Positions 1 through 64,000 of a stretch of DNA of 64,000 nucleotides are shown here, piece by piece. Positions within the stretch are counted from its first letter, which is position 1; each line of letters begins with the position of its first letter. Position numbers and translations under genes: made by a program. Below the pieces are notes generated by a model. That model was not told the DNA's origin. It made no database searches and saw nothing but the letters and a program-made list of their open reading frames with translations. Source of the stretch: Pseudogymnoascus verrucosus (taxonomy: Eukaryota); the NCBI GenBank assembly GCA_001662655.1, contig KV460219.1. One strand, 5' to 3'.

Positions 1-186
1 GACGCCACTATATAAGTAGATAGATAGTTCTTAGATAGGAGCTTCGTGCTCAACTCAATATAGTATTTGTTATATACTATAACGTGTTTTACGAAAGCCT
101 TTGTGTCTGATCCCCTGCCTCCTCTGTTAAGTAAACTAACGCAACGAAACCTCTATGAGTCTTATAGTTTAAGACCTAGCGTTACA
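1..186 (+). repeat. 5' LTR of element A (3' part), with TATATAA at 9-15
   Basis: Ends in TTACA; the same terminal sequence occurs at 6649-6675 and 7043-7110. Confidence 0.93.
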
Positions 187-232
187 CTTTGAGCACCACT
201 TCTACGAGGTACCGGCTCATACACAAAGCAAC

Positions 233-2122
233 ATGGCTAGAAACGATTTAGCATCTAACGTGGGGTCGAAGGGCAAGGCAGCTGTCGAGCCTGTCCCATC
301 ACCTACCACTACGCCTGCGCCCAGGGGACCACACCCCTCGGACAAACTCAAGATTGCATTCCCAGACACCTTCAATGGGGACCGCAAGAAGCTTAAGAGC
401 TTCCTCATCTAGACGGAACTCTAGATGGCCTTTAACGCTAAGCACTTCGCCTTTGAAGTACAGCAAGTCCTATGGGCAGTGGCCCTCCTAAGGGGCTCCG
501 CCTCCGACTGGATTGCTAATTACCTGACGGACTACATGAGCCACCGAGCGGCTGACGGAAGAGTCACCACGACGGCTAACCAAGGCACCAAGGATATCTT
601 CATCACTTGGGCTGGCTTCGTTAAGCAACTCAAGGCGAACTTCGGGGACGTTGACGAAAGAAGAAACGTAGTGCGAGCCCTCGAGGCCCTCAAGCAGAGG
701 GGGTCGGCGGTCACATATACTGCTGAGTTCTAGCAGCATGCCCCCCTTACTAGTTGGGGAGACGAGGCTATATGCGACCGATACTACAAGGGGCTGAAGG
801 ATCATGTGAAGGACGAAATCTCCCGGTCGGACAAACCAGATGACCTTAAAGAATTAATTGAGATGGCCTAGAAGATTGACAATCGTTACTACGAACGCCA
901 ACTCGAAAGGAAGGGAGGAACAACTAGCCACCAATGGACCTAGAAGCGGAGAACTTAGAAGAGTCATTGGCCTCAGCCCATGGAGCTCGACGCTACGTTC
1001 AAGCCTAGTAGGAGACCCCGTAACCCAAACAAAGAGCGACAGCTTAAGGAACGGTTGTGTTTTAATTGCAACAAGCCGGGCCACATGGCCCGAGACTGCA
1101 AGCAACCTAAGAAAGGGAACGGAGGACATAAGAAATTCGGGAGACAACTTAACGCCACTTAGAAGGGGTAGTTAAACGCCACGTTCGTGAACAAACCCGA
1201 CTAGGGGATCACGGGCGATAGCACCCTGGAAGGAGAGAGCTCGGGCGACGAAGATCTCAACGACTTCGACGCATCGCTCGAGAAGGAGAACGAACTCCTA
1301 AACAGGGGATTAACGGAATCCTAGAAACTCCGGCTAAAGGAGTTTGAAGAAGACGCGAAGGAGATTGCATTCAAGGAGAATCTACCAGGAGTGGTCGACG
1401 TCTACAGACAGGCCATGCTCCAAAAGGGAACTCCACGAGCGATTCCCATACCACTACCCCTAACGGGATGGTTGGGTACTCGACAGGACTGGGAAGTTGC
1501 AGTTCGCGCCATGAGGTGTCGCCCTAGGTACCCGCAAGGGAGGGAGCCCTAAGGAGCGAACCACACCTCTAAAGAAGCCACTATGTGGTTGAAATACAAG
1601 CTTGCGGAATATGACGCGCAAGACGAACAGCAGGATGACACTTAGGGACCTGAACCCTAGGAACTGCGAGCAGACCAAGCTGCTATGGACTACGAACCCA
1701 CCGAAGGAGACGTAGAAAGGTTACGTGTAACCATGGAGAAATCCGAGCTCGCAGGCAAGACAAAGGAGGAACAGGAATTGACAAAGTTAGATGCATTAAG
1801 GATTGATTACCCCTAGCACCCATATATATTCTAGGAACACTGCAAGTACGATGACTGCAAGAGTCACTTATGGAAAAAGACCTAGTATCGACTATTTCCG
1901 AAAATCGCACCTCAGGTCTACTTTACGGATATAGACCAAATTCATGCCCTTAGACGAAGTCAGTCTGAAGGAGAACTACCGTTGAAGAAACAACAACCGG
2001 TATACGAGAAATACCCGCACCTACTAGATGAAGCAGAAGGATGGGGAGGACAATCTTCCTAAGGACCGCCCATAGAGGATGATGAACATCACTATTACTC
2101 CTCGGACGAGTCAAAAAACTAG
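233..2122 (+). pseudogene. gag: gag of element A (629 codons, RIP stops)
   Basis: ATG 233 (MARNDLASN...FPDTFNGDRKKLKSFL); same frame as track ORFs 425 and 980 (CFNCNKPGHMARDC knuckle); ends at TAG 2120-2122 right after AAAAAAC. Confidence 0.9.
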
Positions 2123-5100
2123 GAGTCCTCGACGGTAGGCCACCGGCGAGTGACAAAGAGAGGCCTAGTACAAAGCAGCTGTGCGCCACGGGAGGCAGCA
2201 TGCAGCTATATGTGGTCGCTAAGATACAACAGCGACACCTCCGAGCCATGATTGACTTAGGAGCAACGGGCAACTTTATGACAAAGAAAGTAGCAGACAC
2301 TCAAGGTTTTAAGACGCAATTGAAAACCGATCCTTACCCGTTAATGGTCGTGGATAGAGAGCCCATCTCGACTAACAAGGGGATGGTGACCCACGAGACG
2401 GTCCCATTAGAAATGGTCATGCTACGCGGACACAAGGAAACGATCTAATTTGACATTGTACACATGGACAACCATGCATGTATCCTTAGTGTGCTGTGGC
2501 TCAAGAAACACAACCCCCAGATCGACTGGTGGAACGAGAAAGTTGTGATGAGCTAGTGCGCGTGTGAACAACGAACGGACACGCCACAACGGGAGAAACC
2601 ATCCTAGGGCTGACGCGAGGTGTGTGCGACCTCTATAGAGCCCAGTGACCTAGCCTAGGCACCCTCACTGACGAGTATACCGGTGGAGTATAAGGAATAC
2701 GAGCAGCTATTCTAGGAAGGCCCCAAGAACGAGGCGCTTCCTAAGCACCAACCATGGGATCATGTGATACCCTTAGAAGAAGGGAAGAGTCCACCGTTCG
2801 GACCAATATACCAGATGTTAGCAGATGAGCTAAAACTGCTGAAGGAATACATTGACGATAACCTTAAGAAAGGATTTATCAGACCATCCAAATCTCCTGC
2901 AGGAAGCCTGATGTTATGGGTTCCTAAGAAGGATGGGAGCAAACGACCCTACGTGGACTATCAAGCATTGAACAACATAACGATAAAGGATCGATACGCC
3001 TTACCGTTAATCAATGAGTTACACGATAGATTCTAAGGAGCCAAGATCTTCACTAAGCTAGATCTGCGTGGCGCGTACAACCTGATCCGGATAGCCGACG
3101 GCGAGGAGTGGAAAACAGCATTCCGCACCCGCTATGGCTTATTCGAATATCAAGTCATGCCCTTTAGGCTGACCAACGCCCCTGCATCTATGCAACGCTT
3201 AATGAATGACGCTTTGCACGAATATCTAGACATATTCACCATCGTTTACTTAGACGATATACTGGTATACTCAGCAAACAAGGACGAACATGCTCGGCAT
3301 GTCAAGCTCGTCCTCTAGAAGCTAAAGGAATACAACCTACTGTTGAAGCCAGAGAAATGTGAGTTCTATAAAAACCAAGTCGAATTCTTAGGCTACATTA
3401 TCGGAACGCACGGCATCAAGATGGACTAAGCAAAGGTCACGGTAGTGTTGGAATGGCCAACACCAACCACGGTTAAGGAAGTACAAGCCTTCTTAGGCTT
3501 CGCCAACTTCTACCGTCAGTTCATTACGGGATATTCTAAGGTAGCTCAACCACTCACGGAGCTCACTAGGAAGGATCTCGCGTTTAAATGGACGGACAAG
3601 GCAGAGGCTGCCTTCTAGGAACTCAAGACGAAGTTCACGGAGGCACCCATCCTTGCGACATTTGACCCTGCGAAGAAGATCATCCTCGAAACGGACTCTT
3701 CTGATTTTGCGATTAGAGCATGTCTAAATCAGCCGGACGAAAACGGTAAGTTTAAGCCAATCGCGTACTACTCTAGGAAACTGTCACCTGCAGAGCTCAA
3801 CTATGACATCCACAACAAGGAGCTACTAGCTATTGTCGTTGCCTTTAAGCAGTGGCGCGTATATCTTGAGGGATCCACCTACACTGTGCAAGTGTGGACG
3901 GATCACAAGAACCTCATATACTTCACCACGACCAAGGTTTTGAACCGTAGACAAGTCCGCTAGGCAGAAACCCTCGCAGCCTACAACTTCACGATAACCT
4001 ATTGCAAGGGCTCCGAGAATGCAAGAGCAGATGCTCTCAGCAGAAGGACCAACTACATCGGCCCGAAGGAAGAAAGACCTAGAGCAATATTAAAGAAAAC
4101 AGACGCGGGAATGTAGTACAACGAGTTGCTAGCGACGATCTCCATCGTCGAGGATACAGAACTCGAGGAAAGACTCAAGAAATCTTATGCGACAGACGAA
4201 TGCGCAAAGAGAGTCTTAACTAAAGTCGAAGGCGACTTCGCCATCGACGAACAAGGATTGATCCGTTACAAAGGATTAGTGTATGTCCTAAGTTAAATGA
4301 GACGCCCGCTAGTACAAGAACAACACTCGTTGCCAGCACACGGTCATTAGGGAGTAACACGAACCTTTGAACGAATCACTAGACACTACTACTTCCTAGG
4401 TATGAGGAAGCAGGTAGAAACAGTAGTAAGAGAGTGCGACATTTGCAGCAAGTCAAAATCCAATAGGCACTTGCCTTACGGACAACTCAAGTCGACACTA
4501 GTACCAAAAGGAGCGTGGAAATCAATAGCTTTAGACTTCATCGTCAAGCTACCACCCTCCAAAGACCCGTTAACAGGAGTAGAATACGACTCTATCCTCG
4601 TTATAACAGAAAGACTCACGAAGTATGGGAAATTCGTACTATATCTAGAAGCTAGCGACGCTGAGGCGCTCGCGTATACCTTCATTCGAGTCATATTAGC
4701 CGATTACGGGATGCTAGAAGAAATCATCTTAGACAGAGACAAGCTCTTCACTTCGAAATTCTGGAAATCGTTAATGGCTCTGCTAGGAACAAATCACAAG
4801 TTATCAACAGCTTTCCACCCCTAGACAGACGGCCAAACAGAAAGATTAAATCAAACCCTTAAACAGTACCTACGAAGTTATGTTAATCATCAACAGGATA
4901 ACTGGGTTCAGATTTTACCCATCGCACAGTTCGCATATAACAGCGCGATGGCGGAAGCAACGAAAGTCTCACCGTTCTTTGCCAATTACAGCTACTAGCC
5001 AGAAGCATATAGGCAACTAAGACCGGACGAAGCACGAGCTGAACAAGCCCTAATCGTAGTGGAACAACTGAAATCGTTCCACGAACAACTTGCGACGGAC

Positions 5101-5590
5101 ATCCAATTCTTAAATGAACGATCCGCCGCATACGCAAACAGGAAGCGTAGTATGGAACCTGCCTTCAAGGAGGGGGATAAAGTATACCTACTCTAGAAAC
5201 ACATCAAAACGAAACGACCAAGTACGAAGTTGGACTTTAAGAAATTGGGACCATTTAAGATATTAAACAAAGTCAGCTCAGTTAATTACAGACTGCAGCT
5301 ACCTAAGAACTCTAAACTCCACCTAGTGTTTCATGTCTCATTATTAGAACCAGCAAGAGGGGATGCCCCGATTGCGACAGATACCGAACTTCAACCCGAA
5401 AATGAGACCATCGAATATGAGGTCGAGGCGATCCTAGACAAAAGGTTAGTAGGACGCTAAGAAGAGTTTTTAATAAAATGGAAAGGTTACGAACCTACGG
5501 ACAACTCATGGGAGTCGAGGGGAAACCTCAGCTGCCTAGAGTTGCTAGCGGAGTTCCACCGTCGACACCCTAACGATCGAAGAACCTAGG
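2113..5590 (+). pseudogene. pol: pol of element A (protease, RT, RNase H, integrase, chromodomain), -1 frame to gag; 3' end approximate
   Basis: AMIDLGATGNF (DSG altered by RIP), VYLDDI near 3245, ETDSSDF RNase H, H..H..CDIC integrase zinc finger, IALDFIVKLP, EYEVEAILDKR...LIKWKGYEPTDNSWE chromodomain near 5413-5560. Confidence 0.95.
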
Positions 5591-6082
5591 GGAAAGGGCC
5601 GACAGGTAGTCGTGCTTAGGGACGGCGCTCCTAGGGTTAGTTACGGAAGGACTGGCAAGGTGACCGTGGGCTTCGGCTTCTTGCCGCTTACGTTCTTCCA
5701 CCTCCTCTAGTTCGTCAAGGGTCTTTAGACCACGGCGAAGCATCTCAGCACCTCGAGTCTTAAGGAGATCCTACTACTACTTAAGGCAGTTGAGACGGGC
5801 CATGGCAGTTGCCACGGCCTCGCGAGTCATGCGAGTTTCGAGTCGAAGACGGTCCTCTTCTTTCTGTAGCGACTGCTAGTCACTAGCAGAGGGACCAGAG
5901 ACATCACAGTTGCGGGAATTCGAACGAACACATTCATTACATCGTTTTGAGGATGCAGAAGCGAGGCAGCGGAGACCTCGTTTCTCGCAGCAGGAATAGG
6001 AAGGCATTTCAACCCCTTCGCGGGTTATGCGGTTAGCGAGCAGTTTACGTTCTTTGATTTTTAAGTGTTTAGAGGAAGACAT
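5528..6082 (-). pseudogene. antisense accessory ORF of element A: Zn2Cys6-like cysteine cluster plus coiled coil (184 codons, RIP stops)
   Basis: Single frame: MSSSKHLKIKERKLLANRITREGVEMPS[Y/C]SCCEKRGLRCLASASSKRCNECVRSNSRNCDVSGPSASD*QSLQKEEDRLRLETRMTREAVATAMARLNCLK***DLLKTRGAEMLRRGLKTLDELEEVEERKRQE...GGTPLATLGS-TGA; all internal stops are TAG, revertible to CAG/TGG. Confidence 0.75.
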
Positions 6083-6195
6083 GGTCGTGGCCTTGCCCAC
6101 CCCACGAATATGGGGGACCCACCACGCTTAAGTAGGCTAGTGGATTCTTAGTTAGCAATGGCCTACGGGACTAGGCCTCGAGGGAGGGGACCTAG

Positions 6196-6675
6196 TGTTA
6201 CGGCTGAAACATGCAACCCATATGCCGCAAGATAGAATAATAAGGTAAAATAGCTTGCAGCTAATTAGCAGCAGGAAATGGACGCAGAGATTGTAGGTAG
6301 CTTAGTTAATGAGGGCACCTTTAGGAAAAGGTACCTTTCTTAGAAGGTACCCGACAAAAGAAAGGTGCCTGTTAGGAAAGGCACCCGTGCAGAGCAAGGT
6401 GCCTCCTTAGAAAGGCACCTATGGGAATCAGTACCTACAATAAGTGTGGCACCTCTTATAGGACGCACACGTGATTGGATTAGTAGGAATAGTAAGAATA
6501 GTTAGAGAGTCTGCTATNNNNNNNNNNNNNNNNNNNNNNNNNNNNNNNNNNNNNNNNNNNNNNNNNNNNNNNNNNNNNNNNNNNNNNNNNNNNNNNNNNN
6601 NNNNNNNNNNNNNNNNNNNNNNNNNNNNNNNNNNNNNNNNNNNNNNNNTCTTATAGTTTAAGACCTAGCGTTACA
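6196..6675 (+). repeat. 3' LTR of element A (TG...CA), spans an assembly gap
   Basis: Starts TGTTACGG after the PPT and ends GCGTTACA like 186; reconstructed length about 529 bp using the inverted copy at 6676-7042. Confidence 0.9.
6518..6648. other. assembly gap (131 N)
   Basis: Run of n. Confidence 1.
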
Positions 6676-7042
6676 TCTATCTACTTATATAGTAGTGTTA
6701 TACTAAAGGGAATAGTTAGAATAGTAGACTCTCTAACTATTCTTACTATTCCTACTAATCTAATTATATGTATGTCCTATAAGAGGTGCTACACTTATTA
6801 TAGGTACTAATTCCTATAGGTGCCTTTCTAAGGAGGCACCTTACTCTACATAGGTACCTTTTCTAATAGGCACCTCTCTTTAGCTAGGTACCTTCTAAGA
6901 AAGGTACCTTTTCCTAAAGGTGCCCTTATTAACTAAGCTACCTACAATCTCTACGTCCATTTCCTGCTACTAATTAGCTATAAGCTATTTTACTTTATTA
7001 CTCTATCTTATAGCATATAGGTTGTATGTTTTAGCTATAACA
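6676..7042 (-). repeat. inverted, more heavily RIP-mutated partial LTR of family A (U3 part)
   Basis: Reverse complement matches 6196-6517 and continues through tatataagtagataga (window 9-24). Confidence 0.9.
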
Positions 7043-7110
7043 CTCCTCTATTAAGTAAACTAACGTAATAAAACCTCTATAAGTCTTATAGCTTAAGACC
7101 TAGCGTTACA
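7043..7110 (+). repeat. 3' terminal fragment of another family A LTR
   Basis: Matches window 119-186, ending gcgttaca. Confidence 0.9.
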
Positions 7111-7350
7111 TTAGGGCTATTATAGGTTAGTTGCAACTAATAGCCTTAGGCACATAGTATAAGGAAGCCTTAGGTAAATAAGGGGTTAGCTAAGTTAGAG
7201 TAGTTTTAAGTATTTAGGGGTATAGCTATAGAGGGTTATATCTTTATCTTTTTTATATCCTTTATAGTAGACCTATAGGATTGTACTAACTTCTATCTAA
7301 CTTATACTCCTATATATAACCTCTTATAATATAGTGCCCTATGTCCTTAT
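7111..7350 (+). repeat. 5'-truncated LTR of family B
   Basis: Matches about 8458-8700 (ttagggctgttataggttagttgcaac...gtgccctatgtcctta). Confidence 0.9.
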
Positions 7351-8401
7351 ATATATTAAGGGTATTTCTTACTACATTCTTATAGTTCTTATAGTTCTAT
7401 TTATACTTATATTAGAGGCCTTAGATATGCTGTCCTTTAGGGTATAAAAGCAATTGTTCTTTTTATAGAATAAGGCTAATCTAATCTATATTAGTTATGC
7501 TTTTATAAATCTCTCTAAGGCTTTGCCTATTATAGGACTTATAAAAGGTATACATTACTAGATTTTATAGTAACATATCTAGGTGAATATATTAATAATG
7601 TATTAGTAATGTATTAGTAATTACTTACTTATTATAAGTAAAGGGTCATTTATATACTAAATAATTAATATTAGGTCTAATATTAAAACTAATAGTATAG
7701 CTAAAGGAATTAGTAGTAGGTAAGAATGCTCTCTATAAGAAGTCTATAGAAAATAAGGGCATTCTTTAGTATTTATAGGCATAAATAACTAAAATGTAAC
7801 CTTATACTTATTATAAAGCTTTAGTTGTCCTTGCTCTTAAGGATGATTAATACCTAATATATTAGTAATATATTAGATTAAGAAGGAGGCTAGTAATTAC
7901 TACAATTTGCTTTTCTTATACTTGTCTGTTTAACAACATAACAAGACTTATATTTAGGTTTAAAATTAGGTAAAAAGCAACGTTCTAAATAAGGTAACTC
8001 CTTATAAAGTATAACCTATATTAGCTTAAAGTACTAGGCATTACTTACTAGAAATTTATTCTTATTAATATAAGAAATAAAGCATGAGAAATTACCTATA
8101 ACATTCTAATATATTAGTAATGCATTAAGAATGTATTAAGAATAATCTTACTTGTTAATTTAAGTAAATGAAAGAAGGCTTATAACTATCTAAACAGTCT
8201 TGTCTATATGCCTTCTTCTATTTAAATTACAAATTCACTATAATAAATAGGCTGTCTAATAATGTGTTAGTAATATATTTATAATATATTAAGGATTATA
8301 TACCTATTTACCTCTATACGCTAGGTAGAGATTAATCTCTACTCCTATAGATTAATTATTTTCTAAAAATTAGAGGGTAATAATTAAGTATGATTTATAC
8401 T

Positions 8402-8700
8402 TATAAGGATGCCTCCTTACTTAGGGTAGTTACAGCTGTTATGTGGCGCCATCGAGACTTAGGGCTGTTATAGGTTAGTTGCAACTAACAGCCTTAGGCA
8501 CATAACGTAAGGAAGCCTTAGGCAAATAGGGAGCTAGCTAAGTTAGAGCAGTTTTAGGTATTTTAAAGGAACAGCTATATAGGGTTACACCTTCATCTTT
8601 TTTATATCCTTTATAGTAGACCTATAGGATTGCACTAACTACTATCTAACTTACACTCCTATATACAACCTCTTGTAATATAGTGCCCTATGTCCTTACA
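8402..8700 (+). repeat. 5' LTR of element B
   Basis: T(g/a)taaggatgcc...tgtccttaca; direct repeat of 15899-16197 and 16861-17159. Confidence 0.95.
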
Positions 8701-8749
8701 TTATATAAAAAAGATCACGCCTACTAGGGACAGCTATACGTAAATAATA

Positions 8750-10320
8750 TCCTACAACTAGAACGACTTAGGAGAACTGTCGAAACACCACTAACTACAA
8801 CTTAGTAACATTTTAAAGTAGAGACCTAACGACTTTAAATAGCTGTAACCCTAGAGAACTTACAGATAACTAGTAGATTAGGGTTTAATCCTATAAAGCA
8901 AGCTAGTAAAGTTGCTAACGCGTTAGCGCTAAATAGGATACAAGATCCTTAAGAACCCCCTTAAGCATAGAGGCAATTGTAAATAAGAGTGTTAATAGCT
9001 ATAAGCTACTAGAAGTCAAACTCTTTCGTATCAACACTAATACACCCCTAAACTAATATAAGGAAAATGACCTTAAACATTCCCTAAGACAATAATAGTC
9101 AACTGTTACAAATGTTAACGAGACAAACTACTGCTATAGCTACAACTGCTACACCTACTAATAACATACTAGATTAAATGGCAAACCTTAAGATCTAGAT
9201 ACAAGAGATTAAGGAAATGATAGCTAACCTAGCAGCAACCTAGACTAGAATACTGTCTACGCTACTAGTAGACACTGTTGAAGTTAAGGAGCAACGAACT
9301 TCTCCTATGCAAAACACCCCTAAGATAGTTTAGTTGCTACCTCTTTAAAACACTCGTTCTCTATTAATTCTAAGGAGGTATTCTAAAGACCCTCTAAATT
9401 GCTATAAGAAATCCACTATCTCTAAGAAGATTATGCTGCTTAGCAATAGGATAGAACATACCTTTATGTAATAGAGCGCGTCCATTTAGGACTGCCTTAT
9501 AGTTAATGAGGATCACTACCCTACTAACGTCTTAAGAAGAGCGTTAATATAAGGGACAACGACTAGCCTAGCAAAGAAATACCTCAAACCCTAATACCTA
9601 TCTGCAACCTATAGGTTTTAGAGTGCTAATAAGATAATAGACCTATTAGGTTCATATTACCTTACTAGTAACGAAACAGAACAGGCCTAGAACCTCTTTA
9701 ACAACCTCTAAATAGGAGAGAAAGGACATATAAACAAGACTTTCTTAGAGTTTAAAGCTTGCTTCTAAAGTGTAGCTATTATAAGACAAGTCACTAAGTT
9801 AGAATGGTTTTAGTACATGTAGAATAAGTTAACCCCTTAATTCTGTAGCTACATAGTAGTTATTAAAAGTTAATAGAAGGGAGACTACTACACTATAGTC
9901 TAAGAACTTACTGCCTTTAATTAGGAGCAGCGCTAGAACAATGAGTTGAGCTTCCTGTCTAAGAGTAGCGAGTTGAGCTCCTAAGGACCTACCTACCTAA
10001 GCTCATCTAGGTTCATGCCTATAGACCCTAGAAAGGCCTAGCTACTAAGGTAGATAAGAAGCCCTCTAGTTTCCTTCTAGAGGACTCCCTTTATACCTAC
10101 TACCCCTAAGCTAGACATTATAGGCTGCATATAGACTGCTATACTAGCTATGTCTAGGAACTGTTTTAAGTGCAGCAAGCTAGGCTATTTCTAAGACAAA
10201 TGCCCACTTAACCCCACTGTTAAGGAGATTGACTACAAAGCCCCTAAGGACGAAGAATAGTAGGAGGAAGCAGTCGCCTACTAGTTAGATGCGTCCCTAG
10301 AGGAAAACGACAAGGCCTAG
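8750..10320 (+). pseudogene. gag: gag of element B (start approximate)
   Basis: CFKCSKLG[Y/H]F*DKC knuckle at 10162-10203; frame ends GAG GAA AAC GAC AAG GCC TAG at 10320. Confidence 0.75.
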
Positions 10321-13300
10321 GGAAAGGCTCCTTCCTAGGTCTACGTAAATGTAATCTATAAAGACTAGATTTACAAGAACTCTTAGGAGGCTCCTAATTT
10401 CTCGTTAATACAACCCTAAGTATAAACGGACTTAGGGTGCAAACGAAGTCACTTATAGACATAGGAGCAAATGGCTACCTTGTCATTAATAAGCCTTTTG
10501 TGCAATGGTTGTCGAAAGCGCTTTAGAGCCCTATATAGAAACTGCCCTACTCTATACCTATATGTAGATTTTAGCGAAATATCTAAAGCTATGTATTAGA
10601 GTATATTCAGTTACACTTAACAGTTAAAGGACGCTAAATATATAACTGCCCCTTTGTGCTCCTAGATCTTAGAGCACAAGATGTAATAATTAGGAAGAAG
10701 CTTTTTAGCTGCTTCTAAATCCTACTCGACTCTATAAAGAGCTAGCTAGTATAGCTAAAGGAGTACCCGCCTACTCCTAGCTAGAGTAAAGAGATTACCT
10801 TGCCCTACTACTTATGTAAACTATTTATACATCACCCTGCCTATTAATTAGATGCGAACTAGCAGGACGATGCTATTAACTATAACGATAGACGACATGA
10901 GGGCAGACGCTCAATACTAATAAAAGTGATAACAGCCTATTATAACGCTATTATGATTACCCTACTAAGCTTAGTACAAGACAAGGGAACGACCTACCTA
11001 CACCCTAAAACCCTAAGGACACGAGCCTCACTTATAGAAACCTATAAAGACAGACCCTTAGGATAAGTGGAGGCAAAACCTCTAAGAAACGGACCATCTA
11101 TATATGAAAGAAAGAACTATAGGAGGAGTAGAGTTGTCTCTCCCTCCTAACGCTAGACCCTATTACGTAGCTTTACACTAGTCTAAATTTGTAAGATTAG
11201 CGCAAACGCTTTCTACTATGAGATGATGCGAAGCGACTCTAAGTTCTTTACAACAAGCATCTACAAGATCGACTAGATCATCTAGGAGAGGGAAGCAGCT
11301 AAGGACAAAGAAACGCTCTGCCTTATTTAGGACAAGCTTCTACATATGCACCACAACTATTCTAATGTCTTCTTAAAGTCAGAATCTAATCAGCTTCCCC
11401 TACATTACATATACAATCATAAGATACAACTAGAAGCCCCTTTACTAAATGCCTTTTCGCTACTATACTAACAAAGTACTAAAGAGCTTAAGGCAACTAA
11501 GTAATACCTATTAGAGAACCTTAAGAAGGGCTTTATAGTTAATAGCAATAGCCTGTTTACCTCCCCTATACTGTTCGTAAAGAAGGCAGATGGCAAACTA
11601 AGATTTTGTATTAACTACTAGAAGTTGAACGGACTTACCTATAACAACCCCTACCCTATCCTACGTATCGACGAACTACTAGGACAGGTGTTGAAAGCAA
11701 AAATCTTTACAAAGCTAGACATTAGGCAAGCCTTCCATCGTATACGAATGGACCCTAACTCTAAAGAGTACACGACCTTCTAAACTCAATATAGATCCTA
11801 TAAATGCAAAGTGCTGCCGTTTAGTCTAACGAACAGCCCTGCAACCTATTAGAGGTATATAAACGACGTTCTTATGCAATACTTAGACAACTTCTATACT
11901 GCCTACCTAGACGACATCCTAATCTACTCTAAGGACCCTACAGAACACATAGACTACGTATATAAGGTTCTATAACAGCTTTAAGAAGTAGGACTACAAG
12001 CTGACATTAAGAAATGCAAGTTCAACGTAACCTAGACAAAGTATTTAGGCTATATCCTAACTACTACTAGTGTTGAAGCAGATCCTAAGAAGATCGAACC
12101 CCTCTAGAATTAGATCTAGCTAACAACTATCATAGGCGTGAAGTCTTACCTTAGATTCTACAGCTTCTACTACTAATTTATTAGAAATTTCAGGAAAATA
12201 GCCAAGCCTCTTACTACTATCACTAGCCCCTTAGAACCGTTTCTATAGACTAACGAATGTAAGAACGCTTTTAAAGAAATGCGCCAACAGCTTTTAGCTG
12301 TGTAGGCGCTCTACCACTTCAACCCTAAATTGCCTACGAAGCTAGAAATAGACTCCTCTAACGGAGTTGTAGCTAGTGTTCTTTCTTAAGAACACCTAGA
12401 CAAGTAATGGTATCCTATAAGCTTCTATAGTTACGTCCTATCTAGGCACAAGATTAATTAGGAGATCTACAACAAGGAACTGTTCGCTATCATAAAAGCG
12501 TTTGTAAAATGGAGGCTAGAATTAACATTAGTACGCTACTAAATCGACGTTTACACCGATTACTAATCACTAGAATACTTTATAACGACGAAGGTTCTTA
12601 TGGCAAAGTAGGTTTAGTAGATGGAGCTACTCTCTAACTTCAACTTCTATATTACATATATAGCTAGTAAGAACAATTAGAAGGTAGATATACTAAGCTA
12701 AAGAGAGTAAGACCTAATTATATAGTAGAAGGTCAAACTAGACAGCTGTATAAGGGTGCTTTTAGGCCTAGCCCAACTACACCCCTAAATTAGTGCTAAA
12801 TTAGCATAAATGTACATAGCCTTAATTAATGCAATAGACGCCCTAAACACCTAGGTCCCCTTTAACCTAATAGAAGCGCTCTACGCAGATAATAGGAGGT
12901 CGTTTACTAACACTTACACAAAAGACCCCCTACCTAATGGGTTTATAATAAAGGACTAACTATTGTTATATAAGGGTCAACTATACATAACCTAGCACAC
13001 TAAGTTATATACAAAACTCATATAGGAAGCACACGATCAAGTATTAGTAGCCTACCCTAGTAGTAGAAAAACTTATTAGTTACTTGCCCTAAAGTATCAT
13101 TAGGTTAGAATGAAAGCGGATTGTCTCTAATACGTACGTAACTACATAACGTGCCGACTTACTTACACTAACGTCACGAAGTAGTAAGGCTTCTTACACC
13201 CCCTACTAGTACTAGAATACTCTATGTAATACCTAACGATGGACTTTAAGGAATTCCTAAAGGATAAACACAGATTCGACAGCATCCTTGTGTTTATAGA

Positions 13301-14400
13301 CTGACTTAGTAAGGGTTCAGTGTCTATACTATGTCATAAGACTACTAATGCCTGCTAAATGGCGTAGCTATTCATCGAATGGATATATTGATTTAGACAC
13401 ACCCTAGAGTTAATCATTAGTAATCGCAGACCCTAATTCATATTAGCTTTCTAGCGAGAGTTCTGCTAAATTATAGGGGTTAAGATTAAGCTGTTAACAG
13501 CCTATTATAAGCAGACTAACAGGCAGACGGAAATTATGAATTAGTATATTAATTAGAGACTAAGGCCCTTTGTATCACATTACTAGGATAACTAGAGCAA
13601 GCTCATTCCCATTATAGATCAGGTGTAAATGACCCTTCCCTATGCCTTAATCAGAATGACCCCCTACTAACTTAAGTACAGAACTAATCTACGTACTAGT
13701 TAGGACTAGGAAACCCTAAAAGCCACGACCCCTAGGGAAATCATAAACTAGAAGGAAGCTAAAGCAGTAGCAAACTACATACACTCTATATAGATTTATA
13801 TAAAGGAGAACATAGCTAAAGCACAAGAGGATATGTCTAAATACACAAATTAATACTAACGAGCTATTAACTAGGACGTAGGAGACAAGGTTTACCTATT
13901 AACTAAGAATCTAAAAAATCACTACCCTAGCTATAAGCTAGGGCAACAATAGGTTAGACCCTATATAGTACTAGAACAAATCGGACACGCCTTCTAACTA
14001 GACCTACTAAAGGGTTCCTAAATACACAGTGTCTTCTCTCTAGACATACTCATTAAGGCTCTAAATAACCTGCTGCCTAGTTAAGTAGCGCCTAAGCTAA
14101 GCAGTAAAGTTGTAGACAGCCTAGAGGAGTAGGAGGTCGAAAAGATCCTTACTATAAGGATCTAGTGAAAACAACTTTAATACTAGGTATCCTAGGTTAG
14201 ATACAATCTAGACCTAGAATGGTACCCTGCCTTAAACTTTAAGAACTCCCCCTACAAAATCTAGGAGTTCTACGTAGAGTACCTAAACCTACTAGGACTG
14301 CTATAGGACCTACCTAGCTAGATCACAGAATAGGAGATAGGCAAACTAAGCTACGATTATAAGAGGCACAGCAAAGCAGAGGAAAACAGCGTCGTTGCTA
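10302..14400 (+). pseudogene. pol: pol of element B (protease, RT, RNase H, integrase, chromodomain); end approximate
   Basis: LID[I/T]GANGY at 10452, [25 protein letters not shown] near 11901, RNase H, integrase core, E*EVEKIL...WYPA.NFKNSP chromodomain near 14125-14280. Confidence 0.92.
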
Positions 14401-14583
14401 CCTATAACACTAAACTAAACACCCTCTAAGCTAGGGCACCCTTAGAGCTATAGCCCTTATAGAAGCCACCCTTCCTAAACGTCTCACTAGCGTTGTAACA
14501 AGCAGCTACTACCATAAGAGACGAAGGGTCAAAGTGACCCTACGTAAAAGACCACGCCTAAGTTCCCTCCGACATAGGGCCTA

Positions 14584-15330
14584 TCACCTAAGGTTAACGG
14601 CCACCCCCTCCTCCTCTACCTCCTCCGCCCCCCTCTTCCTCTTCTTCCCCCTACTACCGCCTACCTTCGCTACTATAGCAAGGGCGTTAGGGATCCTCTC
14701 TACTAACTCCCCTACTACATCCACTGTAGAAGCCACCCCATTAAGGGTAGCGATCTCCTTCTCCTAGTTCACTAGGATTAGGGCTGATTTCTAGCCTACG
14801 ACAGCTACAGCCTAGCGGACCCGCTACAGTCGTTAGCACGAGAACTAAAAACACATAAGGGAAATGGAAAACTTACCTCTAGACTGTCCTTAACAGCAGC
14901 GCAGAGGGCGCAACTCTCTATATAGGCCGAAAGCTTGGCTAGGGAGCGGAACTTCGGCATATTAGTAGTAGCTAATGTAACTACATGCCTAATCTCCGCT
15001 ATAGCGGCCTTAATAGCAGTAGGGACAGGAGGGGTTGCTGCCTCAGCAGCTAGGAGCTTCTAGTACTCTAGGCTAGCAAACTAGGAGATCTATCTCTAGA
15101 GGTTAGCGACGGGCAGATAGACAAACCACAAAACCGAAAGCTAAACGAGAACCTACTAGAACACACGTTGCATGTTAGGCCACGTAGCGCTTATACTTAG
15201 AGCTTTCTAAGCTCTACATACACAAGACGGCAGGATCTCCGTCCTTCTTATGCCCTTTAGCGTGTACATAGCGCATACACTGCTAGCAGAAAGCTATAGT
15301 AAGGGCGCTAGGAGGAGGGGGAACTAGCAT
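14584..15330 (-). pseudogene. three-exon antisense accessory gene of element B: six-Cys cluster with C-terminal KKRKR
   Basis: Exon 1 (15330-15157): MLVPPPPSALTIAFC*QCMRYVHAKGHKKDGDPAVLCM*SLESSK[Y/C]KR[Y/C]VA*HATCVL; introns 15156-15090 (GTAGGT..GCTAAC..TAG) and 14876-14824 (GTAAGT..GCTAAC..TAG), both phase 0; last exon ends GGSRGKKRKRGAEEVEEEGVAVNLR-TGA. Confidence 0.72.
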
Positions 15331-15898
15331 CTTTAAATTAGAAATCTACAATTTCCTATTAGCCTAACCTAAGTTATCACTACCGCGCTAGCGTGGTTCC
15401 GTCACCTACCAAATCGTTAGTTGTGTTTTTGTATCTAAAAACAACCTGTTAGCATCTAGCTATACTATTAGAAGGGCTACTTACTAGTCTTAGGAGGGGG
15501 GGTTAGCGTCGTTGTTGTAAAGAAAACAACAAGTTGTAGGCGAAGCTTGAATTTATATTCTAGCTTATAACAAAGCCGTCTAAATCAGGTTAGCGCTAAA
15601 TTTCCCCTTTACATTAAAATTCTACAACAACATATATACTACGCAGACTCTATTTAATACTAATACAGACCCTCGCCTACTAATCGCCGTGTACACAACA
15701 AAGATGCAACTTTGCGTAAACGGATTTAGACTACTTCTAGTGCCTATACAGCTGCCTACCATTAGCCTTCTAGACAAACAAAGGGCATTCTAGTCTTAGC
15801 GCCTACACCTTACCTACTAACCTAACTAAGGGCTCGTTGCAGCAGCTACTTAGCTTGCGTGCTTTAAGGACAAAGCACCTTCTTAAGGCAGGGGGTAG

Positions 15899-16197
15899 TA
15901 TAAGGATGCCTCCTTACTTAGGGTAGTTACAGCTGTCATGTGGCGCCATCGAGACTTAGGGCCGTTATAGGTCAGTTGTAACTAACAGCCTTAGGCACAT
16001 AACGTAAGGAAGCCTTAGGCAAATAGGGAGCTAGCTGAGTTAGAGCGGTTTTAGGTATTTTAAGGGAATAGCCATATAGGGTTACACCTTCATCTTTTTT
16101 ATATCCTTCGTAGTAGACCTATAGGATTGCACTAACTTCTATCTAACTCACACTCCTATATGCAACTTCTTATAATACAGTGCCCTATGTCCTTATA
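15899..16197 (+). repeat. second (internal) LTR of element B
   Basis: Direct repeat of 8402-8700, preceded by the PPT. Confidence 0.95.
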
Positions 16198-16860
16198 GAT
16201 CTCTGTCCTTCTTACGCCCTTTAGCGTATACGTAGCACATACACTACTAGTAGAAAGCTACAGTGAGGGCGCTAGGAGGAGGGGGAACTAGCATCTTTAA
16301 ATTAGAAATCTACGATTTCCTGTTAGCCTAACCTAAGTTATCACTACTACGCTAGCGCGGTTCCGTTACCTACTAAATCGTTAGTTGTGTTTTTGTATTT
16401 AAAAACAACCTGTTAGTATCTAGCTATACTATAGAAGGGCCACTTACTAGTCTTAGGAGGGGGGGTTAGCGTCGTTGTTGTAAGGAAAACAACAAGTTGT
16501 AGGCAAAGCTCAAATTTATATTCTAGCTTATAACAAAGCCGTCTAAATTAGGTTAGCAAAAAATTTCCCCCTTACATTAAAATTCTACGTTAACACATAC
16601 TACATAGACCCTATTTAATACTAATACAGACCCTTGCAACACTAATTACTACACACACAACAAAGATGCAACTTTACACAAACGGATTTAGACCACTTCT
16701 AGTGCCTATATAGCTGCCTACCATTAGCCTTCTAGACAAATAAAGGGCATTCTACTCTTAGCGCCTACACCTCACCTACTAACCTAAACAAGGGCTCGTT
16801 ACAGCAGCTACTTAGCTTACGTGCTTTAAGGACAAAGCACCTTCTTAAGGCAGGGGGTAG
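16198..16860 (+). repeat. second copy of the element B 3' internal region (matches 15234-15898)
   Basis: gatctctgtccttcttacgccc matches gatctccgtccttcttatgccc at 15234 and stays colinear to the PPT, with independent RIP changes. Confidence 0.93.
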
Positions 16861-17159
16861 TGTAAGGATGCCTCCTTACTTAGGGTAGTTACAGCCGTTA
16901 CGTAGCGCCATCGAGACTTAGGGCTGTTACAGGTTAGTTGCAACTAATAGCCTTAGGCACATAACGTAAGGAAGCCTTAGGCAAATAGGGAGCTAGCTAA
17001 GTTAGAGCGGTTTTAGGTATTTTAAGGGAACAGCTATATAGGGTTACACCTTTATCTTTTTTATATCCTTCATAGTAGACCTATAGGATTGCACCGACTA
17101 CTATCTAACTTACACTCCTATATGCAACCTCTCGTGATACAGTGCCCTATGTCCTTACA
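16861..17159 (+). repeat. terminal 3' LTR of element B
   Basis: TGTAAGG...CCTTACA followed by TSD ATACT. Confidence 0.95.
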
Positions 17160-18801
17160 ATACTCTTAATATTAGGATCTAAGTATTTATAGTATTTAAC
17201 TCCTAAGCAGTTATATATATACTAGTTACACCTAGTATGTAGGAAAGTATAGAACTAATCCTTAATAGGCTAGTATGTAAGCTTCTTGTAGTATTAGACC
17301 TAATATATTATTAATATATTATTAATCTTTTATATAATGACTTATATTTTATAAGTTTAGTATAAGTTGCTTCTTTGTTAAACCTCTAGTATTAACTAGA
17401 TACGTAATACTAGATTCTTAAGTATTTAGATACTCTAGTAACAAGCTTATAGTAATAACCTAATAAACTATAATAGCCTAGCCGTTTGTAGCAGAGTAGA
17501 TTAAAGTAGGATCCTTATTTAATTAGTAATGTATTAAGAATGTATTAGGAATGTATTAGGAATGTATTACATCATCTTCTTCATTCTCTACTTACATAGG
17601 TTCCTGCTTAGGTTTAGAGTCGTTAAATTTACTAAATCCGTCTTTGTTGATATCCTAGGGGGTATAATTAATTAAGGGTAACACTTCTAACTTAAGTAAG
17701 TTAAACTCTTCTAGATACGTCGACATATTAATGCATTGTTAATATATTAGATGCATTTACGTTAATTGCATAAATGAATAAAAGACAAGTTTAAGCTGAC
17801 CTTTAAGCTTAAGACGAGTTTCCACTTATACCCTCTAAGCTCGGAAAAATTACTAAGCGTCGGAAAATTAAAAGTGGAGAAAATCGGCAGCTTTGAGCTA
17901 ACCCCGGCGCCCTGCCTCACGTGTATCCTCGCAGCGGTGGCGACGGCAGCGATAAAAGAGCGGAATTACGTATGGACGCTAGGGCTGACAATTGTAGAGG
18001 TTTATTGTGCTGTAAAAGCTTGTCGCGACAGAAGGTTTATTCAATTAATGGAGAAAGCCGCCGATTTTGGCAGATATTGACCACTTTTTGCTCCCGCTTG
18101 AGAGGGTAAGGTTACATGACACATCCCCATCTCGTTATGGCCAGTTAGAGACCTGTCGAAACGGATAAACAAAGCTGGCTCCGTTACCTGGGGCTAAGCC
18201 ACATTGTTGATCGTCGTTGATCGCTAATGATTGGCATCCGACTTAGGAAGGGCGTAGGACAGAGGCTCGGGCTGTGCCGCCGGCTAAGCCCCGCAAGCTT
18301 CGTTTACATGTGTGCAAGTCTGGACAAGCGCCTTATTGTAAACCGTCAACATGTTTATCCAGCCAACCCCCATCTTTCGCCCTCATTCTTCTAGATCCTT
18401 TGTACTGTGCCTCATCTGTACCAAAAGCAGACCAACTATGCCTACGGTAGCTACAGCACGGAGCCTGTTCAGACACTTCTGTCGTCTGTCTATTCGTCGA
18501 TCCTTTCTCCCCTAATGTCTTGTTTTTGTACTGTACCTTAGGGTCGGCTCTGCGTCCCTTCCCGGCCTCCCCTTGCTTTTCCTTCCAACTGTTGGTAATA
18601 TAGGGCCAACAGACACTATAATTAGCTGTCACTTTCCCCCCTTTTCCCCATTCATTTCTTCTCTCTTTCTTTACGACTTTCCAAATTACTGTTTCTTAGT
18701 CTTCCTCGTCTTGCTCAAGTCCAGCCTCACTGTCGTTCCAGGGTAGTCTTCATTCGTCACGTACCAACTCACCCAATTCGACCAACCCAACACCAGCAAC
18801 C

Positions 18802-19585
18802 ATGCGTTCTGCCGTCCTCCTCTCCGTCGCCTCAGCCCTCGTGGTCACCACCGTAAGTCACCACTCCCCTCCTCTATCTCGTCCAACCCAAACTAACCCT
18901 CCACCAGTCCGCCACCGACGCCCCAGACGTGACCGGCAACCCCTCGAACATCGGCTACACTGCCATCATCCCCTCTAGCGGCCCCATCAGCGGAGAAATC
19001 CTCATCTTCGCCCCCAACACCGGCAACGGCGCAACCGTGCAAGTCAACCTGCAAAACCTCCCCACCACCGGCGGCCCCTTCGCTTACCACATCCACGCCC
19101 TCCCCGTCAACTCGACCGGCTCCTGCGAATCCACAGGCGGCCACCTCGACCCCTACACCGGCACCACCCCCTGCAACACCCCCACCCCTGCCTCCTGCCA
19201 AGTCGGCGACCTTTCCGGGAAACACGGCACCGTCCCCTACTCCAGCCTTGTCACCAATTACGGCGACGCATATCTGAGTTTGGTCGCCGACACGCCCGCG
19301 TTCATCGGCAACAGGAGTTTCGTCGTGCATGACGCGAGTGGAGCAAGAATCGCCTGCGCAAACTTCGTGTTCCATAATGGAGGGGGCTACAGTGGACCAG
19401 GCAGCGGAGCAGGGAGTGCGGCGCCGACGGGGAGTGTGGGAGGAGGGAACTCGACGGGAGGGACTGCACCGAGTAAGACCGGTGCGGTGCCGTCGTTTAC
19501 ACCAATGGGGGCGGCGAGTGTGATGGGAGGTGCGGTGGGTGGTGTTTTGGGGATAGTTGCTGCAGTGGGTGCTGCGCTTTTGTAG
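18802..19585 (+). CDS. secreted, GPI-anchored Cu-only superoxide dismutase (SOD4/5/6-like); intron 18853-18907
   Basis: Signal peptide MRSAVLLSVASALVVTT; YHIH, CESTGGHLDP, CQVGDLSGKHG, RSFVVH..RIACAN motifs; Gly/Ser/Thr linker and hydrophobic C-terminal tail. Confidence 0.9.
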
Positions 19586-19928
19586 TGGGGTGAGCGATGA
19601 AGGGGGGGTGGGGTTGGGGAGGCTAGTTTATATGGGAGAGGAAGTAAAAACATAGAGATCGAGGTAGACAAATAATGAAGGATCGTACTGCGAGCGCCTG
19701 GTGTGTCCGGAGGAAGAGTTCTTAGGAAAGCTTACGAAAAAGAGGGCACAAAACGAGAAGGCAAAGCAGCGATCCTCCCTATGCAGTTTTTAATTAACGG
19801 TCTACGGATGAGAAAAGCGATACATACTATAACGGCAAAAATTCCGGGGTTCGTTTAAAGGGATGGGGACGTTGGACGCCGCAATCACGAGAAACATGAA
19901 GGAGGCCTAACGAGAAGGCCATAAAGCT

Positions 19929-20409
19929 GTGGAGAGTTTAATAACACGGACGGCCCTGATCGACGAGCTACAACGGATACCAGATAAGAACATCGAACTT
20001 AGTTCTGAAAGCGAGGGTGTCGGTAGTAGAATCAAAAGAGTGTGGAAGAGGCTAATTTGGAAGCCAGAAGACATCGACCAGCTCGATGATCAGATTCGTC
20101 CGAGAAACGTCGTCCACAGCCCACCCACCTGTTAAACTCCCACAGAGCTATATACAGCAGTTATCCCAACTTGTACGTCCTATCGATGGCGTAGGATCCA
20201 GAAGCATGATCGAGCAAGGCACTAAGACGAACGTATTTCCTCGGAGAGACATCCCAAGGGTTATCAACTTAGCGCTTATATATACTACGAGCTTAGTTTA
20301 CTGCATAGCACGGCTGGTCCTTCTTTCGATCGCAGTGTCTAGCTTGCGGTACATGCCCGATGCCGTTTACTACTCGACATGGACAAGATATATTCCGTCC
20401 ATATCATAG
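19929..20409 (+). pseudogene. probable gene fragments (helical fragment; C-terminal membrane-protein-like fragment)
   Basis: RVWKRLIWKPEDIDQL and YCIARLVLLSIAVSSLRYMPDAVYYSTWTRYIPSIS look protein-like, but no complete gene model was found. Confidence 0.3.
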
Positions 20410-21235
20410 ATGATAGACGTTACAGTCATTCCCAACCAATTTGTTATTTCTCAAGCTATTGAGACTATCGCCGGGGCGTTACGCGCGGACGGGATGCCCG
20501 ATTTTCTTGAGTCTATAGTCGTGTGTGCAATGTTCTTGGGTATGGGGGAGTATAAGGAGGACAGATGGATGTGACGCTTAAGGATTATAGGATTTTGAAG
20601 TTGTAGTAAAGTGGTAATATGATAACGATGATGAGGCCGATTCATTGCAGTTCATTTTATTTCAGTCGGGGAAGGCGCCACTTATAATGGAAAGCACGGC
20701 AAAGGGAACGATCGACACAAGGAAGGAACAGCCCCATAAACTAAGGAAGGAACGACCGCGTAAAAGGGGAAAGATCGGCCCCTTAACTGAGGAAAGAGCG
20801 ACCGACTCGAGAAGGAAGGGAGGACCGCGTAAAAAATGGAAGGAGCGGCTCATTAACTACGGAAAGAACGAGCGACTAAAAGAAAGAACGACTGAATGAA
20901 AGCACGATTGAAGGGCAAGAACGACTGGAGGAAAGAACGATCAAGGGAAGAACGATAAAGGGAAAGAACGATCAAAAAAAGGACGATTAGGGGAAAGGAT
21001 GACCAAAGAGGGAGGTAACGACTCGGGATGCACCTTCCATCCCCAGTTCAGTCGAAAAGTGCTCCTGGACAGAAAAGGCGCGACTGAGAAGCTGGAATAC
21101 ACACGTTGCCCAGGGAAGGTGCAGCTGCACAGCTCCTTCCTTGGGCAGTTTGAATCACCTATTCCTAAAAACCCCTATCTTATACTATTTTCACTATCTT
21201 GCCCAGCGAGCAGATCGAGCTTCTCCATTACAGTC

Positions 21236-23859
21236 CAGTGTTCCCCAAAATAGTATTAGTATTTGTGGTTTTCGAATAGTATTCGGCGCCGAGTAGTATT
21301 CGGGCAAAATTTGGGGTATTCGGCGAGTATTTGCCAAAGACTCGAATACTATTCGAGTCCTTGGCAAGCACGGCCCAGAACGCCAAGCAACGAAGATTTT
21401 TCCCTGCCCTCATAGATAGGTCCGTAGAAATAGATCTAAAGATAATATACCAATTGGTATTTCTACTAGAATGAGCGACTCTAAGCTATCAGCAATTCTA
21501 AGTGATGAAGATGAGGAAATTCAGCATCTACTACCCCCTTTTCAATTCGAGCCTTCGCCGTCGACAGCTCTACCATTACTACAAATACAGCCACAACTCC
21601 CAAATACCCAGTCACCCTTGTTCTTAAAGAATGTATTCAGTAGAACATTGTTAAGCACTAGCCCTACAACGATGAAGATTGTCTGTATGCAAAATGGCTG
21701 TAATTATAGGCTAAAACCGAAGCTTTTATCATGGAATATTACAAGTAATTTATAGAAGCATGTTGAAAACATGCATCCTAAGTTATACGAAGCTTTAAAA
21801 CCAGGAACTCTATTGCTACAGCGTGCTCAGAGTTCGTAGAGTCAGAGTTCGCAGGATTCACAGGGCGCTCAGAATATGAGAACTGCCCGAAGCACAACTA
21901 CCCTAAGCGCCCAAGCATTCTTTACTCCTCGAGTAGGAGGAAGCTTAGTTCTTGCCTCTTAATATAGAGAGTTATTACTTACATTTATTATATCTAATAA
22001 CTTACTAATGAGTCTAGTTAATCGGCCTTCATTTCGTCAGCTCATTCACCAGCTTAGCCCGTCAACGTTAGCTATATCAACAACCTCCTTAATGCGCGAT
22101 TTGCATAAGACATTCTGCAACCACCGTATGAAGCTATAAATTGAACTCTAGGCTTATATAGTAAAGGGCGGACGGTTGTCACTTACAACTAATTCATGGT
22201 CTGCAATGAATGGCGTAGAGCACGCTACAATAACTGTTCATTAGATAAATAACGAATGGGTTCACTAGCACTATGTTCTTGATATTATACATCTAAAAGA
22301 GCCCATTCATTCTAGTGAATATCTTATAGAGCAGCTTTAAGCTATTACGGACGACTTTAGTATTACAAATGGGGTCTTTACTGTTACTAGAGATAACGCA
22401 TCAAACAATACAGCAATGCTTGCAGAGTTTGAAATAAGGGCATGCACAAGTGCTATTTCTATACAGCAACCATAGAGCTTTATAGTAAAGGAAGGCGACG
22501 TTCGATGCATGGCACATATTATAAACCTTGTAGTTTAAGCAGCTTTAGCTATGTTAAAAGCTATACCGTTAGAGCAGATAGAATCGTATAGGCTTGAGCA
22601 AGGCGCTGCTTATACTTAAAGCTTCGTTCTAAATAGAGAAGAAGTGTCGACAGTTCTTATAAAACTACGCTAGCATATCTATGTCTTCTAGAACCGTCGA
22701 GCATGGAAAGATGCATTAAAAGTACAAGCAATTGCTATGGGTATTTAGGTGGTTTTAATGTCCCTTGACATGCCTGTACGATGGAACTCAACATATTATA
22801 TGCTCGAGAACGCTTTGAAGCTTAAGCAGCCGATTAATGCTATATGTGCTTTACAAACGATAGATTTAAGTATGTGTGATATTATCATCACATCAATAGA
22901 ATGGTAAGTGTTATATGGACTAAAGGCGTTCTTTAAGATATTCGTTAAACTAGCAGAGCAAGTTTAAGCTGATAATTATCTAACGTTGAACATTTGTATT
23001 CCATACTATCTACGGCTTTTAAATAAGCTTAAGGCAATGCAAAACGCTCCATCGACAATAGCTACAATTAGCGTAGCTTGTAAAGCGTCATATAATAAGC
23101 TTAATACTTATTATAACCTTGTGACAAATTAAGGCTCAAGCCACTCGTTAATTGCTACTATCTGCGACCTAAGATTCAACTTAAGTATATACGAATATTA
23201 TATGCTAGACAGTATAGACGCTATGAAACGAGATAGGGCAAGAGCACAGTTTGCAGCTTGTTATAACTGGTATAAAGACTGTGAGAACGATATACAAGTT
23301 GCTGCTATTAAAGCTACTATTGCTGCTGAAATAGAGCAGCCAACAGCTTAAAGAGAGCTTGATTCCGACGACGAGATGTATTAGCATCGTGGGCCTTCCA
23401 TTAAGGAAGTTGAGTGGCGGCGATGGTTTAAAGAGAATGGTGTCGACCGCAATACTAATATCCTCAAATATTGGCAGGCAAAGCAGTACTAATATCCAGT
23501 TATATCACGGGTTGCGCGGGACTATTTAGCAATTCTAGCCTCATCGGCAGCGTCAGAGCGTATATTTAGTGTCGGCGGTAATATAGTCACGAAGAAGAGG
23601 AATAGACTATTACCTTCTACTCTTCGATATCTACTCTGCCTACGGGATTGGGGGGTTGTGGGCGACGAAGAGGATTATAGCGAGTAGATAGTTATTATAT
23701 TCAATTCTTACTATACTACCTACAATTGAGCCTCATACTATTCGGCGAATACTATTTGACGAGTACTATAACTTCGTATGAGTATTCGCCGAATATTATC
23801 AGATCACGAGTATTCGGGCAAACCCCGAATACTATTCGAATACTATTTGGTGAACACTG
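21236..23859 (+). mobile_element. hAT-superfamily DNA transposon with both ends intact, 8-bp TSD TTACAGTC
   Basis: TIRs CAGTGTTCCCCAAAATAGTATT / CAGTGTTCACCAAATAGTATT; TTACAGTC at 21228-21235 and 23860-23867; subterminal GTATTCG/CGAATAC repeats at both ends. Confidence 0.96.
21471..23687 (+). pseudogene. hAT transposase, RIP-inactivated (start and stop in frame, about 738 codons)
   Basis: BED-like C..C..H..H, RDNASN, CMAHIINL, RWNST, YPVISRVARDYLAI.ASSAASERIFS dimerisation motif; multiple TAA/TAG stops. Confidence 0.92.
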
Positions 23860-24362
23860 TTACAGTCTTTAAAAACTGAGAATAGTAACAGACACAGAGA
23901 GCATCAGCAGACACATCAAGACACCCGTCCCAGGAGACCGCATTCATATAATGATCTTTCTTCAATTAACCCCCAAAACAAATGAATCGCTACCACAAAA
24001 ATGCCAATGATCTAATATACAAAATCTCAATCCAAACTCCATCCCCCCACTCACGACCCCTATATCCACCCCCACTCCCCAAGGTCATGATTCCCCCCCT
24101 TTCTAAAGTGTCATCTCTCTTAAAAAAAAAAAAGAACATAGCAACGCGCTATATATTCTGTAAAGTGGGTATGTCAAAAATGAAAATGAAAAAGATATGT
24201 CTAACACCGCTTTGTAAAGAGTCCGCCTTCCCTTCATCGGTGGTGGTGGCGTCAGTGCGACCCGCAGGACACACACACGCAGGGTATTTTGTAGTAATAT
24301 AATATCATAGATACAGCGTCGCCTCCGCGTCGCATCGCTTTTTGCCAAGCCATCATCCATTA

Positions 24363-27300
24363 TCACTTCCGGCTCTGCACCGGCGTAACCGAATAATGAC
24401 TACTCTCCATCCTCGTCAGCATCGCCGCGGACGTCAAATCTTGACTCTGCTCGAAACTGGGCCTGAGCTGATCCATCGACGCGCGAATACGATCATACGA
24501 CGGCCTCGGGCGATCCATCGACATTCTCGGCGCGAGCGCCGGCTCGAGGCTCTGGCGGTGGTGGTGGGTGAAATCAGTGGCGTTGCTGCCGACGCGGCTG
24601 CGGCCGGTGGCGGTGACGGTGGTGGGGGCAACTGAGGGTGGGTAAATTGGCCTTAGGTCTTCGCTCAGGTAGTGGGTATGCTTACTCGGCTTTGCGACGA
24701 TACCTGATGAACCAGTTGAGGATGAGGAGCCGGCGTCCTTGTCGGACTTGCCGAACTTGCCCGCCTTCTTGCTGGGCTTGGCTTCGGTGGTAGGGGGATC
24801 GAGGTGGGCGAATTTGCCCATGAGGACTTGCTCGCGGATGACGTCGACGTCGTAGGGGAAGTAGGCCTTTTGAACGAATTTGATGCAGAATCGGGGGAGG
24901 AGGGAGATGATGACTGAGAGGGCGGTGACGGCCCAGAAGGTGGCTTGGCCGAAGACTTGGGGCGCGGCTTCGTAGAAGAAGGAGGCCGAAGTGAAGGCCG
25001 AGTAGACGCCTGTCCAGAAGAAGATTAATAGGATGCTGATTACCACGATGAGACCCATCAGCCAGTCCCAGCGGTAGCTGTTCATGAGGATGTAGATGTT
25101 GATCACGATGACGGCGGCGGTTCCGACGTACACGCCGAAGCGGTCTTTGTCGTCGAGGACGAGGCCGTTGCCAGTGACGATGTTGCCACCACGGAACTGG
25201 AGGTAGGCCATGAAGAAGCAGATTACGGAGCCGAAGAAACCGTCAAGCATGTACAGCCTTGAGCTCTATTAGTAAGGGGTGTATAAATTGCACGGGGTAA
25301 TACTTACCAGAATTTCCTCTGCGTCCATTCCTTGCGCTCTATTCCACGTCGGTAGAGCTGTGGCACTTCCAGCGAGACCTTGTCACTGACGTCCTGGTCC
25401 AACACACCCATCAAAATGACAGCCAGAGAAGTGAAGGCCAAGTTGAAGAGGGTGATGTATGTGATGTGGTATAAATAGCTGATATCGAAGTCGCAAAAGA
25501 TCTGGTACCAGAACAGCGAGAACGTCCACACAATATTCTTGTAGAAGAAGTTCGCAATCGTCTCTCCCAACCTACGATACGACCAGCGGCCGTGAACGAG
25601 GACAAGCCTCTGCAAGTAACGGAATTGCCCAATAGCGTAATCAGACGACATGACGGCTTGACGACCCTCCTCTCCTGCAATACCAACGCCAATATCGGCC
25701 TTTTGGATCATAGCAACATCGTTGGCTCCGTCACCAATAGACAGCGTGATGACGTCCAGGCCAAGTTTGACCATAGACACGACAGCGGCTTTCTGCGCGG
25801 GACTGACACGGCAGCAGAGAACAGATTTGCACTGCTTGCAGAGGAGCAGGAATTTCTGTCGTAGCTGATCATCCAGGACGAGTTTGAGGGAGTCTCCATC
25901 AATGACGATGGCGTGCGTTGGTGCAGGGGGTTCGTGGTTCTTCTTGGCGGCCTTGAGTTCTTCGTCAGAGCCTGTAATACCGAACGACGCGAGGTGCTTG
26001 TCGAGCTCTGCCTCAGCTGTAGACAACTGCTCGTCCTCAAACTTGAACACGATAAGCTCCATGTCGTTGTTCAGGAGGTTACACGAGAATCCAATATTAA
26101 TAGCAGTCTCCACCTTATCACCCGTGAGGACCCAAAGCTTAATACCCGCATTAGCAAGGAGCGCAATAGTATCAGGCACACCCTCCTGCAGCCTATCTTC
26201 AATAGCCGTGCCACCCAACAGTGTCAAATCACGCTCTATCGAATCCGCCACCGCCTCCATCTTATCCTCACGATTCGTAATCGCAAATGAGGCAACCTCG
26301 TACTCCTGGTTCCACCTGCTATACTCGGCCGGATCGAGCTCTCTCTCCGCAATACACAGAGTCCTCAACCCCTCTCTCGCGAACATCTCCAGATGCTCTG
26401 CCGTCTCCCTGCGCAGCTCGGGTTGCTCGCCGCGCTTGAGACGGGAGTAGATCATGCTATCTGCGCCCTTGCAGAAGAGCACAATTTTTCCGTCGGGCAT
26501 CTCGATGATAGCGCTCATACGCTTACGTGTGGAGTTGAACTCCAGGGTGTTTAGGATCTTGTAGGATCTCTCCTCTCCCTGGACGTTAAGACGGATCCCA
26601 TCCATGGAATTCCCAAGAACGGTGTACCCGACATCTCTCGCGGTAGCAACCAGGGCCGCCTCATCAGGCGACTGGGCCTTGAACTCGATGCGGGGAGGAT
26701 CTCCGGGGGTGGTCTCGGAGATGACAGTATGGCAAAGGGCGAGGGCGAGCATGAATTTCTCGCAGGCAAGTTGTTGCTCCCTGGTAGATTCGCCAGCTAG
26801 ATCGGTGACGAAATCAGGTGCGATGAAGGTCAGTTCGTCGTCGTGGAGGTAGGGGTTGTTGTGTAGTTTGCGGAGTCCAGCCAACATCCTCTTTCGTGCG
26901 TCTTCGATTTCAGCACGCACTCTCTCACCCTCTTTCGCAACATCGATACCCTGCCTCTTCTGCATGCCGGCCTGGGCCTCGGTGTACGCTTCTCCGTAGG
27001 GGTGGCCGTTGATAGTAGCCTTCTTGAACTCCATCACGTTCTGGGTCAGCGTACCCGTCTTGTCGGAGAAGATATATTCGATTTGTCCGAGATCATCTGA
27101 GATATTCCAAGATTTAGGTGTGCAAGGATAGTCGAGCCTCTCGTAGTACATCTCGGTGTCGCTGTAAATGAAGAACGCCTGTAGCGTCTTGATAATCTCC
27201 AGCGAAATGTATAAAGAAATAGGAACCAAATTCTGGAAATGGATGAGCGCCGCAAAGAAAGTGATGAATCCATTCGTCCCTGGCGAACCTCCAATAGAGC

Positions 27301-29009
27301 CGAACTCGAAATGCTTAATACTCGTCCCATCCTTGCTAAACGCCACACCCTCCACCAACGCCGCAATCAAGCACATAAAGAACAGGATGCCGAAATTGTA
27401 AACAACGTTCCAGTTGAGCTCGCGCGTAATGCGAGAGCGCTTGCTTGGCGTGAATCCGGAGTTGATCATGATCTTGGTGTCGAAACCGGTGAAGACTACC
27501 ACCGCGAGGACCCATTCGGTATTCCTCAAGTTGCAGCCTCTAAGCAGCATATTGTTGATGCCAATCGGCTCGACCATGGGCTCGCCCATGGAATCGGGGT
27601 TCTTCTCGTTGTACTGTGTCCAGCGCGCCGCGGCGCTGTACTGGTAGAGGTTGGCGTGCGGCGGCTCGCTCTCGATGACGAACTCGGTTCTCTCGCAGTC
27701 GCGAGCGTGTCTGATCTGCTTCCCGCTTTGGAGAGCGTGCCTCACCTTCAGATTTGTCTCTCCGTCCAAGTTCTTGGTCTCGACGTAACATGCGCCATCT
27801 GGGTCGGAAGTCGACAGGATAACCACGTCTGCGGGTAATTGATCGTCGTTGTAGATACGCACGAAATCACCGACTTGGACGTTCTTCCAGTAATCTTTGT
27901 GGAAACGAGCCTTGCCCGAAGCTGGTCTGTTGGGGTTGATCAGGCTGCCGAAGTTCTTCCTCTGCGGTGGAGTCTGTCCCTCAAATGACATTGCTGTGGT
28001 TGGACGCTCATCCGAAGACGGAACAGCCAGGCCTGCCTCCCTAGGTAAAGGTGAGGGAACTGGCGTCATCTGAATATCCTCACCCGCATCGGCATACGAT
28101 ACGCGCTTGTCACTACGTGTCGAGTAGGTAGACGCTCTCCTCGTGGCAATAGTTTCGAAAGACCCTCTCGGCGCAGCCGGCTTGTCTTCTTCATCTGATT
28201 CCTTCTTCTTCGCCCAGAGGGCTGATATCGCCTTCCACACAGCCGATATGAATCGGGTCGTGGCCTTCTTTATTCTCCTCCACAGCGACACATCGTCGGT
28301 GTCCACATTCACATTATTCCACTCGACTAGGCGGTGTACCGCCGAGTTGTTCAATTCATCGTCGAGATTCGACCGCCTGTAATCTTCAACTCCATCCTTG
28401 ATCGCCGTGACGAACACAATAACAATCAGCGGCGCCGCATTAAGTCCCGGATCCGTCGCGCCAAAGATGGTGAAAATCTGCCTTGCTTAGCTGAGAGTTA
28501 AAAAGACACTCGTTCGTATAAAAACTTACTGTTAAAATAATCAAGATAAAAAAGTAAACATTCGCAATATTGTGAAATTGCAGCCAAATATTTTTCGGCA
28601 GGAAACTCAACGGCGTATACTTCGCCGTCCGGATCTTATTCCTGGGATACGTCGTCGCGGGCGATCCGTCCTCGTCTAGCGCATCCGGCGGCAGCGGGAT
28701 GTTGAAGTGCACCTTCCTCTGACCTTCGCCCTCCCCCTGTGTCTCGGCCTCCTCAGGGTCCTCCCTCATATCCCCATTATCCCCGCCTACGCTCGTAGTA
28801 TCGCTCACGCCCGACTCCCTTTTCTTCTCCATCCGCGACGGCCGGCGGTTCAGACGATCCAATATCGACCCCCGCGTGCGATTCGCCTGCTTCCCCTTCT
28901 TGTGCTGTGTCGCCCATCTCAATCGCTTCGTGGGTACCGGTGCCAGCGGTGGCATGGGCGGCTCAGCAGGTAGCGCGGCCTCAAGGTCTGCGGCGGCGTC
29001 GGTGGCCAT
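24363..29009 (-). CDS. DNF1: P4-type ATPase phospholipid flippase (Dnf1/Dnf2-like); introns about 28478-28529 and 25258-25307
   Basis: NKIRTAKYTP, DGET, DKTGTLT, QSPDE, TGDK, GDGAND motifs across three exons. Confidence 0.95.
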
Positions 29010-30390
29010 GGTGACGGGTTGGCGGCGACGTCGAGACCGGGGCAACGAATCCTCGTCGTCGTCGTCGTCTAGAAGGTGGTCGACGAAAGGGAGGAGGAGG
29101 AGGAGGTGACAGCGAGGCCGTTTGGAAGCGTCAGCCGAAAGAGCATTCGGACGGCCGTGGATCTTGTCCCTACTTAGACCTTAGCATTTTGGGGCGAATG
29201 GAATTGATTCGCGACGCCGGAACAGCCGGGGCAGGGCGCGTTTGTCAGCGCCACATTTGCAATTATGCAGTACTAATACGGTACTATACACTACATAACC
29301 CCGTTCTTTATTATTCATACGAGCCGAGGACTTAAATTACTCGTAACCGCACCGGATTGGACTGTAGCGCACTGTTTAGACTGTTACTGGGCGCTGCTAC
29401 TGGACTGTTTGGGCTGTTACTGGGCTGTTTAGACTCCTTCTGTACCCTTTTTCCTGCTGATTAACTTAACCCGTGCACGCCACAACGCTTTCAAACGCTT
29501 TCAAATGGTACAATCAGCAGCCAAAAATTGGTTTCGGAGAGAGATTTGCGTTACAGGTGTCAGCCCTGCGCTGGGATAGCTGAGATGAGTGAGATGGCTG
29601 AGATGGCTGAGATTTGGTGGTACGCAACACAGCACTTACGGAGGAGTACAGCACTTACGGAGTATTCAACCCTGCCGTGGCTTAGACATGCGATGATAAT
29701 ATGCGTGTATGCGAATAATGCTGTGTAATGTATGTATGTCCTCTATTCTTACAGTATAGTATGTATGAAGAAGGCTTTGTTCTCTTTGTTCTCTCTTTAT
29801 TCTCGATATTCCCCCCATGTACTATCCATGTACCACGCCCCCCATCCCTACATAAGCAACGGCGTGAATCATGCTTCCTGCATAAAGAAGGGATATGCGG
29901 TTTGGCCCGCTAGATATTTTTTAATGTGGGGTACAGTTTAGAAAAGAGACTGCTAACGAAGGGACTATGAAGGGACTATGAAGGGACTAAATAACGTGAC
30001 TATTTTGGTTCAGGGACTGCCCAGGAACTGCCCAGGGACTGCCTAGGGACTGCAAATTAGACCCGCCGTTAGTGAGAAGTAGGTTAGGAGTACACGAGGA
30101 GTACATGACGACTAAAACACGATATCACACGTTACTATATAAATGCATAAATTTCACTCTTGGGGATTGTGATGGATTAGGTTACTATATCATTTCAGTG
30201 TTTGGGATTTGTGATGGTAGGACTCATTTGGCTGGAGGCTGGATGTTTAGCTGTAGCCTGGATATTTAGCTGCAGGTTGGAAATTTAGTTGCAGGCTGGA
30301 GCCTGGACTTTAACACGACTTCACATCAGCTATATCGTCTATAACATACTACAAATCTCACATATCCCATTACAGCGACATAAAAACTAA

Positions 30391-31439
30391 ATGCCGTCCG
30401 GCCCCCGAGATGGCCTCCGCGCCGCCGTATCTCCGGAGATTATGGCCACCGAGACCACCGAAGAAGCCGCCCCTCCCGCGCACGCCACTATCGATATCCG
30501 TGGTACCGCAACACCACTAGACCCTTCATCCCCCAACCCTCACTCCGGGAGAAATCCAAACCCAAAGCCCGGCGCTAATCCTCCCCTGCTGAACCTCCCG
30601 CCCGAGATCCGACATCAGATCTGGGCCGAAATCCTCAGTGGCAATACCATCCACCTCGAGGTCGAAAGGGGTTCTCTACGCGGCACAAAATGCATAGCCC
30701 GAGACCCGAGTAAATGCCATGACGCCCCCTTCACTCGCGGATGTCAAGCATCACGGGATCTAGAAAGGAGCCAGAAGACGAAGCCAGCAGCGGGGGGGAA
30801 GCTAAACCTTCTACCCCTCTTACTGACCTGTAAGCTAATGTATGTATGCACCATCTTCTTTCTCGCCCACATCCGCCCCCGCCCCCGAATGCGAGCTTAA
30901 CAGCAGCACCTAGATACACCGAAGCAATCACCCTCATCTACACCACCAACACCTTCACCCTCCTCAACCTCAGCACCCTCCACTCCCTCCCCCTCCTCCT
31001 CCCCTCCCACCTCCACAGCATCCGCACCCTCCTCCTCATCACCGGCATCTCCCCCGGCACAAACCACTCCATCCTCCCTCCCCGCCGCCATCCCGGCTCG
31101 GTCCTCGAGCTCGACGACGACTACGTGGCCGAGTGGGCGGTAGTATGGCGGATGCTAGCTAGTATGCAGGGGCTGCGGGCGCTAGATGTGGAGTTTGTGC
31201 CTGTTAATCATGCGGGTTTCTTCTCACGCAGGGAGAGTAGCGAGATGGTGCTGGAGAAGGTGGGGGGAGGGGAGGGGGGGAGGGCGAGTATTCATCTCCC
31301 GAGGAGGAGGGGCTTGTGGTGGAGGTCGACGGTGGCGAGGTCAGCGTTGGCGGCGTTGGAGGGGGTTTACGGGGGTGGTGGGGTGGAGGGGCCGGTTGGG
31401 GATGTGGCGGGGTGGGCGGAGGAGGGTGGTGAGATGTAG
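30391..31439 (+). CDS. fungal hypothetical protein with F-box-like LLNLPPEIR motif; intron 30840-30913
   Basis: LLNLPPEIRHQIWAEIL...LLLTCKLM|YTEAITLIYTTNTF joined across GTATGT...TAG. Confidence 0.65.
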
Positions 31440-31760
31440 AGAGGGGTGTTGGGTTGACGTGAAGTTGGTCCGGGGTTATGTCAATAGGCGTTAGATAGCT
31501 TGAAGCGGGGTAGCTAGGTGGAGGCGTATGGTGTGTGGATATATGATAATGGTGACATAGATCGATCTGGACAAGGCGTCGTGGAGTTTTTATCGGAGCC
31601 GGGTGTGGATTTTAGAAGGCCGCTGGACGTGGGAAGTTTTTAGAAGGGCCGGATGGAGGAGCCTAGATTTATTGACAACGGGAGAAGTTGTTGAAGTCTG
31701 TTCTTTTTCTATATATATTCATGGTTATAGCACCTATCATGTCCAACTGGCCATTCTAAC

Positions 31761-32915
31761 TTATTGCCCAAGGATAGCAGACCAATCCTCCTTCTTCATA
31801 TATTCCTCAAGACTCGTCATAGGGCAGTCAATCCCAGCCTATATATCAAGTCAATAACAATCCCAGAATAAGAAATAGGTCGAAAACTTCCTTACCTTCC
31901 TAATATCTTCCGCCCTCAAAAGCGTCTCATCACCCCCATCATACCCCGGATCCGAAGAGTAGGCAAACATATCCCCCGCCTCCGCACCAAACTCCTTATC
32001 CGGAACCATCTCAATGAACTGCTCGAGCGTGACCTCCTTGTATGCCGCAGATACCCCAGTCTCATTACTCCACAGCCTAATAAATTCACTCCAGCTGCAT
32101 TCGGTTCCTGCCGCCATGTAGCTCTTCCCAGGCGGCATTTGGGAGACGGCGTAAACGAAATTCCCCATATCGGCGTTGACAGCGAGATGAGGAACCGATG
32201 CATTTGGCGCGGTTGGGAAACTCATTTGGAAAGTCCCATCAGATTGCTAAGATGCCATCCATCAGTCAGTCTCGATATCCCAACTCACCTCCTGCTCCTC
32301 CCAACCCAGGAAATTGAAAACTCTCACCTTCCCAAGATACGCATCCGGCAACAGCTTATAACTCGACATAAAATACCCCGTCTGCACACACGACATCTTT
32401 CCCCCCAACTCCCCCCACCTCTCCCCCACATACCCCGGAAACACCTCCGCCTTCCCATCAAAATGATACAACTCCCCGAACGCCCCCCCACTACACACCC
32501 CCGCATGACTCAGCGTCGAAGCAATAAACCCATTCTCCCCCAACGTCTCCACCGTCCTCACCGCTGCATCAGCAATATTCCTCCCCTGCCTTACCTCGAC
32601 TTCATACGCGTACTTTCTGCACCCGATACCCAGCTCGGCGGCTTTGGAGCGGCAGTCGGGCCGGAAAAAAGGCTCCCAGTAGTTCGTGACGCTGAAGATG
32701 AGGTGGGCGCCTGCGAAGGCGGGGATGAGGGTGTCTACATCGTCCAGGTCGCCGAAGACGATTTCGACGCCGAGGGAGGAGAGGGACTGGGCTGCAGGGG
32801 AGGCGGGGTTGCGTGTGATGCCGCGGACGCGGTAGGTGGGGTCGAGGAGGAAGCGGCGGGCGACGGAGCCGCCTTGGTTGCCGGTTATACCGATGATGCA
32901 GATTAGTTTTGTCAT
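31761..32915 (-). CDS. NmrA-like atypical SDR family protein; introns about 32246-32327 and 31839-31895
   Basis: IIGITGNQGGSVA Rossmann motif, RGITRNP, GDLDD, HFDGKAEV; last exon AGIDCPMTSLEEYMKKEDWSAILGQ. Confidence 0.88.
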
Positions 32916-33523
32916 TTCTCTAGGTAGGGGGTTTGCAAGAAACTTAATCTATGTATGAGGTTTGGGGATTGAGGGGTCATTGATGCTGGTGGGGCTCGAT
33001 TTCATATAATCTGCTTAGTAAGTGTGCATTGCATGGGAAGATTGAAGATACTCTACTCTATTCAAGTAGAGAAAATTTGGAAGTCTGAGCTCTTTAGGAA
33101 GGAACGATCAGCTAAAGTAGAGAAGGCATGAACGTAGGGAAGATACGAAGTAGTGAATAAGGAAAGAACGACGGGTTGTTGAAGAAGAGGAAGGAACAAC
33201 TAGCTGGTAACGGAAATAACGACCTACCAGAGTAAAGGGGAAGGAACGGTGATCAAGGGAAGGAAAGAGCGATTGGCCCAGTAACTAATAGCAAGTGAAG
33301 AGCGGAATGCTCTTTTTGAAACTATAGGGTTGTAGCAAGCCTCTGAGGATTAACGACGCAATAGCTGGCGATCAGAGTCTGATATATCACACGAACGACC
33401 CTGACACAGACAGACACGCGCATAGTAATATGTAATACCAACACTGCTTTAATCAACTCCCCACAAACTATCTATCCCCAACTCCAAAAACTCCCCCTCC
33501 ATCTGCCCTCCAATCCCATCCAC

Positions 33524-35005
33524 TCACTGCCCTCCCCTCGCACTCCCCACCTTCTCCATCTCCCTCACATACGCCTCCCACGTCTCAATCGCCTCCCCAT
33601 AAAACCCCACATGCGCATCCGCCAACGCCCCAAACTGCGTCTTAAACTCGATCCTCTTAATCCTCTCAAAGTCCGCCACCTCCCTAATAACCTCCTCATC
33701 AAACGCCTCCGTCATCCTCTTCGCCCCCTCCACCGCAGCAGTCAACTCCTCGATCTTCAGCTCCGCCTCGCGCACCCTCTTCCGCCTCGCCTGCTCGTGG
33801 TCCACGCCTCGCACATCCTCGAGTTTGGAGCGTAAAAAGCCGCCGGGGCCGCTGGAAGCGCCGTGCGAGCCGGCGAGGCGGTCGCGTTGTTGCGTTGTGT
33901 CGGCGAGGAGGAGGGCGGTTTGCTCGAAGTCGACTTGTTTTGTGTCGCGCAACTTTAGGAGGGCTTTGACGGCTGTGCTGTAGGATTGCATGTCGCGCAG
34001 GCTGCCGAGGTAGTCGTGATCCGTCTTATCCTTGAGAATCTTCATCTCGGCAGAGGTATCCTCGATACTCGCCGTGAAAGCATGAACCGGCCCTTCGACG
34101 CCAGGCTCGAGGGTAATAAGCTTCTGGAAATTCTCGCCCAGCTCGTGGAAATCCTTAGCCAGCTCATCCTCGCGGCGCGCTACGCGCACGACGACTTTCT
34201 CAATATGGCCCAGGTCCTCGTCCAGCTTATCCGACTTCTCGCGCACCTCGATGAAGCGGCGGTCCGGCTTATGGACTTTAGTAAACGCATTAATGAAAGT
34301 CTCCGTAATCCCATCAAAGACCCCCGATCCCTGATCCCCATTCGACGGGGTCCTATTCGGGCGTCCCCTCATCGTAGCATTCCAGTCCTGGCTCTCGAGG
34401 AAGATAATAAGGAGCGCTGAGCGGCGCAGGACGGGATGCAGAGTCAGTCGGCGCAGGAAGCGCTTCAGCGAGTTTGTGCGGCGCTGCATGAATTCCGTGC
34501 TGAATCGGTCGCCTGTGACGTACATCATGCTGTGCTTGTCTGGCAGAGGCGGGACTGCACATTGCGGGTATTCCGCGAAGAGGGTGTTATACAGGAAGAC
34601 AAAATCTGTGAATCGTCTTCGCACGGATGTTGTTGGCTTTTGGAAGGATGGGAAATCGGTCTAGATCCTGTCAGCTTCGCCCTCTTCCTCTTTCCTCTTC
34701 CCCTCCAATGTAGGGCGCGGGGGGATACACACATTAGTAGTAACAAGATAAGAAACATAAGAATCCTTCGACCCATCGCCCTCCTTCAGCGGCGCCGTAA
34801 CCGTACACTCAAGAGTCCCATTCCCAATACCCGCATTATCCAACGGATCCGCCCGCGGCGTCTCCTCCATCCCATCCGCTATCCTATCAGCGTGACTAGG
34901 CTGCGCTTCTCCCGCCGCAGCCCTCGAACTCGATCCTGCAGCGCCCTCCGTATTCCCCCTCGGCGGCGACTGCCATGAGACGTCCGCGAAGTCGTCGTTC
35001 TCCAT
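33524..35005 (-). CDS. SNX4: sorting nexin-4 (PX-BAR); intron 34661-34732
   Basis: SYVSYLVTT|..VRRRFTDFVFL, VPPLPDK PX motifs; C-terminal BAR coiled coil. Confidence 0.93.
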
Positions 35006-35580
35006 CGCACCGGGATTGGCGGGGTTGGTCGGCGAAGAGATGCGAAACCACTATGACCTAGCCAAGTTCGTGGAGTGGAATTGCGTAGGTTAGTATATCA
35101 ATGCTTCGTGGGAGTTTAGAAGTAGTGGGATTGATATCACAGCTTCGTGAGTTGTCGAGGTAGTGTTAATAATCCGATTTTGTGGTTTTGGGAGCCTGAT
35201 GGTGACAGGGGCGCGTCATCAGAAGCGGATGCGCAACCTGGATCGGTCAGGTCCCACCAAGGCAGAGATGGGAGCTTGTAGCCGCGATGCACGTGACATA
35301 TCGATCACAATTTTAGTCAACGAAAAAGGGATCAGTGGATATTAAACGTCTTTTGATATTTTTATGTTTTTATCACATTCTCGCAGTTTCACGAGCTACC
35401 CCCCTACTATTTTACAAAAAAAAGTTAATTCTAAAACATCTAATGGTGAAGTGGACCCATTTCTATAGTAGTGTACATCCGTCCCTATGCCCACAATGTG
35501 TACCCCCATCCAGCAGCGCCTGGAGACCTAATCATGCCATACAAACGAAATGTGAAAGGCGCAAAGTAGCAACCCTTTAA

Positions 35581-37314
35581 TTACTCCTTCTTCCCTTTCC
35601 CCTCATCAACGGACTCAGCCAGTTTCTGGTCCTTCTCCGCATCGATCGCCTCACTGACCTGATCCGTGTCCTTGCCATTAGCGACCGCATCCGCGCGACG
35701 CTGCTCCTCCTCATCGATATTCTCGTGATCGCGGGGAGTGGCAAGTCCAGACTCCTTGTTCTCCTCATCCTGCTCGTTCTCCTCCTCAATCAGCTCCTGC
35801 TGCTCCTTGAGGACCTCAAGACGCTGCTTGTTAGTCGCAGCACCCTCGGCGTTGTGGACTTCAAGCTCGATCTCGTGGAAGAGCTCCTCGGGGATGGAAG
35901 ACAGGACACCGGTGAGGGCGTCGATTTGGCTGCTGATCTCCGAATCTTGTCCCTGGGCGTACATGAAGGCGTTGCTCAGGACCAGGAGGGTCGAGGGAAC
36001 ACCGTACTTGAGACGGAGCTCCAACCAGGACTCGAGGTCGTCACGTAGGCGGCCGGGAGACACGCCATGGGTGCGGATTCCACGGCTCGCGCAAGCGGTC
36101 TGGAGTTCTGGCACTGAAAGGCTCTCGACGCCCTCGAAGCTGATCGCCCTGTCATCTCTCTTGATCTGGCGCATCCGGTGGCGGACCTGGTAACGAAGCA
36201 TCATGTCCGTGCCGAATGTGTTCAGGTTCATGTAGCGGCACATGCCGACCAGTTGTGGGCGAGACAAGTTGTCAAGGGTCAAGTCATCCTTGAAGATCTT
36301 GCACACCTTGATCACGTCTGCTGCTGTTGGCGTCTCGCCGGTGGCGCGAACCTTGCGGAAGAATTCCGAGAACTCCTCGCGCTGCGCTATGGCCGAGTTC
36401 AACGGAAGCCCGGTCTCTTTAAGGGTGTCGCTGAGGAAGCTGCTGACCTCCTTCCTCGTGGCCCTCAGGGTGGACATCTTGGTGTCCTTTGACTTCTGGC
36501 CCTCGTAGGTGCTAGGAAGCATGTTGGGGAAGATCTTCAGAGCGACTGGGAGGAGTAACTCGGCGAAAGGCACGATGAGGAAGACCGAAAATGGCACCAG
36601 GCGGCCAAGATCTTGCACTGTGCGCTTCAGCTGCCTGTTCTCCCTGCGACTAAGCTCGTAACCAGCTGCCATCTTCAACGCCAAACGAGTACTGATCTTG
36701 ACCTCCGTTGCCAGCAGCTTCGTTCCATCCCAGTAATGTGCCAGTTCCTTCTTGATCTTCTGACCAATGGTCAACTTCTTCTCCTGCTTCTTCACCTCCG
36801 ACGTGTCGATGGACTTCTCCTTTTCGCCTGCGAGCTCGGAGAAAGTCAGCGCCTCGACCGCATCAGTCTTGGGCACCGCAGTCGGGGAGGTCCTCGACAC
36901 AGAGTCGATATCGCCTTTGTTTTCGACGGCATCCGAAGCCTTATCAAGCGTTTTTGACGTGGGCTTGGCGCTGCCAGCCGGGAGTGGCTTCTTGGCCTGC
37001 TCGGCATTGAAGCCTGGTGGCGGACCACCCGATGTGGTTGTGTTTGTGTGCGTGTCGGTTGACGCATATCTGGAGTGGGGGACGAGGATGGCCAGAGCGG
37101 TCATCTGGGTTGGGAGGTTGCGGCCATTGCGACGGAGATAGGCCGTATACGCCGACGAGGGGCCAAACGAGGATCTAGGGAAAGCACGAGCTGTTATCGA
37201 AAGTCAGTCTTCGCGCATATAGTAGATGTCGTCGCCAGACTGCGTATACATACCAGCACTCAAAACCGAAGTCCGGGCAGCCGCATTGCGAACCAAGCTT
37301 GAGGATGCGCTCAT
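35581..37314 (-). CDS. MDM38: mitochondrial LETM1-family protein; intron 37191-37253
   Basis: HYWDGTKLL, DLGRLVPFSVFLIVPFAELLLP, FPNMLPSTY; presequence-like first exon MSASSSLVRNAAARTSVLSA. Confidence 0.93.
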
Positions 37315-38476
37315 CACGGATGCCGAGGAGACGAAGGGCTTGCTGTGCCTCTAGGGAAGGGGCGAGAGCGTCGAAAAAGAGTATCAAGGCAGGCGGTAAT
37401 GCGCCGCCTATAAATAATAGATTCGTCGGGGATGCAGTTGTGGTTGAGGTGATGGTGAAGTCGTAGTGTTTGATATGGAAAGAGGGAGAAATTATCACCA
37501 ACTCATGCGTTTTCCATGGAGAATCCCCGAACCCGAGCCCCCGGGCGCCCCGGGTCCGGGTTCACGTGACAAGGATGCGAACGGAGAGTGACGTTGACTG
37601 GAGGGACTAAAGAGGGTCCAGAAGGTGCCACGCACGCACGATATGTGTAGGTAGTAGCATAGGAGTTCAAAGCAGGAATACATTTAATAGGTTGGCAAAG
37701 GTGAGGAAATATGATAAGAATAAATTTTAGTACAGTACCACTGACTATTTTGTATCTCATAGTATTTTTAAATATATTTTTGAGCATATATACGATTTAA
37801 TATGAATTTTGACAATATTCTAGTATTTTCGGAGAATACATGTGAGCACACTTGCCCAAAGAAGACTAACGTCCCCTCTCAACAAGCCCCGACATGTCCG
37901 TTTATCCCCGCCGATTTCGGCCTTAGCGCCCCTCAACCAAGATCTCCCAAGACTCCCTACTGCACCGTGCTCTGCCACACACCTACCACTACACCTACCA
38001 CCAAACATCTTATCGGGACTCCTCGGTACCTTTCGCCCAGTTCAACGCTTATACTCGCAGCTCTTTCCCATCCCATCCCACTTCCACATGCTTATACACA
38101 TGCGCCTACTTGTATCAACATCTCCATCATCATCCCCGATCGCTTTCGCCACGGTCTCTTCCTTGTGATTCTCGGACATATAAGCTATCTCGCATCTCGC
38201 GCCCGAGCCCGCTCCTTCCTCAACCTCTTTTTTTCTTTCAAAAAACATCGATATCCCCCCCCATTCAACACCTTCACCATGCGTCACTCTTGAATAACGC
38301 AGTTGCGGTTGGGCTTCAGGACGGATTGTTCATCATTTTACAACCGACGGACGGATATTAGCGGACTATTATTATCATCTTTCGGCTACTCTGCAATACA
38401 TTCATTCTTATAATTACCTTCAACCACCACCTCAACACGCCTCTCCGTCGCGTCATTCATTAAACAACATCCCACA

Positions 38477-39380
38477 ATGAAGCTCTCCAAAGCAGCCCGC
38501 ATCATCCTCGTCGGCGCCCCAGGTTCGTCCCCCCTCCTCCTCCTCCTTCATCCGCCTTCCCCCCAAACCACGCCACAAAACGAAAACGCTCAAGCTAACC
38601 ACCTCCCCCCCAGGCGTCGGCAAAGGCACCCAATCCGCGCGCCTCCTAACCGCCTTCCCCCAACTCTCCGCCATCTCCTCGGGCGACCTCCTGCGCACCC
38701 ACGTCCAAAACCGCACCCCCCTCGGCATCCGCGCCGAATCCGCCATCAAAGCCGGCTCTCTCGTCCCCGACGCCATGATCCTGCGCCTCATCCTCGCCGA
38801 GCTCAAGGACCGCAACTGGCTCTTCCCCGGCCGTCCGGAGCAACCGTACACGCTGAACAGTAGCTCCGACGCGGGGGGAGAAGACGCCGCGTTCGTTGCC
38901 GGGGATATGTTAGATACGCCGTCGCTGCTGGCGAGCTTTCCGGAGCCGAGGACTTGCGACAGGCCGGAGTCGTCGTTTATTCTTGATGGGTTCCCCAGGA
39001 CGGCGGAGCAGGCGGTGCAGTTGGATAATCTCGTCCCCATCAACCTTGTCGTGCACCTCGATACGCCATTCAGCGTCATCATGGACCGGATCGCGGGGCG
39101 CTGGGTCCACGCGCCGTCGGGACGGAGTTACAATACGAGTTTCAATGCGCCGCGCGTGCCGGGACGCGATGATGTGACGGGGGAGAGGCTGACGAAGCGC
39201 GCGGATGATGATGAGGGGGTTTGGTTGGAGAGGTTGGAGAAGTTCAAGGAGACGAGTGAGCCGCTGCTGGAGCATTATGCGAGGAAGGGGGTGTTGTGGA
39301 GGGTGGAGGGCGAGACGAGTGATGAGATTACGCCGAAGTTGCATAAGGAGTTTGCGAGGCGTTTCGCGCTCAGGGACTGA
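38477..39380 (+). CDS. ADK2: mitochondrial GTP:AMP phosphotransferase (adenylate kinase 3 type); intron 38523-38613
   Basis: IILVGAP|GVGKGTQ P-loop across the intron, ISSGDLLR, FILDGFPRT, RWVHAPSGRSYN lid. Confidence 0.92.
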
Positions 39381-42232
39381 GTGGCTGGATATAATAATGG
39401 GGCGGTTGATGCAAGGCGCGTGATACCCTGAGATGGGCGACGCGGTGGATATTACGTGAACCAGACACGTACGAGGAAGGGAGGATGTTTTTGAAAACCG
39501 AGTAACGGCCGCACATGCGGGGCTACGGTTGGAGGGGTTTTCTGTAGGATATATAGTCCATGAGGGAGGGATATTATCAGCGCGGATCGAATGGGAATTG
39601 GGCGTTTTTATTTATTTATGATTATTACAGCTTTCGAGATTATATGATTCGAAATGCAAATATGGGAGGTTATTTCTCTGATTACTCTCCTGTTTACTGT
39701 CTACTGGACTTGTGCTCGCCTGAGGATTTGGATCTTTCTGGGGGATATCTCACTCGGTATTTAGGATATATAGTCGCCAATAACCCGACAAACTGCGTGG
39801 TCTTCAGGCGACGGATACTGATACTACATTATGCCATTGGGGGGACAGTCATCCTGGCAGGTAACATGTTTTGACCGTATGCTCATTGCAATGCGGAGGG
39901 CGCCACTGCTTCTGATGATGTCTTTCCTCTTCTCACCTCTTACAATGTAGTTGTCGCTATCCCTTTCTCACCACTTCCGGCCGTCCCGCTGTCGCCGGAT
40001 TTTCTCATCACCGTTGCTTCTACTGTCACCACCATCATCTTCCCGCCGGTCTAGGGGGATTTGACTCTGCACCATTGGGTTGATCCTCACAGCAAACGAA
40101 GAAGATGATATCTTTAGCATATTTGCTTGCTTTGTCCCTTGGAAAATCTTGATATCGCGCCAAGTCAGGAATCTTTGATGTCGATGATGGCATAGTTTGT
40201 GGCGTTTTGATCCGAGTACTCGCGACGAACTGCGCATGTCTGATCAAGGCACTATGTGAAGTAGTATATTTCTACGGTGGGAAGTGGCGGGTTCGGTGTG
40301 TGGTGAGATCGATGAATTGTGATATTTCATTAGGGCTGATATGTGTCAATACTCAGATAGGGGGGGATTATATTTTTGGGCCGCGAAAAAGGAGAATTTC
40401 TGTCATACTATTAAATAGCTTTCGAGATTATATATTACGAGCAATGGGTCGAAATACACCATGAGAAATTCTTCTCTAGTATTTCCGCTCTCCTCTACTC
40501 GTATTGCTCAAAGTCTAAAATTTCCGAGAAGATCGACTATTGAAATTCTATAACATAAGCTCCATGATACAGGCCGCAGAGTCTCCCGCAAAATTTCTAT
40601 TTGGCTTCAAGCCATGTTTCATACCTACCCAGAGACTTAGCTGTTGATGAGGCCATTCCAGAAGAAATGTTCGTCACAATGGCCCTCACCCTCCCGCGTC
40701 GACGAACCCTGTTTGAGGAAATCAATAAGATAACTGTCACGACTAATGATGATTACGTCCTGGAACTGAAGGCAGAGCTCAACGAGCTCAAGGCGAGTTG
40801 TGTCTTCTCACCGACCGCGCCCCCACCGTCGTATTCTCACCGCCACCGTCCGTCTCGCTGTCGCTAAACATTCTCGCCATCGACTGTTCTCGTCGTCGCC
40901 GGATGGTCATCTCGACGTTTTCTGGGGTCCAGAGCTCAGCTTTGCTTGGATGATGGAGATCCTGCAAATAACTCTGCGTCTGTAGAACTTGGAGGGACTC
41001 TCTAATGACTTTGTTATGATCTGCAGGGTCCTTTGACGCATATGTGCACCGTATCAGGCAACACTTCTAGTCTCACACTGGCTCTTTCCCTGGAGGTCAG
41101 ATATCTACCAAGCCACCAGGAAGAAAGCACTGGGTTTACTGCATGTCGAGCTCAATAAACTGGACAATCTCTGGGGGGTTGGCGTGTGTGTTGCTAAGAT
41201 CACCATATAGTGGAATATTAAACTTTTGGATGGCAAAGCAGAGAACTCCTGTAATGGTTTTGTATAATACGAGCGCTCGTGGTGCTTCTATTTCTCGGGG
41301 TCGATGGCATATGTTTGTGGTCGATTGGAAAAAGGCAGTCGAATTGGCACGACGTTCATTTTCTGAGTCGAACTTCCGTCACAGCAATAGGATATCGAAG
41401 GGCATGTCATACTTCGGTGCATTACACACGATGATGCCACACTTGGAGAAATATTACTGACGACGATTTGCTGGGCTTATACTGCGGAAGGTGATGGCTC
41501 TGAGAGAGAATGTAGTTAGCCAATGATGTCGAGCGCCTCCGCCTTCTCACCACCGCAGGCCATCCCACCCACTATCGCTAGCTATCCTTCTGTCGCCAAC
41601 CGTTCTCGTCACCGCCGCCTCTACTGCCGCCGCTAGCTGTCTTTTTCTGCGGTAGTTCTTCCATTCGCGTGGTGATCCGAGCGCGGGAGTGTTCGGATCT
41701 GCTGTCATGAATGCCGTGATAGCCTCATTTAACACAAACCCGCAGATAGATCGGATTTCTTCAGCCGCAAGCGCGGTTGTCGAGAGGCCACATAGCAACT
41801 GAGTGTCTGTAATAAGTGCCAGGGATCCTTCAGTGGAAATTATAAGGAAACCACATGTTATCACTTGCTGCCATGACGAAGTCATGTGGGCATGTGAAAG
41901 TTATATTTTTTACATTATTATAATAGCCCATACCGGGCACCAGGCGCTCATTTATTTCCCCGTGTATATATCCCTAATACGCCTTTGATGGTATCTACAT
42001 AACGCTGGTACAGTATGACTTCGCCGCCCAATGTGTGCTTTGTTTCCTCTAGATCGAGAGGAACCCACAACATAGGGGATGGTTTCCAGACCATCTGGCA
42101 CCGCACGTTGCTCTTGGATACCGACTTTCGAACTCGGTATTCTTGGCCTGGCTTTGGATTTTCCGTTCGGGTTGGTAGCACGTACAAGTCCGTATCCGCA
42201 ACCTGCTGCCGCCACCAACCATATCATGCCCC

Positions 42233-42988
42233 TCAATGCATATGTCCCCTCCCCCTCTGCCTCCTCGCATCTCCCCCAAACCCACCGCCACCTCTTCCCA
42301 TCCATCTTCCTCCTCTTCCCCCCCTCCCTCCCCCAAATCTCTCCCTTTCCCTCTCCTCCTCCCTCTCCGCCTCCTCCCTCTTCAACCTTATCTCCTCCTC
42401 CACCTCCGCCGGATCCCTCACAACCCTCACCTTCAACTCCTCCAAATCCCCCTCCGCCTTCCACCTCGCATGCGCCCCCTCCGGACACTTCTTCCCCTCT
42501 GGACAAAACCCCGCCAAATAAAACCGACATAAATCCCTCCTCACATGCCTCCTCGCACACCTCGGCCCCAGCGGACAAAACCCCCTATCATACCACCCAC
42601 ACGCGGGTAACCTGCTCTCTGGATCGACATGGAGATACAGGCACTCCTCGCCATTACTGCAATACCCGTTCCTGGCGAAGAAGCTGCACTCCGGCATGCG
42701 CCGCAGGTTGTACTCGTGCAGGAACTCGCAGTGCTCCCCCTTCTTGCACAGCCCGCGCAGCCAATGTTTGCACACTAGGTTATTGTAGTTCGAGCCTGTC
42801 GGCGCGGCGATGTGGCGGTCGGGACACGACGCGCCGAGCGGGCAGTGGCCGGCGGCGTAGGCTTTGCAGGGGGGGCGCGAGGGGTCGACTCCGAAGCGGT
42901 AGGTGCGGAGGAGGAAGGGGGAGAAGGCGAATGTGTATGGCGCCATGGGGGGGGCGGCGACGTCGGGGGAGGGCGCTGCTGTGGCCAT
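42233..42988 (-). CDS. YTH1: mRNA 3'-end processing CCCH zinc-finger protein (CPSF30)
   Basis: Five CCCH fingers including [30 protein letters not shown]. Confidence 0.95.
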
Positions 42989-45900
42989 GGTGGATGTGGA
43001 TGGGAGTTAGAGAGGTGATCGGAATAGATTGTGTTGGAGAGAAACACGTCGCCTTATTGCGCTCTCTTGGGCCTGGCGCGGTCGAGGGTGTGATGGCGTG
43101 GCGCAAAGATCAGGGTATGCAGGTGTGTGTGACTGATAGCTTGATAGGTGCAGTCGAGGCGAATCAGGGTTCTGGGGAGTTCGTGGCGCCCGTGAGAGTG
43201 CGGGGTACGTAGGCGGTGTATATCTTTAGTGCTGGGATGGATGCTTTTGCTCTGCTGCAGCTTGCTGTCGGCAGGGTTTACAATGTGTTGGTTGGGGTAT
43301 CGGGGAAGCTGAGATGATATTTGCTTTTTCAATCGATCGTTGCTCAGTTGGAGCTCGCGAGGCTGGAGCTTGGGTGTTATTGTGCTTACAAATCAGGAAT
43401 GGCGTTTGATAGGCGTGAGCACGTGACTCAAGCTGATATGCGGGCGTCCCGGTGCATGTGCAGTAGCAGTTTCTCGTAGTAAGAACTGAGAAATGAGTTC
43501 GGATACGCCGGTGCTCAAGTACGAGTACGAACCTTGTACTAACAAACCAACAGCGCTGAAGATTTGGCAGCTTTGACAGTCTGATACTCGTTTTCTGAAG
43601 CTAGTGATGAAGTCGCCTTGTCTGTGCGTCGGGGACAACTGTGATTGCGCCCCGGCGCGTGGGGGCCCTGTGGTGGTACCATTCGATAACAAAAGTAGCT
43701 ATTGCTCAGCTCACCCTTGCCCTTGGGGTCACCGTGTTGGCTTGTCCAGAAGAGTTGGCTATTTACAAGGACGAGGGAGGTTGAGATACTGATAACTAAC
43801 TGCCGAATTCTTATATTGCAAGTGCTATATGTTGAAGCTTTACCCTCCATGCACATCGGGGTCACATTGTTTAAAACATGTACGACTCAATGGAGATTCC
43901 GGTACGGACATGAGTCCATCTTTGGCGCGAGGCCCTGGTATTCCCATCAGGACTGGCCCAATGCGGAAGTGCATAGTAGCATTCCAGTGGGATCCTGCTG
44001 TTGCGATGGCCAAGTTTGTATGCCCCCGCATACGCATTGGGACATTGGGGAAGATATGCAAAGGGACGAGCGGTGATAATGTCCGTCTTCCCTGATATCA
44101 CATCACCCTGGGCGTTGCGATCCACTCTCTCGGTATCGATACGTTTCTTCGCAGAGAGTCATGGACAGCGTCTCTGTACGACGCTCCAACTCGAACGCCG
44201 TACCTCGTATAGAGGAGTGAGACACGGATGGGGGTCAAGATTGGATGTGCTAGGGTTGTGGGAATTGCGAGGCGCGAAGGATTCCAGACGAGGAGTTCTC
44301 ATACGGCCAGCTTCAGCCCGCCTTGAAGCCATGTCTGAGGCGTGTACAGCCGCCACTCGAAGCCTCGAATCTGCCGAGGAGAGTAATTATTGGCGGTCCA
44401 ACAGCGACAGCCCGTATACTTGTTGTACAGAACGGTACATATGATATCGGACGGATATACTCTTGCGCAGGGTAGTTTTGACAGCTGTTGTCCCGCGAGA
44501 AGGTATGGATGGCACAGGCTATGGCGGGCGGAGACGACGACGAGGACGACAAGGAAGATGACGAGGAGGGTGACGAGGATGGCGAGCATGAATGGGGAAC
44601 GAGGAAGAATTCTCCGAACCAGCGTCACATCTGTTCTTTATCGTCGCTCACTGTCGTCCATGACTCCGCAAGCCAATATCCAACGCAGCTAGTATTCGGC
44701 ATGGGCCGTTGCCATAGTGCTACCCTGCTGTATACTCTGCAGTATCCTCTGAGATATACAATATTGACGGTACTCTGTTAGGGTCTCATCTGAGCTTTGG
44801 TAAGGGTGGCAAGACGGCAGTGGGTGGATGGCAGGCTGTAGCTAGTACACAGCACTGGAAACAGCACTGTTAGATCGCCATCCCCCACTCGTTCCTCCTT
44901 CCATGCCCCATCAACTTCACAACCCCCGTCCCCGTTGATACAGCTGCATATCATAGTATGGCCTGTCCCTGCCTGGTCTTTGGTAGAGAGTGTGGAGTGG
45001 TACTTCTTCGTTGCCATGTTCTAGAGTGGTGTTATACTTACTATATGGTGCTGTAGCACTATTCTGCTGTGCTTCTGTCCTACTGCGGGACAGTAATTTA
45101 CTGGCTACTTTCTGTCGTACTGTCCTACATCTTGATTTCTGTGCTCGCCTTACTCGTTGCTGTTCGCCGTTGTCCGTCCAGACTGTAGCGCATCTTCTGC
45201 ACCTCGGACGTCCTTCAAACAGGCCCGGCATTTCATCGGTTGAGGCATCGCTGATCTGACCTTGTTCGCTCACCATTCCCACGATCTCCACAGCCGCTGG
45301 CCGCCCTGTTCCTAGTCTTGGTCTTGGTCTTGGTTATGACTGACTGGCAGTAGTGTGTGTCTCGTTGTCACTGCATGCTCAGAGCAGGGGTTATAGCCGT
45401 CCGATGTCCATGGCGTTTAGAGCATTCAACCGGCTTGGTTTCTCAGAACCCAGCACGCAAAGTACAGACACCCTTCATCTCATCCATCCCACCCGCCCGC
45501 CGTCCTTCATCCTTCCCGATCCAAGCTCGGATCGTCTGAAAAAGAGACAGTTTCAGCGTGCACACGGCGCCTTCTTGGTCGGTGCGCTGAGTGCGCTGGG
45601 ATTACTCCGCATGTAGATTGGCCCATCGGCTGCCATGTGTACTAGAGTGCGCTGCCAAGAGGAACGAGGGACTTTTCATCTTCTGCATGTACTACACAGC
45701 ACGGCGGGTGAGCATGTACTTTATGTAAGTTGTACATGCAGAAATGACTGTAAATCCATTTAACGGCAGCAAGCTCATTTAGGTCAGTAAATGGTATTTC
45801 AAGGAAAAATAAATACGAAGAGGGTATTATACGTACGTCTACTCCACTTGTGCTCCACGAAAGAGACGCTATTAGCACAATCACGGCGGCTAGATAGCAG

Positions 45901-47936
45901 TTGCCGCATGGGGACAAGCACGTTGCGTGAGGCGGTCTACTTCGTTCCACTTCAGTAACTTGAAATATGATCCCCAGCATCTTTGCCTCCACTGTGGCCT
46001 TTACCTCTACTCCACTATGACCGCATTTTGGTCCCTAGTTGTGGCCTAATCGGCGCCCAGCATCGTTCTTTATGTACGAGATACTCGGGGTCATGCTTCA
46101 AGTACAACAACCAACGTGCATGCGTTGCGGGACGTCGGCTGCGCTTGCTCCTCCTGTGCATTTCTCTGGGGTCTGCAACCTGTCTCTGAAGCCTGTGGTT
46201 GGAAGCTGCACTGTACTGCACAGCAGCAATACAGCACAGGCCTCGGAGTCCCACGAGGCAGATAGCATTCCTTCCTCCGCATTCCGCCTTGTATGTGTTA
46301 AGGGTTAAAGCAGATAGGTGTGGCACCACTGGCAGACACACTCACACTTCCCCAGTGCAGTATTACAGTGCAGGCAGTGGAGTACAGTCGTATATGGCTA
46401 TGCCTGGTTCAAGATGCCTTCTAATCTTCCTCGGCCAATAACTTGTGCTCTAGTAAGTCAGGGAGCGAAGAAGCCTCCACTCTCTTCTCTTATTCCGTCT
46501 CCCTCCGGCTTCTCTCCCATCCTGCACAGAATTATGATCACTATAAGAGCTCACAAAGCATGATTTTCCCTGGCTGAAACATGCCGGCAAAAGCATCACT
46601 ACTGGTGGAAAACCCACCACTAAACCTTGGACTGCTACCATAAGGGCCGATGCAGATACATGACATACATGGCATCCTGCATGTCATCCATGAGATACTC
46701 TACTCCGTACATACATACATACAATACTCCCACCTGGCCTGCTTTAGTCGATCTTTCTCACGATGATCCACCCTGCGTCTGTCTCTCAGGCTTGTCCTCC
46801 ACCACTTACTAGCCCTTGCTACAGCAATAAACTTGTCCGATCCCGCAGACCCACGGACACTGACGGACCCTACATATTTACAGATTTACATATAAAGACG
46901 GTACGTACTTTCATATTCTGTCCCCAACTGTTTCAATCGACCTACTTGGCACATATGCAGGCCTACAGGTATACAGCAGCAAAGCCTTGCAAGCTTACGC
47001 CTTCCTAGCTGCTCGCCTCTCGGACCTTCCTCCTCGCTGCCCTGCTTCTGATTCTCACGCGAGCATACAAAGGTCTTGTGGCACCCGGCCAGCCCTCAGC
47101 CATAGATCATAGACACCCCAATCCGGTCGTCACAAACGTCGTTTGCGCGTGGGTGCATAGCATAATTCTCGTCGCTAAAGTAAGTTCTTCCTCATGTCCC
47201 CCAGCATTGCATTATCAATATTTCCCAGGAGGCGGTTCTTCCGGGCCTCCTCATGCAAGACGCAGGCATTGTCGGCCTACCTGGGCCGGCTCACCCAACT
47301 TCCATTTTTTATTTACTGGCCAGCCTCATCTCATACCGCCTTTCAATGTTCTCGGCCCGGGGGGTCAGCATGCACACCTCTTCCAAATAGGCAACGCTCC
47401 TTCTCAGATCGCTCCATGGGAGGAATGCGGCTGGCTGGCCACACTCCCTTGGCCGTGCCGATTGAGTATATTGTCCCAAGGTTGTGTCCCGATCAGCTCA
47501 GATGGTCTGCACCCAGACCGACTCCCCTACGCCCTCCCAAAGACGTATCAGCCGTGGCCTTGCCCAATCATCCCCACCCACAATTTCTACTCCCCTGCAT
47601 CTCCAAGTGGAGTATAAGCGGTGACCTTTCCATTGAGCATCCAACAGCATAAGACTGTCTTTTACTGAACAGTCATAGCATACCATAACAATCCATCAAC
47701 AAGTTCACATGTTTAAGGCAATTAGCCGATCACTCTCGCCCAAGTTATTCGCCTGGGAGACTGGAATTCGTGGTTTGAAAGAGAGAATACCCGGCTGCAC
47801 CAGTACTCTCCACACTGGCTTTCCGTCCAGTTAAGGGGCCCCTGCAAATTACCAGCAGACCAAGAAAGGCTTATATACACCTTCGATACGTACACAAACT
47901 TTTTCTCAAGACGAAACATTATACCACCTCTCGCAG

Positions 47937-49233
47937 ATGTCAAGGACCCCGTTCGGTCCCGTCCCACCCCCTATTCCATATGGACGGAAGCCACCAGAGC
48001 CACCACGAAGGCCGTCTCTGGCTGACACCGCCGAAATAATGTCTGTCAATGCCGTCTACTACCCGAATTACCGTGCCTACCGTGGAGAGACGCCGGCGAC
48101 TCTGAACTACAAGTGCATCAGTCATGTCTACTACGCTTATGCACATGTCAACGCCGACGGTTTCGTCTTTGCAAGTACTCCGGAATACAGTACTGGCCTG
48201 CGTGCTAATTCCTGCCTCAGTTGAGCGACGAGTTGGCGGATGGGACGATGGAGGTCGATGGCGTGAACGGCTGCCTGGGGTCATTCATGGTTCTGAAAGA
48301 CAAGTTTCCTCACCTGAAGGTGCTTCTGTCGATTGGTGGTGTCGACTCGAGCCAAAGCTTCCGGATCCTGTCAGAAACGGCAGCACGAAGAGACAACTTC
48401 GCCAAGTCAGCGAATCTGCTTGTTCGAGAGGCACGGCTCGATGGCATCGACAGTATGTTCCAAAGCAGCTACTATAAACTACGTACTAATGTGAGCTTTA
48501 GTCGACTGGCAGCATCCAGATGATGCACAGCAGGGAAGCAATTTCCTCTCTCTCCTAGCAACCGTTCGGCTCTATCTTCCATCAGAGGATTTCATGGTAG
48601 TCGTGCCGCTCCCTACCAACAGCTGGGCCTTACAGCACATCGACCTGCCCAAGATTGAAGAATACGTCGACCTGGTCAACCTCACGGCCTATGACTTCTC
48701 TGGCCCCTGGCGCCCCACTGCCGGCCATCACGCACAGCTCTACCGCGCGCAGGAGGGTGAGAACTCAGGCTCTGCGGCCGTTGAGTACATCCTTGCCACC
48801 GGCTTTCCAGCGAAGAAGATCCTCTTAGGAATCCCCGTGTATGGACGCTCGTTCATCGGCGCAGCGGCCCCAGGAGACCAGTACCACAGTAACGGCGGCG
48901 AGGATGGCATTTTCGAGTACAAATCACTACCGCGCCCAGGCACGCAGGAGGTTGTCGACACGGAGCGCTGCGCAGCGGTGTGTGTCGGTGGGGACGGTGG
49001 CTTCGTCACTTACGATAACCCCGAGACGGTGGCTATGAAAGGGCGCTATTGCAAAGAGCAGGGCCTTGGTGTTAGTTTCCTTTACTTATTCCTTCTATGG
49101 CGGTGTGCCAGTCGCATTGCACGGTTTACTGATGTGTTGGCAGGGCCTCTTTTACTGGACTGGGACGGCGGATATCACTAATGGGCCACGCAGCTTGGTT
49201 GAGTCCGGCTTTCGAGCGCTACATGGTTCGTGA
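47937..49233 (+). CDS. GH18 chitinase-like protein, no signal peptide, catalytic Glu replaced by Gln; introns 48171-48220 (GC-AG), 48453-48501, 49071-49143
   Basis: NAVYYPNY, SHVYYAYA, LKVLLSIGG, DGIDIDWQHP, NLTAYDFSG, KILLGIPVYGRSF, FVTYDNP, GLGGLFYW. Confidence 0.92.
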
Positions 49234-50492
49234 TGATGGGGTCTTGGGGATCGCTCACGTAGCTCCTCGTAATCATGAAGGGACTAGTGGAGACGTGGAA
49301 TTGGGTTTGGGGGTTTGGTCCGGTGATGATGGATCGGGCTCGTATCGGGAGCGTGTGTGGGGGGGCTCGAAAGGGGGTTGGTAATGACAGACTGGGTGAG
49401 GGGTTATTATCCGGATTCCATTACTTCTCAGATGATGCTCGAATTTTTCCATTTCCATTTTTAAGGCGTGCTTACTCACTCACTTACAATACTTGTACCA
49501 GCCTACGATTGTGTTAGTTTTCTCATAGTTCCAGAAATTAGATAGATGCAGTACCAATACAGAACAGATCAAGCTTATCTCACTCACCGTCCCTACCTAC
49601 CTACCCCTCTTACCCCTCCTTCCTCATCTTACAACAAAATCATCACATCTCAACAAGCACCCCCACCACACCACCCCGCCAACATAAACCCGACAACACA
49701 TTGATTGACCCGAGGAGCCCAGCAACCTTCCCAGACCGCTCAAACACCCCCCACCCCCCACATTCATGCCCGTCACATCCGTCCCCTGCCCCAAGCGGGT
49801 CCTCCTGCCCGTCATCCACAACGCTGTAACGCCGGTTTCCGCCGCTACGGCGCGTCACCACCATCCATCCCCTAGCTCCACCAGCATGACCTCGTACCCT
49901 ATCTCCCGCCCCTGCGCTGCGGCGGACGAATAGAATACAAGGCCTATAATTCACAAAGGTAACAGCCAGCCAGTCAATACCACCGCGTATCACACGCCTG
50001 CCCCCACCACGCCTCTTCCGTCACCGCTGCGATGGCGGTGGGAGCGCTGGTGGGGTGTTGGATTCCGCTGTCCGGGAAGGGGGGATTTTGAAGGGGGGGT
50101 GAGAGGGGGACGGTATGGCTGTTTTGGGGATTGTGCAGTTGGGAACAAGGAGATGGGTTAATATTGAGATGGACCGATCTTATTTTAATCTGTGTTTGGA
50201 GGGGTTCGCGGGTTTGCTGGGACGGGATGGTGGGATGGGTGGGATGCTTGGTGGGGTTGGAAGGAGGGGTCGAGTTTCGCTTGGTTTTCTCGCTTAATTC
50301 CTGTCGCTGATGGGACTAAGCGAGAGTTTGAGGTGCTGTCAGTGCAGGCACGGAGACACAGAGGCGTGGAAAGAGCGACATTGTGTAATCTCAGCCCCTA
50401 TCTAAGACAAGTAAAAAAAAATCAACCACATCATCAGCATGCAATTGTGATTCTCAGTTCAGAGAAACAAAAGGCAAAAAAAATATAATCAA

Positions 50493-50590
50493 TGACAACT
50501 GTGGGATTCGAACCCACGCTCTTTCGAACCAGTAGTTTGATGAATCAGGTGAACCTGAAACTGGCGCCATAACCGCTCGGCCAAGTTGCC
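50493..50590 (-). tRNA. tRNA-Leu (anticodon CAG) with an intron of about 19 nt
   Basis: GGCAACT/AGTTGTC acceptor stem, TGGCCGAGCGGT A-box, CCAGT-TTCAGG..ACTGG anticodon arm, long variable arm, GGTTCGAATCC B-box, downstream T8 terminator. Confidence 0.95.
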
Positions 50591-51738
50591 TGTTTGATTG
50601 GAATGGGGAGTGGTAATTGGTACTAACAACACCGCTCGGGCTCTAGGGATACTAAACCTCGACATATCATGGATGGTACTCGGGGATAACTCCTTCCTAA
50701 ATTTGCCTCCAGAGAACGTGCAATCACACAATCGAATTCGATTCACCGATGAATGAGGGGGAGAATATTAAAGTGACCAGATGATTTCGGCGCTCGTTCC
50801 TGTTGTGGAACTTCGAGACCTCCTACGTGAGTTTAACGATAGCAAAATGCTGTTGGGGTAGATTCTTGCTACCAGAAGTTCCTGCTGTCGAGGCTTTCTG
50901 TTGTCATAAAAATTTCTGTTGCCGCGAGTTGCTGCTGTCGTCGAAGATTTCCCCTGTCGGGAGCATGAATAGTTCGCTTGCCTGAACTTTTTCTCTCCCT
51001 CCGGCGCTATGCCCCATGATCCAACGAGCATGGTCTAAGCCAACTTGCTCTGTGAGATCTGTTCGATGCGCCGCCGAATAGCATAAAACGTAATGGTTCT
51101 AGAATATCCCATACCCTTCCCACGTTCTCGGGGGTACTCAGTAAGGGATGCAGAGCTAGCTGGCTTATCAGAGGCTTCTAGGCCTCGAGGTGTGCTCCCG
51201 TTCATGGGGACGTCGAAGTGAAACAGCCCAACTTCGGGAGAATGACCATGGATGCAATAATTTGTAGTAGTTGTCTGAATTTCGGCGATCCATGGTCGAT
51301 TTAGAATAATGTATGCATAGTCTATATTTTGTTGTAATTGGTTGATGGATTTTCTACTAGAGCTAATATAATATCTATGAGTCTCTTTGTAGATACATAT
51401 TTATTTTTTATAGAAGCGTGCATTTTGTTTTTTAGTTTTACATAATTAACAAACATTTTTTTCCCCTAAGTACCATTTAAGTATTATCAAAAGTGCAATT
51501 ATCATTTCTCACGTCCAAACAGTTTCAGCGTCAGTGATGTTACTCATGACTGACGCTGATTCAAGCACACAACTATGTGCTCCGTTGCGGAACTTCAAAC
51601 TCATAGTGACTCCCCGTCTATCCCTTTAAATCTTCACATCCCCCCCTAAATTCCTCATCGCCTCCATCCTCCCATCTCGGATCCAAACCACACAATCCCC
51701 CCTCAATATCAACACAAACACTACCATCAAAGAACAAA

Positions 51739-52107
51739 ATGTCAATCCCCTACTCCACCGGCCAGCCCGCCAACCCCCCTCCTCCTCCCTCCTCCCACCA
51801 GAACCTCTCAAACGGCGTCGGCGCCCTCACAAACCACGTCCACCCCCCTTCCCCCACAGTCACCATCACGCTCTCCCACCTCCCCAGTCTCGGAACCACC
51901 TCCCCGACACCACAGGCACCAAACCCCCTCACACGCCCCTCAGGCTTCACACCGGCAACAACCGGGCAACATCACTCACAGCCGCGCGCCATGGCTGGGG
52001 CACCGATAGCGGTTTCTTTCGCGAGAAGAATTGGCGAGATGGATGACCCGACAGCGGTTTATATGCGGGAACTCATTGAGAGTGTTGAGACGGCGAGGAT
52101 TGGTTGA
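51739..52107 (+). CDS. small proline-rich hypothetical protein
   Basis: 122-aa ORF with caaaATG context, C-rich 5' and G-rich 3' composition like neighbouring genes; no recognised domain. Confidence 0.4.
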   Translation: MSIPYSTGQPANPPPPPSSHQNLSNGVGALTNHVHPPSPTVTITLSHLPSLGTTSPTPQAPNPLTRPSGFTPATTGQHHSQPRAMAGAPIAVSFARRIGEMDDPTAVYMRELIESVETARIG

Positions 52108-53152
52108 GAGGCGCTGGGGGCTGAGAGAAGGGAGGATGGTGCTTGAGAGATGGTTAGGGGAAGGAGGATGGCGGTGGAGGGTGGTTGTGATGAAAGGACC
52201 CCTTTTCGTGAACGGAGGGGAAGTGGTGTCTGGGAGTCTGGGAAGAAGTTATCAGTGTCTCTGTCCATTTGTGAGGGATAAAAAGCCAGATAATCGCCTA
52301 TAGCAATTAATCACATCGCATGGTATAACAAGCTAGAGAAATGTTCAGAGGAGGAGAAGTTGGATTGCAAGAAAGCGACAGATGAAGAGAGTTGCGAGTT
52401 AGTCTTCATAACTCGGAATGAGATATTCGCAACAAACTTCCCTGCTTCTGCCCCTCGAAATATACTTATATCTCGCTACGGTAAGGGCCTTCCCGAGCAA
52501 GCATACCTTGCAATAACACGGGTAGCTGCTGCATTCAAGCAAGCATACCTTACAACAACACAGATGTTGGCGGTGTCCCCGCTGCTGAATGAGGCAAAGC
52601 CCTATTCATTTCTTGCTGTCACCTACTGTTTCTTACCACCTCCCATTTTTCTCACCACCCTTCCTGTTTCTCGCTATTGCTCCTTCTTGTCACTACGTTT
52701 CTTGTCACCTTGCTCGATAATCCCACGTTCCAAACCTCATCATTCGCGGGGTCTAACAGGGCCTTTATGCCGAGGACTTGCCAGATCTTAAATGCCATAA
52801 TTGACATCATAGCCGGGATGTAAGGATGAACGGAGTCTAGATTGCCCAAGAAAACACAATCTTTAATATAACAAAATCTCTGGGGAAAATTCTCCAATGC
52901 CTGGGACATGCACTTTTGCACCCGCAGCCCCTGGAAAAAAGGGTGTGAAAAGGGACATCTATGACATTAGCACGCTGACACGCGATGAAGAATATGGAGA
53001 TAATAAGTGTACAGGAAGAGAAAAATAATAAACATAGGTGTCTTCCCCACACCTCCCAAACCCCGCCCACCGCTCCGCCGCATAGCAGCATGCAGCTAAC
53101 CGTCATCAACCATATCATCAGTCTTTCTTTCATCACGGATCATTCCACAAAC

Positions 53153-54717
53153 CTAAGCCTTCCTCCTCGGCGACTTCCTGATAGAAGACGCACCGCTCAT
53201 CGACGCACCACTCGCCTCGGCCTCCTCCACGCTACCATTCAACTTAATAGTCGGCACATTGACCCCAGTAATACTGCTCAACTCCTTCTTCTCTCTCTCC
53301 GCGCGCTCCTTCTCATCACGCAACTCGCGGTCATACTCCTCGTCATCCTCAGCGTCGCTGCGCTCATCAGACAGCGCATTGAAGAAGAGGAAGCGGTATG
53401 CGATGCGCAGGATCGAGAACAGCCAGAAAAGGTTGAGGCATTGCAGACAGCTGAGTAGGGCCGCGGTGATGTAGTGCGAGAGGTCGCACTTGTATTGCTC
53501 TGTTTCCCAGTTGAGCTCGTAGGGGCCGACGGTCTTGAACTCGAAGAAGAGGGAGAGGAGGATGCGGAGGTTGAGGTAGTGGCGCATGTAGATCCAGACG
53601 AAAGTGAAGAGGCCGAAGTAGGGGCCCACGAGGGGATGGTCGATGTAGTTCAGTGTCTTGGATGTCTGTTGGTTGTTAGTAGTGGTCTTGAGAACGTATG
53701 AGGAGGACTTACAGCAAGGAAGAAATCACTAATGTCGTGGGTGGTATACACAGCCAGCCCGATATAGGTGAAGTGAAAGCGGTAGCTGAGCCCAATAAGC
53801 AACAAGCTAACAATATGGTGTCCCACCAGCTCCTTAAAGTCCTTGCGCGGCTTCTCCATTCCCAGCAGCAGCACGATAGCCTGCTGCGCCCAGTACGCCG
53901 CCTGGAAGAGATAGTAGAACTTGAAGTCTGCCGCGAGAGTGCGGTGGGGGAACCCCTCGTACATGCCGGGGATGTTAAAGTACCACACTGGCGTGCGACT
54001 CATAACATACATGCCAGCCGGTCCCGAACACGCAAAGTAGATGGCCGTGTACACCTGCTCCATGAAGCGGGATTGCTTGGCGCGCGAGCGTAGCCCGCAG
54101 TATACCGCGAGGGGGCGCAGCAGCATCTGCATGATAAACTCGCGCGTGAAGGAGAGAACCACAATGTAGAAAGACAGGAACGCGTAGTCCCAGTATCCCT
54201 TGCCGTATTTGTGCTCGGTACCGGGGGGGCTGCCAGCGGGGATGGGACGCTTGTAGGAGAGCCAGATGAAGCGGTTGATGATGTTGGACTCGGTGGGGTT
54301 GACGGCGTAGAGGGCAGCGAAGACGCCGAGGATGGCGAGAGGTGTCACCCAGGTGTATTTCAGGGCGACGGTCTTGCACCTTCTCAATAGTGACTTGGCC
54401 TTCCTCCGCTTAGAGTACGGGCGCGCCTTGCGGTCGCGTTCACTCTTTGCCTATAACGACGTCAGTATGTCTTCACGACGATATACCCCGCCACAATCAG
54501 CACAGAATCTCACCCTCGACAACGCCGCACTCTGCGTCTTCAGTTCCATCGTCGCAATGGCCGGCACACCCGTATCACCCGCCCTGATCTCTCCTCCCAA
54601 CCCACTGCTCTTCCTCCTCCTCTGGACCTTCTTCTGGACGCTCGCGCCCGTCGTCTCCTCTGGCAAAAGCCTATTCACCTGCTCATCCAGCGCTGGGAAA
54701 GGCTCCGTCTTCTCCAT
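53153..54717 (-). CDS. LAC1: ceramide synthase (Lag1/Lac1, TLC domain); introns 54451-54513 and 53666-53712
   Basis: RFMEQVY, EKPRKDFKELVGHHIV, THDISDFFLA|TSKTLNY, WIYMRHYLN; acidic tail. Confidence 0.93.
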
Positions 54718-55615
54718 CGTCGTGTAGCTCTGTGTTCCTCCGGGGCTTTACAGTCTGTCCTCGGGACGACCGAGGTGTTCCCAAGGGAAAAAAAGGGGGG
54801 GTTGTGTAATCGCGCGGCGAAAAGTCGCACGGGCGGCGCTTCGACGGGTAGCGCGTGTCGAAAGCTCAGACGCAGGGGCGTGTAAGCATATAGGGCGTGA
54901 ACCTGCGCAAATGAGGGGTTATAGGTGTAATTGCAGGTGATGTTGTACAAGGAGTGAAGGTGTTCAGCCGTTGATTTCACAAGCAACGCCGAAAAGTTGC
55001 CGGGTCGCGGGGAAACTGTTACTCCGGTGGTGGGGTCACCGTCATCACTACGTCGGACATTGATTTTGGAATTTTAAGGGTTTAGAACCGAACGGGGATA
55101 TCATGCCACTATGGAATGGTGTGCAAAAGTAAATAGGGGACCTGAACTAGAACACCAGAAGCCGGTAGTCAAGATTCTAGAAAGTCAAAGGGTTTAAGGT
55201 CAATGATCTAGCGTACATATATATCCCCGCGCGCTACGGCACCGAAAAAAAGTCCACGCATGAATCAACCAGAAACCTTCCCCAACTCGAGAATGGGTAA
55301 AACGAAGTACACAAAGTAAGATATAGAAGGTATATGCTCCGTGAAAACCCTAAGATCCAAAATAGAAGTCGCTAAATCCGACATCCAAATCCTTTCCCCG
55401 CAGTTTTTCTTTTGACAACCGGAAGCCTGTAGAAGAAACGCCTTCGTACGAGCCCAGTTTACTGCTCCAAATCCATACTTCCCAAGCACTTTGTCCCATT
55501 CGCCGTTCCCCGGCCAGGCACATCTCCATCCCAACTCCCACAACGACTCTGCAATGCTGCTCAAAAACAATTTCTTCACCAAACACGTCACACCCACCCC
55601 CTTATTTATTTATCC

Positions 55616-57288
55616 TTAGATAATCCCCCCTGGTGGCTCATATGCCTGCTGGACCCTCTGCCCATTGCCCCTCAGCGGCAACCTGCCGTCCAAACCCCCA
55701 CTCCCTGGTGGCTCGGACCCTGGCCCCTCAGGATGTGTCTTTCTCAGCATGAACATGGGCTTCTTCCCCTCCTTATCCAGCTGCTTAAACAGAATCAAGG
55801 GCTTCTCGTCCCTCTCGAGACAGCGTTCTTGGTCACCGAACACAATATATAGCGCGTACTGCTCAGCCGGAGCGTTGATGTTGTACTTCTTTAGCGCAGC
55901 GGGGAGCACCTTCCAGCACGGATCCTCCATGCTCACCCGGAAGGACTTGAAGATCTCAACTGACGATGATTGTGCGTCTAGTGCGGGGGTTGGGGCGCGC
56001 CGAGGTTGTCCTCCAGGCTTCATGCTGTCGCGCGGATAAGATTGGTAGGAGTTAAGGGTGTCGGTCTCGTTGCCGGTGAATGTGCTACGGCCAGAGGGGG
56101 TGTTGATCTCGTTGCGGTAAGAGCGGGAGGCGAGGGTCGAGCCGGAGAGAGTCTTGAGTTGGTGAGGTGGCGAGGTGGGGGAGGGAATGTTGGGAGATAG
56201 TCCTGGAGAGGTCTGTGGTTGTCCGCCGTTCATCGCTGCGAGGTGTGATGAGGATAGGACGGCTCGCTCAGCTGCTGCAGATGGGTCGAGAGCCTGCTCC
56301 ATCATTGTGCGCTCCTGGGATTGATGGGTAGGCGATGCGTTCTTTGGAGTGGAGCCGAGGAAAAATTGCTTCGTCGAGAATTTCCGCTGGAGTCCGCCTC
56401 CTGACTGGCCTGATGATGGACCGGGTGCTGGAGGAGATATAGTCGCAGATGTGTCATATGCGGCGTATTGCTGGTTGTAGTTCTGGTTACTTGGTGCGTT
56501 GGGGTGGTATGGGAGCGGCTGTCCCTCCTTCGCCATTCGGAACACGGGTAGCAGGTCTTCTCGTAGTCGACGGTATTCTTCTGTGATCTTTCGCATCTCA
56601 GCCTCTGCGATGCTCATCCGCTCGTCCCGCAGCCGCAACTGCTCCACCAGTTGTCTGATATCCTTCAGCGTCGCTGTGGCATACTGTGCTTCTGCATCGG
56701 CAGCTTCTAAAAGTTAGCACAACACTCTGTAATAACATCCCCGGCCAACATCAGATGGAATTTAGACTTACATAACGGCACATAGTGATCGCTCTCGATC
56801 CTCACATCCTGCTTGATCTTGATTTCGTATACGCTCTTCAGAATCGTCAACCGATGTCCCACACTCCCAATCCCCATCTCCTTCAAATCCTCATGCAGCA
56901 GTGCCACCAGACTCTGTCCCGTAATGTCGTTCTCTGCAGCACACCGTTAGCCCTTATTTCTCCCCCTCATCTCCGCCCCCACCCTCTCTCCCCTCAGGAA
57001 AAACTCACCCAAAAAGATTCCAGTATAGACACTCAACCCCAACCCGCCCACAAAGTCCGCACACTCCTCCGCCGTCCAGTCGACGATTCCCCCTCCCCTC
57101 TCCCCTCCGCTCATCCTTCCATATGTAGTCGGTGTGTGCTCGCTGCCGCTCCCCGACTCATCGTCCTCGCTGCCGCTATCCACACTGTCGTCGTCGGTAA
57201 CCTGCACAGGGCTACTCGCATGCACACTGCGCTCATACTCGTCGTCGGCGTCGGACTCGGGGTACGCGGTGCCAGACTCAAAGGCCAT
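55616..57288 (-). CDS. STE50: MAPK adaptor Ste50 (SAM plus RA domains); introns 56934-57008 and 56704-56771
   Basis: SAM: WTAEECADFV..L, LHEDLKEMGIGSVGHRLTILKSVY; RA: FKSFRVSMEDPCWKVLPAALKKYNI...KPMFMLRK. Confidence 0.93.
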
Positions 57289-58471
57289 TTTCGTGGTGGG
57301 TGGGTGGGTGGTGGTCCCCTCCGTCTGTGCTGATCTGTTCTCGTTGCGGGTTTGACTCCGCTGTACGCCCTGTACTCTGCTCCTCTCGATCTGCTCGTCT
57401 CGGGTCGCTCAGTCGCGGTGAATTTGTACGTTGCTCTGCCTTCCTTTTCCTTTCGATTTCCGATCCTGTAGTCGTGAGGTCGAGACGCTTCAAGAACAGA
57501 CTGGTAGAGCGGCTCCAGCTGCAGCGTCTGGGTTTGGCTAGCACGGGTCGGCGCTAAACCGGCTAGGGGTGCGAACAAGGGTTGGTGGACGAGGAAGGGG
57601 GCTAGCGGGCGGCTTGTTCCGCCAGGTACGGGGTGGGCGACGCCAAGAACTGCTGCTTTGGGATTGGAGGGGGTACGGGGAGAACGGGGGATGGGGACGA
57701 CGGTTGGCTTTTGTTGTGGAGGCTGACAGTGGCTGTGCATGGGGGATGGGGGGATGAGGGGGGTACGAGGAATCTGAGGAGTACGACTGAGACTTGTTAC
57801 GTTGCAGGCGGCTGTGTTAGGGGAGAAAACCCCCTTTCCTCAACATCCTTTTTTCTTTTCTTCATCCCTTGTTGAAGAGATTTTGTTTACTCTTTAATCT
57901 ATCTATTTAATGATATTTTAGCAAGGAAGCCGTTGGAAATCTCCCTTGCCCACTTTTTAAATACTCTCGCATCACGGATAATCACCGCCCGTCCGGTCAT
58001 GGGCATCACGGACGTTGCGATTTCCTTAAAATAAAGCTAGAAGTGGGGAACTGTAATTGTGCATGGAATTGTGATATAGGGAGTATCGCCGACATATATG
58101 AGCCCTATCCAGCTGTGAAGGTTAGACCTACCGGATCCATCTAGTTTTTCCTTTTATTTTTCTGTCATATTGGAATCGGGACATTGACTGTTGCCTTCAA
58201 TATTCTCATTCATGCTATCTCCATCTAACAGCAGCTACACGTCCGTGCTGGCCGTAGGTAGCCGATTATAACAATGTCGGCACTTTCGATGCCGCTCCAT
58301 GTATCACCCGCCAGCACCCTCGCCGAGATCCATACCCCTTTTCAAGCTGCAGGTGGGAAAAGACAATAAATTAAGAAGTCACTCTTCATTGCGAGGTTGT
58401 TACAATTTGATCCTTCCTGTTCCTACATCATATTTTCTTACATTACTAATACTATTCTGCATCACCCCCTC

Positions 58472-59494
58472 TTAAAATACCAGTACATTCCTAAATCTCG
58501 GCTTGCCCGCCTTCAAGCTATCAACAGCTTCCTGTACCTTATCAAAAGGATACTTCTCAATCATGCACTTAACCCCATGAACCGACGCAAACTTGATCGC
58601 CTCCTCACTATCTAAAGCATGCCCGCTCGCCCACCCCGTAACACTCGCCGCCTTCGTAAGCAGCGTCACCGTATCTAACTCAACCAGCCCAGCCGGAGCC
58701 AAACTAAGCAGCGTTCCCAACGGCGCCAAACCACTGATCAGATTCGAAACTGCCTTCGGGTTCGGCGCAGTCTGCACAATGATAGAAGCACCACCAAGCT
58801 TCATCAGCTCCGCCCCAACATCCTTCGTCTTCGTATTGATAAAATGATCCGCCCCTAGCTTCTTCGCAAACTCCTCCTTATCATCGCTCGTAGACAGCGC
58901 AACGACCTCATAACCCATCTTCTTCGCATACTGCACCGCCAAGTGCCCCAACCCACCCAGACCCTGAACAGCAACAATCGCGCCCTGCTCAACATGCAAC
59001 TTGCGAATGCCATTGAACACCGTCACACCCGCACACAACAACGGCGCCACCTCCGCCGGATCAAGCTCCTTCGGAACCCTCACTACCGCCTCCGCGCGCA
59101 GGAGCACGTACTCCGCAAACCCCCCAGGGCGACTGAGACCATTAGCCTCCTGGTTATCGCAGAGCTGGAACTGCGAGCGCTGACACTGGCGACATGTGCC
59201 ATCGTGTCCGCCGTGCCAGGGGCCGCCGACGCGGTCGCCGTTCTTGAGGTGTGTGACGTTGGAGCCGACGGAGACGATGTCACCGATGACTTCGTGGCCG
59301 GGGGTGCATGGGAAGCAGTCCCCGAAGTGGCCGCTGGCCATGCCGACGTCGGTGAAGCAGACGCCGCAGGCGAGGGATTTGATGAGGACTTCGTTGGCGG
59401 AGGGTTGTTTGAGGTCGACGGTTTTGAGGGTGTAGGGACCGTCGGCTTTGTCGACGACGACGGCCTTGTAGGACTTGGGGAGGGAAGAAGACAT
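58472..59494 (-). CDS. zinc-dependent medium-chain alcohol dehydrogenase
   Basis: CGVCFTD, PGHEVIG, C..C.....C structural Zn site, PLLCAGVT, GLGGLGH. Confidence 0.93.
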   Translation of the reverse strand: MSSSLPKSYKAVVVDKADGPYTLKTVDLKQPSANEVLIKSLACGVCFTDVGMASGHFGDCFPCTPGHEVIGDIVSVGSNVTHLKNGDRVGGPWHGGHDGTCRQCQRSQFQLCDNQEANGLSRPGGFAEYVLLRAEAVVRVPKELDPAEVAPLLCAGVTVFNGIRKLHVEQGAIVAVQGLGGLGHLAVQYAKKMGYEVVALSTSDDKEEFAKKLGADHFINTKTKDVGAELMKLGGASIIVQTAPNPKAVSNLISGLAPLGTLLSLAPAGLVELDTVTLLTKAASVTGWASGHALDSEEAIKFASVHGVKCMIEKYPFDKVQEAVDSLKAGKPRFRNVLVF

Positions 59495-60157
59495 TGTTGG
59501 TATCGAGGTACAAGCTACTTGGTAGGTTGCTTTGAGATAATGAGGATATGTGAGAATGTATGAATGTGTGTTAAGGAAAAAAATATAAACATATATCGAG
59601 AGGAAACCTATACCTTAAGTAGGTCCAACCTCATATCCCCAACGGCATGTGAACTTGATTTTGTAATCCAATAATTACACATCACGCTGCTGCTAATTGG
59701 CCGATAAGTAGAAGGTGGGTGATATCCCCAAATGCGAACCGCTTTTCTATGATATCACCGTCAAACAGTGACGACATGGTGTTTATGGAGTTAGTTGCCT
59801 CTATCGGATTTACCGTTCGTCGTGGCATCGCACTTATCATTCAGCCGCTAGCGGCCGCTTCAGTCGCATATGCGGATCCCAAGCCTGGACAGTATTTGTA
59901 GCATACACCCACTTGCTTACATACTCTAGTATGTATAGCTATAAGAAAGCTTCATTTCATCTTTTTTATAAGGATAGATCAGCGTTTGACCTCGGTTGGT
60001 GATTTAAGTCCGCTAATGCCGACCCTACTACGGAGGGTCGGTAGCGATTATGCGGGGTCGAGCGGCCGCTGGTGAATAATATGGAGCCAGCCACATATTG
60101 AAACAGCTCCACGATTGCAAAGCAACAGAAGGTTCTCCAAACAATATTCTCCCAAAA

Positions 60158-60692
60158 ATGACTTCAACTGCCGATAAAGTCCGCGGAGCCTGCAACTGCG
60201 GCGCAATCAACGTAGCCATCGAATCCTCCTCCTTCCCCAAAATCGGAGGACTCTGCCACTGTCTCAATTGCCAAGCCTCATGCGGTTCACTGTGAGTATC
60301 ATAATCATCCCACACAATCCCATCTCACAACCACCGACCAGCTTCTCCTACAACCTCCCCACCCCAATCGCCGCAATCTCCATCACAGGAACCCCCAAGA
60401 TCTTCACCGAGACAACGAATAAGGGAACCACTGCACATAGACACTTTTGCGGGGACTGCGGATCGTATGATAACCCCCCAGGAAGGACTGGGCCTGGCTA
60501 ATGTGAAGCACAAACAGACCTATCATGACGACCGTTGTCGAGAAACCAGAAACTGCGTATGTGAAGGGGGGTTTATTCCGTAAGTCTGGGGTTGAGCTGC
60601 CGAAGCCGGCGGCGCAGATTTATATGCTGAGGGCCGGGGAGTGGGAGGTGCCGCTTGAGGGGGTGCATTCCGCCGATCTTGATCTCGAGTAA
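60158..60692 (+). CDS. GFA/CENP-V (Mss4-like) zinc protein; introns 60292-60341 and 60465-60517
   Basis: GACNCGAI, CHCLNCQ, RHFCGDCGS|PI, AYVKGG motifs joined by canonical introns. Confidence 0.88.
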
Positions 60693-61476
60693 AGAGACAA
60701 GTGAATGAAGGTTTGTCATTTAGGAAGTCAATATATCGTTTCTTTGATCATAGTTGTGCGTGGACTTGTGGACGCAACTGCCAAGGAACCTGTGCTGCGA
60801 CGTGGCATGGTGGCTGAGACTGTCTTGCTTATACTGATCTTCAATTGCTGTCTACCTTCCTTTACTGCCCGTGTAGGGGACAGGTCACATCCCCCTCGGC
60901 GTCTGCCTAACACCCCTCAGAAGATAATGCAATCAATCAATCAATCAACACATTCATTCTTCAATTCCTCAACTCATTCCTCAATCACCCAACCCCTCAC
61001 AGACACAAACCACCCTCCCTAAACCCAGACATACCGTAGTACCCATACCCGTAAACCCTCAAGGTCTACATGCCTACAAAGAAGCAAACCCCCTAAATAC
61101 AACCAACCCTCTTCACCAATCCACCCTCACTAACCCTTTCCTCCCCTCCCGAAACAGAAAACAATATGCCTCCTTAAACCATAGAAACCATGCCATAAAC
61201 GCCATTCCTGCATCCCCACCACATCGCGCGCGTCGCAACCAAATCGAAATATACACATTCATCGCGCGCGCGTGCGTTGCTCAAAAAAAATATTGAAGAA
61301 AAAGAAAAACATAGACCCTTCAAGCGCGCTCGTGAGCGTGGGACTTGGAAGGGGGGTGTTCATGACTATCGTACTCATCCCGTCTGTCGGTCTGGCTGTT
61401 GCGTTGTTGGGCGTTCAGTGTGCCGACCCCTTGCTCCGTGGAGACAACGGAGGAGAAATGAGGGGATGCGAACCCC

Positions 61477-63962
61477 CTACCGCGTTGTTACGGTCCTCTT
61501 CCGTGCCAGCCAGTCGCCGAGCATATTATCCAGCCGCTGTATCTCATTAGTCTCACATCACTTCAAAAATAGAACCATCAAAACTCACCAATCCCAAATC
61601 CCTAACCCTCGCCTCCTCCGCCCTAAACAGCCCCCCAACAAGCGGGTGCTCCGGCCCCGCCGGCTCCACCCCCGTCTTATCATACACCACGACCAGCAAA
61701 TCCCTCACATCCGCGCCATCATCAAAGAACGACCTCAGCTGCGAATCACTCCACGTGCTCGCACTCGTCCTCGTGCTCGCCGGCGCCGCAGTATCAGAAC
61801 TCTTCATCATTGCATCGCTCGTCCCCAGCTCCGGCGAGGGTGAGGACTCGGGACTACTCGCGTCCCCTGCCACGAGCGCAGGCGGGTGTGCGCGCGACAA
61901 CGGCTCGACTTCCGCGGTAGGAGCGGTAAGTGTGTCGTCTGAGCGCGTCGAGGCGTAGCTGTCGGGGAATGCGCCGGGAACAGGACGCACGGGCTTGGTG
62001 GTGACTTCGACGGGACTATCCGAGTCGTCGAGTTCGAGGCGCGCTTTCGCCTTCTTGAGGCGCTCGGGCTTGGGTTCAGAGTCGCTGCGCGAGCGGAGGA
62101 TCTTGGTGATTGCGCCAACGGCCGTGGTTTTCGGTGTGTCATTGGCGCCCTTGGGCGCGTCGCTCGTGATGGTCGTGGTGGTTGTGGCGGTGGGCGCGAG
62201 GACGGTGGCGCCCTCGGGTTGGACGAGGCGCATTGTCTCTTTGCCGGCTGCGCTGGCGGAGCGCTCAAGTGTTGCTTGGGGCTCGGTCTGCGAGATGTCT
62301 TCGTTTTCGTGCTTGCCGAGCTTCGAGGGCGCTTCGGCGCGCATCTTCTGCAGTTTGCTTGGGTTACGCTGTGGGGAGCCGTTGCGACCGCGTGCCGATG
62401 CCGTGTCATCAATAGTCGCAGCTGTAACCTCTTCCGAGTCTCTGCTTGGCGCGGGTGAGGTGGTGCGCTCGCTCGAGGCTTTGCCGGGGCCGATGATGAG
62501 GTCGTCGGGGTCTTCGTCTGCGGACTTCGATTTCTTGTCCTTGCGCTTGAAGAGACCACTGAGCATGCCTGGCTTCTTGTCCTTGTCCTTTTTATCCTTC
62601 TTATCCTTCTTGTCCTTGGCCTTGTCCGATGTCGAATCTTTCTCCAGCTTGTCCAGGCTGCGGCGCTCGCGGATCTCTTTGGACTCGTTCGACGTCCTCG
62701 CCGTCGATGCGCTCGAGTCGTCTCGGAGAAGGTTAGGGGTAATGGTGATCTTGCGCGTCTCTACCGTATCGTCCTTGAAGAACGAATCGGTGTTCCGGAC
62801 CGTGCCGTTGCGCGACTTCGACGTGCCCTCGGGCCGTCCCTCGAATATCTCGTCGCTCGTCCGCGTGACCTCTCCACTCGGATCTGCATCATCGTCGGAG
62901 TCGTCGCCGTCGTCTGTAGTTCCAGCCTTAACCTCGCGTGTTGCCGCCTTCTCGGAGTCTGGCTCCGTAGACGTGGCATCCTCTTCCTTCGCCGCTGCGT
63001 TCTCCTCTTCCGTCTTCTCGTCGTGGTAAGCGAAGTAGGCGTTCTCGCCATCCTCTTCGTCGCTGGAGTATTCGACGTCAGACGCCTCAACATATGTGTG
63101 AGTCTGGTTGAAAGTGACGTTCTTTGCGTTACGTCTGCGGATAGCCTTCTTCAATGGATTCTTGGGCTTATCGGCTTGATCACCTAGCATGGTTGCAGAG
63201 AGCTGCAGTTGTCAGTACGAGGTCATGTGAGAGGTAGATTGTCATACATCAATGTTTCTGTGCTTATTTAATCGTGCCAGTCGTTCTGTCGGGGTTTCGA
63301 TATGTTCTGCTGGTAAGTAGCCTAGAGAAGTGTGAGAAATTGTAATTCCAATAGATGCCAATTAACTCACCAATGCTGCTGTCCTTGACGACCCTGACCA
63401 GCCACCAGTAGCTGTTGCTGTCATCCAGAAGCACCATCGTATCGCCCTTTGTCGCATTTGCTTGTCCCTCGACCGTCGCCACGAAAGTGTGTAAGGCGTA
63501 AACGAATTCGAAATCGATGTCCTCTGTATCTTGTAAGCATTCTGCGCCCCACCCAGAATCAATGAACCTCGGATCTTCAGGATAGGGGAACTCATCGTCT
63601 CCCTCATCCGAACTTTCGCAGGGGAAACACAAGTTATCGTCGTAGGAATCTTCGCTGCCCTCGGAACTGTCCGAGGCAGACTCGGGATGCACTGCAAACA
63701 CGTCGTCGGAATTGTAGGGATCGTAGTCATCATCGTAGGCTTCAATTTCGCCCGGGTCAGAGGCCTCATAGCTGCTCTCTTCTTCCCAGACACGAGCGAT
63801 CGCTGTCAAACTGTTGACTGACACTTGTAGATGGCTGTCGCCAAGGCGATGCGCAAATGATGGCTCGATGAATAACGGAACGGAAGGTAGAAACGCAGGG
63901 TGGTCCTGGTATGGCGAAGAAGAAACCATGCTGGTCTCGTCGGCCAGGGAAGAGTAGCTCAT
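61477..63962 (-). CDS. SH3-domain polarity protein Bud14/Tea4-like, three introns; true start may lie beyond the window
   Basis: IDFEFVYALHTFVATVEGQANATKGD...YWWLVRV..GYLPAEHIETP SH3; KNVTF PP1-docking motif; C-terminal WSDSQLRSFFD...RLDNMLGDWLARK. Confidence 0.88.
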
Positions 63963-64000
63963 GGAGGTGGTTGTAGAATTGTTATATCCGAGGGGCCAGG

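What the first reader, a model, noticed from the sequence alone, without database searches (positions are those of the whole stretch)
14584..15330. Element B also carries an antisense six-cysteine gene, with two spliceosomal introns and an NLS-like tail
Seen: a minus-strand three-exon model with canonical donors (GTAGGT, GTAAGT), GCTAAC branch points and TAG acceptors keeps frame from ATG 15330 to TGA 14584. De-RIPed exon 1 reads C-x2-C-x18-C-x8-C-x2-C-x6-C (two Cys restored from TAT/TAC) and the end has GKKRKRG plus an acidic patch. The duplicate at 16198-16295 shows TGC/TAC alternation at the first Cys, confirming RIP converts Cys to Tyr here. Inference: antisense introns survive retrotransposition because the sense genomic RNA is not spliced at them, and their retention implies a separate antisense mRNA. 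Two families with unrelated LTRs sharing position, orientation and Cys-cluster type points to a general accessory-gene system of fungal chromoviruses.
Basis: partly seen in the sequence, partly recalled or inferred. Interest (0 to 1): 0.85.

Follow-up and report, generated by a model that had tools for sequence, protein, structure and literature searches.

The report
Dead antisense regulator gene in retrotransposon
This stretch is a mutation-killed copy of a real, intron-containing gene that a family of fungal Gypsy retrotransposons carries backwards between pol and the 3' LTR, and whose intact protein looks like a miniature Gal4-type DNA-binding regulator.

Summary
The three-exon minus-strand model (15330-14584) is collinear, residue for residue, with a 208-aa Pseudogymnoascus protein. 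All 45 of 45 differences, including 8 internal stops, are C>T/G>A (RIP-type) changes. The real motif is C-x2-C-x15-C-x8-C-x2-C-x6-C.

It is not a one-off capture. An exhaustive search gave 50 representatives, about 48 of them credible. In 10 of 15 metagenome loci a Gypsy pol converges on the gene; the other 5 contigs end too early to judge. Intron 1 sits at the same phase-0 site, with canonical signals, in 12 of 14 loci.

The N-terminal domain models as a Zn2Cys6-like fold: only Gal4-type domains are returned, but at weak scores. A long helix, a basic cluster and an acidic tail follow. Intact relatives carry many CGG-N8-CGG direct dyads.

An antisense gene (brtn) is already published for Boty elements of Botrytis. 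Homology to it could not be tested. No RNA data were obtained.

The parts
15157..15330 (-). Exon 1 of the antisense gene. ATG at 15330. Encodes the MP-x-P-x-P-x-G-A-L leader and the Cys domain. RIP-damaged: 3 stops, 3 Cys>Tyr, 1 Arg>Cys.
15090..15156 (-). Intron 1, 67 nt, phase 0. GTAGGT ... GCTAAC ... TAG. Lies directly after the C-x-P codons.
   Evidence: the same site in 12 of 14 related loci
14877..15089 (-). Exon 2: helical region with the (I/L)-(P/S)-W-F start and the conserved P-K-F-R / E-x-x-A-L-R stretch.
   Evidence: (i-E 1.9e-23)
14824..14876 (-). Intron 2, 53 nt. GTAAGT ... GCTAAC ... TAG.
   Evidence: P0001 is collinear across the junction. Canonical second introns nearby in L001, L002, L003 and L005. 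None in L012, L014, L006 or L007.
14584..14823 (-). Exon 3: end of the long helix, basic cluster and acidic tail. Stop TGA at 14586-14584.
14629..14649 (-). GKKRKRG basic cluster (NLS-like). The acidic run AEEVEEEG follows.
   Evidence: Basic-then-acidic ends recur in family members.
16202..16303 (-). Second, truncated copy of the start of exon 1, inside the tandem duplication 16198-17157.
11577..14297 (+). pol of element B, RIP-degraded. Pfam finds RVT_1, RNase H, Integrase_H2C2 and SH3_Tf2-1. The C-terminal motif lies at 14265-14297, and the frame's tail runs to about 14400. It converges on the antisense gene.
   Evidence: Intact relatives also show rve and a near-threshold Chromo domain.
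8404..8703 (+). 5' LTR of element B (300 bp).
15899..16200 (+). 3' LTR of element B. The antisense ATG lies about 570 bp inside it. A further LTR copy is at 16863-17162.
5578..6082 (-). Comparison feature: the unspliced antisense ORF of element A, in the same position and orientation. Its Cys spacing is C-x2-C-x6-C-x8/9-C-x2-C-x6-8-C and a coiled-coil region follows.

Best explanation
The interval is a RIP-inactivated copy of a conserved gene. A lineage of Ty3/Gypsy (chromovirus-type) retrotransposons carries this gene on the antisense strand, between the end of pol and the 3' LTR.

The intact gene has one to three exons and encodes a protein of about 200 aa. Its parts are:
- an N-terminal cysteine domain with a Zn2Cys6-like (Gal4-type) fold;
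- a helical region ending in one helix of about 75 residues, of coiled-coil type;
- a basic NLS-like cluster;
- an acidic tail.

Proposed mechanism. The gene is transcribed from its own promoter, in or next to the 3' LTR. Its introns survive retrotransposition because they are antisense to the genomic RNA, so only the antisense mRNA is spliced. The protein enters the nucleus, probably as a dimer. It binds the CGG-N8-CGG direct dyads that are scattered along intact elements of this lineage, and so tunes the element's own transcription or chromatin. The direction of that effect is unknown.

Shown here: gene identity, RIP decay, family, position, conserved intron, the exclusive but weak Gal4-type fold matches, and dyad enrichment.

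Inferred: expression, splicing, zinc binding, dimerisation, DNA binding and regulatory effect.

My odds: a real conserved antisense accessory gene, 0.95. A Zn-cluster-type nuclear DNA-binding protein, 0.65. That it reads the dyads, 0.35.
For: Identity and decay. The spliced model is collinear with P0001 (208 aa, Pseudogymnoascus sp.) with 163 identical residues. All 45 of 45 differences are reachable by C>T/G>A from a codon of the P0001 residue. In the reverse direction 0 of 45 are, and the random-codon control gives 13%. RIP indices of the interval are TA/AT 2.67 and (CA+TG)/(AC+GT) 0.72, against 0.73 and 1.13 in host DNA.

Family. 50 representatives reach E<=1e-3 and 20 reach E<=1e-10. Named members come from Pseudogymnoascus, Stipitochalara, Diplocarpon, Cadophora and Didymella.

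Element linkage. pol lies on the opposite strand just downstream in 10 of 15 loci. The other 5 are not assessable. In L001 and L002 the pol frames are open over 1196 and 1282 codons.

Intron. GTAAGT/GTATGT/GTACGT...YAG of 45-54 nt follows directly after C-x-P in 12 of 14 loci. Between L002 and L005, exon 1 differs at 6 of 165 sites, all synonymous. Intron 1 differs at 9 of 54 and exon 2 at 7 of 186.

Fold. The AF2 full-length model has pLDDT 86.8 and helix 108-183. The N-domain model has pLDDT 78.1. All 12 of 12 Foldseek rows are Zn2Cys6 DNA-binding domains (Leu3, Pho7, LAC9, Gal4, AlcR, Put3). The only 3 of 48,161 chains with VIA Z>=2 are Gal4 or LAC9. The B profile aligns to the A profile over all six Cys, and 20 of 27 A-family members touch Pfam Zn_clus (best E 2.1e-4).

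Sites. Same-strand TCGG pairs at exactly 11 nt number 27, against 0.48 expected, and 0 of 300 shuffles reach that. Direct CGG-N8-CGG occurs 93 times in 27 kb of B-like loci, where other spacings give 5-38. Host DNA has 21 in 40 kb, with no peak at N8. CGGN8CGG is the canonical site of the Zn2Cys6 factor AmyR (PMC4943734, passages).
Against: No transcript evidence was obtained.

Fold matches are below significance: best Foldseek E 1.4 and TM 0.48-0.51, best VIA Z 3.1.

0 of 43 B-family members touch Pfam Zn_clus at E<=1.

The first Cys loop is 11-16 residues, not the 6 of the canonical family.

Only four Cys are conserved at 90% or more. A subgroup (L006, L007, L012-L014, P0040) lacks the second and third Cys yet still carries dyads. 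That fits poorly with a strict two-zinc cluster reading the dyads.

Dyads also lie inside pol coding sequence, and some are shared at matching places by related elements. The 70 dyads are therefore not independent.

The dyads could serve a host AmyR/MalR-type factor instead.

Co-divergence of pol and the antisense protein is weak. Mantel r is 0.62 (15 of 5000 permutations reach it), but this leans on one near-identical pair. Spearman rho is 0.10, p 0.60.
Confidence: 0.6

Rival explanations
1. The protein is real and element-encoded but is not a sequence-specific transcription regulator. The small zinc domain and long helix act as an adaptor. Possible roles are escorting the cDNA or integrase complex into the nucleus, tethering to chromatin, or blocking host silencing. 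The dyads are read by a host Zn2Cys6 factor of the AmyR/MalR type that the element exploits.
For: Only four Cys are near-invariant, and a subgroup lacks two of the six. Pfam Zn_clus is silent for B. CGGN8CGG is already the site of a host factor. Dyads persist in the Cys-poor subgroup.
Against: Every fold match returned is a Gal4-type DNA-binding domain. The order of parts (Zn domain, long helix, basic cluster, acidic tail) is that of small Gal4-type factors; this comparison rests on established knowledge, not a call. The dyad enrichment is specific to this element lineage. It is absent from element A and from host DNA.
Confidence: 0.25
2. It is a host gene, or a fragment of one, captured once by this copy, and not part of the element's own gene set.
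For: Some family members sit as single annotated genes on long contigs, for example in Stipitochalara and Diplocarpon. Their surroundings could not be inspected.
Against: All 10 assessable loci of the 15 show the same convergent pol, in elements only 39-52% identical in pol to the window's element. A second, unrelated element in the same window carries a related gene at the same place.
Confidence: 0.03
3. There is no gene. The exon-intron pattern is a chance arrangement in RIP-mutated DNA, echoed by automatic gene predictors.
For: The window copy has 8 internal stops. Public models of relatives are inconsistent: chimeric, truncated or intron-retaining.
Against: Spliced frames are open in unmutated relatives. 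Intron 1 evolves about four times faster than the flanking exons, and all six exon-1 changes are synonymous. Family-wide conservation supports a model of pLDDT 86.8. Stops lie inside in-frame introns, exactly where splicing would remove them (L001, L014).
Confidence: 0.02

Closest known systems
[quoted passage not shown] 2011, Virology 417:248). I saw it only as cited and paraphrased in PMC8365987, PMC7264820, PMC4227169 and PMC5987419. The paper itself is not held.
   Same: An extra gene lies between pol and the 3' LTR, antisense to gag-pol. The element is a Leotiomycete Gypsy whose pol has a chromodomain (passages).
   Different: Sequence relation is untested, because no BRTN sequence was available. 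The rows and the cluster look-ups showed no row named BRTN and none from Botrytis or Sclerotinia. Most metagenome rows and about half of the 50 representatives carry no name. I could not learn whether brtn has introns, a Cys domain or an NLS.
Plant antisense accessory ORFs between pol and the 3' LTR: maize Grande gene23, rice RIRE2, and Retand elements with the TRP28 domain (PMC7264820, PMC11963269; passages).
   Same: Same position and orientation, and conserved across copies of a family. The Grande protein is nuclear. TRP28 is predicted to bind DNA, and a regulatory role is proposed.
   Different: They belong to non-chromovirus plant lineages and to unrelated protein families. The word 'intron' does not occur in either paper's text. 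Here the protein is a fungal Zn-cluster type and the gene has conserved spliceosomal introns.
HBZ of HTLV-1 (antisense, nuclear; as described in PMC11963269, passages). Its bZIP nature and its spliced mRNA starting in the 3' LTR are recalled, not taken from a call.
   Same: A retroelement makes a small nuclear factor with a dimerising helix from the antisense strand at its 3' end. In the recalled account the mRNA is spliced.
   Different: It is an animal retrovirus, and the DNA-binding fold is unrelated (bZIP against Zn cluster). This is an analogy only.
Fungal Zn2Cys6 binuclear-cluster transcription factors (Gal4, Leu3, Put3, Pho7, AmyR; Pfam PF00172).
   Same: Six Cys in three pairs. The fold matches are exclusively to this class. 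A helical dimerisation-type region follows the cluster. The candidate sites are CGG half-sites with the N8 direct spacing known for AmyR.
   Different: The protein is only about 200 aa, with no middle homology region. The first loop is 11-16 residues instead of 6. There is no Pfam match in family B. Two of the six Cys are dispensable in a subgroup. The gene belongs to a mobile element, not the host.

Membership tests
Antisense accessory genes between pol and the 3' LTR of LTR retrotransposons (brtn / Grande gene23 class) | Lies between the end of pol and the 3' LTR | tested here: met
   The pol tail ends near 14400, the gene spans 14584-15330 and the LTR starts at 15899. The same layout holds in 10 of 15 loci; the other 5 are not assessable.
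Antisense accessory genes between pol and the 3' LTR of LTR retrotransposons (brtn / Grande gene23 class) | Antisense to gag-pol | tested here: met
   The gene is on the minus strand and pol on the plus strand. tblastn places pol on the opposite strand in all 10 assessable loci.
Antisense accessory genes between pol and the 3' LTR of LTR retrotransposons (brtn / Grande gene23 class) | Conserved across copies and related families of the element | tested here: met
   50 representatives. 15 metagenome loci. Exons are more conserved than the intron between L002 and L005.
Antisense accessory genes between pol and the 3' LTR of LTR retrotransposons (brtn / Grande gene23 class) | Transcribed from its own promoter | not testable with these tools
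   No RNA holder was listed, and no genome is held.
brtn protein family itself | Sequence homology to BRTN of Botrytis cinerea | not tested
   No BRTN sequence could be obtained. No row named BRTN or from Botrytis appeared.
Zn2Cys6 binuclear cluster (Pfam PF00172) | Spacing C-x2-C-x6-C-x5-12-C-x2-C-x6-8-C (the canonical formula is recalled, not from a call) | tested here: not met
   Family B has C-x2-C-x11-16-C-x8-9-C-x2-C-x6-C. Family A of the neighbouring element does meet the spacing.
Zn2Cys6 binuclear cluster (Pfam PF00172) | All six cysteines conserved | tested here: not met
   Only C18, C43, C46 and C53 are conserved at 90% or more in A5. L006, L007, L012-L014 and P0040 lack the second and third Cys.
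Zn2Cys6 binuclear cluster (Pfam PF00172) | Match to the Pfam model above its curated score | tested here: not met
   0 of 43 B members match at E<=1. In family A, 20 of 27 match at E<=1 with best E 2.1e-4, but the first member scores 13.7 bits against a cut-off of 21.
Zn2Cys6 binuclear cluster (Pfam PF00172) | Fold of the DNA-binding domain | tested here: inconclusive
   12 of 12 Foldseek rows and 3 of 3 VIA rows are Gal4-type domains. The scores are weak: E 1.4-9.3, TM up to 0.51, Z 2.2-3.1.
Zn2Cys6 binuclear cluster (Pfam PF00172) | Binds two zinc ions and CGG-containing DNA | not testable with these tools
   Only indirect evidence: CGG-N8-CGG dyads are enriched in intact elements.
Ty3/Gypsy chromovirus (the host element) | RT, RNase H and integrase in that order, plus a C-terminal chromodomain | tested here: inconclusive
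   Window element B shows RVT_1, RNase H, Integrase_H2C2 and SH3_Tf2-1 but no Chromo hit. The relative L001 has Chromo at 23.5 bits against a cut-off of 25.1, and L002 has none at E<=1e-3. Element A has Chromo at E 1.3e-13.

The most novel reading that the evidence does not exclude
A lineage of fungal retrotransposons carries a complete private regulatory circuit. One part is a spliced antisense gene for a miniature Gal4-type factor. The other is a dozen or more copies per element of that factor's binding site, the CGG-N8-CGG direct dyad, spread through the LTR-proximal region, the gene's own introns and even pol coding sequence. The element could then sense and set its own activity, or mark its own DNA, much as complex retroviruses do with Tax or HBZ. 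A second element family in the same window has a related gene, so such circuits may be widespread among ascomycete Gypsy elements.
Probability: 0.3. Interest if true: 0.85.

Novelty: new variant of a known kind. Interest (0 to 1): 0.62.

Why it matters
Extra genes in LTR retrotransposons are known, but almost none has a mechanism. Here the fold, the domain order and a sharply defined candidate binding site give a directly testable hypothesis: an element-encoded Zn-cluster factor that reads CGG-N8-CGG dyads.

The conserved antisense introns also matter. They would be sequence-level evidence that a retrotransposon keeps a separately spliced antisense message through many rounds of reverse transcription.

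In practice, these genes are routinely mis-annotated as host 'hypothetical proteins' or fused into chimeric host gene models. The family profile could clean up fungal annotations.

Tried and rejected
- The whole genome of the window is not held, so no copy census or family consensus was possible.
- Earlier notes of this scan: none.
- Sequencing runs: no RNA holder was listed for 14300-15800.
- Pfam on the window frames and on P0001 and P0002: nothing.
- PDB by sequence with the family profile: only weak coiled-coil rows, best E 0.029.
- Foldseek with the full-length model: no row below E 4.7.
- VIA wide search with the full-length model: only the long helix matched generic coiled coils, at Z about 7. 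I therefore folded the N-domain alone.
I repeated it with the tighter alignment A3.
- Complex prediction for a homodimer was not available, so dimerisation is untested.
- The Zhao et al. 2011 paper is not held. The held supplements of PMC8365987 do not mention brtn.
- Literature searches for a Zn-cluster antisense gene in fungal LTR elements found nothing beyond brtn. 'LTR Retrotransposons in Fungi' (PMC3248453) and the crapaud paper (PMC10787394) contain no occurrence of 'antisense'.
- Locus tags of the P. destructans models occur in no searchable paper.
- A RIP-tolerant search for dyads in the window's own element B was uninformative. Only 7 TCGG are left.
- Element A shows no CGG spacing peak.
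- The second intron of L008 and L009 could not be pinned to canonical sites. A frame change at that place is all that is seen.
- No de-RIP consensus was built, because natural intact homologues answered the question.

Full report
Setting. The window's first 17 kb holds two Ty3/Gypsy elements on the plus strand.

Element B has 300-bp LTRs at 8404-8703 and 15899-16200. A further LTR at 16863-17162 belongs to a tandem duplication of 15234-16195. Its pol frame carries RVT_1, RNase H, Integrase_H2C2 and SH3_Tf2-1. It is heavily RIP-mutated: TA/AT is 2.08 for the internal part and 2.67 for the finding's interval, against 0.73 in the neighbouring host DNA. The pol tail ends near 14400. The 3' LTR starts about 1.5 kb later, which is far more room than a polypurine tract needs.

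The observation. The ATG is at 15330. Donors are GTAGGT (15156) and GTAAGT (14876), GCTAAC branch-type motifs lie at 15107 and 14837, both acceptors are TAG, and the stop is at 14586-14584. Exons are 174, 213 and 240 nt and introns 67 and 53 nt. The spliced frame has 8 internal stops.

Identity. I searched the protein collection with the unspliced frame, reading stops as X. This returned P0001, a 208-aa hypothetical protein of Pseudogymnoascus sp. VKM F-103. Its 90% cluster also holds three P. destructans models.

P0001 has the same length as the spliced model and is collinear with it across both junctions. Of 208 positions, 163 are identical. All 45 differences can be produced from a codon of the P0001 residue by C>T or G>A alone. 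None can in the opposite direction, and random codons reach 13%. The eight stops are six Gln and two Trp in P0001. The window copy is therefore a RIP-killed pseudogene of a gene that is intact elsewhere.

Correction to the motif. TGC and TAC are thus two steps of RIP on an Arg codon. The true cysteines are C18, C21, C37, C46, C49 and C56 of P0001, giving C-x2-C-x15-C-x8-C-x2-C-x6-C. Three of them are Tyr in the window.

A family tied to the element. An exhaustive HMMER search with P0001 gave 50 representatives at E<=1e-3. I judged two of them (P0049, P0052) spurious repeats by eye. Named members come from several Pseudogymnoascus species, Stipitochalara, Diplocarpon, Cadophora and Didymella. 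Many others are from metagenomes, on short contigs.

A metagenome scan with a ten-member alignment returned 15 loci. In 10 of them tblastn finds a Gypsy pol on the opposite strand, ending a few hundred bases downstream of the gene. These pol sequences are 39-52% identical to the window's pol B. The other five contigs have 540 nt or less beyond the matched N-terminal part and cannot be judged. In L001 and L002 the pol frames are open over 1196 and 1282 codons, with the full domain set. A one-off capture is excluded.

Introns. The codon after C-x-P is followed at once by GTAAGT, GTATGT, GTACGT or GTAAGR. An intron of 45-54 nt then ends in YAG just before (I/L/V)-P-(W/D/I)-(F/Y).
- This holds in 12 of the 14 loci that contain the site. 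It is 10 of 12 if the near-identical pairs L002/L005 and L010/L011 each count once.
- L006 and L007 are intronless there, and L015 ends too early.
- In L001 and L014 the intron is in frame but contains stops.
- Several public gene models simply read through it.
- Between L002 and L005, exon 1 differs at 6 of 165 sites, all synonymous. Intron 1 differs at 9 of 54 and exon 2 at 7 of 186.
- A second intron with canonical signals lies a few codons after the E-x-R-A-L-R motif in L001, L002, L003 and L005. It is absent in L012, L014, L006 and L007. Its position varies by some codons, so a common origin is not established.

No transcript data could be obtained.

What the protein looks like. With 43 sequences, AlphaFold gives a confident model (pLDDT 86.8). 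It has a compact N-terminal domain, two helices, then one helix from 108 to 183 and a disordered basic-acidic end. The whole model finds only generic coiled coils.

The N-domain modelled alone (pLDDT 78.1) returns 12 Foldseek rows, and all are Zn2Cys6 DNA-binding domains. These are Leu3, Pho7, LAC9, Gal4, AlcR and Put3, with best E 1.4, TM about 0.5 and rmsd 2.2 Å over 37-40 columns. In the Foldseek-independent search, only 3 of 48,161 chains reach Z 2, and all three are Gal4 or LAC9. The scores are weak, as expected for 55 residues, but the answer is exclusive.

Against strict membership of the Zn2Cys6 family: Pfam Zn_clus is silent for family B (0 of 43). The first loop is too long. Only four Cys are near-invariant, and a subgroup lacks two of the six.

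Element A. The second element in the window has RT through Chromo, with Chromo at E 1.3e-13. It carries an unspliced antisense ORF at 6082-5578, in the same place. Its family has 29 hits and the canonical spacing C-x2-C-x6-C-x8/9-C-x2-C-x6-8-C, followed by a strongly conserved coiled-coil motif. Of its members, 20 of 27 touch Pfam Zn_clus below threshold. Profile-profile comparison aligns all six Cys of families A and B (probability 76%, E 2.2e-5). The two accessory genes are probably distant relatives.

Candidate binding sites. The fold suggested CGG half-sites, so I counted CGG pairs. In the LTR-to-pol interval of ten intact loci, same-strand TCGG pairs at exactly 11 nt number 27, against 0.48 in dinucleotide shuffles (0 of 300 reach it). 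At 22 nt there are 10, against 0.49.

Over whole loci the d=11 counts are 12, 15, 16 and 4, with about 0.35 at other distances. In 40 kb of the window's host DNA the count is 1, in element A it is 0, and the RIP-mutated element B keeps only 7 TCGG in all. Among all geometries and spacings, direct CGG-N8-CGG stands out at 93 occurrences in 27 kb. The next highest is N19, one further 11-nt step, at 38, and the remaining spacings give 5-25.

The 70 dyads have the consensus RTCGG-RGNGGWT-TCGG. They lie in both orientations: in the gene's introns, in untranslated parts and inside pol. Some sit at matching places in related elements, so they are not independent events. CGGN8CGG is the canonical site of the Zn2Cys6 activator AmyR (PMC4943734, passages). 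This fits an element-encoded factor reading its own DNA. It fits recruitment of a host factor equally well.

What is known. An 'additional antisense gene brtn' between pol and the 3' LTR of Boty-like elements of Botrytis, also seen in Sclerotinia, was published in 2011. I saw only citations and paraphrases and could obtain neither the paper nor the protein. No row named BRTN or from Botrytis or Sclerotinia appeared among the named rows I looked up. About half of the 50 representatives remain unnamed to me. Plant Grande, RIRE2 and Retand elements have antisense ORFs in the same position, some nuclear or predicted to bind DNA.

My searches found no description of a Zn-cluster-type, intron-bearing antisense gene in fungal LTR elements, nor of the dyads. 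The library lacks most subscription journals.

Verdict. The kind of thing is known. What appears new is the protein family with its Gal4-type domain, the conserved antisense introns, a related gene in a second element family, and the CGG-N8-CGG arrays. Together these give a concrete, testable mechanism.

Noticed in passing
L001, L002, L008, L012 (whole loci); also L003, L004, L007, L009, L013, L014: Intact relatives of element B are peppered with direct dyads TCGG-N7-TCGG (CGG-N8-CGG) at exactly 11-nt spacing, 4 to 16 per locus. They occur in both orientations, including inside the antisense gene's introns and inside pol. They are absent from host DNA and from element A.
   Followed up: yes
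window 5578-6082 (-): Element A carries its own unspliced antisense ORF between pol and the 3' LTR. It has canonical Zn2Cys6 spacing and an invariant M-L-R-R-G-L-x-x-L-D-E-L motif. Its family has 29 database hits, mostly on short metagenome contigs.
   Followed up: partly
window 15234-16195 and 16198-17157: A tandem duplication (91% identity) of the last 665 bp of the internal region plus the LTR. As a result the element ends in two '3' piece + LTR' units. Each unit starts inside exon 1 of the antisense gene.
   Followed up: no
window 7043-7354 and 119-186: A truncated LTR of element B (7111-7354) abuts the 3' end of element A. A 68-nt repeat at 119-186 and 7043-7110 marks the LTR ends of element A. 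This suggests A inserted into, or recombined next to, a B-type LTR.
   Followed up: no
window 6518-6648: A run of 131 N lies inside the 3' LTR region of element A. It is either an assembly gap or a withheld stretch.
   Followed up: no
P0002, P0003, P0020, P0061 (public gene models): Fragments of the antisense gene are fused by automatic annotation to unrelated host-like parts. These are an acetyltransferase-like N-terminus, an adenylation-enzyme-like 515 residues, a BTB domain, and an upstream extension reading towards the LTR. All are probably annotation chimeras at insertion sites.
   Followed up: partly
L006, L007, L012, L013, L014; P0040: A subgroup of the family has lost the second and third cysteines (C-x-R-A, E-Y/F-G/R-F). 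Some members gained a Cys at position 5. L006 and L007 are also intronless. The pol sequences of L007, L012 and L014 group together at 74-76% identity.
   Followed up: partly
L010 6069-6469, L011 398-798: Two metagenome contigs hold a RIP-like, AT-rich dead copy of the same gene. Its GTAAGT...TAG intron is still recognisable, so the window is not the only place where this gene has been killed by RIP.
   Followed up: no
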